Source of the DNA: Candidatus Binatia bacterium
GTDB lineage: Bacteria > Desulfobacterota > Binatia > UBA1149
Reading direction: 5' to 3'
Length of the DNA: 64,000 nt
NCBI GenBank assembly: GCA_046754245.1
Contig: JBHHVL010000001.1
Location: 48,577-112,576, forward strand
Shown: piece by piece, positions 1 through 64,000 of the stretch
How the letters are laid out: every line of letters begins with the position of its first letter
Numbering within the stretch: the stretch's first letter is position 1
Position numbers and translations under genes: made by a program
The notes under the pieces: model-generated
Told to the model about the DNA's origin: nothing
Database searches by the model: none
The model's input: only the letters and a program-made list of their open reading frames with translations

Positions 1-1
1 C

Positions 2-337
2 GCGGCCACCGTGTCATCCTCTGGAATCGACTGTGCACTCCTCGCGAACAACGTCGCTGTCGAAGGCGCGGCAGTTCGCCGGATCCGAGATGGCAAGCTG
101 CCGGTTGCCTGGTACGCGCTACGCGAGGGAACCCTCGAGTCCGGGGTCGCCGAGCCCGGAGACCGGGACTGGCCCCTGCCTCCGCCGCTCCGGCGCGGGA
201 ACCGCACGTCATCCCAACCCCGAGGTATGCATTTCGCGTTGCAGCAGGCGGGGGCCTGTGAAGCTGCCGGTCTCTGTTTGGTCCGCTTGCTGGGCTGGCC
301 GCAGGAACTCTCCCGCGACGAGGTGGATTTTGCTTAG
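2..337 (+). CDS. 3' end of a hypothetical protein, truncated by the window edge
   Basis: Frame open from the window start to TAG at 335-337; overlaps the probable TTG start of the next gene by 8 nt. No recognisable motif. Confidence 0.35.
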   Translation, partial: AATVSSSGIDCALLANNVAVEGAAVRRIRDGKLPVAWYALREGTLESGVAEPGDRDWPLPPPLRRGNRTSSQPRGMHFALQQAGACEAAGLCLVRLLGWPQELSRDEVDFA

Positions 338-1571
338 TCCCGTACACCTCAAACTCGAGCTCGCCATCCGTGGCCTCCGTTTGGGCGAGGATCTTCGCGG
401 TGATGATCTTTTTCGTCGGCCTGTCGGTGCTCGTGATTACGCGAGTCGGGACCTCGAACTCTTGTTGCCGGAAGAAATCCTCGCCAACTGCCCGGTAGGT
501 ACCGCAGCGTCTTCGCATTCGCCTTTTGTTCTCAACGTAGAGAACGACAGGTTCATGCTCACCCGGGAGAACGTTGGAGCTGACAGAGAAGAAACGGTCC
601 CGGTGAAGGTCGTGCCGCAACCGGCCTTCTACGCCAAGAAGACTTCTCACGGAACGCCTATGTGGCAGGTCGCTACCGTGCACGGCGGCTATATCTCGAT
701 CGATCCCGCCTCGACCTGTGGATTCGCCGTTCAGGGCATGGCGTGCAAGTTCTGTACGCTGGAAGGGGCGCAGACGAAGTCGGCGCCGAGCGCCCGCCCC
801 GTGGATGAGGTGCTCGAAGTAGTCCGGGCCGCGTTCGAAGAAGGAGTGGTGGAGTTCGTCTACTTCAACACCGGCTACTTCGAGGCCGAGGACGGTGGCT
901 TCGCTTTTCTTCAGCCCTACGTCGAGGCCGTCAAACAGCGGTTCGATACGCTGGTCGCCGTTCAGACGAACCCGCCAAAGACAAACGGGTGGATAGACCG
1001 TACCTACGCCAGCGGCGTGGACGCGCTCAGCTACTCCGTCGAGATCTATGACCCCGCTATTCTCTCATCCATCTGCCGCGGACGGGACGAACTGATAGGC
1101 CGGGAACGCTACTATGAGGCCCTTGAGCACGCCGCCAAGATCTTTCCCAGCGGCACGGTTTGGAGTGACCTCGTCGTCGGGCTCGAGCCCGCCGAGTCGA
1201 CGAGAGCGGGCATCGAACACCTCGTCTCCCTCGGCGTCCTGCCGGTCCTGTCACTCTTCCGACCCTTGGACGAAACCGCTCTGAAGGACTATCCCTTGCC
1301 TGATCCCGACGAGGTAGCGCCTCTTTACGCCCTCCTTTACAAGACGGTGAAAGATGCGGGAATCAGCGTACAATGGATGCGTGATCTGGGTTACACGATC
1401 ACCCCGATCGAAGCTCGATTCTTTGCTGGTGAAGATGCTAGATTGGACGTCGCAGTGAGCAGCTTCTACCGCTCCAGGCTGGGAGGGCGGGCGGCTCGTA
1501 GCCTCTCCCGTCTGCGGAGGCGCCTCAGGGTAAAGCAGGTGAGCGAGTCCTTCGACTCCTCGCAACTCTAG
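330..1571 (+). CDS. Radical SAM protein with non-canonical CX8CX2C motif (resembles the MSMEG_0568-type family)
   Basis: Motif CGFAVQGMACKFC plus TIM-barrel-like segments (FNTGY, SYSVEIYD, SDLVVGLE). Start moved to TTG 330, preceded by SD-like GAGGTGGA; ORF-track residues from 33 to 329 look non-coding. Confidence 0.8.
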   Translation: MLSPVHLKLELAIRGLRLGEDLRGDDLFRRPVGARDYASRDLELLLPEEILANCPVGTAASSHSPFVLNVENDRFMLTRENVGADREETVPVKVVPQPAFYAKKTSHGTPMWQVATVHGGYISIDPASTCGFAVQGMACKFCTLEGAQTKSAPSARPVDEVLEVVRAAFEEGVVEFVYFNTGYFEAEDGGFAFLQPYVEAVKQRFDTLVAVQTNPPKTNGWIDRTYASGVDALSYSVEIYDPAILSSICRGRDELIGRERYYEALEHAAKIFPSGTVWSDLVVGLEPAESTRAGIEHLVSLGVLPVLSLFRPLDETALKDYPLPDPDEVAPLYALLYKTVKDAGISVQWMRDLGYTITPIEARFFAGEDARLDVAVSSFYRSRLGGRAARSLSRLRRRLRVKQVSESFDSSQL

Positions 1572-1622
1572 ATGAGGCGCCTGGTTCTCGCTTCGGGCAG
1601 GCAGCTCTCGGAAAAGCGCTAG

Positions 1623-3056
1623 ATGGAAGTAGTAATCGACACCCGTCCGCTGTGGGTCATCCTGTTGGGCCACATGAGCAGACCGCTCAAATTGCTCGCG
1701 GGGGTGGCGGCTTTCTTCCTCATATTCTCCATGACCACACCGCCTGGCCTGACTGAGGCCGGCCAACGAGCTCTCGCGGTTTTCGTTTTGTGCGTGTTCT
1801 TCTGGGTCCTCAACGTCATCCCCCTGATGATTACGAGTTTGATGGCCATCGCGCTCCTCCCGCTTACGGGTGTGATGTCGTCGGAGCAGGCCTATTCCTT
1901 GTTCGGCAACTCAGCCGTGTTTTTCATACTCGGAGCGTTCATTCTCGCCGCCTGCCTGATGAAGTCCGGCCTCTCGACGCGACTCGGCCTCCTCTTTCTG
2001 CGTCGGTTCGGCCATTCGCCGCGCAAACTACTCCTGTCCATATTCTTGCTAAACGCGCTGATGTCGTTCTGGATGTCCGAGCACGCGGTTGCTGCGATGA
2101 ACTTCCCTATCGTGATGGAAATAGTTGCCGTTCTGGGGCTGCGTCCGTTCCGAAGTTCTTACGGTAAGGCCTTGTTTCTCGCCTTGGCTTGGGGTTCGAC
2201 CATTGGCGGCGTAGCGACCCTGCTCGGCGGCGGCAGGGCCCCTCTCGCGCTCGGCATCCTGGAGCAAAACGTCGGCGGTTCACCGTACACCTTCCTGAGC
2301 TGGTCGATGCACGCGCTTCCGGTGGTGGCGATCATGATCGTTGTCGGTTACGTCGTAATCACCCGATGGTTTCCGATCGACATCGACAGCGTGGCTCCCG
2401 CCGAATCGGCGCTGGCCAAGAAAGTCGAGAAGCTCGGTCCCATGGCCTGGGACGAGAAGGCCATTGGGCTGGTGATGCTTGCGACGGTCGCCGCCTGGAT
2501 TCTAATCGGCCACGATCTGGGCCTGGCCAACGTGGCGATAGCCGCGATCGTCGTGCTGTTCACTCTGCGCCTCGTAGCCTGGCGAGACGTGGAAGAGTAC
2601 GTGAACTGGGGAATCGTGCTGATGTATGGAGGCGCCATTTGCTTGGGAGCGGCGCTCAACGAATCTGGAGCAGCGCGTTGGCTCGCCGACCGTAGCATCG
2701 GGGTCTTCGCCGACTCGCCTTCGGCTGCGGTGGCTGCGATTTCGGCTTCGTCGTGGTTGCTGACCGAGGCCATGAGCAACTCGGCGGTCGTCGCGCTGAT
2801 GATGCCCATGGGACTCGGGCTGGCGGACAGCATAGGCCTCGTCCCAGCTGTGATTGCCCCGATCGTTGCCATACCGGCTGGTCTGGCCTTTGCCTTTCCC
2901 ATCGGCACTCCTGCAAACGCCATCGCCTACTCCTCGGGCTATCTGAGACTACGCGACCTCATTGTTCCTGGGGCATTGATGGGGCTCGTGTCGTGGATAA
3001 CCTTCAACCTAACGGTGAACATCTACTGGGTGTGGAGAGGCTACATACACCTCTGA
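1623..3056 (+). CDS. DASS/SLC13 family sodium-coupled anion (sulfate/dicarboxylate) symporter
   Basis: Many hydrophobic helices; motifs WMSEHA, GGVATLLGGGRAPL, TEAMSNSA, PIGTPANAIAY. Confidence 0.9.
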   Translation: MEVVIDTRPLWVILLGHMSRPLKLLAGVAAFFLIFSMTTPPGLTEAGQRALAVFVLCVFFWVLNVIPLMITSLMAIALLPLTGVMSSEQAYSLFGNSAVFFILGAFILAACLMKSGLSTRLGLLFLRRFGHSPRKLLLSIFLLNALMSFWMSEHAVAAMNFPIVMEIVAVLGLRPFRSSYGKALFLALAWGSTIGGVATLLGGGRAPLALGILEQNVGGSPYTFLSWSMHALPVVAIMIVVGYVVITRWFPIDIDSVAPAESALAKKVEKLGPMAWDEKAIGLVMLATVAAWILIGHDLGLANVAIAAIVVLFTLRLVAWRDVEEYVNWGIVLMYGGAICLGAALNESGAARWLADRSIGVFADSPSAAVAAISASSWLLTEAMSNSAVVALMMPMGLGLADSIGLVPAVIAPIVAIPAGLAFAFPIGTPANAIAYSSGYLRLRDLIVPGALMGLVSWITFNLTVNIYWVWRGYIHL

Positions 3057-3201
3057 AGGAACGCGTCCGTCACGAAACGCCCATCGGGTCTGCGGCACCG
3101 GGTCTGGCCTCCTGGACCCGGGAAAACCAGGAAACTTGGGTACGCAAGGTACTTAGGGTAGAGTTGTTTATTCGTTTTTCACAACCCGGAGAACCAGACC
3201 C

Positions 3202-4464
3202 ATGAATGACCTAGTACCTCCACATGGAGGCCTGCGCGAGCCGGTCGATCTGACCGTTGGCGAGGACGAGAGAGAAGAATTCCTGGCTGAAGCGCAAAGC
3301 CTGGCGCGCGTCCCGGTGTCGGCAGCTGACCTGTCTACCGTCTACCGTTTCGCAGACGGAACGCTGAGCCCGCTCACGGGCCCGATGGACTCGGGCATGT
3401 GGAACCGCGTACTCGAACGGTCGAATATAGAGCACGAAGGTAGGGAGTACGCCTGGACCATACCCCTCGCCCTTCCCGTCAGCAGCGAAACCGCCTCCGG
3501 CCTTTCAGTAGGGCAGAGGGTCGCACTGGTCTCCTCACCGGCCGGAGAACTGGTCGCAACCCTTGATGTGTCCGACGTCTACGAGTGGGACAAGCCGCGT
3601 TACCTCAGCAAGGTCTACGGCACCGAGCGTACCGATCACCCGGGTGCAGACATGGTCCTGGTCAACGACAAGGACCTTAGTCACCTCGTCGGCGGTACTA
3701 TCAGGTCGCTTCCCCAGCCCCTCAACGAACACTTCAGCCAGTATGTCCTGTCCCCCCGTGGGGTCAGGTCGCTGCTAGCCGAAAAGGGCTGGGAGCGGGT
3801 AGTAGCTTTCCAGACTCGTAATCCACTGCACCGAGCGCACGAGTACGCCCTGGTATACGGGCTGGAAACGCTGTTGCGCCAGGGTTTCAACGCTGGAGCC
3901 TGTCTCAACCCCCTGATAGGAGAAACCAAAGAGGACGACGTCAACGCCGACGTGCGCATGCAGACCTATGAACGCCTCATCGAGTCGCGCGCCATCGGTG
4001 AAGGGGACAGTGATCCGGAACTCTGGGGCCCGAGAGACGACGAGGTTGCCGACCGGGTTCTTCTTCTTGGGCTCGACATCAAGATGTTCTACGGCGGACC
4101 CAACGAAGCGGTGATGCACGCCATCTACAGGCAGAACTATGGCTTCACTGACATAGTCATAGGACGGAAGCACGCCGACGCCCCTTACCACGACGGAAGC
4201 GCGATCTGGGGCGACTTTGACGCTCAGAGGATATTCTCCCAACTGACCGGCGAACTGCAGATAGAACCGCTCGAGGTCGGTTTTGCGGCTTACTACGAAT
4301 CTCTCGGCCGGGTTGACCTGATGGAAAACCACTCGGACGAAAAGCCAGTGTTCATATCGGGCAAGGACGTACGCAAGACACTGCTCTCGGGAAACAAAGT
4401 AGATCCCCGCATAATGAGGGAAAGTACCTCCGAGATACTCGCCCGGCACATGGCTGCTTCGTAG
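3202..4464 (+). CDS. sat: Sulfate adenylyltransferase (ATP sulfurylase, Sat type)
   Basis: N-terminal [35 protein letters not shown] (variant of GRDHAG); SD GGAGA upstream. Confidence 0.93.
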
Positions 4465-4477
4465 CCGTACGCGCCGC

Positions 4478-4783
4478 TCAGGGCTCGGGAACCGCAAGGG
4501 CTATATTGTAGCCGAAGACCTCGGTGAGCAGAAAGTATACGGCCAGGAGGCTGGCCAGGAGGGTGGCAAGCGCTCCGACGGCTACGCCGGAGAGCATGAT
4601 GATGCTGATGCAGCCGGCCACCGACACCAGAGGGGTCAACACCCCCGAGCTATTGAAGGGAGCCACCGGCGCGAGAAGGCTCGAGAACCCACTGTCCTCC
4701 CCTTCCTCCACGAAAGCATTGAAAAGGCCTTCGAACTGCTGGCCCATCCCACCCAACATCGCGCCAAAGTCGAAGTCCATCAA
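4478..4783 (-). CDS. Small hypothetical membrane protein (acidic N-terminus, hydrophobic C-terminus)
   Basis: 4-nt overlap with the upstream gene; last gene of the ECF operon; about two hydrophobic segments. Confidence 0.6.
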   Translation of the reverse strand: MMDFDFGAMLGGMGQQFEGLFNAFVEEGEDSGFSSLLAPVAPFNSSGVLTPLVSVAGCISIIMLSGVAVGALATLLASLLAVYFLLTEVFGYNIALAVPEP

Positions 4784-5421
4784 CGAATGTCCACGTCCGG
4801 TTTGGTCGTAGCTGGCTCGGTCGCGTCTGGCCCGGTCTGGCCCGGCGCTGGGGTCGGTGCCGTCGCCCGGACCGCCTGCGCTGGGCCAGCAACTCGATCG
4901 ACGGCCTGCGGTACTTGCTCGGGATCGATTCTCGCCGCAGAACCCGAGCGCGACGGCGGCGTCGCCCGAATGGCAAGGATCAGCGTTCCCTTTTCGTCTT
5001 TGGGCCCACCAAGAAGTATCACCCCCTCTCTGTTGATCACCACGTCGGTGTTGACGATCGGCCGGTTGTTTTCGTTGATCAAGACCCTGAGCTTGAGATG
5101 CTCAGGACTACTGTCGAGAGCGGTGATGTGAAGGTAGCGTCCGCCCGGCAACTCGACTCCGTAACGGTCACCGGTACGCACGTCCCTGTGGTGGTCCTTG
5201 ACGAGTTGGTAGTTCTTGAACCGCATGGCACGCAACATGCTTTTGTAGCGGTCCAGCTGCGGATCGAACACCCTGCCCTTGCTACCGTTTGATGCCAGCA
5301 CGGTAGAGACCTGTACGGTGATCGTTTCTCCCGCACGGGCCGTCCCCACACTGGAGAGCAGGGCCGCAACGACCAGAGCGCCGACGCAACCGGCGCAAGA
5401 AGATGTTCTAGTAATCCGCAT
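4780..5421 (-). CDS. Exported hypothetical protein with Pro/Ala/Thr-rich tail
   Basis: Signal peptide ending in ARA; beta-strand-rich core; overlaps the anti-sigma stop codon. Confidence 0.75.
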   Translation of the reverse strand: MRITRTSSCAGCVGALVVAALLSSVGTARAGETITVQVSTVLASNGSKGRVFDPQLDRYKSMLRAMRFKNYQLVKDHHRDVRTGDRYGVELPGGRYLHITALDSSPEHLKLRVLINENNRPIVNTDVVINREGVILLGGPKDEKGTLILAIRATPPSRSGSAARIDPEQVPQAVDRVAGPAQAVRATAPTPAPGQTGPDATEPATTKPDVDIR

Positions 5422-5995
5422 CTTGTACCGTAAAGCTCCCGCTGTGGGCTAACCAGATCACCCGCGTGTTGGTACGCGGCTGTACCCACGTAGACACACT
5501 ATACTCGGAAGAACCCGAAAGAGCGTCCACGCGTGCCGCCCCTCGATACGACTCGGCGTGACGCTGCATGATACGCTGTGCGATCCTCCGGCCCTGGGTT
5601 TGCGGCTGCAGGTGCGAAGACTCTGTCCCAGCGAACGCCAGAATCAAAGCCGCCGCGGCTACAGCCGTGCCCCCAAGGGCAAAGCCTGCGCGCCAGGTAA
5701 AGGTCTCGCGCAACCAGGCACCGACCCTGCCCACAAGCGGATCCGACCGAGATTCGAACTCCCCACCGCCTTCCAGCGACGCCTCCACCTTTTCCCACAA
5801 ACCCGAAACGCCAACGGCCGCAACCATCTCGGTTACGGCCGTTGAAAGTAGGGCCCGGGTCTCCTGAAAAGCCGTCACGATCTTCTCACACGACTCACAG
5901 TCACCGATGTGTAGGCGCAGCGCCCGCGTCTCTTCGTCGGGAAGACGCTGGTCGATGAACAGGTCCAGTTTCTCTTCAAGCTCGGTGCAGCTCAT
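5408..5995 (-). CDS. Membrane anti-sigma factor with zinc-binding HxxxCxxC (zf-HC2) domain
   Basis: MSC...HIGDCESC, one TM helix, directly downstream of the ECF sigma factor. Confidence 0.85.
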   Translation of the reverse strand: MSCTELEEKLDLFIDQRLPDEETRALRLHIGDCESCEKIVTAFQETRALLSTAVTEMVAAVGVSGLWEKVEASLEGGGEFESRSDPLVGRVGAWLRETFTWRAGFALGGTAVAAAALILAFAGTESSHLQPQTQGRRIAQRIMQRHAESYRGAARVDALSGSSEYSVSTWVQPRTNTRVIWLAHSGSFTVQDADY

Positions 5996-6016
5996 CTTAC
6001 CCGCTCCATGACCCGC

Positions 6017-6586
6017 TTAGAGCATCTCCTTTAACTTGGCCTGCAACTGCTTACGCGCGTAGTGGAGTCGACTCATAACGGTTCCCAGAGAGCAGTCCAG
6101 AGACTCACTGATTTCCTCGTAGGACAGCCCGTCCACTTCCCGCAGGAGTATGACGGCCCGGTGTTCTGGCGTCAAACTTTCCATCGCTTGAAAAATCTTG
6201 GCTACCAGCTCCCTGTTCTTGACCCTGGCGTAGGTATCGTCTCCACGGCGAGCCGCGTCGAGTATTTCCCCGCCCCCGGCTGGGGGTAAGGTTTCATCGA
6301 ACTCGATTGTACTACGTTTGCTTTCCCGCCGTTGCAGATCGATTGATAGGTTGATCGCGATTCTGTAGATCCAGGTATAAAAGGACGAGTTACCTCTGAA
6401 TCCGTGGAGGTTTCTGAAGGCCCGTATGAAGGTTTCCTGCACGATCTCGAGGGCGTCTTCGCGGGACCGAATGACACCGATGACGACGGCCAGCACCCTG
6501 TGCTGGTACCGCTCCACCAAGGTGCGCATCGCATCCCTGTCCCCCTGCTGAGCAAGGTTAACGAGTTCGCCATCTGAAAGTGACAC
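6017..6586 (-). CDS. ECF RNA polymerase sigma factor (RpoE/SigW-like)
   Basis: Region 2 (QETFIRAF, SSFYTWIYRIAIN) and region 4 (GLSYEEIS...GTVMSRLHYAR). Confidence 0.92.
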   Translation of the reverse strand: MSLSDGELVNLAQQGDRDAMRTLVERYQHRVLAVVIGVIRSREDALEIVQETFIRAFRNLHGFRGNSSFYTWIYRIAINLSIDLQRRESKRSTIEFDETLPPAGGGEILDAARRGDDTYARVKNRELVAKIFQAMESLTPEHRAVILLREVDGLSYEEISESLDCSLGTVMSRLHYARKQLQAKLKEML

Positions 6587-6677
6587 CCGAGGCGCTCCAT
6601 ACCAGAATCAACAGACGTCAAGGGCCGATCGCTTATTCATACTTTCTTACGGGAAAGCGCTAGATCGGCGAAGTATA

Positions 6678-9365
6678 TTAATGGGCTTCTGCCCAGTTAG
6701 CTCCCCACCCGAGATCAACGACCACTGGAACTGCTAATTTTACCGCTGTCTCCATACTTGAACAAACTACGCTAAGCACCTGTTCCAACTCATCTTTGGG
6801 GCACTCCAGGAGCAATTCATCGTGCACCTGAAGCAGCATCGACGCGGACAGCCCTGATTCCCGCAATCGGCGATCGGTCGACACCATCGCAATCTTGATA
6901 ATATCGGCGGCGCTGCCCTGGATCGGGGTATTGGTAGCCACTCGCTCGGCCATCTGTCGTTTGCCGCCGTGTTCGCTATGTATTTCTGGCAGGTAGCGAC
7001 GGCGTCCAAACAGAGTGGAGACATAGCCGTCGCGTCGCGCCGCGTCGAGCATCTCGTCAAAAAAACGCTGCACGCCAGGATAACGTGCGAAGTAGCGCTC
7101 TATGTAGAGCGCTGCCTCGTCACGGCTGATTCCCAGTTCCCGCGACATTCGCACGGGCCCCATGCCGTAGATGATCCCGAAGTTGATGATCTTCGCTTGC
7201 CGCCTCATCTCCGCCGCCACCGATTCCGGTTTGACGTCAAAGAGTTCGCAGGCCGTGGCGAGGTGAATATCTTCGCTCTCCTGGAAGGCCTGAATCAGGG
7301 CCTCATCCGAAGAGAGGTCGGCAAGTACCCGAAGTTCTATCTGGTTATAGTCGGCAGATACCATCACGTAGCCCTCCGGCACCGTAAACGCCCGCCTTAT
7401 CAGGGCTCCGTCTTTCGTCCGTGTCGGAATGTTCTGTAGGTTCGGATCGCTTGAACTGAGGCGCCCGGTCGCCGTGACCATCTGATTGAGGCGTGTATGT
7501 ACGCGCGAATCTGCGTCGGCAAGTCGAGGAAGAGCGTCGACGTAGGTCGACTTGAGTTTCGCCAGAGCTCTGTATTCCAGCACCAAGCGCGGAAGCGGAT
7601 GATGGGCCGCGAGCGCCTGCAAAGAATCGCTGTCGGTCGAGAAACCGGTCTTGGTCTTTCTGATCCCCCTGGTTGGAAGCTCGAGACGCTCAAACAATAT
7701 CTCACGCAGCTGCACCGGCGAAAGTATATTGAACTCAGCCCCGGCAGCGTCGAACACCTTGGAGACCAGCTCCCGCATGCGATGGTCGAAGTCAGCCGAC
7801 ATGGCCTTGAGCAGCCCCACCTCCAGCAACATGCCCCGCCGTTCGATTCCTGCGAGTATCGCCAGTAGTGGGTGCTCCACGTTCTCGTGGAGTTCCCGCT
7901 GCCCTCTTTCCGCCAGCGCTTCTTCCACCCTGTCGGCAAGCGAGGCGAGCTGCTCCATCGATGCCCGCAACGCGGTTTTCGAACCAGCGTCGGGTTCGAG
8001 CCTCTCCTCGCCCAGAAAACGTCTGCAGACCGTGGCAACGTCGTGCTCGCCCACGGAGGGGTCGTAAAGGTACGAGGCGAGCCCGAGGTCCACGCCGGCG
8101 GGCGTGCGCTCGAGCCCGTGGTCTCTGCACAGCCCCTTCAGATCGAATCCGCGGAAGCTCGTCCCCCCCTCAACGAGACGAGCAACCACGCCCCCGATCG
8201 CTTCGCGGCCTCGGATCAGAACGGGCTCTCCTGCCTCGGCCAGACAGAGCCAGAGTTCTCCGAAGGCATCCTCGCCCCTGGCAAAAACGAGATTCGCCCC
8301 GCACAAACCCATCCAGTCACCACTGATATCTCCAGCCACCGCCTTGGGTTTCTCGTGCTCGACGATCCGAAGGCTCTGGCCGTCGCTTTTGCCCCCATCT
8401 GACACCGCGTCGGGTTCGGCGCTTTCCGTCATGGTCCCGGCCACCTCGGCCCGGGAACCACCATCACTCCCGAGGGCCTTGAGCCTCACCGCCAGGCCCT
8501 TCATCTCCAACTCCTCCGCGAGTCGCATGAGCTGAGGCGTGTAGGGGGAGCTGAAGGCGAGGTCCTCGATGGAAAGCCCGAGTTCCACATCGCGGATCAC
8601 GGTAGCAAGCCGCTTGGATATACGAGCCAGGTCAGCCCCTTCGGCGACTTTCTTCTTCACAGAGGCGGCTCCTCGTATCTCGAGTTGCTCAATCTCATCT
8701 AGCCGTTCGTACATGTCCTCGATCGAGCCAAAGTGGGCGATGAGCGCCGTCGCGGTCTTGGGACCGATGCCTCGAACACCGGGTATGTTGTCGGAGGAAT
8801 CTCCCATCAGAGCGAGAACGTCGGTCACGCCAGACGGCGGAACTCCGAACTTGTCGATTACCTCGCTGTCCGACACCCTCGACCCTCTGAAGGGATCGAA
8901 GAGGCTGACGTGAGGACCGACGCACTGCATCAGGTCCTTGTCGCCGGTGACGATCACGACCGGCCGCTGCTCGCCAGCAAAACGGCTGGCCATGGAAGCA
9001 AGGAGATCATCCGCTTCGTATCCGCTCTTTCGCACCGCTCGGATGGCCATCGCGTCCACCAAGCGCTCGATGAAGGGGAACTGAAGCCTGAGGTCTTCCT
9101 CAGGCTCCGCCCGGTTGGCCTTGTAGGCTGCGTAGATGTCGTTTCGGAAGGTTCTGCGCGCACTGTCGAAAGCCGCCGCCATGTAACTGGGTTTCTCGAT
9201 CCTGATGAGCTTCTCGAGGATGTTGGTCACACCGTGGACGGCGTTGGTAGGAATCCCACCCGAGGTGTTGAGCTGCGGCAGCGCGTGGTAGGACCTGAAT
9301 ATGAAGTAACTGATGTCGAGCAAGTAGACACTACTGGCCGTCTCGTCGCGCACGTCGCTCAACAA
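6678..9365 (-). CDS. polA: DNA polymerase I
   Basis: 5'-3' exonuclease motifs (YKANR, EADD, GDKD, GDSSDNIPG); polymerase motifs TGRLSSSDPNLQNIP, ADYNQIELR, QVHDEL. Exact start uncertain. Confidence 0.97.
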   Translation of the reverse strand: MLSDVRDETASSVYLLDISYFIFRSYHALPQLNTSGGIPTNAVHGVTNILEKLIRIEKPSYMAAAFDSARRTFRNDIYAAYKANRAEPEEDLRLQFPFIERLVDAMAIRAVRKSGYEADDLLASMASRFAGEQRPVVIVTGDKDLMQCVGPHVSLFDPFRGSRVSDSEVIDKFGVPPSGVTDVLALMGDSSDNIPGVRGIGPKTATALIAHFGSIEDMYERLDEIEQLEIRGAASVKKKVAEGADLARISKRLATVIRDVELGLSIEDLAFSSPYTPQLMRLAEELEMKGLAVRLKALGSDGGSRAEVAGTMTESAEPDAVSDGGKSDGQSLRIVEHEKPKAVAGDISGDWMGLCGANLVFARGEDAFGELWLCLAEAGEPVLIRGREAIGGVVARLVEGGTSFRGFDLKGLCRDHGLERTPAGVDLGLASYLYDPSVGEHDVATVCRRFLGEERLEPDAGSKTALRASMEQLASLADRVEEALAERGQRELHENVEHPLLAILAGIERRGMLLEVGLLKAMSADFDHRMRELVSKVFDAAGAEFNILSPVQLREILFERLELPTRGIRKTKTGFSTDSDSLQALAAHHPLPRLVLEYRALAKLKSTYVDALPRLADADSRVHTRLNQMVTATGRLSSSDPNLQNIPTRTKDGALIRRAFTVPEGYVMVSADYNQIELRVLADLSSDEALIQAFQESEDIHLATACELFDVKPESVAAEMRRQAKIINFGIIYGMGPVRMSRELGISRDEAALYIERYFARYPGVQRFFDEMLDAARRDGYVSTLFGRRRYLPEIHSEHGGKRQMAERVATNTPIQGSAADIIKIAMVSTDRRLRESGLSASMLLQVHDELLLECPKDELEQVLSVVCSSMETAVKLAVPVVVDLGWGANWAEAH

Positions 9366-9450
9366 TCTATCCCAATCTCATCCTAACGACCACCCACGTG
9401 GGTGGAGCCCCGGATGCCAGACACAAGACGGACGAAGAGAGTACCGAGTG

Positions 9451-9479
9451 TTGACAGCCAAGCCGGCGACGGCTACTTT
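9451..9479 (+). promoter_or_regulatory. Sigma70-type promoter for the ABC/DUF4340 operon
   Basis: TTGACA (9451-9456), 17-nt spacer, TACTTT (9474-9479), upstream of ATG 9506. Confidence 0.65.
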
Positions 9480-9505
9480 TCTTTTTTCGAGTCATTGCAC
9501 ACGCG

Positions 9506-10243
9506 ATGATAGCGGTCACCAACCTGACAAAGAGCTACGGGACGTTTACAGCGGTAGACGACGTATCCTTCAAGGCCGAAAAGGGCCAGGCCTTGGGTTT
9601 TCTCGGTCCCAACGGCGCTGGGAAAACCACCACCATGAGGGTAATCACCGGGTTCATGCCGGCGACATCGGGCACCGTCACCGTTGAAGGCTTTGACGTC
9701 TTCGAGAACTCGCTCGAGGTCAGGCGGCGTATCGGCTACATGCCGGAGCACCCCCCCCTGTATCTGGAAATGAAGGTGCGTAGCTACCTCGAGCACGTGG
9801 CGCGCCTGAAATCGGTGGAGGCCAAGCGAGCCGGAGAGGCCGCCGAACGGGCCATCGGAGAATGCGGCTTGGAGTCCGTCGCCGGCAGGCTCTGCGGACA
9901 CCTGTCAAAAGGATACCGGCAGAGGGTAGGACTCGCTCAGGCCCTCATCCATCGTCCCGAAGTTCTGGTCCTCGACGAACCAACCGCCGGCCTCGACCCG
10001 GCCCAGATCATCGAAATACGAGAGTTGATACGAACACTCGCCTCGGAAAGAACGGTCATACTGTCCACCCACATCCTCCCCGAGGTGGTACAGATTTGCC
10101 AGAAGGTGGTGATCATCAACGAAGGACGCGTGGCGCTGGACGCCGATCTGGGCGAACTGCTCGCTCAGGGGAATCTAGAAGAAGAATACATGCGCCACGT
10201 CGGTGGCGAGACCACCGCTGACCGGAACCTTGGCGATGCGTAA
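9506..10243 (+). CDS. ABC transporter ATP-binding protein (GldA-like)
   Basis: Walker A GPNGAGKTT, signature LSKGYRQR, Walker B VLVLDEP, STH switch. Confidence 0.92.
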   Translation: MIAVTNLTKSYGTFTAVDDVSFKAEKGQALGFLGPNGAGKTTTMRVITGFMPATSGTVTVEGFDVFENSLEVRRRIGYMPEHPPLYLEMKVRSYLEHVARLKSVEAKRAGEAAERAIGECGLESVAGRLCGHLSKGYRQRVGLAQALIHRPEVLVLDEPTAGLDPAQIIEIRELIRTLASERTVILSTHILPEVVQICQKVVIINEGRVALDADLGELLAQGNLEEEYMRHVGGETTADRNLGDA

Positions 10244-11009
10244 CGCGCTGACGATAGCGTGGCGTGACATACGCTCCGTGTTCGTTTCGCCCATCGCCTA
10301 CGTCGTACTCACCGGCTTCACGCTTCTCGGCGGCTGGTTCTTCTTTAACCTGCTCGGACAGTTCAACCGCATGGTCGCGATTTACTCGGGTTTGCAGGGG
10401 GCCGACACGACCTGGCTGAACCTCAACGACGCAGTGATCGCTCCGCTCCTGTCCAACCTTTCCATCGTACTCGTCATTCTGATGCCGATGATTACCATGC
10501 GGAGCTTCGCCGAGGAACGCAGTCAGGGTACTTACGAGCTGCTGTTCACCGCTCCGCTCAAGGTTTACGAAATCGTGATAGGCAAGTTCCTTGCCGGCTG
10601 CTTGATGGTGACCCTGATGATGGGGTTGTCGCTGCTCTTTCCGACCATTCTTTTTGTGTACGGTAATCCGGAAGCGGGGCTCGTCATCGGTGGGTTCGCA
10701 GGGCTCTACCTAATGGCCATCTGCTTCGTCGCCATCGGGAATTTCACCTCGGCGCTCACCTCGAACCAGATCATCGCCGCGATCAGCGCCCTGGTCATAC
10801 TCTTGCTCCTGTTCGTGATCAGCTGGCCCGCTGAAAGCGCCGGCGAGCCCCTCAAGGCAGTGCTCCTCTACCTCTCGGTGACCGAGCATTTCCGTGTGAT
10901 GGTTCGCGGAGTCGTCGACACAACCGACCTCGTTTACTTCGCAAGCCTCACGGCCGTATTCATGTTTCTTACACACAGGGCGATCGAATCCGCCAGGTGG
11001 AAATCGTGA
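10236..11009 (+). CDS. ABC-2 type permease (GldF-like)
   Basis: MRNALTIAWRD...SPIAY, TMRSFAEERSQGTYELLFTAP; about 6 TM helices; start moved to ATG 10236. Confidence 0.88.
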   Translation: MRNALTIAWRDIRSVFVSPIAYVVLTGFTLLGGWFFFNLLGQFNRMVAIYSGLQGADTTWLNLNDAVIAPLLSNLSIVLVILMPMITMRSFAEERSQGTYELLFTAPLKVYEIVIGKFLAGCLMVTLMMGLSLLFPTILFVYGNPEAGLVIGGFAGLYLMAICFVAIGNFTSALTSNQIIAAISALVILLLLFVISWPAESAGEPLKAVLLYLSVTEHFRVMVRGVVDTTDLVYFASLTAVFMFLTHRAIESARWKS

Positions 11010-12571
11010 CCAAGAGGGCTCCGGTGCTGGCGATCACGGGTTTGGTCCTCGTCGTTTTCGGGGTGCTGTCCCATCTGCTGACGCGGCATCCTGCTCAGGG
11101 CTTCTTCAGCTTCGGCTGGTACTCACTCGCCCACCTCGTCCTCGGGGCCACGGCCCTCGCCGCGTACTTCTACAGCGGTTCGGTAGGCTCGTTTGCGGAT
11201 TTTGTGCGCCAGCGTTCAACGCGATACGGCGTCAACGCCATGGTCTATTCGCTGCTCTTTGTCGTGGTGGTGATGATGGTGAACTACACCGGCAAACTCC
11301 ACCACCGCCGTTTCGACCTGAGCGCCTCCGGCGTCAACAGCATCGCCCAGCAGTCCCGTGAGGTACTTGCTAAACTCGAGGGAGAACTCCGCATCGACGC
11401 CTTTGTCGAGGGCGGCGTCGACCCGGTCCTTCAAGAGCTGCTGCAGGCCTACCGTTACGAAAGCGACCTTGTCAAGTATCGGCTCATCGATCCTCAGATC
11501 CGTCCTGAGCTCGCGCAGAGCGCGGCGATCAGCCAGGTGCCATCCATCAAGATCTACCTTGGCGACCAGAGCACCCTGGTCACCAAGACCGACGAAGGAA
11601 CCATCACCAACGGCATCAACAGCCTAGTCGGAGGGGGGCGCAAGACCATCTACTTTGTCGAAGGGCACGGAGAGCCGGACATTTCCGACAGTCGAAAGCC
11701 CGGGGGCCTCGGTCTGTTCGCGCAAGCCCTGACCAACCAGAACTACCTCGTAGAGAAACTGTTTCTCCCCGACCAAGAAGGCGTGCCCGAGAACGCCAGC
11801 GTGCTCGTTCTTCCCGCCGCCACGAAGGCCTATTTCCCCCATGAACTCGATGCCCTCGAGCGCTACCTGACGAGCGGGGGCCGTGTCATGGTACTGCTAG
11901 AGCCCCGCCAGAGTCCTGACCTCGTAGAGTTTCTCGCGAAATGGGGCGTCAAGGTGGGCGATGACGTCATCATCGACCAACAGGTCAAGCTTTTTCAGGG
12001 GCTGACGCTGGGGCTTGAGCCCGTAGTGTCCCGCTACAGCAAACATCCGGCCGTCAAGGCGATGAAGGAACGCAGCCTGCTGTCCCTGGCGCGATCGGTA
12101 AGTCCGGACCCCGATCCCGACAAGAAGCTCCTCGTCAAGCCACTAGCCTTCAGCGCCCAGACTAGCTGGGGAGAAACCGACCTCGAGCGCCTCTTCGACA
12201 ACAGCGAAGCCCAACTCGGCGACGACGATCTAAAGGGACCTGTTCCGGTCGCGGTCGCTGTAAGCGCTGCGGTAAAGGATCTTGGCGGTGAAGGCGACGG
12301 CGAATTTGAAATGATCGTGTTCGGGGATTTCACGTTCGTCACGAACCAGTATTTCAGGCAGTTGTTCAACGATTCGCTGGCGCTGAGCACGATGGCCTGG
12401 CTGGCTGGTGAAGGACAGCTCGTCTCGATCCCGCCGCGTGCCATCAGGGCATCGAGGGCCTACCTTTCGGCTAGGGAAGGCCGCAACGTCTTTTACCTGT
12501 CCGTGCTCGTGCTTCCCGAGACCATTCTGTTGATCGGACTCCTCGTCTGGTGGAGGCGGAGCGCCCTGTGA
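11006..12571 (+). CDS. GldG-like ABC transporter auxiliary component
   Basis: RFDLS, IYFVEGHGE, YLTSGGRVMVLLEP, VFGD, C-terminal TM ending WWRR; GTGA overlap with the permease stop. Confidence 0.85.
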   Translation: MTKRAPVLAITGLVLVVFGVLSHLLTRHPAQGFFSFGWYSLAHLVLGATALAAYFYSGSVGSFADFVRQRSTRYGVNAMVYSLLFVVVVMMVNYTGKLHHRRFDLSASGVNSIAQQSREVLAKLEGELRIDAFVEGGVDPVLQELLQAYRYESDLVKYRLIDPQIRPELAQSAAISQVPSIKIYLGDQSTLVTKTDEGTITNGINSLVGGGRKTIYFVEGHGEPDISDSRKPGGLGLFAQALTNQNYLVEKLFLPDQEGVPENASVLVLPAATKAYFPHELDALERYLTSGGRVMVLLEPRQSPDLVEFLAKWGVKVGDDVIIDQQVKLFQGLTLGLEPVVSRYSKHPAVKAMKERSLLSLARSVSPDPDPDKKLLVKPLAFSAQTSWGETDLERLFDNSEAQLGDDDLKGPVPVAVAVSAAVKDLGGEGDGEFEMIVFGDFTFVTNQYFRQLFNDSLALSTMAWLAGEGQLVSIPPRAIRASRAYLSAREGRNVFYLSVLVLPETILLIGLLVWWRRSAL

Positions 12572-13980
12572 AGCTCTGGCGAACCCTCGTGCTGGCGTTG
12601 TTCGCCGCCGGGTTCGGATCCTACCTCTACTACATAGAAAAGCCCCGCATGGAGGCCGAAGAGCAGGCGACCCGCCTCCTTGTGTTCGACGCCTCGGAGG
12701 TTGAGGCGCTGAGGCTTTCCTACCCCGACGGGCTCGCCATAGGGCTTGAACGACAAGGCACGAACTGGACGATCATCGAGCCCCTGAGGACGAAAGCCGA
12801 TTCGACCGTGGTGGATCGCCTGGTTACCGCCATTCACGACGCCAAGGTCGAGCGTCGCATGGATTCCGACGAAGTGGCCGAACTCAAGGTCTACGGCCTC
12901 GAGGGCGACGGCACGCAGGCTCGGGTAGAACTCCGGGTCGCGGGTAATACGCTTCCGGCCATAGTCGTCGGCGATACGACGCCCGTGGGTTTCCAGGCTT
13001 TCGTCCGAGTAGAGGGCAGCGACCAGGTCATGGTCACCCCCCTGCTCTTCCACTCCGGAGTGAAAAAGTCGCTGTTCGATCTGAGGGAGAAGCGGCTGTT
13101 TGCGGTCGATACCCGAAACGCCGTCGGGATGTCCTTGGAAGGAAGCAGCGGGAACTTCGTTCTCGAACGTGCCGGTGATGACTGGCTGATCTCCTCCCCC
13201 GTATCGGAGCGCGCCGACGCTGACCTGGTCAGAAACCTATTGGCGTCGCTCGGCGGTATACGTGCACTGGCGTTCATCGACGATGGCGACATCGACGAGG
13301 AGGCCTTTGGCCTGACCGAGCCCTCCCTCCGGGTAACGGTCCGCCTTGGAGACGGTACCCAGGCGGGGTTCGCCCTCGGTGGCGCCGCCAGCGACCAAGC
13401 CAGCGAGGGGCTCTACCTCCAACGCCAATCCGACGGTCAGGTAGCGACCGTCGCACAAGACGTAGTCGCCAAGTTCGACAAGAACCTCGGTGAACTCCGA
13501 GACAAGACCATTCTGGGCTGCGACCCGACGGAAGTCCGCGCCATGAACTTTGAACGAGCGGACGGTCAAGGGTTCAGACTGTACGTGGACGACGACAACA
13601 AGTGGCACATCCTGCCGGCGGCCGAGGGTCGTTTGTTGAAAGAGTCTCAGATTATCAGGGCACGCAGGAACCTGGCCGAACTCGCGGCCAAGGAAATCGT
13701 TAACGGCGACGGGAACGATCCCGCCGTGCTGGCCCGCTACGGCCTAGACGAACCCACGGTCCAGGTGGAAATGTTCCGCGAGGACGGCACCACTTGCGGC
13801 AGCGCCATGGCGCGGGCCATGGAGAGCACCGAAGGTGATACCCGCTACTACTTCAAGAGAACCGATAGCACTACTATCATGACGGCTCCCGAATACCTGT
13901 TCTCCAGGATGGATCTGAGGCCCGATGATGTGCTGTCAGCACGACCGATCGATGGTTCATCAGAGCCCTCTACCCCTTGA
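12568..13980 (+). CDS. DUF4340 domain-containing protein
   Basis: N-terminal anchor; repeated units with YGL/FGL and LREKRL/LRDKTI; typical position after GldG-like genes. Confidence 0.8.
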   Translation: MKLWRTLVLALFAAGFGSYLYYIEKPRMEAEEQATRLLVFDASEVEALRLSYPDGLAIGLERQGTNWTIIEPLRTKADSTVVDRLVTAIHDAKVERRMDSDEVAELKVYGLEGDGTQARVELRVAGNTLPAIVVGDTTPVGFQAFVRVEGSDQVMVTPLLFHSGVKKSLFDLREKRLFAVDTRNAVGMSLEGSSGNFVLERAGDDWLISSPVSERADADLVRNLLASLGGIRALAFIDDGDIDEEAFGLTEPSLRVTVRLGDGTQAGFALGGAASDQASEGLYLQRQSDGQVATVAQDVVAKFDKNLGELRDKTILGCDPTEVRAMNFERADGQGFRLYVDDDNKWHILPAAEGRLLKESQIIRARRNLAELAAKEIVNGDGNDPAVLARYGLDEPTVQVEMFREDGTTCGSAMARAMESTEGDTRYYFKRTDSTTIMTAPEYLFSRMDLRPDDVLSARPIDGSSEPSTP

Positions 13981-14019
13981 AGGTTCGGATCCGCGTTTGG
14001 TTCTGCCTGGACAGGAGCC

Positions 14020-15096
14020 TCAGCGCAGCGCGTCCAGAAACCGCGCCATCTCCTCGTTGCTTCCGACCGAGATCCGGACCCCTTCGGCCAGCGCTTCGGT
14101 GTGAAAATATCGCACGAGCACACCGGCGTCACGTAGGCGACGGAAGACGTTGGCACCCCCTCGCCGGCCGCAGTGCAGCCAGAAGAAATTCGCCTGGCTA
14201 TCGTCGACCTGCCACCCACGGTCCCTGAGGCGTGCTATGGTTTCTTCCCTGGTACACTTGATCCTTTCTACGTTGCGGCGCATCCACTCGTGATCGTCGA
14301 ACGCCGCGCAGCCGGCGACCTGCGCCAACCGCGAACAGTTGTACGAATCCTTGACCTTCAATAGCTCTTCAACTAAGGCCGAGCTGGCCAGGCCGAAACC
14401 CACCCTCGCGCCAGCAAGGGAAAAGGATTTCGACAAGGTACGACTCACCAACAGATTGGGAAAGTCCGGCAAAATAGCGACCGCCGACTCCCTGTCGGAA
14501 AACTCTATATACGCTTCATCCGAAACCACCAGACCATCGACGCAGCGGCAAAGTCGGGCGAGTTCCGCCAAGTCTACCACTTCGCCCTTCGGAGAATTGG
14601 GCCGGCATACGAAGACGACCCTGGCACCTGAATCGAAGAGAGCTCCCGGCAGGACAGAATCCTGGACAGACCCGGTCCCGGCGATCGGCGCGCTGATGAC
14701 GCGGGCACCGGCTACTTGGGCAAGCGTCTCGTACAGCGAATAAGTCGGAACCGGCCACGCAACCGTCTCGCCGCTCTGCACACAAGCCCGCAGGATCATG
14801 GCGAGAATTTCGTCGGATCCGTTCCCCACGATTACCTGTGAGGGCTCTACCCCATAAAAATCCGCGGCTTTCTCCCTCAATCGATCGCCCAGGGGCGAAG
14901 GGTACAATCGCAGGTCGTCTCCGTCCAGTCCCTCTAGGGCCTTGCAGACCGCGGGAGACGGAGGGTAAGGATTCTCGTTGGTGTTCAACTTTACCAGCGC
15001 ACGCTCCATGGGTTGCTCGCCAGGAACGTACCCGCACATCTCACGGATCCGCTGGCTGACCGGAGTGCGGGCTTCGGCTCCGAGTGGTGTTTTCAC
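14020..15096 (-). CDS. hisC: Histidinol-phosphate aminotransferase
   Basis: YVPGEQP, KLNTNENPY, GNGSDE, DEAY, RTLSKSFSLAGARVG. Confidence 0.93.
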   Translation of the reverse strand: MKTPLGAEARTPVSQRIREMCGYVPGEQPMERALVKLNTNENPYPPSPAVCKALEGLDGDDLRLYPSPLGDRLREKAADFYGVEPSQVIVGNGSDEILAMILRACVQSGETVAWPVPTYSLYETLAQVAGARVISAPIAGTGSVQDSVLPGALFDSGARVVFVCRPNSPKGEVVDLAELARLCRCVDGLVVSDEAYIEFSDRESAVAILPDFPNLLVSRTLSKSFSLAGARVGFGLASSALVEELLKVKDSYNCSRLAQVAGCAAFDDHEWMRRNVERIKCTREETIARLRDRGWQVDDSQANFFWLHCGRRGGANVFRRLRDAGVLVRYFHTEALAEGVRISVGSNEEMARFLDALR

Positions 15097-16508
15097 CGAC
15101 CGGGAACCGGTGGACGCCGTGGCGCGCCTCTCGAGGGGGCGGTGTCTTTCTCCAGGGCCCTGATCCGATTGGCCGCTTTCGCCCGTTCTTCGCCATTCTC
15201 CTCCAAACCCGGGAGCGACTGCTTGTAGTACGAAAGAGCCTGCAGCTTCTTTGCCTCCAGGTCGCTCGCGGTTGCAAGATAGAAGAACCCCCGTTCCCGT
15301 TTACCCACACGGTCGAGCGCACGAGCAAGGGTCCGCGCGGCCTGTGGGCGCCACGGAAACATCTTGAACGAGCTCTCGAGCCTTTCTATCGCATGCTGGA
15401 AATCCCCCTGCAGATAGTCGAGTTCGCCGAGGTCTTCCAGAGCGTTCCAGTCTTCGTCGTCTGAGGCTACCGCACGTATCAGCCTCGAGCGCGCCGCCTC
15501 GTACTTTCCGCGCCTAAGCAGAGCCCTTCCCAGTTCTCTGTCGACCGACCGGCCCAGTTTCTCCGCTTCGGAGAGATATTTCTCGGCCATAACGTACTCC
15601 TCACCGTGGAGCATCAGCAGCCCGATGAGTTCGAGTTCCGCCGGGCGAGAAATCTCGTCTGCACGGCTGAGCCTCCTTTCGTAAACGGGGACCGCTTGCT
15701 CGCGGGTCTGCGACATGGCTCGGGCAATGGTCGCGGCCCGTTCGAGTCGTCGGCTCATCACGGCCGGGGGAAGGTTCCACTCAAGGCTGCGGAGCTTGGA
15801 CTCCATGTTCGCCATCCGCTCACCGGTGAGCGGGTGGGACAGGAAGTAAGGCGGCACGTTGGTCGGATTGAGCTTCTGCTCATCGTAGATGACCCTCAGC
15901 AGGCCGAGCATCGCACTGGGATCAAATCCGGCATCGCGAACGTAATCGAGACCAAGGAAATCCGCTTCTCTCTCGAAATCCCTCTGGTACTTGAGGTTTT
16001 GTCCGAGCCCCGCGGCCATGGCCGCCTGCCCAAGAATCGGATTGATCATCGACAGAAATACCCCGGCCAGGGCCGCGTAGTTGCCTGCGGCGCTCTTCTG
16101 TTGCTGCCTGATCGCGTGATGGGCATGTACGTGAGCGATCTCGTGCGCCAGTACGCCAGCCAGAGCGTCTTCCGAACTTACCCTGGAGATCAGACCGGCG
16201 TGAACGTAGATCTTTCCCCCCGGAACGGCGAACGCGTTGATGGAATCATCCGCGACGACAGCGAACTCGTAGTCGAAAGGCTGATGGCCAACAGCCTCTA
16301 CGAGAGCGTCCCCGATATCCGTAACCATGCGGTTGATCTCGTAGTCGTCGGACAGTGGGAGCTGTTGCCGCGCCTGGAGCGAGAACTCTTCGCCGAGTTC
16401 CTTTTCCATCGCGATTGACGCCGCCGCCGGGCCAAGGCCAGCCGGCACCAAGGCTGCGGCCCCCAACATGATAGCAGGCAGTTTCGCCCAGACTTGATTC
16501 AAGTGCAC
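15093..16508 (-). CDS. M48 family metalloprotease with TPR repeats (BepA/YfgC-like)
   Basis: NAFAVPGG, HEIAH zincin motif, EREAD, LSHP; TPR C-terminus; signal peptide. Start chosen at GTG 16508. Confidence 0.87.
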   Translation of the reverse strand: MHLNQVWAKLPAIMLGAAALVPAGLGPAAASIAMEKELGEEFSLQARQQLPLSDDYEINRMVTDIGDALVEAVGHQPFDYEFAVVADDSINAFAVPGGKIYVHAGLISRVSSEDALAGVLAHEIAHVHAHHAIRQQQKSAAGNYAALAGVFLSMINPILGQAAMAAGLGQNLKYQRDFEREADFLGLDYVRDAGFDPSAMLGLLRVIYDEQKLNPTNVPPYFLSHPLTGERMANMESKLRSLEWNLPPAVMSRRLERAATIARAMSQTREQAVPVYERRLSRADEISRPAELELIGLLMLHGEEYVMAEKYLSEAEKLGRSVDRELGRALLRRGKYEAARSRLIRAVASDDEDWNALEDLGELDYLQGDFQHAIERLESSFKMFPWRPQAARTLARALDRVGKRERGFFYLATASDLEAKKLQALSYYKQSLPGLEENGEERAKAANRIRALEKDTAPSRGAPRRPPVPGR

Positions 16509-16512
16509 GGTT

Positions 16513-17484
16513 TCAAAAATCGCCGGCAGCGAACCCCGTTGCAAAGTAGCTGATGATCATGTCGGCTCCCGCACGCTTGATGGATACCAGTGCCTCTCTA
16601 ACCGTCCGCCTTTCGTCGATCCAGCCCTTTAGCGCAGCGGCCTTGATCATAGAGTACTCGCCACTGACCTGGTAAGCGGCCAAGGGACACGAGAAGGCGT
16701 CCTTTACCGAACGTATGACATCCAGATACGGCAACGCCGGTTTTACCATCACAATATCTGCGCCCTCTTCGATGTCCAGAGCTACCTCTCTCAACGCCTC
16801 CTCGGCGTTGGCGCCGTCCATCTGATAGGACTGGCGGTCCCCGAAACGGGGCGCCGATTCGGCCGCGTCTCGAAACGGACCGTAAAACCCCGAACAAAAC
16901 TTGGCCGCGTAGGACATGATCGGCAAATTATCGAAGCCGTGCTCGTCGAGTGTGTCGCGAATAGCCTCTACCCGACCATCCATCATGTCCGAAGGCGCGA
17001 CGAGGTCGGCGCCCGCGCGAGCGTGGGACAGAGCCGCGGCGGCCAGCAGTTCGACCGTAGCGTCGTTGGCAACGTCTTCACCCTCGAGCACTCCACAGTG
17101 CCCATGGTCGGTATACTCGCAGAGACAGACGTCTGTTATTACCTGCAGGTCCGGAGCGGCCTTCTTGATAGCACCGACCGCCGTTTGCACGACCCCGTCG
17201 GCCTCAAGCGCTTCGCTTCCTCGCGCGTCTTTCCCCACAGGAATACCGAACAGAAGAACCGCCGGTATCCCCAGGTCCATTGACCGCGAGGCGCTCTCTA
17301 CGACCTTGTCCACGGACTGCTGAAATACCCCTGGCATGGCGGCTACCTCTCGTTCGATACCGCGTCCAGGACAGACAAAATACGGCTGTATGAGATCGTC
17401 GACGCCGACTCCGGTCTCGCGAACCATGCGCCTCAACGTCGAGTTTGACCGCAGTCTGCGCAGTCTCTGGCGGGGGTAGGCCAT
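16513..17484 (-). CDS. hemB: Porphobilinogen synthase
   Basis: [36 protein letters not shown]. Confidence 0.97.
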
Positions 17485-17496
17485 CAGGCGGAAATG

Positions 17497-19023
17497 CTAT
17501 TTTAGTGACCCGCGTTTTGCAAAGAACTCCGCGATGGCCTTCGCGAGTTCAGGAATGGTGTAGTGTTTCGGTATCACCGCCGCTTCGACGCCCAACTCGC
17601 GCAAAGTGGCAGCAGTGACGGGCCCTATGGCAGCTACCCGACGGCCGGAAAGCAACGCCGCCGATTTACCGCCGTTCATGGTATCGAAGTTTCTAGCGGC
17701 GCTTGAACTCGCGAAGGTCACCATGTCGGCCCGGCCAAGATCCTCCAGCATACGTTCCCTGGCTTTGCGGTCGAGGTCCGGCACAACCGTGCGGTAGAGA
17801 GGAACGACGTCCACCTCGGCCCCGCGAGCCAGGAGCGTTTCCGGCAGCAGATCCCTCGCCACCGCGGCGCGGGCAAGTAGTATGCGCTTGCCCCGCACGT
17901 CATCAATGACGTCGAGTAGAGCCTCTGCTCTGTACTCGGTCGGTTGTACGGCGATCCTGATTCCTCGTTCCTCGACCGCCGCCGCCGTGGCCGGACCGAT
18001 CGCGGCCACCTTGACCCCGGCGAGGTCTCGTATGTCCCGGCCGGACCCGAGAAGTGCGTCAAAAAACCTGAGAGCCCCGTTTACGCTTGTCAACACCAAC
18101 CAGTCGTAGTTCGCCAAGCCATCCAGGGCCTGCTCGATGGGCTCCGGATCCAGGGGTTCACGAATCTCTATTGTCGGGTATTCGAGAACCTCTGCCCCTT
18201 GACTCTCGAGCAGACGGGACAGCTCGCCCGCCTGGTGACTGGCTCGTGTAACGACGATGCTCCTGCCAAACAAGGGGCGTTTCTCAAACCAACCGGTTTC
18301 GCCACCGAGCGCGGCAACCTCCCCTATCACGATCACGCCCGGAGGCTTGAGCCTCCGTTCGCGTATGGTCTGCGCCAGATCGGCGAGGCTACATACGACG
18401 CTTCGCTGGGACGGCAAGGTCCCTTTCGTGATCACGGCGGCTGGGCAGTCGCTACTCATGCCCGCGGCGACCAGACCGCGCCCTATTTGCTCAGCGTGCA
18501 GCATCGCCATCAGGAAGACCAGCGTCCCCCCTAACCCAGCCAGCCGGTCCCAGTCCGGGTGAAAATCTTCGCGACGTTCCCCAGGACTGCCCGTGACAAT
18601 CGTGACCAACGACGAGTAATCGCGATGGGTAAGCGGAATACCAGCGTAAGCGGGAACCGCAACCGCCGAGGTTACCCCAGGTACCACCTCGAGAGGGACT
18701 CCAGCCTCACGGCAGAACTGAATCTCCTCGCCCCCACGACCAAACACAAAGGGGTCTCCCCCTTTCAGACGCACCACCACTTTGCCGGCCTTCGCGTTCT
18801 CCACGAGCATGGCGTTGATGCACTCCTGGCTCACTTCCTCTCGACCGTGACGCTTACCCACCAGGATGATTTCCGCGCCCTCCGGTACGAGCGCCAGCAA
18901 GGCCGGATTGACGAGGTAATCGTACAGAACGACGTCGGCAGCCCCCAGGCATTCCACTCCGTGCAGCGTGAACAGCCCGCAGTCCCCCGGCCCGGCGCCC
19001 ACCAGATAGACCTTCCCCGTCAC
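17497..19023 (-). CDS. cobA: Uroporphyrinogen-III C-methyltransferase / uroporphyrinogen-III synthase fusion
   Basis: VYLVGAGPGD, RLKGGDPFVFGRGGEE; HemD half with VVTRA, TSVNG, IGPATA. Confidence 0.94.
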   Translation of the reverse strand: MTGKVYLVGAGPGDCGLFTLHGVECLGAADVVLYDYLVNPALLALVPEGAEIILVGKRHGREEVSQECINAMLVENAKAGKVVVRLKGGDPFVFGRGGEEIQFCREAGVPLEVVPGVTSAVAVPAYAGIPLTHRDYSSLVTIVTGSPGERREDFHPDWDRLAGLGGTLVFLMAMLHAEQIGRGLVAAGMSSDCPAAVITKGTLPSQRSVVCSLADLAQTIRERRLKPPGVIVIGEVAALGGETGWFEKRPLFGRSIVVTRASHQAGELSRLLESQGAEVLEYPTIEIREPLDPEPIEQALDGLANYDWLVLTSVNGALRFFDALLGSGRDIRDLAGVKVAAIGPATAAAVEERGIRIAVQPTEYRAEALLDVIDDVRGKRILLARAAVARDLLPETLLARGAEVDVVPLYRTVVPDLDRKARERMLEDLGRADMVTFASSSAARNFDTMNGGKSAALLSGRRVAAIGPVTAATLRELGVEAAVIPKHYTIPELAKAIAEFFAKRGSLK

Positions 19024-19949
19024 CGTGGCATCTCCAAGACTGCGAGAATCTCCTCGCCACCCGCGTCAAGCAGTCGACGACCGAGTCCGTAACCCAGTTC
19101 GAACGCCTCGCCGCGGGAACCCGTCTCCTGGTCCCGGACTACCATCTTGCCGTCCGGAGAGACGACCAGCCCCCACAGCCGCACCTCGTCGCCGTCCTCT
19201 TCACAGTACGCTCCTACTGGCAGGTAACAACTGCCTCCCAGACTCGCCGCCAGGCTTCTTTCCGCGTCCACGCAAGCCCGGCTCGACGCGTCCTGGATCG
19301 ACTCGAGCAGTTCGCGCCGACGGCTGTCATCCAGGCGCGCCGTCAGGCCGATAGCGCCTTGCCCCGGTGACGGGACGAAACGCCTCGGATCCAGCACTAC
19401 GGCGTGAGCCGGCGCGATGTTCACACCCAACCTCTCGATTCCGGCGCGCGCGAGCAAGGTCGCGTCGAAATCACCGGAGATCAGTCGCTTGAGCCTGGTC
19501 CCCACGTTGCCGCGTAACAGTTCGATACGCAGGTCCCCGCGCACTGCCAGGAGTTGTGCCGCGCGGCGAGGGCTGGTCGTACCCACGACCGCCCGTGGAG
19601 GCAGGCCCTCGAGCGAGTGACCGCCCAACGAGATCAACAGGTCGCTGGGATTTGCTCGCCGCGGCACCGCGGCGAGAGCCACACCTTCAGGCAGCTCCGA
19701 TGGAACGTCCTTGAGGGAATGGACGGCACAATCAATGTCGCCGCCTAGGAGAGCCTCGTCTAGCTCCCGCACGAACAGGCCCTTTCCTCCACAATCCCGG
19801 AGAGGCCGATCCCGCACACGGTCTCCGGTTGTGCTCACGCGCACGATTTCGACCTCAAGCCGATCGCAGGAGGCTTCGAGTACGGTGGCAACCTGACGGG
19901 TCTGTGCCACGGCGAGAGGACTGCCGCGGGTACCTATCCGCAGCTTCAC
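19020..19949 (-). CDS. hemC: Hydroxymethylbilane synthase
   Basis: RIGTRGSPLA, KGLFVREL, VHSLKDVP, RGNVGTR, GGSCYLP. Confidence 0.96.
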   Translation of the reverse strand: MKLRIGTRGSPLAVAQTRQVATVLEASCDRLEVEIVRVSTTGDRVRDRPLRDCGGKGLFVRELDEALLGGDIDCAVHSLKDVPSELPEGVALAAVPRRANPSDLLISLGGHSLEGLPPRAVVGTTSPRRAAQLLAVRGDLRIELLRGNVGTRLKRLISGDFDATLLARAGIERLGVNIAPAHAVVLDPRRFVPSPGQGAIGLTARLDDSRRRELLESIQDASSRACVDAERSLAASLGGSCYLPVGAYCEEDGDEVRLWGLVVSPDGKMVVRDQETGSRGEAFELGYGLGRRLLDAGGEEILAVLEMPR

Positions 19950-21220
19950 CGATCCTCTCCGAGGGCGAAGAGTTTACGCAGGGCACTGACGAGCTGTGGT
20001 TCCTCGTGGGTGCCGCGAGCCTCTTTGAGCACCGCGGTCGGACGGTGGAGTATCTTGTTGACGATCGCCCGACTCATCTGTTCCACGCGTTCACGTTCGT
20101 CCACATCGAGGGTCTCGAGACGCTGTAGGGTCCGGCTTACCTCGTATTGCCTGATGCTCTCGGCCCTCTCCCGCAAATCGACAATCGTGGGAACGACGTT
20201 AAGGGTCTCGAGCCAACGCCAGAAATTGTCTACTTCTTCTTCTACGATCGCTTCGGCCCGAACCGCCTCTCGCTGGCGCTCGTCTAGGTTGTCTTCGACC
20301 ACGGCCTCCAGATCGTCCACGTCGTAGAGATAAGCCCCATCGATGTCGTTGATCGCGGGGTCGAAGTTGCGCGGTACCGCGAGATCGATGAAAAACACAG
20401 CCCGGTACTGCCGCTCCTTCATTATCGCGCGCACCCTGTCAGCGCCAAGCAACTGCCCGCCACCAGCAGCCCCGATAACCAGATCCGCAAGCGGAAGGTA
20501 GTTGTCCATTCGATCGAGTGGTAGCGGGGTGCCGCCGAGTTCTCGCGCGAGATCAACCGCCGTCTCCAACGTCCGGTTCGCCACCATGATTCGATCTACT
20601 CCGGCTGCCAACAGATGGCGTACCGCGACTTCTCCTATCTCTCCCAGACCGGCGAGCAGCACGGTCCGGCCCTCCAGAGTCTCGAATATCTTCCCTGCAA
20701 GATCGACGGCGGCAGACGCGACAGACACTGACCGCGACGCGATGCGGGTCTCGTTGCGCACCCTCTTGGCAACCGAAAAGCTCTTGTGAAACAAGCGGTT
20801 GAGTACCGTACCCGTGGTGGCATGTTCACTCGAAAGCGAGAACTGGTCCTTCATCTGTCCGAGTATCTGGGGCTCGCCCACGACCATCGAATCCAGGCTG
20901 GACGCCACCCTGAAGACGTGCCTCACGGCGTCACGGCCATTGAATGTGTACACGTGTCGGTGGAGCTGTTCGGAATCTATCCCACTGCCTCGAAACAGAC
21001 TCAGTTCCAGTAGACGGTCATCCGAGCCCGGAGAATCGCAACAGGTGACAATCTCAACCCTGTTACAGGTAGAAAGAAGGACCGCTTCCTCCACGGTGGG
21101 CAGGTTCACGGCCTCGTGCAACAACTTCACGCTCTCGTCGCTGCCCACGCTGAGTTTCTCGCGCACCTCGATCGGCGCGCTCTTGTGGTTTAACCCCGAA
21201 ACAGTCAGGTGCCGTACCAT
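19946..21220 (-). CDS. hemA: Glutamyl-tRNA reductase
   Basis: GLNHKSAP, LSTCNRVE, SSLDSMVVGEPQILGQ, DLAVPR; start moved to ATG 21220. Confidence 0.96.
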   Translation of the reverse strand: MVRHLTVSGLNHKSAPIEVREKLSVGSDESVKLLHEAVNLPTVEEAVLLSTCNRVEIVTCCDSPGSDDRLLELSLFRGSGIDSEQLHRHVYTFNGRDAVRHVFRVASSLDSMVVGEPQILGQMKDQFSLSSEHATTGTVLNRLFHKSFSVAKRVRNETRIASRSVSVASAAVDLAGKIFETLEGRTVLLAGLGEIGEVAVRHLLAAGVDRIMVANRTLETAVDLARELGGTPLPLDRMDNYLPLADLVIGAAGGGQLLGADRVRAIMKERQYRAVFFIDLAVPRNFDPAINDIDGAYLYDVDDLEAVVEDNLDERQREAVRAEAIVEEEVDNFWRWLETLNVVPTIVDLRERAESIRQYEVSRTLQRLETLDVDERERVEQMSRAIVNKILHRPTAVLKEARGTHEEPQLVSALRKLFALGEDR

Positions 21221-21230
21221 CGCTCGTGGC

Positions 21231-22058
21231 CTAGAGCGCCGCTCCCCCACCGTGACGGCCCGACAGCGGAAGGATATTCACGGCCAAGTACGACACGACC
21301 AGCACCCCGAATCCGAGAATCGTTAGCAGCGCGGCTCGTCTACCACTGAGCCCGGCACTCAAACGGAACTGCAGCAGCCCCGCGTACATCAGCCATAGTA
21401 CAATGGACAGAATCTCGCGGGGCTCACCGGACCAGAAGCGCCCCCACGTGTTCGCCGCCCAAATCCCGCCAGTCAATATGCCCAGAGAAAGCAGGGGAAA
21501 ACCCCAGAAAAGGCAGACGTAGTTCAAACGATCGAGTTGTTCCAGAGCGGGAAGCTTCTGCAACATCCACGCCCTGCGGTGGGACTTGAGCAAGCTCTCC
21601 TGGAGCAAGTAAATAACGCTTACAGCAAACGCCAGAGCGAACACCGCGTTGCCCAGGAACGCCAGGGTAACATGAATCGGCAGCCAGGGACTCTTGAACT
21701 CAGCCGAAATCGAATGACCAGAAACGTACATCAGAGACGCACCGAGAGTGAGTACGAAGGCAAGCGGAGAAACCACAGCCCCTATGACAGCGAGCCTGTA
21801 GCGCTGCTGCGCCACAGCGTAAGCCCCCACCATTAACCACGCAAAGAACGACATTCCCTCCGCAAAACCGGTGACCGGCAAGACCCCCACACTGAAGGTT
21901 CGCAGGGCGATCGCCATGCCGTGAACACCGAATCCCAAGCCCAGCAGCAACGGCCCACCCCTTTCCAATCTCTTGGCAGACCAGAGAACGTGCGCGCAGA
22001 ACGCGAGCGCGGAAAGAAAATACAGGAGCGAACTAAGCTCGAGAAGACGCAATTCCAT
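21231..22058 (-). CDS. ccsA: Cytochrome c assembly protein (CcsA/HemX-like)
   Basis: About 8 TM helices, WLPIH, Trp-rich TGGIWAANTWGRFWSGEPRE motif; upstream of hemA. Confidence 0.85.
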   Translation of the reverse strand: MELRLLELSSLLYFLSALAFCAHVLWSAKRLERGGPLLLGLGFGVHGMAIALRTFSVGVLPVTGFAEGMSFFAWLMVGAYAVAQQRYRLAVIGAVVSPLAFVLTLGASLMYVSGHSISAEFKSPWLPIHVTLAFLGNAVFALAFAVSVIYLLQESLLKSHRRAWMLQKLPALEQLDRLNYVCLFWGFPLLSLGILTGGIWAANTWGRFWSGEPREILSIVLWLMYAGLLQFRLSAGLSGRRAALLTILGFGVLVVSYLAVNILPLSGRHGGGAAL

Positions 22059-22064
22059 GGCTGC

Positions 22065-22733
22065 CTATTCCTTGCGACTAGAAAGGTCCATTTTCCCCAC
22101 AATCTTGGCTCCGACGAATTCCCTCACGAGCGTTTCAGCTTCTTCGTGCCGGCCGCTCTCGAGGAGACCGAGCAACCCGCGGCCGAGGACCTCATCAAAA
22201 AGTCGCTTGCGTTCCAACCCGCTCAGGCCGTCCGCCTTCATGCTTTCCCTGAGCCGCCCGAGATAACTGACTATTTCAGCATAGACAGGGCCTATTCTCT
22301 CTTCCAACTCCCGCCTGAGAAAGACGGCCAGGCTGGGGCTCTTGCCCGACGTCGAAACCACGAGGCAGAGATCCCCGCGACGTAACACGCTGCCGCTTAT
22401 GAAGTCCGACGCGCTGGCATCGTCCGCGGCCGCGGCCAGTACCCCTGCTCGCCGGGCGTCGGAGAGAACGCGCGCCTGCAGCTGGCGGTCGTCGCTGCAG
22501 GCAAACACGAGGACCGCGCCAAGCATGTCCTCACCGCGGTAGGCCCGCCTACTGATTCCAAGGCGGCGCGCACGGCCAAGTTTGCCCAGTCGTTCACATA
22601 CACGGGGACTGATCACCTGAACCGCCGCACCAGCGGCAAGAAGGCTGTCGGCTTTGTGCGCCGCCACCTCGCCCCCTCCGACGACGAGACAGCGCTTCGC
22701 CCCGACATCCAGAAAAATCGGCAAATAGCCCAT
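22065..22733 (-). CDS. Precorrin-2 dehydrogenase / sirohydrochlorin ferrochelatase (CysG N-terminal / SirC type)
   Basis: YLPIFLD, VVGGGEVA, VSTSGKSPSLA. Confidence 0.9.
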   Translation of the reverse strand: MGYLPIFLDVGAKRCLVVGGGEVAAHKADSLLAAGAAVQVISPRVCERLGKLGRARRLGISRRAYRGEDMLGAVLVFACSDDRQLQARVLSDARRAGVLAAAADDASASDFISGSVLRRGDLCLVVSTSGKSPSLAVFLRRELEERIGPVYAEIVSYLGRLRESMKADGLSGLERKRLFDEVLGRGLLGLLESGRHEEAETLVREFVGAKIVGKMDLSSRKE

Positions 22734-22739
22734 CTAGGC

Positions 22740-22748
22740 AATCTAACA
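22740..22748 (-). promoter_or_regulatory. Extended -10 promoter, probable leaderless transcript of the hem operon
   Basis: TGtTAGATT ends 6 nt before ATG 22733; no SD between them. Confidence 0.55.
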
Positions 22749-22823
22749 CGAGTAGCGTCGCAGCCCGAAACAGCCGGATCCACGACCAGCCGCTGTACAC
22801 CCATCTGGCCGCCTTGACGCGGC

Positions 22824-24587
22824 CTATCTGGGAACCTTCAGGCTTTGCCCTCGCCTGATCGCGTGAGGGTTGGCGATACCGTTGTAGCGCGTTAGCGCCG
22901 CGACGGTGGTGCCATAGTGACGGGCTATGTAGGAGAGGGTCTGTCCCGAGGCGACGGTGTGGGTCACAAAACCGCCGCTCGCAGACGGCGAGGCTACCGC
23001 CGATCCCCGCACCGGAACCCTGATCGTCGATCCGGCCCGTAGGTTCCTGGGATCTCTAATGTCGTTGAGGTACTGCAGGAAGGAGACCTTGGTATTGTAA
23101 CGCCTCGCGAGCCGAGAGAGGGTTTCTCCCCTGGAGATCCTGTGCACCGCGTAGTAGGTCTTCGCACTGCTTCTCGCCGAGCTGGCCGGAGATTCAGCCG
23201 CCGCTGCCGCGCGGCTACCCCGCACCGGGACCTTGACGATCTGCCCAAAGCGGAGCCGTCGAGGGTCACTGATGTTGTTGAGCCGTTTGAGCTCAGAAAC
23301 CGTCGTGTGATAGATGCCCGCCAGATGAGACAACGTCTGGCCCCGGTTGAGACGGTGAGCCAGCAAGTAGTTGCGCGGCTCCTGGTGCCGCCTCTCGGCC
23401 GGCAGTCCGGCGTACACCTTTTCGAAGGTCTCCAACTTGAGTTCCGGCAGCCGTAGCTGGTAGCCCTTGGGTACCCGCGCGCGCCCGCTGGTTACCTCGT
23501 AGGAAAGGGCCGGATTGATCTCGACGATTTGAGCGGTCGTCATGCCCGCACAGCGGGCGAGATCCTCGAGGTCGACGAAATCCTCCAAGATGACCGTGCG
23601 GTACTTGCGGGGCTCGAATTCGATGGCACCGCAAAACTCTTCGGCCCTGGCAGCGACTTCACGCGCCGCAAGAAACTCCGCGTAGAAGTTGCGCGACGCA
23701 AAGCCGAACCTCCTGCTCCGATAGCTTTTCACTATGGCCCCCAGGTTATCGGTCTTGAGCTTTTTCGCAGCGTAAGCAACACCCCCGGCACCATGGTTGT
23801 AAGCGGTTATGGCCAGTGGCCAGTTCCCGAGTCGATCGTGGTTTTCTCTCAAATAGCGCGCCGCGGCTTCGGTCGCGCGCAGAGGATCACGCCGGTCGTC
23901 GTATACGTGGTCTATGTGGAGAAACCGACGTCCGGTTCCCCTGGTAAACTGCCAGATCCCAACGGCGCCGGCGTAGGAGCGTGCGGCAATGGTATAGGAC
24001 GATTCAACCAGCGGAAGCGCGAGAAGGTCGGCGGGGACCCCGTACTTCTCCATCAGTGGCCTGGTTTCGTCCTCGTACTGGCGCATACGGGTAACAGCAC
24101 CGCAGAGCTTGTCGGCCAAGCCCCGTTGTGGCCTGAAGCGATGCGCCAGCGTGCTGGCCTCGGACAAAGAGCCGAACTTCGACTGTATCAGCGTAGCTAC
24201 GCGTTGTTCTTCCGGGCTGACTACCTTGCCCGACGCAATGCGCCGTAAGAGGGCTCCGAGCCGCTGTCTTTCCGCCCTTACACGCGCCCTTACGGCTTGC
24301 TCCTTCTGGACTTCTGAGCGCTTGCCGTCAAGAATGTCGGACAGATCGAGCTTCGAGTAGATGATATCCAGCTCGTAGAGATCATGAAAAACAACGCTGC
24401 GGCTGCTAAAAACCGAAAAAACGTCCCGCCAGAAGGCGACGTTGCTCTCGAGTTCAGGGTATAGGGGGAAGAGCTCCGATTGCTGCTCCGCAGACGAGTG
24501 AGCCGGAAGCGCGAGGCAGAGCATCAGCGTTAGCCCCCCTACCACTGGGAAAAACCGTAGCCCACCCTCAGCCCGGCCCGCGCTCAT
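22824..24587 (-). CDS. mltD: Membrane-bound lytic murein transglycosylase D-like (SLT domain + 3 LysM)
   Basis: LPLVESSY, AGAVGIWQF, AITAYNHG; three C-terminal LysM repeats (GQTLS/GETLS); SD GGAGGAGG before ATG 24587. Confidence 0.88.
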   Translation of the reverse strand: MSAGRAEGGLRFFPVVGGLTLMLCLALPAHSSAEQQSELFPLYPELESNVAFWRDVFSVFSSRSVVFHDLYELDIIYSKLDLSDILDGKRSEVQKEQAVRARVRAERQRLGALLRRIASGKVVSPEEQRVATLIQSKFGSLSEASTLAHRFRPQRGLADKLCGAVTRMRQYEDETRPLMEKYGVPADLLALPLVESSYTIAARSYAGAVGIWQFTRGTGRRFLHIDHVYDDRRDPLRATEAAARYLRENHDRLGNWPLAITAYNHGAGGVAYAAKKLKTDNLGAIVKSYRSRRFGFASRNFYAEFLAAREVAARAEEFCGAIEFEPRKYRTVILEDFVDLEDLARCAGMTTAQIVEINPALSYEVTSGRARVPKGYQLRLPELKLETFEKVYAGLPAERRHQEPRNYLLAHRLNRGQTLSHLAGIYHTTVSELKRLNNISDPRRLRFGQIVKVPVRGSRAAAAAESPASSARSSAKTYYAVHRISRGETLSRLARRYNTKVSFLQYLNDIRDPRNLRAGSTIRVPVRGSAVASPSASGGFVTHTVASGQTLSYIARHYGTTVAALTRYNGIANPHAIRRGQSLKVPR

Positions 24588-24706
24588 ACCCGCACCTCCT
24601 CCAACCACCGCAACCTAACCATGTTAACAAACGGGCGGCAGGCCGGCTACACAAATGCCATCAATCAAGCAATATTGTTTGTTTTCTTTCTGCCGCCTCT
24701 GTCTTC

Positions 24707-26257
24707 TTGGTTATTATTCTCTCGTCCGTCGGTTGCCGGCCGGACCCCGCTCCCACGGCGACCGACACCCTGCGATTGGCGTTAGAGGCCATGCCCACAC
24801 AGCTCGATCCCCGCTACGCGACCGATGCCCACTCGTCGAGAATCGGAAGCCTGGTCTTCGCTTCCCTCACGAGAAGCAATGCGAGTGGATCCGTACAACC
24901 CTACCTCGCCGAGTCCTGGTCCCGCGAGGGGCCACGGCTCTACCGTTTCCGTATTCGCAGGGACTTTCGCTTCCACGACGGAACCCCCGTCGCGGCCGAA
25001 GACGTAGTCGCCACCTATCACAGTCTGATGGATCGGAGCATGGCCTCCCCTCGACGAGCGACACTTTCCTCCGTCGAGTCGGTAAGCGTGGGCCAAGGAG
25101 AAGCCGAAGTCGTGTTTCGGTTGAAAACCTCCGACGCTAGCTTCCTGGACGCGACGAGTGCGGGGGTGCTGCCACGCCGCTTCGCGGGTGAGAGGGATCT
25201 CGCTCCCGACGAGCTCGTAGGCAGCGGCCCGTACAGTATCGAGCGGGTAGCCGACGATGAATTGATTAGCCTGGTCGCGTTCGGCGACTTTGCCGATGGA
25301 CGACCGGCGATACCTCGGATTGAATTTCGAGTCATACCGGACGGCACCATGCGAGCCCTCGAACTGCAGCACGGCTCGATAGACATGGTACAGAACGCTC
25401 TCGACCCCGACACGGTAGACTGGCTTCGCCAAGACTCGACCGTTCTTTCCGTGCTTCGTTCGGCCTCCAACAGTTTTCAGTACATCGGTATGAATCTCGA
25501 ACATCCAGCGCTTTCGGATGTGCGCGTCCGCCGCGCGTTGGCGGTGGCAGTCGACCGTGAGGCCATAGTCGAGCATCTCCTGAACGGAAAGGCCAGGGTC
25601 GCGTCCGGCGTTCTCCCGCCTCACCACTGGGCCTTCGAGGGGAACGTGAGGCGTTATCACTATAACCCGGCCAGGGCGCGTTCGTTGCTCGAACGCGCCG
25701 GCCTGCAAGATCCCGATGGACCGGATGGTCCCCTGCCCCGCCTGCGGCTGAGCTACAAGACCACCACCGACGAGCTGCGGCGCCGCATTGCTGAAGCCAT
25801 CTCAAACCAGCTCGCCGGCGTAGGAATAGAGCTCCAGATCTTGTCCTATGAGTGGGGGACCTTCTACGCGGACGTCAAACGAGGAAGCTTCCACCTGTAC
25901 TCGTTGGCCTGGGTAGGGATCACCGATCCGGATATCTTCCGCACCGTTTTCCACTCCGACATGGCTCCTCCCGACGGGGCGAACCGCGGCAGGTTCAGCG
26001 ACCCAATCATCGATCGCCTGGTGGATCGCGCAAGGACCGTTTGCGGGCAGCGGACGCGAGCCCGGATCTACGCGCGAGTACAGAAACGGGCGGCTCGTCT
26101 GCTTCCCTACATACCGCTGTGGTGGCCGGACAACGTCGTCGTCGCAAACACCAGGCTCGAGAACTTCTCGCCCCACCCATCGGGGGATCTCTTTCTGCTG
26201 TGGAAGGCCCGTCTGGAGGACCCCGAGGATCTCCGGATCCAGGTCAGGCGCCCCTGA
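24707..26257 (+). CDS. ABC transporter substrate-binding lipoprotein (DppA/OppA family 5)
   Basis: Lipobox-like SSVGC, FRFHDGTPVAAEDV, VGSGPY, DVRVRRAL. True start uncertain. Confidence 0.88.
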   Translation: MVIILSSVGCRPDPAPTATDTLRLALEAMPTQLDPRYATDAHSSRIGSLVFASLTRSNASGSVQPYLAESWSREGPRLYRFRIRRDFRFHDGTPVAAEDVVATYHSLMDRSMASPRRATLSSVESVSVGQGEAEVVFRLKTSDASFLDATSAGVLPRRFAGERDLAPDELVGSGPYSIERVADDELISLVAFGDFADGRPAIPRIEFRVIPDGTMRALELQHGSIDMVQNALDPDTVDWLRQDSTVLSVLRSASNSFQYIGMNLEHPALSDVRVRRALAVAVDREAIVEHLLNGKARVASGVLPPHHWAFEGNVRRYHYNPARARSLLERAGLQDPDGPDGPLPRLRLSYKTTTDELRRRIAEAISNQLAGVGIELQILSYEWGTFYADVKRGSFHLYSLAWVGITDPDIFRTVFHSDMAPPDGANRGRFSDPIIDRLVDRARTVCGQRTRARIYARVQKRAARLLPYIPLWWPDNVVVANTRLENFSPHPSGDLFLLWKARLEDPEDLRIQVRRP

Positions 26258-26277
26258 CGGCCGCGTTTCCGCAGGGC

Positions 26278-26823
26278 TCAGCGCCGGCACGCGACCAGCA
26301 AGCCATCGACGTCGGGCTGATCGCCCGCTCCCGCGTCCCGATGAGCGAACAGCAGCTCGGGGCCCGGACCGATGACGAAGGTTCCTCCCTGCTGCCAGGG
26401 GTCGCCAGCCATCGCTCCCTGCCTGAATCCGGCTCCAAAGGCCCGAATACCCCTCAACATCGCACTGGGTCCGAGGGTACTGATCAGCCCCCTATTCAAT
26501 CTGAAGGCCCTGAAGCCGCGACGCTCTGGATCGACGTAGACCTCACCGGGAAAATCAAACGCCGACACGAAATCCTTCGCTTGTTCGGTGTTACCGTTTC
26601 CGATCGCGACCAGCGCGACCCCAGCCTGGTCGAGTTCATCCTTGATACCGGCCAAGGCAGCAGCCTGCTGCCGACAGAACAGTCAACCGAAATGGCGAAG
26701 AAAAGAAACCACCGCCCGGCGATTCTGCCAGAGGCTTTTCAGCTCTACCGTAGAGCCGTCTAGATCGGTAACCGTCAAGCCGGCAAGTACCGGCAAATCG
26801 AGGGATCTTCGCGACGCTGACAT
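26278..26823 (-). CDS. Selenocysteine-containing peroxiredoxin-like (AhpC/TSA-like, thioredoxin-fold) protein, UxxC motif, 181 aa
   Basis: ATG 26823 reads MSASRRSLDLPVLAGLTVTDLDGSTVELKSLWQNRRAVVSFLRHFG, then TGA (26683-26685), then LFCRQQ, continuing in frame into ORF 26278..26655 (YVDPER, QQGGTFVI). SECIS-like hairpin follows the TGA. Confidence 0.88.
26656..26685 (-). promoter_or_regulatory. Bacterial SECIS-like element
   Basis: UGA-CUGUUCUGUC-GGCAGCA-GGC-UGCUGCC: a 7-bp perfect stem with G-containing loop starting 10 nt after the UGA. Confidence 0.7.
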
Positions 26824-26977
26824 GCGACTTCTCTACCACCAGCCGGCCGATGAGCAAAACCGCCGAGGCAATGAAGCCCCCGGTCCGCTCTCGCGCAGTA
26901 CACCGTTTCGGCTTCGCACGCTCAGACGCCATGAATGGACTCGCCGGTCGCGGTCACAGCTGGTAAGCTCTCGCGCG

Positions 26978-27910
26978 ATGCTGATCTATACGCTAAGACG
27001 TCTCGCGCTCTTGGTTCCTACCGTGGTCGGCGTCGTCACCGTGGTGTTCTTCCTCATCCACCTCATACCTGGCGATCCCGTGGAAGTAATGCTCGGCGAG
27101 AGCGCGACGCCGGCAGACCGCGTCGAACTCAGACGGGCTCTCGATCTCGACCGGCCGCTCGGCAGTCAGTACCTGTCGTTCCTGGCGGCCACCGCCAGAG
27201 CCGACCTCGGCCGATCCATACACAGCGGCCAACCGGTCACGCGGGTAATCGCCGATCGACTGCCGGCGACCATACGGCTCACCATCGTGGCGATGGTCAT
27301 CGCGATGTTCATCGCCCTTCCTTTCGGCCTGCTTTCCGCCTGGAAACCGGGCAGTAGCATCGACAGGGCGTCGCTCCTAACCGCGATGCTTGGCGTCGCC
27401 ATACCCAACTTCTGGCTGGGGCCGATGCTCATACTGTTGTTCTCGATCGAGCTGGGATGGTTGCCAGTGTCGGGTAGCTCGACGCCGCTGCACCTCTTGC
27501 TTCCGGCCATTACGCTGGGAACCGCAATGGCCGGTCTCCTCGCGAGACTGACCAGGAGTACCGTGCTCGAGGCTCTCCACGAAGACTACGTCCGCACCGC
27601 CCGCGCAAAGGGGCTCAGCGAAGCAAGCGTCGTTGCACGCCATGCCCTTGCCAACGCACTCACCCCCTTGCTGTCAGTGCTCGGGCTTCAGTTCGGCGGC
27701 TTGCTGGCGGGATCGATCATCACGGAAACGATCTTCGCCTGGCCTGGTATCGGACGGTTGGTGGTGCAGGCAATACACACCCGCGATTATCCTGTCGTGC
27801 AAGGTTGCGTTCTGATAATCGCCCTGAGCTATGTGATCGTCAACCTAGCGACCGACCTCGCATACGCGCTGGTCAATCCACGAGTGAGGTACGGCAATGG
27901 CGATGGCTGA
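26978..27910 (+). CDS. Peptide/nickel ABC transporter permease (DppB-like)
   Basis: LIPGDPV, DLGRS, RLPAT, DYVRTARAKGL, RDYPVVQG; start moved to ATG 26978. Confidence 0.92.
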   Translation: MLIYTLRRLALLVPTVVGVVTVVFFLIHLIPGDPVEVMLGESATPADRVELRRALDLDRPLGSQYLSFLAATARADLGRSIHSGQPVTRVIADRLPATIRLTIVAMVIAMFIALPFGLLSAWKPGSSIDRASLLTAMLGVAIPNFWLGPMLILLFSIELGWLPVSGSSTPLHLLLPAITLGTAMAGLLARLTRSTVLEALHEDYVRTARAKGLSEASVVARHALANALTPLLSVLGLQFGGLLAGSIITETIFAWPGIGRLVVQAIHTRDYPVVQGCVLIIALSYVIVNLATDLAYALVNPRVRYGNGDG

Positions 27911-28739
27911 GCGACCTGGTCCTGGGTCCGGCGCTGGCAAGAACGTGAACCTCGCCGCAGGCACCCTGGTGTTCCTCGCCTTGGTACTGGTCGCGGTTCT
28001 TGCGCCGGTAATCACTCCCTACGGTCCTCACGTTCAGGTCCTATCCGAAGACCTTGGCCGTCCCAGCCTCGACCACCCCCTCGGCCAGGACAAACTCGGT
28101 CGCGACCAACTCTGCCGCCTCGCGTACGGGGCCCGCGTATCGCTCTACGTCGGTCTGTCCGCGTTCGCTTTGTCGCTGTCGATCGGACTGCTGGTGGGCT
28201 GCACGGCAGGCTATCTCGGAGGTGCCACCGACTTCTGGTTGATGAGGTTGGTAGACGTATTGATGGCTTTTCCCGGAATACTGCTGGCCATCACGCTTAG
28301 CGCGGTGCTGGGACCGGGCCTCAACAACGTCGTCGTAGCGCTCGGCGTCACCGGCTGGACCGGCTACGCCCGCCTCGCGCGCGGAGAGGTTCTAGGATTG
28401 CGGAGGAGCGACCACGTCGAGGCCGCTCGCGCGCTCGGTCTTCCAACGCGGCTGATCCTGCTTCGCCACGTCGTACCGTTACTCGCTGCTCCCATGCTCG
28501 TTCAAAGCAGTTTCGGAATCGCCGGTGCGATCGTCGCTGAAGCAAGTCTGAGCTTTCTTGGCCTCGGCGTTCAGCCACCGACACCTTCGTGGGGTTCCAT
28601 GCTTAACGAGGGTCGCGCTTTCATGCTGGTTGCGCCACACATGACTCTGTTCCCCGGCATCGCGATTCTCGTCACCGTTCTCGGTCTCAACGCCCTCGGC
28701 GACGGACTCCGCGACTACCTCGACACCCGTCTAGGTTAG
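27897..28739 (+). CDS. Peptide/nickel ABC transporter permease (DppC-like)
   Basis: HPLGQDKLGRD, GARVSL, EAARALG, LSFLGLG, PSWGSML, GDGLRD. Confidence 0.92.
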   Translation: MAMAERPGPGSGAGKNVNLAAGTLVFLALVLVAVLAPVITPYGPHVQVLSEDLGRPSLDHPLGQDKLGRDQLCRLAYGARVSLYVGLSAFALSLSIGLLVGCTAGYLGGATDFWLMRLVDVLMAFPGILLAITLSAVLGPGLNNVVVALGVTGWTGYARLARGEVLGLRRSDHVEAARALGLPTRLILLRHVVPLLAAPMLVQSSFGIAGAIVAEASLSFLGLGVQPPTPSWGSMLNEGRAFMLVAPHMTLFPGIAILVTVLGLNALGDGLRDYLDTRLG

Positions 28740-28743
28740 AATC

Positions 28744-29562
28744 CTACTTCTGGCAACCGGGACAGTAGAAACTCCTGCGCTGCCCGACGGCCACCGCTTT
28801 GATCGTCTCCCCACATACCCGGCAGGCCTCACCGGTGCGGGCGTAGACATGATGCCGCCACTGATACCCGCCTTTTCGTCCTATGCCGTCGAGAAAATCT
28901 GACACCGTAGAGCCCTTGTGTTCGATCGCTTCCGCCACGATCATCCGACACGCCTCGGTTATCCGCCGACACTGGTTCAAGCTGAGCCCCGAAAGCCGCC
29001 GCCGCGGTCGTACCCCACTGGCGAAGAGTACCTCGTTCACGTAGATGTTTCCCAACCCGGCGACGACACGCTGATCCATGAGCACGTCTTTTACCGTCCG
29101 CCTCGTGCGGCTGCGAAAAGACGCGAGGTAGGCCCCAGTAAAGCTCGCCTCGTCTAGAACTTCAGGACCGAGCCCCTGGAGCAGAACGCAGTGTTCCTCT
29201 CGCTCGAGCATCATGAGGCCAAAACGGCGGGGATCGTTGAAAACCAGTCCTGATCCGTCCGACAGCGTTACGATCACGTGATCATGGCGGCCCGCACGTC
29301 GTCCGCCATTCGCTGCGTGGACCAGTCTGCCGCTCATCCCGAAGTGGACGATCCAGCAATAACCGTCATCGAGATCAAAGAGAAGGTACTTGCTCCTCCG
29401 TCGAATCGCCGTCACGCCTCGGCCCGACAACCTCGCCGCAAAATTACCGGCGATTTCTCTTCGCAGACTCGCGCAACGAACCTCAACATCCCTGACGCGT
29501 CGCCCGAGTACCAGCGGCTCAAGCGTGAGTCTGATAACCTCTACTTCCGGAAGTTCAGGCAT
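28744..29562 (-). CDS. mutM: Formamidopyrimidine-DNA glycosylase
   Basis: MPELPEVE, HFGMSG, DPRRFG, GLGNIY, C-terminal zinc finger. Confidence 0.96.
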   Translation of the reverse strand: MPELPEVEVIRLTLEPLVLGRRVRDVEVRCASLRREIAGNFAARLSGRGVTAIRRRSKYLLFDLDDGYCWIVHFGMSGRLVHAANGGRRAGRHDHVIVTLSDGSGLVFNDPRRFGLMMLEREEHCVLLQGLGPEVLDEASFTGAYLASFRSRTRRTVKDVLMDQRVVAGLGNIYVNEVLFASGVRPRRRLSGLSLNQCRRITEACRMIVAEAIEHKGSTVSDFLDGIGRKGGYQWRHHVYARTGEACRVCGETIKAVAVGQRRSFYCPGCQK

Positions 29563-30376
29563 CTGCTGCTCGGGCGCTCTTCAGCAATCGGGACAGGTCC
29601 GCGAAGCGCGCGACGTCGATGGACTCGGCCCTGGCGAGTCCGTCTATGCCGGCTTCGGCCATCAGAGCGCCTCCTCGGCTTCGACCGCATCGTGCCTCGA
29701 GCCAGGGTTGCAGACTGTTGCGCAACATCTTGCGGCGCTGCGAAAATGCTACCTGCACCAGTTCACGAAACAGCCCAAGATCCCCACAATCGTAGCGCGG
29801 CTCCGCGAGCGGCGCTACGCGCAACAGCCTGGAGCGTACCCTTGGGCGCGGGCGAAACGCCTCGGGCTCCACCACCATTCCACCCTCGACATCGGCGTGC
29901 ATCGTCACGAAGACGGAAAGCGGTCCGTAGGATCGGCTACCGGCCCTCGCCAGCATTCGCTCGCACACCTCCTTTTGAAGCATAACGACCATCTCTTCGA
30001 TCAGGGCCGGCTGTTGCAGAAGACGTGTGACGATCGCCGTGCCACTCTCGTAAGGCAGATTGGAAACGACCAGGGTGGGTCGGGATAACAGAACGGCCAG
30101 ATTGAGGGACAGGACGTCCGCGCACACGACCCTCACCCTGCCGCAACCTTCGAAACTCCGTTCCAGCTGCTGAGCGAGTTCAGCGTCGATCTCCACCAAG
30201 CAGAGGCGCTCGGCTCGCCTCGCGAGTAGCCGCGTAAGTATTCCTCGGCCCGGTCCTATTTCCAGCACGCTCCGCCCTTCGGCTCGGGACCAGTCGACTA
30301 TGTGGGAGGCGACGGTCTCATCAACGAGAAAATTCTGTCCCCACCGAACCGGTCTCCGCCCCACGGGAACTCTCAC
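29555..30376 (-). CDS. rsmA: 16S rRNA m6,2A dimethyltransferase
   Basis: WGQNFL, EIGPGRG, SNLPY, QKEV, FSQRRKMLRN; start moved to GTG 30376. Confidence 0.94.
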   Translation of the reverse strand: MRVPVGRRPVRWGQNFLVDETVASHIVDWSRAEGRSVLEIGPGRGILTRLLARRAERLCLVEIDAELAQQLERSFEGCGRVRVVCADVLSLNLAVLLSRPTLVVSNLPYESGTAIVTRLLQQPALIEEMVVMLQKEVCERMLARAGSRSYGPLSVFVTMHADVEGGMVVEPEAFRPRPRVRSRLLRVAPLAEPRYDCGDLGLFRELVQVAFSQRRKMLRNSLQPWLEARCGRSRGGALMAEAGIDGLARAESIDVARFADLSRLLKSARAADA

Positions 30377-30545
30377 TCCCCGCCAGTCCGCACTGTTCGC
30401 GAACGGCAGCAGTGAGAGCCCCCGCCCCGGCCCAACTCGCACCGAAAACGGCCGCGAACGATACCGGCAAACCCGGCGGTCCGCCGCAGGGCGAGTGGCG
30501 AGTAGGGCCGGGACGGGAAATTGTCGCTCGTGGTAGGGCGCTCCA

Positions 30546-31556
30546 TCAATTTCGCGGGCCACGGCGGGGCCCGAGAGGCAAGCGCGACACCGCCGTAAGC
30601 TCTTCTTCAGGAAGGTCCCCGTCCAGCCTTTTCGACGCCGCAAACGCGATCATCGCAGCGTTGTCCGTACACAGCCCCATCGAGGGAAAGACGAGTCTGC
30701 CCCCGGTCTTACCGACTGCACGGTCCAGCTTCGTCCGTAGACGGCGGTTTGCCGATACGCCACCGGCGAGGGCGAGGTTGCCTACCCCCAGCCTCGACGC
30801 CGCCTCCATGACCCGGTCAACAATGGAATCGACGACAGCCTCCTGAAAAGACGCACAGACGTCTTCGACGCTGTGGCGACGGCTCGAATCAGAATGGAGA
30901 AAATCCCAGAGCGAGGTCTTCAGCCCCGCGAAGCTCATCGCGAGGCGGTCACCCCGCACCCGGGGCCGCGGAAACCCCACCGCTCGCGGGTTCCCCCTGC
31001 TCCCCAGTTCATCGATGACCCTGCCGCCAGGGTACCCCAGGCCCAGCATCTTCGCAGCTTTATCGAAGGTCTCTCCCGCTGAATCGTCTCTGGTCGCGCA
31101 CACCTCCGCGTAATCACCAATCGCTTCCACCAGGTACATCGCCGTGTGCCCCCCGGACACCAGCATTGCCAGGTACGGAAAGTCTAACTCGTTCTCCATC
31201 AGCGGTGAGAGGGCGTGCCCTTCCAGATGATTGACACCCGTGAGAGGAAGATCGCAGGCCAGCGCCAACCCCTGAGCGGCAGATATTCCCACGAGCAAAG
31301 ATCCTATCAGGCCCGGGCCACGGGTGACGGCGATGCCATCGAGCTCTCCCAGAGCGGCACCGGACAGCTCCATCGCCCTCGCGATGACCGTTCCGACGGT
31401 CTCCAGATGACGGCGAGCCGCGAGCTCTGGCACCACCCCACCGTAGCACGCGTGAATCTCGTCCTGAGAAGCAACCACGTTCGAAAGGACTCGACCACCG
31501 TCAACGACGGCAGCCGAAGTATCGTCGCAGGAACTCTCCACGCCGAGAAGCAACAC
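30546..31556 (-). CDS. tsaD: tRNA N6-adenosine threonylcarbamoyltransferase
   Basis: GVESSCDDT, YGGVVPELAAR, NHLEGH, VSGGHT, TDNAAMI. Confidence 0.96.
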   Translation of the reverse strand: MLLLGVESSCDDTSAAVVDGGRVLSNVVASQDEIHACYGGVVPELAARRHLETVGTVIARAMELSGAALGELDGIAVTRGPGLIGSLLVGISAAQGLALACDLPLTGVNHLEGHALSPLMENELDFPYLAMLVSGGHTAMYLVEAIGDYAEVCATRDDSAGETFDKAAKMLGLGYPGGRVIDELGSRGNPRAVGFPRPRVRGDRLAMSFAGLKTSLWDFLHSDSSRRHSVEDVCASFQEAVVDSIVDRVMEAASRLGVGNLALAGGVSANRRLRTKLDRAVGKTGGRLVFPSMGLCTDNAAMIAFAASKRLDGDLPEEELTAVSRLPLGPRRGPRN

Positions 31557-31557
31557 C

Positions 31558-32085
31558 TCAGTTGACCGTCTCCGTACCGTGGACGAGGTAGACCGCCCTT
31601 CGCAACACCTCCAACTCTAGGTCCAGTTCTCTGTCAACCGGGGTCTTGCCCTGCGCTCGTTCCAAGAAGATTCGGCCTTCTGCCGGCTGTCCCAGGCGCC
31701 GCCACGCCTCCGCCGCGTAGACCCAACACTGCCAGTCGCCACCGTCTACCGAGATCGATCTCTCGAACATGTCAAGAGCCGCCTCCGGGCTGCCAGCCTC
31801 GAGCAGATCGCGGCCACGCGCGACAAAACGCAGACTCGCCAGACTCGCCGACCCGTGGCGGCCGGCCCCGGGGCCCCCCGACTCTCTCTCCAGACCGTCT
31901 ATCCTCTCGTCCAGTAATTCGGAAACACGCGAAAGCTCACCGATGCGGACTTCGGGCAGCGCGGGCCCGGAGTCCGATGTGGTCCTGTGAACACTGGTCG
32001 GTCCGCAGGACACGGTTACCGAAAAAACCGCGACCAGCGAGACCGTCCCGGCGCTAGCCAGGCCAGCGAGCAGGCCCGCCTTCAA
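31558..32085 (-). CDS. TPR-containing putative lipoprotein
   Basis: TTG start overlaps the mrcB stop (TTGA); hydrophobic leader ending TVSC; TPR-like AALDMFERSISVDG. Confidence 0.7.
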   Translation of the reverse strand: MKAGLLAGLASAGTVSLVAVFSVTVSCGPTSVHRTTSDSGPALPEVRIGELSRVSELLDERIDGLERESGGPGAGRHGSASLASLRFVARGRDLLEAGSPEAALDMFERSISVDGGDWQCWVYAAEAWRRLGQPAEGRIFLERAQGKTPVDRELDLELEVLRRAVYLVHGTETVN

Positions 32086-34442
32086 AGCAGTTCCCTCCCG
32101 GGTAGCGACAGGTGTTTCTGGATTCCACACTGTTCCGAGGGGCCTTCGCCCTTGAGGTAGGCTTCGGTCACCACCTCCGAACACAGCACTGACGCTCGCA
32201 ATCCGGTGCGCGGGTCGATGTCCACTAGCTCCACTCCCGCCGGCACGTCGAAGTCAGCCGGCGGTCTACCTGCCAGCGCCCCCTTCATGAACTCCGTCCA
32301 TATGGGCAACGCCGCCACGGCGCCACTGAGACCCACGTGGCTCTTACGATCGTAACCGACCCACACCACGGTAAGCAGGTCTGGGGTGAACCCAGCGAAC
32401 CAAGCGTCGTTAAAATCGTTGGTCGTCCCTGTCTTGCCGGCAGCGGGCCTCGTGAACCCCGAGCGGCGAGCACGCTTTCCGGTTCCTCGTTCCATCACGC
32501 CCATGAGGAGGTGTGTGATCAGGTAAGCATCCTCGGCCGGAATCACCCGGCGCAGCTGCACGCGGTTACCCTCCACGATCCTACCCCGCCGGTCAACCAC
32601 CTTCGCGACACTCATCGGGGCGGCGGACATGCCCGCGTTGGCAAACACCCCATAGATCTTTGCCACCTCGAGTGGCGATAGTTCCCAGGCTCCGAGCGCG
32701 ATCGCCGGATAAGCCGGCAGCCCGGGGTCGGCTCCCAGGCGAACCGCAAGATCACGAATGGGTCCGATTCCCACCTCACGAGCGATCCGTGCCGTCGCCG
32801 AGTTTATCGAGCGCTCGAGCGCCTCCCGAACGCTTACCTCGCCGTAGTATTTCTCTTCATAGTTGGTAGGCGTCCAGCTTCGCCCGTCGTATTCCCAGGT
32901 AAATGCTTCGTCCATGACCCGGCTACTCGGAAGAAAATGCTTGCTCCCCACCCGTTCGCCGCCCAGGGCAGCCAACATCACCACTGGCTTGAACACCGAT
33001 CCGGTCTGGCGCCTGCCGTTGATGACCCTGTTGAACTGAGTCTGGCCGTATTCTCGCCCTCCGACCATCGCGACAATCGCTCCAGTACGAGGATTCAACG
33101 CGACGAGAGCCCCTTCGAGCCGGGCAGACGACTGTGCCAGAGTCGGAAAATCCTCTTCGAGTCGCCGAAGACCGTCGTCGAGCACCTCGACGGCCAACCG
33201 CTGCAGTCCGTGATCCAGCGTGGTGAAAATCTCATACCCTTCGCTCGCAAGTACCTCTCTGGGAAAATGGGCCTGCAACTCATTGCGAACAAAGTCGGTA
33301 AAGTGGGCGGCGCTGTTACTCGTAGGCGGCGGTGGGACCGTGCCGAGGGGTTCGGCCAACGCTGACCGGAACGCGCGTTCGTCAAGATCCCCAGTGCTTC
33401 TCAGAATCTTGAGCACGACATCGCGCCGCTCCAGCGCGCGTTCGGGATGGCGATGAGGGGAATAGTAGTTCGGAGCCCTGATCATGCCGGCCAACGTCGC
33501 GATCTGCCCCATGCTGAGTTCTCGTGGTTCGCGTCCGAAGTAGTAGCCCGCGGCTTCCCAGAGGCCGTGGACACCAACACCTCCTTTTTGGCCCAGGTAG
33601 ATCTCGTTGATATAGTTTTCCAGTATCTCGAGCTTGGAGAACCGACGCTCCGCTACCAACGCCATCGCCGCTTCGCGCAACTTACGGGAGAGCGTTCGTT
33701 CGTCCGTCAGAAAAAAATTTTTCATCAGCTGTTGGGTAAGCGTCGAACCGCCCTGCCTCACAGAGCCCGAACGTAGGTTGACCAGCATCGCGCGGGACAA
33801 GCCACGAAGATCGACGCCCCGGTGTTCAAAAAAACGTCTGTCCTCGACGTTGATGATCGCCCGGATCAGCGGGCCCGGAACTTCTGCGATGGTCATCTCC
33901 CGGCGCTCTTCTCGCAGCTCCCCGTGCAAACCGGCTATGGGCACCGGCGCGAGGAAAAAGCTGAACACCTCGGAACCGTCTTCTGCGGATGAAATTCTCG
34001 TCACCATCCCCTCTTCGTCGAGCTCCAGCAACAGCAGTCGCCCCTTCTCCCGCCTTCCCGGATAGTCGAAGGGCCGCAGAAAGAGCTCGAGGCGTCTCTG
34101 ACTGTGTTCACCGGCGGAATCAACAAAGCGAAACTCCCCGCGTTCGGCGGGCCGCCGCGTTCGAGACCTGTATCCTCGACTGGCTAACCGAGATCGAAAG
34201 AGAGCATCGTCCACGCGGATTCCAGGGTAGACGGCGATCTCATCGGAATAGATGCGTGACGGAAAATCCCAGCGCCGCCCCGCAAACCTTTGCTGGAGCG
34301 TCTCGTCAATGCCGATGTAAAGGCGCCAGCCGACGACACCACCGAGGAGGACGCCGACAGCCAGCGCCGAAACGCCGAGGACCAAGAAGTTTTTCGGAAG
34401 CCCGCGCAGACCTCGGCGTCTCCCTTCCCCAGCCGGACTCAC
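32082..34442 (-). CDS. mrcB: Penicillin-binding protein 1B (class A PBP with UB2H-like domain)
   Basis: PSRIYS followed by a UB2H-like insert, EDRRFFEHRG, GGSTLTQQL, SVFK, SIN, KTG. Confidence 0.92.
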   Translation of the reverse strand: MSPAGEGRRRGLRGLPKNFLVLGVSALAVGVLLGGVVGWRLYIGIDETLQQRFAGRRWDFPSRIYSDEIAVYPGIRVDDALFRSRLASRGYRSRTRRPAERGEFRFVDSAGEHSQRRLELFLRPFDYPGRREKGRLLLLELDEEGMVTRISSAEDGSEVFSFFLAPVPIAGLHGELREERREMTIAEVPGPLIRAIINVEDRRFFEHRGVDLRGLSRAMLVNLRSGSVRQGGSTLTQQLMKNFFLTDERTLSRKLREAAMALVAERRFSKLEILENYINEIYLGQKGGVGVHGLWEAAGYYFGREPRELSMGQIATLAGMIRAPNYYSPHRHPERALERRDVVLKILRSTGDLDERAFRSALAEPLGTVPPPPTSNSAAHFTDFVRNELQAHFPREVLASEGYEIFTTLDHGLQRLAVEVLDDGLRRLEEDFPTLAQSSARLEGALVALNPRTGAIVAMVGGREYGQTQFNRVINGRRQTGSVFKPVVMLAALGGERVGSKHFLPSSRVMDEAFTWEYDGRSWTPTNYEEKYYGEVSVREALERSINSATARIAREVGIGPIRDLAVRLGADPGLPAYPAIALGAWELSPLEVAKIYGVFANAGMSAAPMSVAKVVDRRGRIVEGNRVQLRRVIPAEDAYLITHLLMGVMERGTGKRARRSGFTRPAAGKTGTTNDFNDAWFAGFTPDLLTVVWVGYDRKSHVGLSGAVAALPIWTEFMKGALAGRPPADFDVPAGVELVDIDPRTGLRASVLCSEVVTEAYLKGEGPSEQCGIQKHLSLPGRELL

Positions 34443-35896
34443 TCCTCCCCGGGCTTGATTACTCGGAAAAGCGTTTCGTCACCCCGCCGGACCAACACGA
34501 GGACACTACTGCCCTTGTCTCTGTCGGCGAGCATTTCGCGAAATTCCTTGGCGCTGTCAACCGGCTTGTTGCCAACTTGTTCGATGATGTCCCCGGGACG
34601 AAGTCCCACCTCCGCCGCCGGAGAACCGTTCACGACCGAGGAAATAACCACCCCAGGCGCGTCCGACTCTACCCCCAGTTCGTCCGCCAGTTCGGGGGTG
34701 ATGTCTTGCACAGACAGTCCGAGTTCCTCGGCCTTCACGGGACGGGCGCTCACCTCATCGTCTTTCATCTTGGCTATGGTGACCTCGATAGCCAGGGCCC
34801 TACCGTCACGCATTATACCGACGTTGACGCTTTCTCCCGGCGGCGTGGCCGCAACGATCGCCGGCAGATCCGCCGACTTCTCGACCTTACGCCCGTCAAA
34901 GCTCACGATCACGTCGCCGGTTTCAATACCGGCCTCTTCGGCGGGACTGCCCTCGAAGACCGAGGCTACGAGGGCACCGGCCGCCTCGTCAAGATTCAGC
35001 GACTCGGCGATATCGTCATCCACGGACTGAATCCTGACCCCCAGCCACCCGCGGGTGACGTGGCCGAATTCCTTGAGCTGGGGTACGGCCGTGCGGGCCA
35101 TGTTGATGGGGATAGCGAAACCGATGCCTATGTTGCCGCCGCTGCGGGAAAATATCGCGGTGTTGATGCCAACGACCTGGCCAGCAAGATTGATCAGGGG
35201 ACCGCCGGAATTGCCGGGATTGATGGCGGCGTCGGTCTGAATGAAGTCGTCGTAGGGGTTGCCGGCGTGTATCCTCCGACTCTTGGCGGACACGATTCCC
35301 GCCGTCACGGTGCTGTCCAGACCGAAGGGATTTCCGATCGCCAAAACCCACTCGCCAACGTTGAGTTCATCGGAATCGCCGAAGGCAACCGCCTGCAACT
35401 CTTCGACCGGTTCGATCTTGATCACAGCAATGTCGGTTTTCTCATCCGAACCGATGACTTCCGCATCGTACTCTTTGTCGTTGTGAAGCCGGACGACGAT
35501 CTTGGTGGCGTCGGCAACCACGTGATGGTTGGTGATGATGTATCCTTCTTCGTCGAGTATGAATCCCGAGCCGAGACTCTGCCTTGGGACCGAGGGAACG
35601 AAGGGGAAAAACCCGAACGGATCCCGCTGAGATCGCCTCTGGCGAAGCCGAGAGTTGACGTCTTCCGACACCGCGATATTGACCACCGATGGCCGTAGAT
35701 GGTCGACGAGCCTGGTGAAATCGGGCAACCCTTTGAGACTTCTCTCTGCCCGACTCACCGGCAGAACCATCGGGGATTCGATCTGGTCAGCGGTGGTGCA
35801 GCTCTCCCGGTTGAGGGAAACCGTGAGCATCACACCGATAACGGCACCGGCCAGCAACGCCGCGCCGAGGATCGAGCGTCCCGCGGCTGCCATCAC
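34439..35896 (-). CDS. DegP/DegQ (HtrA) serine protease with two PDZ domains
   Basis: GSGFI, TNHHV, DIAV, INPGNSGGPL, two PDZ domains. Confidence 0.95.
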   Translation of the reverse strand: MMAAAGRSILGAALLAGAVIGVMLTVSLNRESCTTADQIESPMVLPVSRAERSLKGLPDFTRLVDHLRPSVVNIAVSEDVNSRLRQRRSQRDPFGFFPFVPSVPRQSLGSGFILDEEGYIITNHHVVADATKIVVRLHNDKEYDAEVIGSDEKTDIAVIKIEPVEELQAVAFGDSDELNVGEWVLAIGNPFGLDSTVTAGIVSAKSRRIHAGNPYDDFIQTDAAINPGNSGGPLINLAGQVVGINTAIFSRSGGNIGIGFAIPINMARTAVPQLKEFGHVTRGWLGVRIQSVDDDIAESLNLDEAAGALVASVFEGSPAEEAGIETGDVIVSFDGRKVEKSADLPAIVAATPPGESVNVGIMRDGRALAIEVTIAKMKDDEVSARPVKAEELGLSVQDITPELADELGVESDAPGVVISSVVNGSPAAEVGLRPGDIIEQVGNKPVDSAKEFREMLADRDKGSSVLVLVRRGDETLFRVIKPGEE

Positions 35897-36336
35897 TCTC
35901 CTGCCTCCTTTTCCCCATCTGAACGCAATTCGGCGACGTACTGCATACGTAACTGGTAAAGGATATCTTCTAACATTCTTTCCTCATCATCGGTCAGGTT
36001 ACCCTTGGTCTTGGTCTGCAACGCGGCGAGGAGATCGATGATACCCGTAGCCTGAGTCAGATCTCGGTTTGGCTTCCCGGTCTGAGGGTCGGGAAGCGTG
36101 CCGAGAAACACGAAAGCCTGCGACGCGAGGCTCATGACGAAGCCGGAAAAGACTAGATCCGTCTTCTCCGAAGACCCCGCCAGCGTTTCCTCACCAGCGT
36201 CACTCTGACCGTCAGGTCCGTCCCGTTTTTCGGCAGGCGAGACGGTATCTTCCTGAGTACTCTCCCGCGGCTCGCCGCTGGGATCGAACCTTCGTTTGTC
36301 TTCGACCCTGAACCCCGGATCATCCTTTTCCGACAT
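35893..36336 (-). CDS. DUF1844 family protein
   Basis: FRVEDKRRF, LGTLPDPQTG, IDLL...KTKGNL...LYQLRMQYV; SD AGGAGG. Confidence 0.85.
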   Translation of the reverse strand: MSEKDDPGFRVEDKRRFDPSGEPRESTQEDTVSPAEKRDGPDGQSDAGEETLAGSSEKTDLVFSGFVMSLASQAFVFLGTLPDPQTGKPNRDLTQATGIIDLLAALQTKTKGNLTDDEERMLEDILYQLRMQYVAELRSDGEKEAGE

Positions 36337-36502
36337 AGGCGCAGCTCTCCTCCTTGCCTTGTACCAGAAAAACGGTGCTTAGTAAGCGCCAGCGCGAAAT
36401 ACCCGCTAGGGGCCGTCGCTCGGTGCCGCCGACCCAACGTTGACGTCGCCAAGAGGGTCTTTATTCGCGCGCCTAGCCTCGCGGCGGCGCCCGCCGATGA
36501 AA

Positions 36503-36531
36503 TTGACAACCCTGATACCTGCCAATATATT
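36503..36531 (+). promoter_or_regulatory. Near-consensus sigma70 promoter for cysK-larE
   Basis: TTGACA (36503-36508), 17-nt spacer, TATATT (36526-36531). Confidence 0.7.
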
Positions 36532-36574
36532 CAACAAAAGGGGCTTGTGGGGTTACCCATCGCCCGCGTGTCGA

Positions 36575-37513
36575 ATGCCCTCTCCTGGTCAAGTAGGTCG
36601 TACCGTTCTGGAACTCGTCGGCAACACTCCGATCGTCGAGCTCAACCATATCGTCGACAAGAAATCGGCCAGGGTCGTGGCCAAGCTCGAGTCCATGAAT
36701 CCCGGCGGAAGCGTCAAGGACCGGATCTGCCTGGCAATGATCCGGGCGGCCGAGGCCGACGGCAACCTCCATCCCGGTGGGACGATCATAGAACCTACCA
36801 GCGGCAACACGGGGATAGGACTCGCCGTCGTCGCGGCAGCACTTGGATACCGGCTCATTCTGACCATGCCGGACACCATGAGCGAGGAAAGAATCAGCCT
36901 CCTCAAAGCCTACGGCGCGGAGCTGATCCTCACACCAGACAGTAAGGGCATGCACGAAGCGATACGCAAGGCGGAAGAAATCCTTGAAGAAAACGCCGAT
37001 TATTTCATGCCCCAGCAGTTCTCCAACCCCGCCAATCCCGCCGCGCATAGCGAGACAACCGCCACCGAAATCCTGGCACAGTGCCCCGAACTCGACGCTT
37101 TCGTCGCCGGTGTCGGTACGGGGGGAACCGTAACCGGTGTTGGCTCGGTCCTGCGCCGCGAACGGCCCGACGTCGAGATCGTAGGAGTGGAACCATCCTG
37201 TTCGCCCGTCTTGTCGGGCGGTGAGCCAGGCTTCCACAAGATCCAGGGGATCGGAGCGGGTTTCGTACCGGACGTCCTCGACGAGGATCTGCTCGACCGT
37301 GTGCTGGCGATCAGCGATGAAGACGCAACCGAAGCAACCCGCCAACTAGCGGCCAGGGAAGGCATACTGGTGGGCATCTCCTCGGGCGCGGCTTGCGCCG
37401 CGGCGCTCAAGATCGCCGCTGAACTCGGAGACGGTAAGACCGTCCTGGTTATCTTTGCGGATACCGGCGAGCGATACCTCACGACTGAACTGTTCGAGTA
37501 CGAGGGGATCTGA
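36575..37513 (+). CDS. cysK: Cysteine synthase A
   Basis: GNTP, NPGGSVKDRI, EPTSGNTG, GVGTGGT, HKIQGIGAGF, DTGERY; start moved to ATG 36575. Confidence 0.95.
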   Translation: MPSPGQVGRTVLELVGNTPIVELNHIVDKKSARVVAKLESMNPGGSVKDRICLAMIRAAEADGNLHPGGTIIEPTSGNTGIGLAVVAAALGYRLILTMPDTMSEERISLLKAYGAELILTPDSKGMHEAIRKAEEILEENADYFMPQQFSNPANPAAHSETTATEILAQCPELDAFVAGVGTGGTVTGVGSVLRRERPDVEIVGVEPSCSPVLSGGEPGFHKIQGIGAGFVPDVLDEDLLDRVLAISDEDATEATRQLAAREGILVGISSGAACAAALKIAAELGDGKTVLVIFADTGERYLTTELFEYEGI

Positions 37514-37520
37514 ACCCGTC

Positions 37521-38381
37521 GTGCCGCTAGGAGTGGAAACCCACCGGGGACGTCTGCGGGAGGTGCTGGGGAGCATGGGGTCCGTGGTCGTCGCGTTCTC
37601 GGGCGGCGTCGACTCGAGTCTGTTACTCGCCGTTGCTTCCGACACCCGGGGGTTGCGATCCGTCGCAGTTACAACGGCGTCTCCGACCAACACCGACGAG
37701 GAGATTGGAGAAGCGCGCGCGCTCGCGATGGCGCTAGGGATCAAGCACCGGGTGATCCCCACCGACGAACTTCAGACCCCCGGCTATGCTGATAACCCCG
37801 CGAACCGATGCTACCTCTGCAAGTCCACCCTCTACCCCCTGTGTCTGGAGATCGCCAAGAGCGAGGGCTGTCGGTTCGTGGTTGACGGCGTCAACACCGA
37901 CGATCTCGTGGACTACCGTCCTGGTCTGCTGGCCGCAAGAGAACTCGCCATCCGGCATCCGCTGGTCGAGGCTGGCCTGTCAAAGGCCCATGTGAGGGAA
38001 CTCTCGAGGTGTTATGACCTTCCAACAGCGGACAAACCCGCGTCCCCCTGCCTGTCGTCTCGTTTTCCCTACGGAACGCGAATCACCCACCGACGGCTGG
38101 AACAGGTTGCGGACGCCGAGCGCTATCTCAAGAAACTAGGGTTCCTTGAACTCAGGGTGCGGCACCTCGGAGATTCGGCGCGAGTCGAGGTCTCCGCCGG
38201 AGAGTTGGGCAAGATCGCGGACGGCGAAGTCAGAAAGCTAGTGGTCCGAGGCCTAAAGAAGATCGGCTTCCCGCGGGTACGCATCTCTCAGCAGCCGCTG
38301 CGTTCTGGCAGCCTCAACGCGGGCCTCGGTGTTTCGCCCCGCCCATCAACCGCACCAGTTCGAGATCCCAACTCCTGGTGA
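37521..38381 (+). CDS. larE: LarE family ATP-dependent sulfur transferase (PP-loop)
   Basis: AFSGGVDS, NRCYLCK, DGVNTDD..DYRPG, KPASPCLSSRFPYG, RVRH. Confidence 0.88.
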   Translation: MPLGVETHRGRLREVLGSMGSVVVAFSGGVDSSLLLAVASDTRGLRSVAVTTASPTNTDEEIGEARALAMALGIKHRVIPTDELQTPGYADNPANRCYLCKSTLYPLCLEIAKSEGCRFVVDGVNTDDLVDYRPGLLAARELAIRHPLVEAGLSKAHVRELSRCYDLPTADKPASPCLSSRFPYGTRITHRRLEQVADAERYLKKLGFLELRVRHLGDSARVEVSAGELGKIADGEVRKLVVRGLKKIGFPRVRISQQPLRSGSLNAGLGVSPRPSTAPVRDPNSW

Positions 38382-39012
38382 TCTTGGGGTTGGCCCCCAC
38401 GCTCTCGAGGACGGTAATCGCCGAACCACAGGCCTCTACCAAACTCGCGTCGTCGGTGGCCTCCAGGCCAACGGCTTTGGCCTCACGATGAGCCTTCTCT
38501 ATGAGTTCCCTTTGAAAGGCCTGGGGGGTCTCTACCAGCCAGATGCTCCCCCTGTCCAGGGCAACCGTCCCACCGTCGCCGTCGTCCCTCCTCACACTGT
38601 CTCCGGGTCTAGACGCCACGGTCGCCGCGCCATCGCGCTCGGCGGCGGCCAGCACCGCGTCGATGGAATCCGCCTTGACCATCGGGCGTGCCGCGTCGTG
38701 GACGCACACCAGGTCTGCGTCGCTCTCAAGCGCATCCAGCGCACCACGTACCGATTCCTGACGCGTCGCAGCACCAGCCAACACTTTGACATCGGCGGTG
38801 GGCAGTTCAATCCCCTCCAGAGCCCTGCTGAAATCCACCAGTGCCCCTTGGGGTACTGCCACGATCACCTCCACGAGCGAGTCCACAGCGGCAAAACGTT
38901 CCAGGCTGAGCCTGACCAGCGGAACGCCCTCAATGGGAACCAGTCCCTTGGGCAGGGAGAGGCCCAGACGCTGGCCACTGCCAGCCGCGGGCATCAAGAG
39001 CGCAACTTTCAC
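38314..39012 (-). CDS. ispD: 2-C-methyl-D-erythritol 4-phosphate cytidylyltransferase
   Basis: PAAGSGQRLG, RQESV, VHDAARP, ETPQAF, TDDASL, NPKIT; start moved to GTG 39012. Confidence 0.94.
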   Translation of the reverse strand: MKVALLMPAAGSGQRLGLSLPKGLVPIEGVPLVRLSLERFAAVDSLVEVIVAVPQGALVDFSRALEGIELPTADVKVLAGAATRQESVRGALDALESDADLVCVHDAARPMVKADSIDAVLAAAERDGAATVASRPGDSVRRDDGDGGTVALDRGSIWLVETPQAFQRELIEKAHREAKAVGLEATDDASLVEACGSAITVLESVGANPKITRSWDLELVRLMGGAKHRGPR

Positions 39013-39039
39013 GTCGCTGATTGTCGCACCGCGGCAGGC

Positions 39040-39068
39040 AAAAAAAAAGCCGGGCATAGCCCGGCTTT
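39040..39068 (-). terminator. Intrinsic terminator downstream of carD
   Basis: Minus strand reads AAAGCCGGGC-TAT-GCCCGGC followed by a run of 9 T. Confidence 0.85.
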
Positions 39069-39094
39069 CTCGTTTTTCCCCAATTATCCGGGCA

Positions 39095-39583
39095 TCAGTG
39101 CCCAAAAATAGTCTTCAGCTCTTCCATGATGTTCTCCTCGGAGTTGGCCTTGGCTATCGCCAGCTCCTTGACGAGAAGATTTCTGGCCGTATCAAGCATC
39201 TTGCGTTCGCCAAACGAGAGTTCCTTGTCCCCCTTCAGCATGAACAGATCGCGAAGGACCGACGCGATCTCTAGCACCGAACCCGTCTTGATCTTCTCGG
39301 TGTACTCTCGGTAGCGGCGATTCCAGGTGGCCTGGTCAACCTCCACCCTCTTCTCGCGCAATACCTTGTACACCTTGGTGACCATTTCCTTATTGATCAC
39401 TCGACGGAGCCCAACGCCTTGGGCCTTGCCGGTCGGAACCATAATTTTCATGTCAGAATCGAGGATGCGCAGACTGTAGAACTCGTGCTCCGCCCCCGAC
39501 ACCCGCCGGGATTCCACATCTTCAACAACCGCGACACCGTGAGCTGGATAAACGACCTTTTCGCCTACTCTAAACGCTTTCAA
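39095..39583 (-). CDS. carD: CarD/CdnL family transcriptional regulator
   Basis: FRVGEKVVYPAHGV, GLRRVI, WNRRYREY, LSFGERKML. Confidence 0.94.
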   Translation of the reverse strand: MKAFRVGEKVVYPAHGVAVVEDVESRRVSGAEHEFYSLRILDSDMKIMVPTGKAQGVGLRRVINKEMVTKVYKVLREKRVEVDQATWNRRYREYTEKIKTGSVLEIASVLRDLFMLKGDKELSFGERKMLDTARNLLVKELAIAKANSEENIMEELKTIFGH

Positions 39584-39622
39584 GGAGACCTCCTTAATAC
39601 CGGCAGGACAACACAGCCGCTA

Positions 39623-39652
39623 AACATAGCACGCAATACGGTCCTAGGTCAA
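39623..39652 (-). promoter_or_regulatory. Sigma70-type promoter for carD
   Basis: TTGACC, 18-nt spacer ending TGc, TATGTT. Confidence 0.55.
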
Positions 39653-39729
39653 AGAAAACCTCTTCTTCTCCGCCGACGCCTGGCCAGCGTGCAGACGGTA
39701 CTTCGCCGCTGCGCACCCCGGCCGGGCTT

Positions 39730-40746
39730 CTACCAGCGGAAAAGCGTAGCGCCCCAGGTGAACCCGGAACCGAAGGCTGCCATACACACAACGTCACCGT
39801 CAACGATACGCCCGGCTTCGAGGGTTTCACCGAGAAGGATTGGAATCGTAGCAGCCGTGGTGTTGCCATACTTCTCGATGTTGTTGACCATGCGATCCTC
39901 GCCGATATTGAGACCCATCGCTACGAGCTGGTTGATACGCAGGTTCGCCTGGTGCGGCACCAACATGTCAATCGCTTCGGGGCCCATGCCCTGATCGTCA
40001 AGGACCTCTTTGATGACCTCCGTCAGTCTCACGACGGCGTGCTTGAAGACGTACCTGCCGTCCATGCGAGGAAAAACGAAATCCGATTCGGGTGCCATCA
40101 AGGCCTCGCTTACCCGTGGACTGCGCCGGTGGCCGGGTCCCTCGACGCATAGCTTGTCGGCAAACCGTCCCTCGGCGTGCAGCCTGAAACCAAGCAGGCC
40201 TCTACAGGCGTCTTCGCTCGGGCCCAGCACCACCGCGCCGGCACCGTCTCCGAACAAAACCGTCACGTCACGCCCACGAGTGGAAAACTCCGTACCGGTC
40301 GAGTGCACCTCACTGCCTACGAGTAGTACGTACCGCGCTCCTCCAGTCCGAATATACTGATCGGCTACGGCGATTCCGTAGATGAAACCGGAGCACTGGT
40401 TACGAAGGTCGAAAGCCGGTATTCCCGCCAGCCCCAAGCGCTCCTGCAGAAGCGCCGAGTTACCCGGAAAATCGATGTCTGGACTGAGCGTACAGCAAAC
40501 GATCAGGTCCAGATCGGAGGGCGACAGCCCGGCGCCTTCCAGGGCTTGTCGTGCCGCAGCTTCGGCCAGCGGGACGCTGCCTTCCGAGTCGACAACGAAA
40601 CGACGCCGTTTGATGCCCGTGCGTTTTTCTATCCACTCGTCGCTGGTGTCCATGACTTGGGCCAGCTCATCGTTGGTCACCACCCTAGGGGGTAACCGAT
40701 AACCACAGCCCAGGATCCTGCTGGTGGGGAAGCTCGCTCTAGCCAT
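39730..40746 (-). CDS. fabH: 3-oxoacyl-ACP synthase III (complete Cys-His-Asn triad)
   Basis: DTSDEWIEKRTGI, NQCSGF, FGDGAGA, VPHQAN, YGNT, FGSGFTWG; start moved to ATG 40746. Confidence 0.92.
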   Translation of the reverse strand: MARASFPTSRILGCGYRLPPRVVTNDELAQVMDTSDEWIEKRTGIKRRRFVVDSEGSVPLAEAAARQALEGAGLSPSDLDLIVCCTLSPDIDFPGNSALLQERLGLAGIPAFDLRNQCSGFIYGIAVADQYIRTGGARYVLLVGSEVHSTGTEFSTRGRDVTVLFGDGAGAVVLGPSEDACRGLLGFRLHAEGRFADKLCVEGPGHRRSPRVSEALMAPESDFVFPRMDGRYVFKHAVVRLTEVIKEVLDDQGMGPEAIDMLVPHQANLRINQLVAMGLNIGEDRMVNNIEKYGNTTAATIPILLGETLEAGRIVDGDVVCMAAFGSGFTWGATLFRW

Positions 40747-41758
40747 CGGCTCCCCCCACGCGCACGACGGCGCATCCCCAGGACGCCCCACTCCCCGCAG
40801 TCAACAGCGCGACGGTATCGCCAGCGAGCACTTCACCAGACTCCCGTGCCATCCCTAGTCCGATGGGCAGGGTCGCACTTGCGGTGTAGAGCACCGGGGG
40901 AAAGAGCACGCGTCTCGCCACCGGCGTTAGCGACTCACCTACCGCCGCGGCTACACGTGGGTCAAGATGCGCCAAGATCGCGGTGTCGACTCGATCGAGG
41001 CCCGCTTGTGCGAGCGCGTCATCAAGAACGCGAGGGAGATGCTCCGCGGCGATCCGCGCGAGTTCGTCGAAATCTACTCGCGGATAGTGAGCGCCGGTCT
41101 CGATCTTCTCGAGCGAAATCCGTCCACGGCGAACGCCTCCGGATTCATCCAAGTAACGGCTGGCCGGAAACTCGCACCAGTACGCCGCGTGGCGTGATCC
41201 GTCGTTCCCCAGCGAGCACGAGAGTAACTCTAGCCCGCCGTCGGCCAGCTCGACCACCGCCACCGCCGCGCCGTCTCCCATCAAACAGGCGAGTTCGATA
41301 TCGCGACCGTCGAAGCGGTTCTGGTGAGAACTCGCCTCGCCAGCCACGACCAGTACCCTCTCGAAGGCGCCGGTAGTCACGAAGCGCCGCGCAACGTCGA
41401 GCGCAGTAACAAAACCCGTACATCCCGAACGCAGGTCAAGACACGCGACCGTTCCGCACCCGAGCATCTCTTGCAAAATACAGGCCGATCCGGGGAAGTA
41501 TAGGTCGGCGCTGTTAGTAGCAAAGAGGATGAAATCTATGTCCTCTGGTCCCAGCCCCGCGTGGTCGAACATGGTTCGCGCGGCGCGCGCGGCCAGATCT
41601 GCCGGACCTTCTCCATCTGGCGCGTGATAGCGCCCCCTGCCAAGGGATAGCGCCGCAACGCTCTCCTCATCGCAGCTCAGCCTCTCTGCCAACACGGCGT
41701 CGCAAACCAGCTGATCCGGCAACTGGTAACTCAGATAGCTGAGCCTTACCGAATTCAC
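40739..41758 (-). CDS. Divergent FabH-like ketoacyl synthase (catalytic Asn motif lost)
   Basis: RSGCTGF, MGDGAAV, LAHLD, VLYTASAT in place of YGNT, AGSGASWG. Confidence 0.8.
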   Translation of the reverse strand: MNSVRLSYLSYQLPDQLVCDAVLAERLSCDEESVAALSLGRGRYHAPDGEGPADLAARAARTMFDHAGLGPEDIDFILFATNSADLYFPGSACILQEMLGCGTVACLDLRSGCTGFVTALDVARRFVTTGAFERVLVVAGEASSHQNRFDGRDIELACLMGDGAAVAVVELADGGLELLSCSLGNDGSRHAAYWCEFPASRYLDESGGVRRGRISLEKIETGAHYPRVDFDELARIAAEHLPRVLDDALAQAGLDRVDTAILAHLDPRVAAAVGESLTPVARRVLFPPVLYTASATLPIGLGMARESGEVLAGDTVALLTAGSGASWGCAVVRVGGADG

Positions 41759-41768
41759 GCCAATCCGT

Positions 41769-43187
41769 CTATCCCGACGGCCGCTTGACCACCGCGATTT
41801 CCAGCACCTTGTCCGAATAGCGATGGCGGAATCCCGCGACGGGGTTTGCTAACGTTATGGTCGTCGAAAAATCGGGGGGAAAGGCCGACGAAACCGCGCT
41901 GACCGCCCTCAGGTTCCGGTCAACCGTACTCGCTCGAACCAGCATCTCGCTGCCATTTACGCTCAGATCAACGTCGTAGTCCGGCATTTCCTGACCTATC
42001 CCCATTTCGTCCCTCGCAGAAGACTGCGGGACCCGGCGCGGCAACTCGAAACGTATGTAGTACCCGCCGGCCCGTTCCTCCACTTCGTACACCTCCCCGT
42101 AACGGCGTTCCCGCTCCCGCTTGGCTTCGAACTCACCGCCGTGAAAACCCTCGACAGGCACTCGACCGCTCCGCTGGCGTTCCCCCATTCTCTTGAGCAG
42201 TGGAGCCATGATAAGCGACAAGGGCGCTCCGTAGACGCTGGCCCCCAGCTTCATGTCACTGACAGGAACACCGCGCAGGCCCTGCCTAAACCTCACCAGC
42301 GTCTCGAACAGCGCCAGTCCTATCCCCGCGACGATCCAGTTCCGGTCTCCCTCTGTAAAGGGCTGGAGTCCACTCGCGAAACCGACGGCCACAGCGATCG
42401 CCGGATAGAGAAGAAAGTTCAAGAAGACGTTGAGCGCCGTCGACGACTGTACCGAGAAGAACCGCGTGTCACCGAGTGCTCGCTCAATCGCCAGCTTCGC
42501 TTCGTGGCGCATCGCTCCAACCAGCGGGGCCAACAAGAATAGTCCCAGTCCTCTGAGCGAGGAGCGCGACCCGGCGACCGGTTCGTTGATCACATCCATC
42601 ACTTCGGAAAACGAAAGTCCGAGTTCCCCCTTGAACGCCCTGCTCGGATCGCCACCGTCAAGAGTCTTCGTTCCGGGGGCTGGTCGCAGTGCCTTTTCCA
42701 CCCTGGGAGCCGGCGCCATTCCCGTCTCTGTTCCGGCCATTGACGACGCGCCGCCGTCCCCGGAGGCAGACCGCAGTCCGGATTCGCCCGACACGGCCGT
42801 TGCCCCGAGCGCTTCTGTCGCAGGCGCGGCGGGTGCGGCCTCTGTTCCCCCGCCCCCCTGCCTGAAACGCGAGGGAAACTCCTCACCAAAATCATTCTCT
42901 GGATGCAACTGCCGAGCTCTCTGCAGCAGGGCTTCCTCGGTCTCCGGCCTGTCCGGGTCCGGAACACAGCAGTCGACCGGACAGACCACCGCGCAGGCTT
43001 CCTCGTCAAAGAAGCCGACGCACTCGGTGCACTTGTCCGGAACAATAAAAAAGAAGTCGTTGGAAAGCGCCTGCCGCCGATTGCCGTCGTGTTCGTAATC
43101 CACCCCGCCTTGGTAGATGGCGTCGTTCGGGCACTCTGGCTCGCAGGCCCCGCAATTGATGCAGTCCTCAGTGATTACAGTGGCCAT
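41769..43187 (-). CDS. Fusion protein: 2[4Fe-4S] YfhL-type ferredoxin + linker + membrane domain + Hsp20/alpha-crystallin-like domain
   Basis: CINCGACEPECP and CTECVG...CAVVCPVDCC; Ala/Gly/Pro linker; 3-4 hydrophobic segments; C-terminal pattern YEVEE..YYIRFELP...F...I.L..PV....YSDKVLEI.V.K. SD GGAGG. Confidence 0.8.
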   Translation of the reverse strand: MATVITEDCINCGACEPECPNDAIYQGGVDYEHDGNRRQALSNDFFFIVPDKCTECVGFFDEEACAVVCPVDCCVPDPDRPETEEALLQRARQLHPENDFGEEFPSRFRQGGGGTEAAPAAPATEALGATAVSGESGLRSASGDGGASSMAGTETGMAPAPRVEKALRPAPGTKTLDGGDPSRAFKGELGLSFSEVMDVINEPVAGSRSSLRGLGLFLLAPLVGAMRHEAKLAIERALGDTRFFSVQSSTALNVFLNFLLYPAIAVAVGFASGLQPFTEGDRNWIVAGIGLALFETLVRFRQGLRGVPVSDMKLGASVYGAPLSLIMAPLLKRMGERQRSGRVPVEGFHGGEFEAKRERERRYGEVYEVEERAGGYYIRFELPRRVPQSSARDEMGIGQEMPDYDVDLSVNGSEMLVRASTVDRNLRAVSAVSSAFPPDFSTTITLANPVAGFRHRYSDKVLEIAVVKRPSG

Positions 43188-43320
43188 CTGGCCGCGGTCC
43201 TCCGTTATCTGCGGTAGTTGACTACGTTCGCAAGGCAGCCCGGGAGGGGCGCCAACGCACTGAGCCTAGCGCGTTTTTCGAACGAATTCCAGCACTAGCC
43301 CCTTCAAGCGCGAGGTCCGG

Positions 43321-45768
43321 CTAGCGGCGTTCCAGCGGGCGTTCCAGGATCAACGTGTGGTTGGCTTCCTCTAACTCGAAGCCGATCTCTACGTCCTCCA
43401 ACACCGAATCCACCCTGGACTTGAACTCTTCCGTAACGCTACGCGCCTCTTCGCGATCCCGCACCACGTAGGGCGTGATGAGAATTATCAACTCCGTTCG
43501 CTCCACCCGATCCGAATCCGAACCAAAGAGTTGGCCGAGCACGGGGAGGTCCTTAAGAAAGGGAACGCCGCTGTTTGCGCTGGTATGGGTTTCATCGATG
43601 ATGCCTGAAATCACGATGGTTTCGCCGGACTGAACCACCACCGTAGTATCCGATTCGCGCGTAGTGAACGTGGGCGAGCTGATGTTCCCGGTTGTAGGGC
43701 TCGCAATCTTGCTCACTTCCTGAGTAACCTTCATGTTCACCAGGCCCTGTGAGTTGACCTGGGGCGTCACCCGCACGATGATCCCGGTGTCGCGATACTG
43801 CACCTCCTGCCTGAAGTTCGTGCTCCCGCTAGTGGTAACGTTGGTATCCGCTTGACTGGTAATGATAGGAACTTCGGAACCGACCAGTATACTCGCCTCC
43901 TGATTGTCGGCCGTCATGACGTGGGGCCGCGACAGCACCTTGACCCTGTTCTGCTTAGCCAGCGCGGTCAGTATACCCCGGTAGACCTCGGCCCCGTTGC
44001 GAAACTTCGTAAAGACACCCACCAGGCCGCCCGTCACCGGATCCGGGGCACCTCCCGTGAGGCGCACGGCCTCGCCGAAGAGGTCCATGAAGGTTCCGCC
44101 CGGATCGCCCGAGGTGGAACTCGTGCTGTCCGTGTTGCTGCTCGAGCCGCTCGCGATCAGTTCCTGTGTAATACCGAAATTCAAATCATCGCTCAGGCTA
44201 ATCTCCGCGATAAGAACTTCAACCAGCACCTGACGTGGCACAACGTCGAGATCCCTGAGAACTGTTTCTATGGTTTCATAGTCCCTGGGGGTCGCGACGA
44301 TGACCAAGGAATTCGTTACTTCGTCTGCTACTATGCGCACTTCTTGCTCGAAGAGCGCCCCCGGACGCCCCAGCCCGGTGGCCCTGCCACCGCGCCTTCC
44401 AGCGACCGTACCCACACGACCCGCCTGCTGCGCCGCACCGCCAGCCGTGCGCCCGCCACGCTGCGCCGCGCCCCTTGCACCCGCGCCGCGGCCGGCATCA
44501 GCACCCCGCCCCGCCCTTGACGCCAGCCCGCCGCCGAGCCCAACACCAGATTCCGCGAGTTCACCGGACCGCGCTCGCCGCCGTCCACCCTCACCCCCCT
44601 CGTCGCCGAATATTTCGTTCAAGATGTCGGCGAGGTCGACCGCCTTGGTGTTTTCTACTTGATAAACCCGTACCTGACGTACGGCACCGCCATCGCTGGG
44701 TACGTCGAGAATCCCCAACCAGTGTTCGACGTTGACGAAGACCGAATGGTCGAAGGCAATCACCGCGAGAGAATTCAGGCGCGCCAGCGGGATGATGTAC
44801 AAGCCGGCGCCACTGCTGGAGACCTGGTAACTCTCCAGAACCGCCCAGAGTTCGTCGGCGATCTCCTCCAGGGACCCGTTTTCTACGCGGTAGATCCTGG
44901 CACTGAGATCGCCGAAGGCGTCGGTGTCGAAGGTTTCGACCAATTCGGTAAGCCGTCTCGCGTGAGCCGCCAGCTCCGTGATGATCAAGAGGTTGCTTCG
45001 GGGGTAGGCGATGACGTCACCACCCGGGGAAACGAAGGGCTCAAGAACGGTCGCGATTTCCTGTGCGTTCACGTGATGGACCTTTACCAGTGCCATCACG
45101 ACGCCCCCCTCTTTGCCTCGCTCACCAGCCAGCGAATCACGGAAGTCGACTCGGGTCTTGCCCTCTTCCGACGGCACGATCGAATAGACGTCCCCCTCCC
45201 TGATCGCTACGAAGCCATTGTTCCTGAGTATCTGGTGGAAAACCGGGAACAGATCGTCCCGCGAGATGCGTCCGGTGGTCCTCACCGTGACCTGGCCTTG
45301 AACGCGGGGATCTATCCAGTAGTTGAGCCTCAGCGAACTGGCTAGGGTGAAGATCACCTCGCGAATATCGGCGCCCTCGAAGTTGAGTACCACCGATTCC
45401 TGGCTCTCGTCGTCGAGTTCGTCAAACTCTGCGGTAGACACCACGACGGGCGCCGGGCCAGGATCGGCTTCTACCGGCGCCGCGTTTGCAGCTTCCATCT
45501 CCCGCTGAGCTTGGCGCCCCGCGTCTACCGCCTCTCGCATGACCCTTTGCTGCCGCTCGCGGTCACGAAGAAGGAACTCTCCGAGCTTCTGTCCGTCGAC
45601 CTGGGCAAGTTCCAGGTCCCAGTTCGGGGCTCGGCGGACCGGGTTATCGGCTAACGAAGCAGTCGGAAAGCTGAGGGCAAGACCGCAAAGCGAAAAAACG
45701 AGGCCCCCCACCGAAGCGAAGGCAGTGCCGCGGAAACGGCGATCCTTTGATCTTGAGCAACCGTGCAT
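43321..45768 (-). CDS. gspD: Type II secretion system secretin
   Basis: LNFEGADIREVI, N domains, LDVVPRQVLVEVLIAE, ADNQEASILVG, GVPFLKDLPVLGQLF, LIILITP. Confidence 0.93.
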   Translation of the reverse strand: MHGCSRSKDRRFRGTAFASVGGLVFSLCGLALSFPTASLADNPVRRAPNWDLELAQVDGQKLGEFLLRDRERQQRVMREAVDAGRQAQREMEAANAAPVEADPGPAPVVVSTAEFDELDDESQESVVLNFEGADIREVIFTLASSLRLNYWIDPRVQGQVTVRTTGRISRDDLFPVFHQILRNNGFVAIREGDVYSIVPSEEGKTRVDFRDSLAGERGKEGGVVMALVKVHHVNAQEIATVLEPFVSPGGDVIAYPRSNLLIITELAAHARRLTELVETFDTDAFGDLSARIYRVENGSLEEIADELWAVLESYQVSSSGAGLYIIPLARLNSLAVIAFDHSVFVNVEHWLGILDVPSDGGAVRQVRVYQVENTKAVDLADILNEIFGDEGGEGGRRRARSGELAESGVGLGGGLASRAGRGADAGRGAGARGAAQRGGRTAGGAAQQAGRVGTVAGRRGGRATGLGRPGALFEQEVRIVADEVTNSLVIVATPRDYETIETVLRDLDVVPRQVLVEVLIAEISLSDDLNFGITQELIASGSSSNTDSTSSTSGDPGGTFMDLFGEAVRLTGGAPDPVTGGLVGVFTKFRNGAEVYRGILTALAKQNRVKVLSRPHVMTADNQEASILVGSEVPIITSQADTNVTTSGSTNFRQEVQYRDTGIIVRVTPQVNSQGLVNMKVTQEVSKIASPTTGNISSPTFTTRESDTTVVVQSGETIVISGIIDETHTSANSGVPFLKDLPVLGQLFGSDSDRVERTELIILITPYVVRDREEARSVTEEFKSRVDSVLEDVEIGFELEEANHTLILERPLERR

Positions 45769-45776
45769 AGGAAAAG

Positions 45777-46523
45777 CTACCTGGCCCTCGATGCCGCCTC
45801 GCGGAGCTTCTTCAGCGCTTCGAGCCTGGCCTGCGCTGGTGTAGGAGCCGCGGGATTCTGGGTCGTGTTCGCCGCCGGGCGGCCCCTCGGAATAGTGCGA
45901 GCCGGAGGGTGGACCGCGGAAGCGCCCTGTCTGGGGTTCTTGCCTTGGCCCGGCCGAGCGCCCCGCGCTGTCGCGGCGCGCACCGGTGCGACCGTGGTAC
46001 CCCGCCGCGCGGACGTGGCCGGCCTGGGCGCACCGACCCCTGGTCCCTTCCTCACCTGCAATCCCACCGCGAACTGCTGTCCCCCCGGCCCCAACAACAC
46101 CACGCTGCTGCTACCGACCTCCCCAACCTCATAGGACCCGATCATATCACCCTTGCGCAGCGAAAGCTGGGTATTACCCACCTTGGTATCGCTCATGATC
46201 GCCACAGGCTCACCGTCCACAAACATGATGCCCGTGAGCAACACGTTCGTCGGCGGTGGCAATGGCGCTTCGGTCACTGCCTCCTCCGCCTCCTCCCTGT
46301 AGCCCCGCTCCGTCTCGAAGAGGTTCCCCTCTAGTATAGCCTTAATTATGGGCCCGGTAGAACCCGTCTGCCGAGGGCGTGGCGGCAAGGGCTCCGCCGG
46401 TGAGACCTGCTGTGGCAGGCCGAAAGTCGGTGGCTGTATGCTGAGAACCCTCGCGATTCTCCATCCCAACGCGACCGCCATGAGGAGCAAAAGCAAGGAG
46501 AACATCCTTAACAGCCGTTTCAC
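45777..46523 (-). CDS. GspC-like inner-membrane protein (no PDZ, basic Pro/Arg tail)
   Basis: N-terminal TM, GNLF, LLTGI..., GDMIGSYEV; immediately upstream of gspD. Confidence 0.7.
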   Translation of the reverse strand: MKRLLRMFSLLLLLMAVALGWRIARVLSIQPPTFGLPQQVSPAEPLPPRPRQTGSTGPIIKAILEGNLFETERGYREEAEEAVTEAPLPPPTNVLLTGIMFVDGEPVAIMSDTKVGNTQLSLRKGDMIGSYEVGEVGSSSVVLLGPGGQQFAVGLQVRKGPGVGAPRPATSARRGTTVAPVRAATARGARPGQGKNPRQGASAVHPPARTIPRGRPAANTTQNPAAPTPAQARLEALKKLREAASRAR

Positions 46524-47137
46524 AGGGACTCCTGCATGAAAGTCTTGACCTCCATGGTAGCCGTCAAGGCTGCAATTTTCGACGCCGTCGAGCCTGGGCG
46601 GGTGGGAACCGGGCGTCGGCTAGCGCCGAGTTTGCGGTTGATCTCGAGGAGCGTGACGGCCAGATCGACATTACCGGTCTCGATGGAAGACAACAGCCTC
46701 GCGACTCCGTCGAGGCTACCGCTGAGCGTGAGACGAACACCGATACGCCTGAAATCGTCGACCTCCTCTTCCCGGAGAATCTGGGAACTGAGGACGTTGA
46801 GGCCAGCTTCGCTGGCCATCTCGCTGAGGCGACCCTGAAGTTCCGCTCCCACCTCGGTTGGAGTGATCCCTGGGATCAGCCGCTGCTGAGCCGCCCGGTA
46901 CCTCTCCTGGATACTCTTGGAGCGTTTCTCGGCAGCCTGGGACCTCCCCAGGATGCGGTGGTAGTTCTCGATCTTGCGCAGCTGCACCCACGCCTCGTCA
47001 TCACCAGAACCCGCAAACTTGGGCAGCGATCCTCGAAAGCCCATCCTCAGCGGTACGATGGCCGCGAGGACCACCACCCCGATCGCGAGGTAACGCTCTC
47101 GCGCCGACAGCGCGCCCCATCGTTCCCTGAACGTCAC
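46520..47137 (-). CDS. gspM: Type II secretion protein M
   Basis: WGALSARERYL followed by TM, ferredoxin-like periplasmic pattern; position in the cluster. Confidence 0.8.
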   Translation of the reverse strand: MTFRERWGALSARERYLAIGVVVLAAIVPLRMGFRGSLPKFAGSGDDEAWVQLRKIENYHRILGRSQAAEKRSKSIQERYRAAQQRLIPGITPTEVGAELQGRLSEMASEAGLNVLSSQILREEEVDDFRRIGVRLTLSGSLDGVARLLSSIETGNVDLAVTLLEINRKLGASRRPVPTRPGSTASKIAALTATMEVKTFMQESL

Positions 47138-48507
47138 CGCTCCAACCCCATGCGCAAAGAGAAACGTTCCTGGCGCTGAAGGTACTTCGTCGTCGGTGCC
47201 GTAAACTCGACGTTCTCGAATAGAGGTGATTTCTCGAGTATCGAGATGAGTCCCGAAGCGCTGTCGGCTATGCCGTCCAGTTCTAGCCGGTCACCCTTGA
47301 GCCTGAATGTAGTGAGGTAGGCCGTCCTTGGTATCAGTTTCGTCACCGCCTGCAGGTAGTTCAGGACACTGGGTCCACGGTGTTCTTCGAGGCGTAGCAT
47401 GCGCGCAACAAGCCGGCGGTTCTCCTCCTCCTGTTGAGTAACGGCCGATACCAAGGGCTCCAGTCGTCTCACCTCGGAAGCGATCGCTCCCTGGGTGCTC
47501 ATGTTCTTCGCACCGATAGTCGCGGTAAGAACGACCGCCAATGCTATCACCAGCGCAGCCAGACCTATCTCCCGCAGACCGACCCCGGTCTGGCCGCCCA
47601 CCATTTCATCGGGTACGAGGTTGACACGCACACGGCTCTCTCCGAGTCGGCCCAGCGCCGCCCCGATTGCGACGAGTTCCTGAGCCGAAGGCCGTACGTC
47701 ATCGGAAAGACTCCCCTCGGGCAGAAGTCGCGGCAGCTCCTCCTCTCCTTCGGCGCCCACCCCATCGACAGCCACCAAAGCGACGGCGTCGAGCTGGTCG
47801 GGCAACGAACGTTCGATTTCTTTCCGAAGATCAGCCTCGCGGCTTTCCACCGCGTAGCGGTTCCAGTAATGGCTGGAAACCATCAGTCCCCCAAACGAAA
47901 GGGTCATGCATTCCCGCTCCCCCTCGGTGGTGAAGATCCCGGTAACCCCACTACGATCTGGCTCGCAGAAGTACAGAAGATCGTTGGCGGCCACAGGCTG
48001 TACGGTTACGGCAGCATCGGCAAGACCGGCCTCCGCGAGGCAAGCACGAAGAGCGTCGACCTCGTCACGCCGGGCCGCGACCACGGTAACCGCTACTTTC
48101 TCTCCGTCCTCGCCCACCGGACGATGAAAAGTGTCGAAGTAAATGTCTTCGACCGAAACCGGCATGAGCCGGTCCATCTCGTAGCCGACCACCCTGTCGA
48201 GGTTGGCTACGGCAGCAGCCGGAAGCTGGAAATGCCCGAGCAAGGTATCCTTGCGGGAGACGGCGATGACCACCCTGGGGCCTTCAATGGAATGTTTGTC
48301 AGCAAAGTCCCTGGCGAATCCGGCTATGAGCGCGTCCCTGGATTCCCGCGGGCCAGTCAGAGGTCTACAGTCCACGGCGGCGACGCGAACCGTGTTGAGG
48401 CGTTTTTGCACCAAAGCCATAGACACCGAATCGGCGCACACGTAAACGCCGACGGCATCCGCGAAATCGGCTCGCGCAATCCGCCCCATGAATCCGGGAA
48501 GCTCCAC
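47134..48507 (-). CDS. gspL: Type II secretion protein L (PilM-like + PilN-like domains)
   Basis: Cytoplasmic actin-like region, VNLVP before the TM, PilN-like LELDGIADSA...LEKSPLF. Confidence 0.8.
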   Translation of the reverse strand: MELPGFMGRIARADFADAVGVYVCADSVSMALVQKRLNTVRVAAVDCRPLTGPRESRDALIAGFARDFADKHSIEGPRVVIAVSRKDTLLGHFQLPAAAVANLDRVVGYEMDRLMPVSVEDIYFDTFHRPVGEDGEKVAVTVVAARRDEVDALRACLAEAGLADAAVTVQPVAANDLLYFCEPDRSGVTGIFTTEGERECMTLSFGGLMVSSHYWNRYAVESREADLRKEIERSLPDQLDAVALVAVDGVGAEGEEELPRLLPEGSLSDDVRPSAQELVAIGAALGRLGESRVRVNLVPDEMVGGQTGVGLREIGLAALVIALAVVLTATIGAKNMSTQGAIASEVRRLEPLVSAVTQQEEENRRLVARMLRLEEHRGPSVLNYLQAVTKLIPRTAYLTTFRLKGDRLELDGIADSASGLISILEKSPLFENVEFTAPTTKYLQRQERFSLRMGLER

Positions 48508-49532
48508 TACCCCTCCACCGCGTCCTCGGAGCCGATACGGTCACCGAAGCCTTCGTGCCCATAAATAGTATCGTACCAGCGTAAGGTACGGAACCCCTCC
48601 CCGCGAGGAGCCATCCTCACCACCGTGCCAAGCTGAGCAAGGACCCTCCCCCGTTCGTCCTTTACCCGCGCCTCGATGGTGACGACCTGGGGGACGCCCA
48701 GCCTGGTGCCTACGCCGGTCTCACTGAAAAGATCCCGCAGATCCGTCGGAACCGCACGCCCCTTTCCGAGTCGATCGTCGCGGAGATCCAGTGCATCCTC
48801 TTGGTCTATACCGGTAAGCGCAACCATCACCGCCGGTCCAACGGTTTGTAGGTTCAGACGTTTACTGCCATTGAACACCGAAAACAGATCTCGTAGTCCG
48901 GGAACTGTGCTGTTCCCATAATATATGTCCGAAGATACCCCCCGTACGAGCAGCAGCTCCGCTACGCTGTCGAAGTCGCCGTTCTTGCAGCGGTACGGAC
49001 GAGGCAGGCTTTCGTAGTACTGGTCTTCCGCGCCGTTGGGCCTATGCAGATCGTCCTCGTCGCGCCAGTCTTCTACCGAATCAGCGACAGTTTCCGCCTC
49101 GAGCTCAGAATAGCCCAGGTTAAAGAGGATGTCTTCGATCACGTCGCGGTCGGTGTCGTTGAGCGAAAGGCGTCCGCCTTCGTCTATAACCCTCACCTCG
49201 TAAGGACTCCCATCAAAGCGGGCCTCGAGCCACTGACCGTCAGCCTGTACGAGTACATCCAGTGGGTCGAATTCCCTCTCTTCCTCGCCTCCTCCGTCCT
49301 GAGAGTTCGCACGTTGTTTTCCCCTTCGTTCATGCAGCAACATCAACACTTCGTTGACGCCAGCGACCGCGACGTAGTGAGCGATCCCCTCTCGCTTGAA
49401 GTTGGCTACACTCAGTGCTTCCTCGCGCATCGCCCTGGCAAATTCGCCCGCCATGACGGCGAGAACGGCGAAAGTCAACACGACGAGTATGAGTGCGACC
49501 CCGGACTCGCCGCCCCCCTCATTCGTCCTCAT
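48507..49532 (-). CDS. gspK: Type II secretion minor pseudopilin K
   Basis: G|VALILVV prepilin site, DEGGRLSLN, DWRDEDD, GAEDQYY, ELLLVRG. Confidence 0.9.
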   Translation of the reverse strand: MRTNEGGGESGVALILVVLTFAVLAVMAGEFARAMREEALSVANFKREGIAHYVAVAGVNEVLMLLHERRGKQRANSQDGGGEEEREFDPLDVLVQADGQWLEARFDGSPYEVRVIDEGGRLSLNDTDRDVIEDILFNLGYSELEAETVADSVEDWRDEDDLHRPNGAEDQYYESLPRPYRCKNGDFDSVAELLLVRGVSSDIYYGNSTVPGLRDLFSVFNGSKRLNLQTVGPAVMVALTGIDQEDALDLRDDRLGKGRAVPTDLRDLFSETGVGTRLGVPQVVTIEARVKDERGRVLAQLGTVVRMAPRGEGFRTLRWYDTIYGHEGFGDRIGSEDAVEG

Positions 49533-50274
49533 CGTCGAGTTCCTCATCGTCCTCGTCTTCGACGTCATCGCCACCGGCACTGCGACCGAACCTCCGCCGC
49601 GAACCCCTCACACTCCTGGCGCCCTGGTAATCGTCCTCTCCGGTGAACTCATTGAACGAGCCGACGTATACAGGGATTTCGTGTACCCACTGCGGGCCAT
49701 CGACCAGATCCGAACTCACTTCCACCCGCACGACCGAGGGCAGTTCATCCACCTCGGACGCGTCCCAACTGTCCTCCCAGTCGTCGATATCGTGGGAGGT
49801 TCTGAGGTACTTGAAGCGCAGTCTCCCCACGTCATGAAAAAGCGGCGTCGAAAGCGTAAAATCCTCGACACCGGAACCGAGCCTGTCGCCGACGGCGAAG
49901 GCAAACATCGGGATTTCGGACATCATCAACGTACCGTCTTCGTGCCAGTAGCTAACGACGCCCAACCCGCTCGAGTCCATCCGCTGGGGAGCCGCGGTCA
50001 CGAACTCGATGCTCTCCGAATCGCCCACGAAGAAGGGTTGGACCTCGTCGTCTTCATCGGCCAGCTTGATCGGTACCGACGAGCGAAGCTGCCGCACTAT
50101 CAAGGCCGTCGCGATGCGGAGCCGGCGCGCCTGCTCCGCCCGGCGCTCTCCCGCGCCTGCCGAACGCGCACCGATGACCACCACGCCGTAGATCGATACC
50201 GTGATCATGGCCATAACGGTCATGGCGATGAGCATTTCAACCATCGTAAAGCCCGTCTCATCACGCGGTTTCAT
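49519..50274 (-). CDS. gspJ: Type II secretion minor pseudopilin J (acidic C-terminal tail)
   Basis: G|FTMVEMLIA; position in the cluster. Confidence 0.82.
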   Translation of the reverse strand: MKPRDETGFTMVEMLIAMTVMAMITVSIYGVVVIGARSAGAGERRAEQARRLRIATALIVRQLRSSVPIKLADEDDEVQPFFVGDSESIEFVTAAPQRMDSSGLGVVSYWHEDGTLMMSEIPMFAFAVGDRLGSGVEDFTLSTPLFHDVGRLRFKYLRTSHDIDDWEDSWDASEVDELPSVVRVEVSSDLVDGPQWVHEIPVYVGSFNEFTGEDDYQGARSVRGSRRRFGRSAGGDDVEDEDDEELDDEDE

Positions 50275-50276
50275 GT

Positions 50277-50681
50277 TCAAAACGCCTCGACTAACCTGAC
50301 GGTCTTCAAGCCGAGGCTCTTGGGGCCGCTGATGCTCTTCCAACTCACGGTTACCTCGACGTGCCGGAGTTCGTAGTCATCCGTAACGCCGTCGCGAGTA
50401 CCCCCGTCGACAGAACCGAGCTGCGGATCCATGGCACTGACAACGACGCTCCAGTCGTAATCGCCTTCACGCCCCCTCTCCTCGCCTGGATCCAGATCTA
50501 CCCTCCACAAGGTCTCGTCGGCCAGCGCCCCGGCCAGCACCATGGCTTCGGTTTGGTGCGAGGCCGTCGCCGACACCCTGATGCTACCCGTGAACAGCTC
50601 GAGGCAAGCCACCAAGGCAACCGCCATCACAGCCGTGGCGACGATCACCTCGAGCAGCGAAAACCCGCGGGAGTTCCTCAC
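50277..50681 (-). CDS. gspI: Type II secretion minor pseudopilin I
   Basis: G|FSLLEVIVA; size and position. Confidence 0.82.
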   Translation of the reverse strand: MRNSRGFSLLEVIVATAVMAVALVACLELFTGSIRVSATASHQTEAMVLAGALADETLWRVDLDPGEERGREGDYDWSVVVSAMDPQLGSVDGGTRDGVTDDYELRHVEVTVSWKSISGPKSLGLKTVRLVEAF

Positions 50682-51214
50682 TCCCCCTCCTCCACCGCGA
50701 CCGTGCTGATCAGAGGGTTGATGGTAAGCACATAGGACTGGGATCCATCGCGGAGATGGTAGTTGATTTCGATGCTGCCGCCGCTCGAGCCCCCGCTCGG
50801 CGTGAAATCGAAAATCACTACGTCGCCTCGAAGGGCGTCCTCTTGGAGATAGCGGCCCCCTCCTATCGCCCCAAAATTCGCGAAGTCCGGGAGGCGCGCC
50901 GCGCGGTCGAACGACGTTTCACCGCCTGCCTCGTCGTCGGTGGCCGAACCGGGCTCTCGGTCCGTAACGGCGAACGTGCCTTCGGCGGGCCAGACCGCGA
51001 GCAGCGCCCGTTCCCGTCGGGTGACGGCCTGCAGGGACGCTGTGCGTACGGCGGCAACGAAGTGCTGCAGCGAACGTCTCACCTCGCGCTGGCGGCTTCC
51101 CGCACCGACCGATGGCATGACCAGAGCGGCAGCAGCGGCAGCGATCACCAGGACGATGATCAGCTCGATCAGGGTAAACCCCCCGTGGCTCCGACTGGAG
51201 TTGCTTCTCGGCAC
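50678..51214 (-). CDS. gspH: Type II secretion minor pseudopilin H
   Basis: G|FTLIELIIVL, FDFTPSGGSSGG. Confidence 0.82.
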   Translation of the reverse strand: MPRSNSSRSHGGFTLIELIIVLVIAAAAAALVMPSVGAGSRQREVRRSLQHFVAAVRTASLQAVTRRERALLAVWPAEGTFAVTDREPGSATDDEAGGETSFDRAARLPDFANFGAIGGGRYLQEDALRGDVVIFDFTPSGGSSGGSIEINYHLRDGSQSYVLTINPLISTVAVEEGE

Positions 51215-51226
51215 GGGGGATGACCT

Positions 51227-51658
51227 TCAATCGAGATTGGAAATATCGGCAGCGTCACTGTCGCCGCCGGCTCTGCCGTCCGCCCCTAGAGAGACCAGTC
51301 GGTACAGCTCATCATCACCACTCGGCTCGCTATACTGATACTCGTTTCCCCAGGGGTCTGGTGGAACGGCCTTGGGCAGATAGGGCCCGTCCCACATCTT
51401 CAGTCCACTCGGGCGTTCGATCAGAGCCTGCAGGCCTTCCTGGTTAGTAGGGTACCGGCCCACGTCCAGTGCAAAGGTATCGAGCGCTGTTCCCAAATTG
51501 GCGATTTGAACCCTCGCCGTCTTTGCTCGCGCTTTCGCTCCTTGGCGGATGAGATTCGGTCCGACCAGAGCCGCGAGCATCCCGAGAATCACCATGACCA
51601 GTAACAACTCGATCATGGTAAAACCGGACTGCGAAAAACGCGCACCGCGTATTGTCAT
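51227..51658 (-). CDS. gspG: Type II secretion major pseudopilin G
   Basis: G|FTMIELL, LDVGRYPT, GLQAL, WDGPYL, DPWGNEY, SLGADG; SD GGAGG before ATG 51658. Confidence 0.95.
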   Translation of the reverse strand: MTIRGARFSQSGFTMIELLLVMVILGMLAALVGPNLIRQGAKARAKTARVQIANLGTALDTFALDVGRYPTNQEGLQALIERPSGLKMWDGPYLPKAVPPDPWGNEYQYSEPSGDDELYRLVSLGADGRAGGDSDAADISNLD

Positions 51659-51691
51659 ACTAAACCGTACCTCCAAAATGCCGGCGGGAAC

Positions 51692-52924
51692 TTATCCCAC
51701 CAGTTCATTCACACTGAACACCGCGGACATCATCGAAATCACGATGAAACCAGCGATCAGGCCCATGATTACCAGCATCGCCGGCTCCAACAGAGACATG
51801 AGTCGGTTCACGGCGTTGGATACCTCTCTCTCGTAATGAGAACCGACTACCAGAAGCATTTCGTCCAAGCGGCCGGTATCCTCACCCACCTGAACCATCT
51901 GGAGCGCCAGCGAAGGAAAGACCGCACTACGTTCCAGCGGTACGGCCATCCCCTTCCCCTCACTGACGTCGCGCTGCACCGCCTCTAGCGCCCGCTTGAT
52001 GACCTCGTTCGATACCACCGCCCTTACAATTTCCAGGGATTGAATCAGCGGAACACCGCTCTTGAGCATCGTCCCCAGCGTGCGAGCAAAGTTCGCGACG
52101 TGGACCTTCTGCACAAAATCTCCTAGCAGCGGCAACGACAGTTTCCAGTTGTCGTAGCTCAGCCTACCCCGATCCGTAGATGTGTAACGCCGAAAGGCCT
52201 GCCACGCCCCAACCGCGACGAGTCCCAAGACCCACCAGTAGTCCTGAAGAAACCCGCTCATACCCATCACGAATCTCGTCGAGGCGGGCATCGCCGCACC
52301 CAGATCTTCGAACAACACCGCAAACTTCGGAAGCACGTATGTCAGAAGGATGACGATAGCCCCACTGCCAACGACGCCCAGAATCGCAGGATAGGTCATC
52401 GCCGACTTGATCTCTTCGCGTGTATTCTCCGCGGCCTCCAGATATTCGGCGAGTCTCTCCAGTATTGACTCGACCACCCCGCCGGCTTCGCCGGCTTTGA
52501 TCATGTTGATGTACAACGCGCTGAAAACCCTGGGGTGTCCCGACAGGGCTTGTGACATCGACTGTCCCTCGCGAACTTTGCCGAGCACGTCCTTGATGAT
52601 CTCACCTAGCGCGTCGTTCTCCGTGAGATTGGCGAGACTCTGGAGACTACGGTCTAGCGGAAGGCCGGCCCTGAGCAGCGTCGCCAGCTCGCGGGTGAAG
52701 GTCATGAGCTCGCGAGATTTCACGCGATTACGGCTGAGGATACGGTCGAGAGCCGGAAACGACATCGAGCCCGGAATACGATTCGACCTAGCCACGGCCA
52801 CGGAAAGCGGCCTCTGCCCTTGAACCCGAAGGTTGGCAACAACGACCGATTCGGCGTCGGCGTCCATGACGCCTTCTACGATATTGCCCTCCGAATCGAG
52901 GGCTTGGTAAGCATAGCTAGCCAT
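51692..52924 (-). CDS. gspF: Type II secretion inner-membrane platform protein F
   Basis: FTRELATLLRAGLPL, AGEAGG, AMTYP, VGEDTGRL, LLEP. Confidence 0.94.
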   Translation of the reverse strand: MASYAYQALDSEGNIVEGVMDADAESVVVANLRVQGQRPLSVAVARSNRIPGSMSFPALDRILSRNRVKSRELMTFTRELATLLRAGLPLDRSLQSLANLTENDALGEIIKDVLGKVREGQSMSQALSGHPRVFSALYINMIKAGEAGGVVESILERLAEYLEAAENTREEIKSAMTYPAILGVVGSGAIVILLTYVLPKFAVLFEDLGAAMPASTRFVMGMSGFLQDYWWVLGLVAVGAWQAFRRYTSTDRGRLSYDNWKLSLPLLGDFVQKVHVANFARTLGTMLKSGVPLIQSLEIVRAVVSNEVIKRALEAVQRDVSEGKGMAVPLERSAVFPSLALQMVQVGEDTGRLDEMLLVVGSHYEREVSNAVNRLMSLLEPAMLVIMGLIAGFIVISMMSAVFSVNELVG

Positions 52925-52938
52925 CGTGAAACAAGGAG

Positions 52939-52947
52939 ATTATACCA
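52939..52947 (-). promoter_or_regulatory. Consensus extended -10 promoter for the gsp operon
   Basis: TGgTATAAT ends 14 nt before the gspF ATG. Confidence 0.65.
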
Positions 52948-52976
52948 CGGCGCCGCGCCGCGCCGCAGCGGAACTC

Positions 52977-54143
52977 TCAGCCACCCTCGATCAACCCAAG
53001 TAGGGTGTTCAGAGCTTCGACCACTTCCAGCCAGCTTTTCTTCACAGTATCGGCGCTTTTGTCGCGCTCCTGGCCGAGCGGATCCGCGCCAGCCGCAGGA
53101 AGGTACCCCGTCCCAAGATAGTCCTCCAGCACGAGGGCCAGGCTGCCCGAATCACCGGCCCGCACCACCGCGTGCCGGCGGCCGCCAGGCAGGGCCTCGG
53201 CAAGCCCACCGGCGTCCGAGGCTATAACCCTCAAACCTGCTGCGACGGCCATAGGAATGACCCCACTCTGCGAAGCGCTGCGGTAGGGCGCGACCAGAAC
53301 GTCGGCCGCGGCCAGGAACGACCCGAGTTCGCCGTCACCGAGATAGCGATCCTCGACCTGAATGGAACCCGCCTTCGGGTGGGAGGCCAGCATCCGTCCT
53401 ACCCTGCCACGACCGAGATAGGATTCCCCGGCAATCAGCAGGCGCGCATCCGACGGCAGGCGGGCGTCCGCCCATGCTCGTACCAGAAGATCCAAGCCCT
53501 TGTATGGCCTCGCGTGTCCGAGAAACAGCGCCGTCGGCTGACCATCCTGCAGACCCAGATTCCTGCGGGCATCCCGTCGCGCCCGCGTGCCGGGAAACGA
53601 AGAGGAATCCAACAATATGGGCATGGGAGAGCTCTTGACCGCCACGCTCGGAAAACGCTCGGCGACTTGACCGGCGACACTGCACGAATGGCACAAGACC
53701 CCCGTCGCTTTCGACAGCACCCAAGAGGTCAACATCCGAGAGGCAGGAAATCGCTCGTGAGGCACGAGGTTGTGGCACACGACAACAAACGGTACCGGAC
53801 CGATTTCTTGCTGCGTGCGGTTCAGGATCGAGACGAGCGCCGGAGCAACGGCCGGATGCCACCACTGAACTAAACAAACTTCAGGCGAGAAAGCGATCAA
53901 GGAGTCTGCCGTAGAGCGCCAGCTGCCGGGGCGCATGGTATCGAGCAACGCGGCACCTAGTTCCACGTTGCCATGGGTCTGTCGGCGCCCCGGGAAGAGG
54001 CGGTGGGGGTAGAGACGGGAATAGGAAAAAACCTCGCAGTCCCAACCCCTGTCGGTCAGGGCTCGATGCAGCCCCCTGGTGTGGGCCGCTATGCCGCCAC
54101 GTAGCGGTGGCGCAGGACCGAGAACCACCGTGCGCACGCTCAA
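52977..54143 (-). CDS. Glycosyltransferase family 4
   Basis: GPAPPLRGGIA, CHNLVPHE, GHARPYKGL, PYRSASQSGV. Confidence 0.9.
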   Translation of the reverse strand: MSVRTVVLGPAPPLRGGIAAHTRGLHRALTDRGWDCEVFSYSRLYPHRLFPGRRQTHGNVELGAALLDTMRPGSWRSTADSLIAFSPEVCLVQWWHPAVAPALVSILNRTQQEIGPVPFVVVCHNLVPHERFPASRMLTSWVLSKATGVLCHSCSVAGQVAERFPSVAVKSSPMPILLDSSSFPGTRARRDARRNLGLQDGQPTALFLGHARPYKGLDLLVRAWADARLPSDARLLIAGESYLGRGRVGRMLASHPKAGSIQVEDRYLGDGELGSFLAAADVLVAPYRSASQSGVIPMAVAAGLRVIASDAGGLAEALPGGRRHAVVRAGDSGSLALVLEDYLGTGYLPAAGADPLGQERDKSADTVKKSWLEVVEALNTLLGLIEGG

Positions 54144-57100
54144 CCACCATCCCTCGGGGCATACCCGCGCCGGAGTTCGTTGAGTTTGTCCACGGCACCG
54201 CTGTCGTCTGGAAGGCGTTCAAGCATACCTATGAGCAGTTCCTCTCCTTCCCGATAACGACTTTGAGTGATGAGCAGATCGTAGAGTTCTTGGTACGGCC
54301 ACGCGCGGTAGGGGTCCAAGAGTATCGCTTTTTCAAGGTTCTCCTCCGCGGCCTCGGAGAACCCGAGTCGTCGCTGCACGCCAGCTTGAATCGTGTACGC
54401 ATCAGCGTAACGCCCGTCCAGGGAGATAGCCTTGCGGGAGTGGTACCACGCACCGAGTAAGCGGCCCCCACGAAGCCTCGCCCAGGCCGCGCAACCGCGA
54501 GCCCACGCGTTGTTGGAATCGGTCCTCAACGCGTTTCTCCACGCATCCATCGCGTCATCACCTCTCCCCTGACGATCCAGCAGCAAACCATACTCGACCC
54601 AGGCGTTGGCCAGCCCCTTGTCCCGCTGCAGTCCGAGCCGGAGCACCGCGAGAGCGTCATCGGGAAGACCCCTAGCTTCCAGTTCACGGGCCACCCCCAG
54701 GTAGGATCTGGCGGTCCGCGGGAATTCCCGCGCCAGATCCAGCAGGGGCGCGAGGTCCGCCGTCAAACGAGGACCCGAATCGGAACGGCGCGAACCGTGG
54801 CAAGATTCCGGGTCTCCGAGCACACGAACATCCGAAAGCGCGAAGGGGAACCCCAGAAGGCTGCGCACCTCCACCCTGATCGCCCGGCGCATCGCGCGCG
54901 AGAGTTCGAGAAAGATCGGGTGACCGTGAACGGCCCGATGGCGTCCGACCGAATCAGCGGCCACGACTTCCAGGACCTGCCTGGCGTTCAAGCGCATGAA
55001 GGGAACGAGCTCGATCCCCGTGACTTCGCACTCTGCACCAAGATCCAGTCGCATCGACACCTCTGACGGCCGCTCCGCCCATCGTGACCCGCCGACGGTC
55101 CAGCCGATGATATCGGTTTTTCCGATCGACAGCGGTACGGGATCCAGTTCGACGGCCAGCGGAGGCCCTCCGACCAGGCTACCAACGACGCCCGAGGGGA
55201 AACCCTCGATCGCCGCCGCCACGGGTTTGAAAGGCGCCAGCCAAGACGGAGATCCTCGGCGTGAGATGGTTCTCGCCCCTTGACCTCCTCGGCGATCGCC
55301 ACCGACCCTGTCGGGGATCTCCACGACGAAGAATTCGCTGTTCTCAAAAACAACGGTCCAGCCCCCCGGAAGCGCCTCGGCCAAGGCCAACCTCGACGCG
55401 GACCACGGCAGCCAGTCCCGCGAGAGAAGAAATCCCTTGGCGGTTCCAAGACTCAACCAGTCTTGCGCTTCCCCCGCCGGGACAAAGCGCCGACGAAAAA
55501 CAGCGTGGCTGACTCCATACCGCTCTGCTATTGCCGCTCGCCTCTCGGCCGAGCTGCGACTCGAAAAGAATTCCGCCCTATCGGCCAGTCTGCGGTAGGC
55601 TTCTGCTTCGTTACGAGAAAACACCACGGTACCACGCTCGGAGAACGCCACGACGGGCCTGCCGCTCATGGCCGGCAGCAGTTCGGAGAAACCGTAGGGT
55701 GCCAGCACGGGTCCGCGCCGTGGGGTTGAAGCAAGATACCGAAAGGTCGACAGCGCGTGGCCCTCTGGCCGCCTGGAACGCTCGTAGGGGTGCTTGCGCA
55801 TGCCCCTCCGCAGGCGATCCGCCGCGGTCGGCACCGATAACCCCACTGACACCAGCGCCAGCACCAGGATCGAGCCTACACGTCTCCAGTCCCAGACGAC
55901 ACGCCGCGCGGGAACGAACAGCAACGCCATCAGCAAGGGTACGGGGACAAGCCATCCGAGCCTGTAAAGCATCCACGGAACCAGCAGCCTTCCCACGGCA
56001 GCCGACACACCAGGCACGAATATCAACACGCACGGAACCAGCACGAGCGATAACAGGGTTGCGCTCTCTATCCTTCTCCGGTCTCGCCACAAGAGCACAG
56101 TAGAGGGCAGCAGCAGCAAGGCCGGCGGCCCGAAAACGGCCGCCGGATTGACGACGCTATACCAGCGGTCGGGCCAAAACAGCCTCCCCAAGGCCCAGTG
56201 TGCCCGCACCACGGGGTTATCGACCTGCGAAACGCCGATACCCTGTGCGTCGAAGATCCCGCCGAGCGTAAGCCCCTGCCACAGCGGGTACAGAAGCGGC
56301 AACCCGGTGGCGAGCAGGAGGGCGATCAGACTCCGATCCAGCACAGAACGCCTACGGCCCGCGAGGTAGGCGAGGAACAGCGCCCCGACACCAACCAAGC
56401 TCACGGCGTATATCAGCCCGTGGACGCTCACGGTCGCGACCGCGCAAGAAAGAACCAGCAGCAACACCAGCGGCCGCGGCCTGCGCAGGTACAGTGCACA
56501 GCACGCGAGCAGCGCAGGCATGAGTACCAAGCCCGCGACGAACTTGTCCTGATACAGGCGTGTAAAGAACGGCAGGCTCTCAGTTCCGTACAGCCACAAG
56601 GGAGTGCAGAGCAGGGCCGCCGTCCGCGTGGATCTCGCCTCCCTTCCAAGAACCGCCTCTGCCAGCATGGCAACCGCCGAAACCGCCAACAGGCACACCC
56701 ACACGGCCAGTGGCCCGGACTGGAAATCCATGGAATCGATCCCCGTCAGGTCCGACACCAAGGCCTGCAACATCAGCCAACCGTTCCAGACGAAGCGTGG
56801 ATGTACGAAATCACTGCGGAAAAACGGCTCGGAGGCGCTAAAGTACCCCAACTCTATCCACGAGCGAACGTAGGCCAGATCCCACCAGTCGTCGACGCTT
56901 CCTCCCGAATGAGCCACGACAGCTGGCAGCAAGGCGAGCAAGGCCAGGCCAGCGGCCATCCAGGCAATCCGGTCGCGGGGCCAAGCCGCGTTCGCCGGTC
57001 CCCCGGCCGATTCATCCCGGCTGAGTCCGAATACGGCGGTCGCAATGAAGACAAGGGCAAGCGAAAGGGCGGCCTCGGACAAGGGCTGGCCCCAGAGGAG

Positions 57101-57376
57101 CTGAGGGACCAAACCGGCGTTGAGCAGGGCAAGAGAAACCGCGCACTCAAGCGCGAAGCGCCCCGGGCCCGCAAGGAGATCCCGGATATCCGTGCGGTCC
57201 CCGGCCACCCTGGTGCCCGACATCGCCGTATCAACCAGAGCGCGGGCCAACACCGAGCCCGGAAGCCACAGCAAAACCAACAGCAACACCGAGGGGGAAA
57301 GAGAGGTCCACAGGCCCAACGGGCCTGCCGTCCCCAGGAGAAGAAGAGCTAGGGCGCCCAGGCGAGGGGTAGACAC
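54140..57376 (-). CDS. Large polytopic membrane protein (GT-C-like) with beta-sandwich domain and C-terminal TPRs
   Basis: More than 12 hydrophobic segments in the first ~520 aa, acidic loop DDWWD, soluble region, LDLG..EVTGIEL pattern, several TPRs. Confidence 0.75.
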   Translation of the reverse strand: MSTPRLGALALLLLGTAGPLGLWTSLSPSVLLLVLLWLPGSVLARALVDTAMSGTRVAGDRTDIRDLLAGPGRFALECAVSLALLNAGLVPQLLWGQPLSEAALSLALVFIATAVFGLSRDESAGGPANAAWPRDRIAWMAAGLALLALLPAVVAHSGGSVDDWWDLAYVRSWIELGYFSASEPFFRSDFVHPRFVWNGWLMLQALVSDLTGIDSMDFQSGPLAVWVCLLAVSAVAMLAEAVLGREARSTRTAALLCTPLWLYGTESLPFFTRLYQDKFVAGLVLMPALLACCALYLRRPRPLVLLLVLSCAVATVSVHGLIYAVSLVGVGALFLAYLAGRRRSVLDRSLIALLLATGLPLLYPLWQGLTLGGIFDAQGIGVSQVDNPVVRAHWALGRLFWPDRWYSVVNPAAVFGPPALLLLPSTVLLWRDRRRIESATLLSLVLVPCVLIFVPGVSAAVGRLLVPWMLYRLGWLVPVPLLMALLFVPARRVVWDWRRVGSILVLALVSVGLSVPTAADRLRRGMRKHPYERSRRPEGHALSTFRYLASTPRRGPVLAPYGFSELLPAMSGRPVVAFSERGTVVFSRNEAEAYRRLADRAEFFSSRSSAERRAAIAERYGVSHAVFRRRFVPAGEAQDWLSLGTAKGFLLSRDWLPWSASRLALAEALPGGWTVVFENSEFFVVEIPDRVGGDRRGGQGARTISRRGSPSWLAPFKPVAAAIEGFPSGVVGSLVGGPPLAVELDPVPLSIGKTDIIGWTVGGSRWAERPSEVSMRLDLGAECEVTGIELVPFMRLNARQVLEVVAADSVGRHRAVHGHPIFLELSRAMRRAIRVEVRSLLGFPFALSDVRVLGDPESCHGSRRSDSGPRLTADLAPLLDLAREFPRTARSYLGVARELEARGLPDDALAVLRLGLQRDKGLANAWVEYGLLLDRQGRGDDAMDAWRNALRTDSNNAWARGCAAWARLRGGRLLGAWYHSRKAISLDGRYADAYTIQAGVQRRLGFSEAAEENLEKAILLDPYRAWPYQELYDLLITQSRYREGEELLIGMLERLPDDSGAVDKLNELRRGYAPRDGG

Positions 57377-57381
57377 CGCTC

Positions 57382-59052
57382 TCAGTTCATGTAGCCAAGG
57401 TCGCGAAGCCTGTCCATGATCTCTTCCTCTTCCTCAGCACTGTAGTCACGCCCCCCCGGCGCACCAGTGGAACTCGCTCTCTCAGAGATCCGCGGCGGTC
57501 GTGAGTGACGATGGTCTTCGGTAAACAGGTCGTCGAGCACGCGGCCGTCGATGTCCGGCGGTATCCCGTGACCCATGATGTGTAAGATGGTCGGCGCCAG
57601 GTCGATGATGCTCCCGCCAGCAAACGGAGCCCCTCGCCTTATCCCCGGGCCCCGAGCGATGATAAGCCCCTCCTCCCTGTGCATACCGGAGTACCTATAG
57701 GTGTGGTCCCAGATCCTGTTCGAACCGAAGTCGGACAGGCCAAAGAAGATATCCGACTCGTCTTCCGGCAGCAGCATCAGATCCGGCGCTTCTTCGAACC
57801 GTCGCCCGCGGTAGAGCTCCTCCCTGCGCAGGCAACGGGAGACAAGCGGTCGACCGAGTTCAGGGTCGCGGTAATCGAGCAAAGCGCGCGTTATATCCTC
57901 GCGGACCTGTTCGTATTCGGTACCTGGATCCACGATGCCCTGGGGCTCGCGCCCGCGGAGGTTGACGAATACCGACCCGTAGTGCCGTCCAAACGAGTAC
58001 GCACGGCTACGTGACCAGTCGACGTTGAGAAAGGACAAGAAAAAACGCTTCAGAAGGCCGTCGAACGAATAGACGTTCTTGTACTCGGCGTGTTTGGCCA
58101 ATCCCAGCCGGTCAGCCAGTCGGTGGACGTTGCGAAGCGTAAAGCCTCGCTTGAACGCGAAGGCCTTAAGACGCGTCGGAAGGTCCGAGGACAGCGTGAT
58201 GAAACCCGTCTCGAGCAGGAGATTGTTGAGCACGATGAAGCGCGACGCTCTCCCCATGCCGTGGTCGGACATGACGATCACCGTCGTGTCATCGTCCAAG
58301 CCTTCGACGAGTCGCCCGATATCCCGATCCAGCCGCTGGAAGTAACGCAGCACCGGTGCCGACAGGTCATTATCTCGATCGCCGCCGCGCCACGGGTGAC
58401 CGGGGTCGATATAGTGGAAAACCTGGTGGAGTATTCTATCGGTATCGAAGTACACCGTGAGAAAGAAGTCCCAGTCGTCCCGTTTCATGAGATGAAGGTT
58501 CGTTCGAGTAAGCATCTCCAGCAGATCATCACAAGCCCTGAAAAACGCGCCTTTGCGGCTCTCGACGAAGGTCTCCGCGGGATAAATCCGGTAGTTGCCG
58601 ACGACTTCGTCGAGTTCAGAGGCGAGCTCGCGTGGCCAGGTATAGTCGTCCGCGTAGTAGGGAGTCATCCACCCGCTGATGAACGAGCCGTTCACTTCTT
58701 CTACCGGGTACGACATCGGCAGGTTGATCACGGTTACCCGTCGCCCTTCTTCGCTAAGCAAACCCCACAGGGTCTTGCCACTACGCATGGTCGTGTTGAC
58801 TGGCGGGAATACGTAATCGTCCGGCCGCCGGTAGAGGAAATCGTATATCCCGGTATTCCCGGGGTTCAGCCCGGTCGAAAACGACGTCCAGGAGGGACCG
58901 GAGGTGGGAGGCATGGTCGAGCCCAGTCCACCGCACACCCCACCCTCCATCAAGGTCTCGAAGTTGGGCAAATAACCACCGTCCACCCAGCGCCGGATCA
59001 ACCAGAACGGAACGCCATCGAGACCTATGACGAATACCCTGCGCCTGTCCAC
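57382..59052 (-). CDS. Alkaline phosphatase superfamily (type I phosphodiesterase/NPP-like, COG3379-type) enzyme
   Basis: VIGLDG, PPTSGPSWTSFSTG, DTDRILH, MSDHG, GMH, C-terminal RLRDLGY; no signal peptide. Start at GTG 59052 or 59055. Confidence 0.88.
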   Translation of the reverse strand: MDRRRVFVIGLDGVPFWLIRRWVDGGYLPNFETLMEGGVCGGLGSTMPPTSGPSWTSFSTGLNPGNTGIYDFLYRRPDDYVFPPVNTTMRSGKTLWGLLSEEGRRVTVINLPMSYPVEEVNGSFISGWMTPYYADDYTWPRELASELDEVVGNYRIYPAETFVESRKGAFFRACDDLLEMLTRTNLHLMKRDDWDFFLTVYFDTDRILHQVFHYIDPGHPWRGGDRDNDLSAPVLRYFQRLDRDIGRLVEGLDDDTTVIVMSDHGMGRASRFIVLNNLLLETGFITLSSDLPTRLKAFAFKRGFTLRNVHRLADRLGLAKHAEYKNVYSFDGLLKRFFLSFLNVDWSRSRAYSFGRHYGSVFVNLRGREPQGIVDPGTEYEQVREDITRALLDYRDPELGRPLVSRCLRREELYRGRRFEEAPDLMLLPEDESDIFFGLSDFGSNRIWDHTYRYSGMHREEGLIIARGPGIRRGAPFAGGSIIDLAPTILHIMGHGIPPDIDGRVLDDLFTEDHRHSRPPRISERASSTGAPGGRDYSAEEEEEIMDRLRDLGYMN

Positions 59053-59256
59053 CACGGGATACTACCGTGGCACGCCGGCGGGTGCTACGTAGAGGCCTGA
59101 TCAACCGCGGCCGGGCCTCAACGGGGCGCTCTCCGCTGATCCACCGAATAATCCCCTGACACAGGGTCCGGGCGGCCGCCAGTATTGACCACAAAGGGAG
59201 CGGGGCCCACGGCCTGTCGGCTTCAAGGACCACCGAACTCACAGAGAGCCACGACG

Positions 59257-59700
59257 ATGACGCGACGCGATACCCGGCAAGGAAATGAGCCCACGTTAGC
59301 CCTGGCGCTGACACTCGCGGTAGCGATGCTGGCACCGTGCGCATCCTCGTCGGCTCATGCAAGCGATCCCCTGGCAGCCGGAGTACCCGCGATCTTTCGT
59401 GAAACCTTCGAAACCCCGCTTACAGCAAACCGCTTCCTGCGTGTTGCCGGCGTAGACAGCCCGTTGTCGCGGGAAATCTTTGACGCCGGAGTCGCGACGG
59501 GAGTATGGGATGGCTCCGGCCAGCGTGTCGTGACGCTGCAGGAAGCAGCCGCTCTGCTCGACACACTGGTTCTACCGCCCGCCGCCGTGCCGATGGCTAA
59601 CGACATACGGGCCGAAGCCAAGGTCGTTCTCGGGCTTCACCGGTATACGCGTAGTTTCTCCCATGACATCGCGGGCTTCTTTGACGCGCAACTCCCCTAG
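59257..59700 (+). CDS. Hypothetical exported protein
   Basis: Signal peptide ending AHA; fills the gap between two minus-strand genes. Confidence 0.55.
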   Translation: MTRRDTRQGNEPTLALALTLAVAMLAPCASSSAHASDPLAAGVPAIFRETFETPLTANRFLRVAGVDSPLSREIFDAGVATGVWDGSGQRVVTLQEAAALLDTLVLPPAAVPMANDIRAEAKVVLGLHRYTRSFSHDIAGFFDAQLP

Positions 59701-59784
59701 CGACCGTTCAGCACAGTTCAGCATACCCGCTTCGGCCCGAGGCGAGTAGCCCGGGTACCCGGCCACACCCGGCGGTTGCGGGTG

Positions 59785-61221
59785 TCATGTCGACTCCTCC
59801 GATCTCGATCGATCCGCGCGGCGCCGGGGAAAGGAAAGACGCCGCCACAGCCATCTCGGAACCCGCGTGGCCAACTGGCTAAAGCTGAGACCCGAGAGAT
59901 AGGCCTCGAGCAGATGAACAGCCGAATCAGGCTCAGAAAAAAGGCCCACGCTCAACGTCTTCTCTATCCCGCTGTCGCCGGCTCTCCGCGGCCGCTCGCA
60001 CCACCGCAGCAGGGGCGACGCGGTCTCCCGGTAGCCAAAGTGTGTAGCCGCATACACCTGGCAGGCCCGACCGGCGGCTTCACAGACCTCCGTATCCGCT
60101 GCGAGACGCGAGAGCAGGTCGGCAAGCGAGGTGGCGTCGCGAGGCTCGCAGGCAAAGGCCATCCCACGCCGGACCAAGAAGCGTCCGAGCTCGCTGCGCG
60201 CCGTGGTAACGGCCGCCAGCCCGTGGGCCATCCAGTGCACCACCCGGTTCTCGGACCCCAGGGTCCTCTCGCAGAGTTCCTTCTCGATGTTGATGCCGAC
60301 GGCGGCTCGCCGATACAGCCACGGGAGGTCCCTCGAATCCACCAAGCCCAAGGTAATGAAGCGATCGCTCCACACGCTCGCCTCTACCATGCGACGAAAA
60401 TTCGGCCAGCTCCGGTCATCGTGACCCGGCACTGGACCACCACAAGACACGAAGTACAGACCCGGAACCCTCCCCATCGCTTCCTGTACTCCCTCGAACA
60501 TGGTCTCTACGTCACACCAGGTGTTGAAACTGCCACTCCACAAGACGACGAAAGCCGACGGTGGTAAAGCGGCGAGACGTCTCGCCGGATGCTCATCGCC
60601 CGCCTGAGCCTCGTCCCGGCCTTCTTGCTCCTCCGCCGCACAGGGAATCACCGCTACCAACTCCTCGTCGGCCGTACAAGACGACAAGCGACCAGCCAGG
60701 CCCAGTTGACCCAGGAGGGCATGGGACTGGGCTTGCGAGACAGCCGAAAAACGGTCGGCGTTCGCCAACACCGGTACCAGCACACTCCAGAAATGAACGA
60801 GGCATGAATCGTCCCCCTGCAGTGACGCCTTGGCCTGAGCTTCAGCCATGAGGTCTCCGAAAACATCAGCCCAGCAGGGAAGGTCCAGGCCCAGACGAAG
60901 CGCAAGGGAGCTGGCGTAGGCCGTCGCTCCGACGAGAGCCTCGGGACGGTGGCCCTCCACCGCGAGGGTGAGGGCCCGATCGCCGAAATCACGTTCTGCC
61001 ACCTCCAGCGTACTGATTCTCGCGTGACCTGGCACCCTGACCGCCGAGAAACCCTGGCGCCTATCATCCGCGTGCTTGCTCCCTACGGCCAGAATGAGGA
61101 CCTCGTGCCCCTGCTCCTCCAGCGCGCGGGCGAAATGGGCGCAGCGGAGTCCCGGCCCACCATGATCACGGCCCGACTCAAGGGCCGGGGTACCCATGCC
61201 CACGAGACACACCCTGGTCAC
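59785..61221 (-). CDS. Glycosyltransferase (GT-B fold, family 4-like)
   Basis: GGPGLR, VLWSGSFNTWCD, ENRVVHWMAHGL; GTGA overlap with the upstream GT2 stop. Confidence 0.8.
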   Translation of the reverse strand: MTRVCLVGMGTPALESGRDHGGPGLRCAHFARALEEQGHEVLILAVGSKHADDRRQGFSAVRVPGHARISTLEVAERDFGDRALTLAVEGHRPEALVGATAYASSLALRLGLDLPCWADVFGDLMAEAQAKASLQGDDSCLVHFWSVLVPVLANADRFSAVSQAQSHALLGQLGLAGRLSSCTADEELVAVIPCAAEEQEGRDEAQAGDEHPARRLAALPPSAFVVLWSGSFNTWCDVETMFEGVQEAMGRVPGLYFVSCGGPVPGHDDRSWPNFRRMVEASVWSDRFITLGLVDSRDLPWLYRRAAVGINIEKELCERTLGSENRVVHWMAHGLAAVTTARSELGRFLVRRGMAFACEPRDATSLADLLSRLAADTEVCEAAGRACQVYAATHFGYRETASPLLRWCERPRRAGDSGIEKTLSVGLFSEPDSAVHLLEAYLSGLSFSQLATRVPRWLWRRLSFPRRRADRSRSEEST

Positions 61222-62132
61222 GCGGCAACACCCCCTTTGCGATGGCGGGCTATTTGGTAAAGCTGCCGGGGCAAGGAAAGGTATGAAAGGAGCACCGGCC
61301 AAAAGTCGCTCGCCCTTCTCTGGGCACACAACCACCTGAGTTCCGCGACGACGAAATCACGTCTGTGCCTCCTGTTCAGCAAGTGTTTCGCGGCAAATCG
61401 CATGCGACTGCGGTGATAGACCCGCAGGTAAGCGGTCGATCCCCTGCCCAAGGAACGGGCCTCACTGTGAAGCCCCTCGCTCTCCGGCACGTAGACGGCC
61501 CGCATTCCGGCTGCGCGTGCACGAACGCAGAAATCCGCCTCCTCGAAATACGCCGGCACGAACCCTTCATCGAAGGGTCCCAGGTTTCTCCAGGTATCAA
61601 CCCTAAACGCGCACAACGCACCGGTTACGTAGTCCACTTCCCGGCGCTGGCAACCCTCTCCCGCGCCGGCACTGCCGCCGCGACCGAGGTGTTCGGTAAG
61701 TCCGTTTTCGTAAATCATTCCACCGGCGTGTTGGACGAGGCGCCCCGCTTCATCGAGCAGGCGGCACCCCGCCAGCGCGACGGTGTCGTCGTTTGCAAGC
61801 AACGCCACCAGGGGACCCAGCCAACCGGGCCGGACGATGCAGTCCTGGTTCACGAGACCCACGATATCGGGGGTTTGCTTTCCCTCGGCCATCGCGGTGC
61901 GTATCCCCTCGTTCACTCCACCGGCAAAACCCAGGTTGCGCGGCATCGATTTGATCAGGACTGGAAGACCGCATCTTCTGAGCGCTTCCACCGATCCGTC
62001 ACAGCTGTGGTTGTCAACCACCACGACGTCGAGCGGCCTGTAGAGGGAATCGAAAAGGGCCCGCACACAGGTAGTGAGCATCGGACCTCCGTTATAGGCG
62101 ACGATGACGGCCGTTACTCTCAGCACACCCAT
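61218..62132 (-). CDS. Glycosyltransferase family 2 (WbbL/RfbF-like)
   Basis: VIVAYN, VVDNHSCDG, NLGFAGGVN, LVNQD, FDEGF..YFEEADFC. Confidence 0.9.
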   Translation of the reverse strand: MGVLRVTAVIVAYNGGPMLTTCVRALFDSLYRPLDVVVVDNHSCDGSVEALRRCGLPVLIKSMPRNLGFAGGVNEGIRTAMAEGKQTPDIVGLVNQDCIVRPGWLGPLVALLANDDTVALAGCRLLDEAGRLVQHAGGMIYENGLTEHLGRGGSAGAGEGCQRREVDYVTGALCAFRVDTWRNLGPFDEGFVPAYFEEADFCVRARAAGMRAVYVPESEGLHSEARSLGRGSTAYLRVYHRSRMRFAAKHLLNRRHRRDFVVAELRWLCAQRRASDFWPVLLSYLSLPRQLYQIARHRKGGVAA

Positions 62133-62140
62133 GTCCTGGC

Positions 62141-62938
62141 CTACGGCCCTACGCCGCACCGGCTCAGGCTGCGGCGGTACTCCCCGACCACCTCTGCACA
62201 GCGTCCGCAGGCCAGCACCCTGCCCTGTCCCAGCCAGATGGCGGCCGTGGCCTCAGCCTCAACAAGTTCTAGATCATGGCTCACCAAAACCACGGCGGTA
62301 CCGGCAGCCCTCAGTTCGGCGATCCGCTGGCGACAGCGATGGCGAAAAGTTTCATCACCGACAGCAAGAACCTCGTCGACGAGTAAGACCTCCGGTCGTG
62401 ACGCCGTCGCGATGGCAAAACCCAAACGCGCTACCATTCCCGAAGAGTAGTTCTTTATCGCGCTATCCAGCTCGTGCTCGAGACCCGAGAACTCCGCGAC
62501 CGCGGGTAACAAACCCCGGATCTCGGGCACGCGCAGCCCGAGCAAACCTCCGTAGAGAAAGATATTTTCCCTGCCCGTGAGCTCGGGATCGAACCCCGCC
62601 CCGAGTTCAATGAGAGGCGCCAACCGACCCCGCACGCTGACCGTCCCCGCGTGAGGCGGAACGATCCCTGCCAGCGCCCTCAAGAGCGTGGTCTTGCCAG
62701 CCCCGTTGGTCCCCACAACGGCAAACAGCTCGCCAGCCGCGACATCGAAGGATACCCCGGTGAGCGCGTCGAACCACTCCACCCTGCCCGTCGAGCGGCC
62801 CGGTCTACCGACGAGGTACTCCTTGATCGACCGTACTCGGTGCCGTTCATGGCGGAGCCTCACCGTCAAGGCCGAAACCCTCACCGATCGTTGCTCGAGT
62901 GTCGCCTCATCCTCACCGGATCGAATCACATCGCTCAC
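62141..62938 (-). CDS. wzt: Polysaccharide ABC exporter ATP-binding protein (no C-terminal carbohydrate-binding extension)
   Basis: GTNGAGKTT, GAGFDPELTGRENI, YSSGMVARLGF, DEVLAVGD. Confidence 0.9.
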   Translation of the reverse strand: MSDVIRSGEDEATLEQRSVRVSALTVRLRHERHRVRSIKEYLVGRPGRSTGRVEWFDALTGVSFDVAAGELFAVVGTNGAGKTTLLRALAGIVPPHAGTVSVRGRLAPLIELGAGFDPELTGRENIFLYGGLLGLRVPEIRGLLPAVAEFSGLEHELDSAIKNYSSGMVARLGFAIATASRPEVLLVDEVLAVGDETFRHRCRQRIAELRAAGTAVVLVSHDLELVEAEATAAIWLGQGRVLACGRCAEVVGEYRRSLSRCGVGP

Positions 62939-63768
62939 AGATAAAGAAAGAATTTCTTTTCAAGCCGGCCGAAAACTAGCCATCCCACCACCAAGACTCC
63001 AACCGACATGACAGCCGACACCGCCACGACCTGCGACTCGGGCGCGCGCCCCTCCAGCAGTGGAGCCCGAAACATCTCGAGCAACCAGAAGAAGGGGTTG
63101 GTGACCAGCAGAGCCCGGTAGCGCTCGGGCAGCACCTCTACTGGGTAGACGACGGGAGTCGCGTAGAACCAGAGGAGCAGAGACCCTTCGAAAAAGTATC
63201 GTACGTCGTTGAAAAAGAGATTTGCCGCGGCGAGCATCAGCCCCAAGCCGGTCGTGAACGCGAAAAGGCACGCCAGAGCCTCAAGCAACAGCAAAGGATG
63301 GAAGCCCGGAGCGGCGCCGGACAACAGCACGACAAGAGGAAGGACCAGTAGCGATAGCAGGAGGTTGACGAAATTTGCCGAAATCATGGACAAGGGAAAC
63401 AGCACGGCCGGCACGAAAACCTTTCGCATGACGCCGCTCGCGCCCAGGAGTCCATCCATCGCTTGCACGCACGCGAGCGAAAAGAACCCCCAGACCAAGA
63501 CACCGACGATCACGTACACGGCATAGTGCTCGACGGCCGGGAAAACCCGGGAAAAAACCGCGGTGAGCACCATCATGGTCCCCAAGGGATAGAGCAGACT
63601 CCAGCCAAACCCCAACACCGATCGTCTGTAGCGCACCTTCAGGGATCGGGAGCAGAGCAGCCATAGACAGTCCCGGTAGCGCACCAGACGGTAGCAGGCG
63701 CTCCCCCGCGTCATGTCCGAGCGGTAAACGCCAACGGCTTCAACGTCCGACCCAGTACCGATGCGCAC
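62935..63768 (-). CDS. wzm: Polysaccharide ABC exporter permease
   Basis: LKVRYRRSVLGFGWSLLYP, FYATPVVYP, NPF. Confidence 0.9.
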   Translation of the reverse strand: MRIGTGSDVEAVGVYRSDMTRGSACYRLVRYRDCLWLLCSRSLKVRYRRSVLGFGWSLLYPLGTMMVLTAVFSRVFPAVEHYAVYVIVGVLVWGFFSLACVQAMDGLLGASGVMRKVFVPAVLFPLSMISANFVNLLLSLLVLPLVVLLSGAAPGFHPLLLLEALACLFAFTTGLGLMLAAANLFFNDVRYFFEGSLLLWFYATPVVYPVEVLPERYRALLVTNPFFWLLEMFRAPLLEGRAPESQVVAVSAVMSVGVLVVGWLVFGRLEKKFFLYL

Positions 63769-64000
63769 CGTGCTCCCCCCTCCAAAGCGTTCTCAACGCC
63801 AGTGACAACTCTCCGGGGGCCATGCGGACGCCTGAACGCCAACGCAGCGCCGGCGAGAGCCAGCTGGCGACGGCCTTGAGCGAGAGAGCCACGCTGACGT
63901 TCACCGAATACAGCAACGCGGCCACCCTGCCACCTCGGCGACGCATGAATCGTTTCTGTCCCCTGTATAGTTCCGCGACTGGCCAGATCCCCACCTGCGC
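63740..64000 (-). CDS. C-terminal part of a probable family 2 glycosyltransferase, truncated by the window edge
   Basis: Frame open to the window end; ELYRGQKRFMRR plus an amphipathic tail resembles GT2 C-termini; overlaps the wzm start. Confidence 0.55.
   Translation of the reverse strand, partial: AQVGIWPVAELYRGQKRFMRRRGGRVAALLYSVNVSVALSLKAVASWLSPALRWRSGVRMAPGELSLALRTLWRGEHGAHRYWVGR

Follow-up and report, generated by a model that had tools for sequence, protein, structure and literature searches.

A gene cut short at an in-frame TGA in a Candidatus Binatia genome almost certainly encodes a PRX-like-2/SelL-related selenoprotein

In the 64,000-nucleotide stretch of DNA analyzed here (the window), gene finders truncate one small gene at an internal TGA; it is almost certainly complete, the TGA being read as selenocysteine (Sec). 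Judging from sequence, we put the probability at roughly 93% that the gene is intact and encodes a cytoplasmic oxidoreductase of 181 residues with a thioredoxin fold, of the PRX-like-2/SelL-related type, in which Sec would be the attacking residue of the active site. The selenoprotein family is already catalogued and the gene reveals no new mechanism; what is new is the member found in this genome and the repair of its annotation. A preliminary description of the locus had called the selenoprotein hidden, which holds for the annotation of this genome and not for the literature.

The 181-codon frame and its product

On the minus strand, positions 26823-26281 form a single frame of 181 codons (coding sequence 26281..26823) that starts with an ATG at 26823-26821, four codons downstream of an in-frame TAG (26835-26833), and contains an in-frame TGA at codon 47 (26683..26685, minus strand). 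The translation reads MSASRR...VVSFLRHFG-TGA-LFCRQQAAALAG..., with ...VVSFLRHFG-TGA-LFCRQQ... as the residues around the internal TGA, and the frame is closed by a second TGA (26278..26280, minus strand), within a few residues of which the C-termini of the family end (alignment A3). The preliminary description had drawn this frame, open back to the ATG at 26823 and with the TGA at codon 47, exactly as we find it. Read as Sec, codon 47 (U47) provides the first position of a UxxC redox motif, at the column where the family has Sec or Cys. The codon for Cys50, likely the resolving Cys of this motif, lies at 26674..26676 (minus strand), and the corresponding position is Cys in 51 of 52 full-length database proteins. 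Just 5' of the Sec codon is the conserved family motif RHFG (26686..26697, minus strand; alignment A4), in which R43, F45 and G46 never vary and H44 is conserved to at least 90%.

Only the tail of this frame is visible in the annotation. The list of open reading frames for the window shows a 125-aa product with a TTG start at 26655 (26278..26655, minus strand), as had been remarked from the outset, and the public protein for this genome, P0002, is likewise 125 aa long (99% identity, 69% of the query covered), which bears out the expectation that standard annotation would truncate the gene. Conservation in the family is highest in the columns of the beta strand, RHFG and the entire redox motif, all of which this tail would lack. 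The annotation is corrected here from a public 125-aa product that lacks the whole active site to a 181-residue selenoenzyme as the true product.

Profile searches of the protein were run with C written for U. The best model was Pfam PF13911 (AhpC-TSA_2, PRX_like2), with 85.6 bits and an E-value of 4e-24, passing the gathering cut-off of 27 bits. PF00578 matched residues 16-111 (3.4e-10) and PF08534 residues 19-107, both matches crossing the TGA. The NCBIfam model NF040769, 'SelL-related redox protein' (SelL_rel_redox), scored 120.3 bits over residues 16-176 against a cut-off of 120 with C in place of U, and 111.4 bits, below the cut-off, in a six-frame genome search where the TGA was not scored as a residue. 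Since the homology spans the TGA, as seen in the matches to PF00578 (16-111) and NF040769 (16-176), the two sides belong to one frame.

An AlphaFold2 model of the protein (mean pLDDT of 92.4, from a 53-row alignment) has residue 47 between a strand at 37-42 and a helix at 48-58 (alpha-1), which in the predicted structure is the classic active-site position of the thioredoxin fold. The best solved relative by sequence is human prostamide/prostaglandin F synthase, which matches residues 21-162 (E 2.7e-18) with its CxxC aligned to UxxC, and the same enzyme is also the best structural match, with a TM score of 0.84-0.86 on the target; a second structure entry is its C44S/C47S double mutant, with serines at both aligned positions. 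PrxQ/BCP peroxiredoxins and ResA rank after it in the fold search. A peroxiredoxin proper (PF00578) was considered and rejected: the motif of such proteins is PxxxTxxC/U, with the peroxidatic residue last, as given in PMC13188914, whereas FLRHFGULFC has no P...T and its Sec stands at the first position, not the last. The protein is thus peroxiredoxin-like by fold and thioredoxin-like by motif, and the label "peroxiredoxin-like" in the preliminary description stands for the fold and fails in the strict sense, the motif being of the thioredoxin type (U/CxxC) and not PxxxTxxC.

From this fold and motif, a catalytic cycle may be proposed in which the U47 selenolate would attack an oxidized substrate, either a disulfide or a peroxide or endoperoxide as in prostaglandin F synthase, and Cys50 would then resolve the intermediate, giving a selenenylsulfide that a thioredoxin-type reductant would recycle.

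Decoding of UGA and the Sec/Cys column in relatives

The genome, which is 97% complete in 147 contigs, contains the machinery for Sec insertion. Genes for SelA (545 bits), SelB (314 + 33 bits in one 728-aa frame) and SelD (363 bits), all above curated cut-offs, are adjacent on one strand of a single contig (C17:16099-20364). Moreover, selD has an in-frame TGA of its own in the context GGUAAK, which corresponds to the UxxK position that PMC13188914 gives for SelD. The Rfam model detects a tRNA-Sec at 66.1 bits, and ARAGORN calls it as tRNA-SeC with anticodon TCA. The use of Sec by this organism, initially supposed from the one gene, is therefore backed by selA, selB, selD and tRNA-Sec together, and the selenoprotein gene and the Sec-containing SelD show that the organism actively uses selenium.

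With the bacterial Sec insertion pathway as established (PMC13188914) for a basis, SelD would make selenophosphate and SelA would turn Ser-tRNA(Sec) into Sec-tRNA(Sec), after which SelB, carrying Sec-tRNA(Sec), would bind a hairpin on the translating mRNA and deliver Sec at codon 47 in place of release factor 2.

A different account would have UGA read as Trp or Cys and not as Sec, through near-cognate or suppressor decoding or a reassigned code. Some lineages do reassign UGA, and read-through of this kind would likewise keep the frame open. However, 24 of the 40 long non-overlapping open reading frames in the window stop at TGA, as does the gene itself, and this stop usage rules out reassignment of the code. 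The column concerned is moreover that of the redox Cys, making a classic Sec/Cys pair, and a dedicated tRNA-Sec, SelA, SelB and SelD are present, so that reading as a standard amino acid appears extremely unlikely.

Reading of the TGA as Sec was then compared across relatives. A six-frame search of 40 relatives returned 10 rows with one TGA within the match, and in 9 of these (E 6e-66 to 3e-10) the TGA falls exactly at this column, in the context RHFGU[IL]FC or RHY[GA]UIAC. The tenth (locus L035, G035:C77:40515-40769; E 9e-4) comes from a distantly related Prx-like gene whose in-frame TGA lies in GFWUPFCRSE and which probably encodes a UxxC selenoprotein of another kind. Nine rows without TGA are weaker matches, and the three inspected have Cys at the column (RH[TIV]GCPFA). 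The gene was not found by six-frame search in the 4 genomes searched from the same family, its distribution being patchy. In an even sample of 300 genomes from the phylum, 9 besides that of the window matched at E <= 1e-15, 8 of them with TGA and 1 with Cys at the column. Together with one contig of a Spirochaetaceae MAG (L100), the nine genes of the first search and the eight of the second give 18 other genes from 15 other genomes with TGA at this column (29-59% identity; 19 genes in 16 genomes including the window), and the frame is open on both sides of the TGA in all 18. Conservation of UGA in at least two different sequences is the criterion used in PMC1976440; here it is conserved in those 18 other genes.

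Cys occupies the column in 68 genes from 68 loci (57 by pattern, 11 read individually), a set gathered with a back-translated RHFGCLFC pattern and so biased towards Cys forms. The 51 full-length database proteins mentioned above have Cys at both motif positions, and the remaining one has Asp and Gly. These alignments confirm that the UGA takes the place of the first Cys of RHxGCxxC, where the preliminary description had put it, and the TGA, whose conservation in relatives it had named as a point to check, recurs in them. As for other short database hits, 14 of 21 start at the residue right after the Sec column (MFARQQ..., MFSRQQ..., MFCRE..., VLCRQQ...). Judged from protein starts and not from DNA, the same truncation is probably common in public protein sets, where it would skew the Cys/Sec counts of the family.

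The fourth motif position varies as well. It is Ala in the five nearest Sec forms from the phylum-level sample (L110-L114; U[MIV]FA[RK]QQ), and nine truncated database proteins (among P0005-P0019) begin with MFARQQ or MFSRQQ. By their sequences, many members of the family would be one-residue, Sec-only enzymes.

With the trait residue masked, 74 distinct domain sequences (19 Sec, 55 Cys) were used to infer a quick maximum-likelihood tree. In it, the protein of the window belongs to a clade of 7 Sec forms (SH-aLRT 99), all of which have the hairpin described below as type A; UxxC is found there only in the window protein and in a 59%-identical relative, the other five having UxxA. Overall, Sec forms occupy four places on the tree, and the minimum number of Sec/Cys changes is 5, at least 2 of which are forced by well-supported branches. 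The Spirochaetaceae contig L100 carries both a Sec form and a Cys form, about 1.7 kb apart (at 2203 and 3877), and these sit in different clades.

These comparisons bear on whether the locus might be dead, namely a Cys-form gene with a nonsense change from TGC or TGT to TGA, or one altered by a sequencing or assembly error. One base change is enough to turn either codon into TGA, many members of the family are Cys forms, and the absence of hits in the 4 genomes of the same family fits such an origin. Against it stand the 18 other genes with TGA at the same column at 29-59% identity and with frames open on both sides, the well-supported position of the window protein within a clade of 7 Sec forms, and the Sec machinery of the genome. 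Moreover, the 701 bases from 26200 to 26900 show 0 differing letters in one assembled contig from each of 4 sequencing runs, a comparison blind to rare variants, although these runs (2 samples from 1 study labeled as hydrothermal vent metagenome, depth 6.6-17.6) may be the source of this very assembly and are then not independent of it. The concern that reads might carry TGC or TGT at codon 47 is answered to that extent, all 4 run-level assemblies having TGA. We consider a pseudogene or an error very improbable, and the reading as an intact selenoprotein gene is preferred.

Hairpins and gene neighborhood

Downstream of the internal UGA lies a SECIS-like hairpin, GGCAGCA-GGC-UGCUGCC (26656..26672, minus strand), with a perfect 7-bp stem, a GGC loop and a 10-nt spacer, found just as the preliminary description had reported it. 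It lies inside the coding sequence for helix alpha-1, its loop is 17 nt from the UGA, and the 17-nt hairpin alone folds at -10.5 kcal/mol. The bSECIS model given in the legend to Fig. 2 of PMC13188914 asks for a 3-9 nt loop with G at the first two loop positions, a 4-16 bp stem, a UGA-loop distance of 16-37 nt and an MFE <= -7.5 kcal/mol. The window hairpin falls within all four constraints as published there, but these are loose, and a hairpin after the terminal TGA formally falls within them too, so that the model alone discriminates poorly. This second hairpin, GUCAGG-GGCG-CCUGAC (26243-26258, minus strand), has 6 bp, begins 19 nt on and folds at -8.7 kcal/mol (z -3.56); it overlaps the stop of the convergent solute-binding gene and is probably an end-of-gene structure shared between the two convergent genes, a reading adopted because the C-termini of the family end there.

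Folding energy was not informative. Relative to dinucleotide shuffles, the z-scores for the internal hairpin are -0.14 (76 nt), -0.59 (40 nt) and -1.84 (17 nt), unremarkable for DNA of 61% G+C, and the energy is uninformative as a test; the argument is built on comparison. Counted on both strands and in any frame, the window has 1669 TGA triplets, and 7 of them (0.42%) are followed by a perfect 7-bp Watson-Crick hairpin with a 3-8 nt loop at a spacer of 8-14 nt; two of these seven are this same palindrome, counted once per strand. The plus-strand TGA involved (26643, 10 nt before the palindrome) is out of frame with both long plus-strand open reading frames there and is a coincidence of the symmetry of the hairpin.

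Comparison among relatives separates two types of hairpin. In type A, the nine closest Sec forms share the window hairpin in register, and 93.7% of 63 cells pair, compared with 19-79% in controls with slid partners. Four of the seven pairs never vary, and two change on both sides (G-C to U-A and G-C to A-U). Covariation scores 0.183 here and 0.082 in shuffles, 4 of 500 of which attain the observed value; only 3 cells are changed on both sides, and 114 of 500 shuffles have at least as many doubly changed pairs. As the invariant pairs lie in codons of conserved residues (RQQAA), part of this conservation is at the protein level. Type B, found in the 10 other Sec forms, is a hairpin GUCGCGC-AGUU-GCGCGAC that starts 18 nt after the UGA, in which 94.3% of 70 cells pair and five pairs have changed on both sides, with 0 of 500 shuffles reaching any of the measures. 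Altogether, a hairpin of at least 6 bp within 45 nt is present in 19 of 19 Sec forms, at +10/11, +14 or +18/19, versus 31 of 57 Cys forms, where its positions are scattered. Median MFE is -15.3 kcal/mol in Sec forms and -13.3 kcal/mol in Cys forms, with a Mann-Whitney p of 0.026 that is overstated, kin not being independent.

The hairpin also bears on whether the UGA simply terminates translation, Sec insertion being inefficient or non-functional and the product just a peptide of 46 residues or the tail of 125 residues that starts at TTG 26655. The choice of the 125-aa frame by gene callers and the unremarkable energy of the hairpin would agree with termination, and the runs listed as holding the locus included no RNA run. 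However, the position of the hairpin is conserved among Sec forms, selD in this genome needs such recoding as well, and the tail would have neither the strand nor RHFG and the redox motif. For these reasons termination is a very improbable explanation, and insertion of Sec at codon 47 remains the preferred one.

On the history of the family we offer a tentative and rather doubtful scenario, in which Sec would have been gained or lost several times, with the SECIS carved each time from a different stretch of alpha-1 codons (10 versus 18 nt after the UGA), and the clade of the window protein would be losing its resolving Cys, leaving Sec alone to catalyze. If that were true, this clade would be a natural series for how replacement of Cys by Sec rewires a redox motif.

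The selenoprotein gene lies on the strand opposite to the genes of a peptide/nickel-type ABC transporter, in a gap of about 700 bp between an SBP_bac_5 solute-binding gene (24707-26257, plus strand) and two permease genes (about 26978-27910 and 27897-28739, plus strand). One permease frame, listed with its start at 26588, is extended too far and runs across the selenoprotein gene. A promoter scan of 26000-27200 gave no sigma-70-type site. Within the gene and immediately 5' to the UGA there is a terminator-like stem with a T-rich run (26725-26706, minus strand), which is likely due to chance, two such sites being found where 0.8 are expected.

No conserved operon partner for stand-alone Sec forms was found among the loci compared. 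Their neighbors differ: a flavin amine oxidase at 2 loci, an EamA transporter at 2, a TetR regulator at 2 and the ABC transporter in the window. In five relatives from the same order (L024, L025, L026, L037 and L027) the Sec domain is N-terminal in a frame of 454-524 aa with a C-terminal adh_short (short-chain dehydrogenase) domain. A gene for a di-heme cytochrome c peroxidase adjoins the Sec gene in 3 of 3 loci of a distant Sec subgroup with RHYGUIAC or RHYAUIAC (L038, L040 and L029), and a BioB-like radical SAM gene does so in 2 of the 3. The neighboring cytochrome c peroxidase gene hints at a peroxide-related role for this subgroup.

Comparison with known selenoproteins and Prx-like proteins

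Among prokaryotic selenoproteins, an 'AhpC/TSA family protein' (pfam13911/cd02970) with a UxxS motif is listed as predicted in PMC9312934 and PMC13188914, the latter crediting it to its reference 60, PMC1976440. As listed there, it shares the Pfam family and the position of Sec with the window protein, which has UxxC. One truncated relative in the database, P0010, begins with MFSRQQ... and would be UxxS.

The RHFG-[C/U]xxC motif of the window protein is common to members of NF040769/PF13911, and a database protein 44% identical to it, P0015, bears the NCBI name 'SelL-related redox protein', a phrase for which no use was found in the literature searched. Eukaryotic SelL is linked to the family of the window protein by this NCBIfam name. 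Shchedrina and colleagues are said to have described in 2007 that the two Sec residues of SelL form a UxxU diselenide. SelL is referred to as 'a Prx-like protein' in prokaryotes and eukaryotes in PMC2398784, and is stated to carry two Sec residues in PMC3473315. Identity with eukaryotic SelL, so described, was rejected: the window gene has a single TGA and Cys at the fourth motif position, whereas SelL has two Sec.

The 'Prx-like thiol:disulfide oxidoreductase' (PF00578, UxxC/UxxU) and the 'Prx-like 1-3' selenoproteins of the GOS set, as presented in PMC13188914 and PMC2398784, resemble the window protein in their thioredoxin fold, UxxC motif and predicted redox role, and are routinely mis-annotated as it is here. 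At the Pfam level, however, these selenoproteins are a different subfamily, the best model for the window protein being PF13911.

The closest solved structure is that of human prostaglandin F synthase (PRXL2B; PDB 9us9 and 9usa), at 25-28% identity to the window protein. The substrate of PRXL2B is prostaglandin H2, an endoperoxide that the enzyme reduces, and we know of no bacterial counterpart of that compound. PRXL2B is eukaryotic and has Cys where the window protein has Sec, but the two match in fold and motif.
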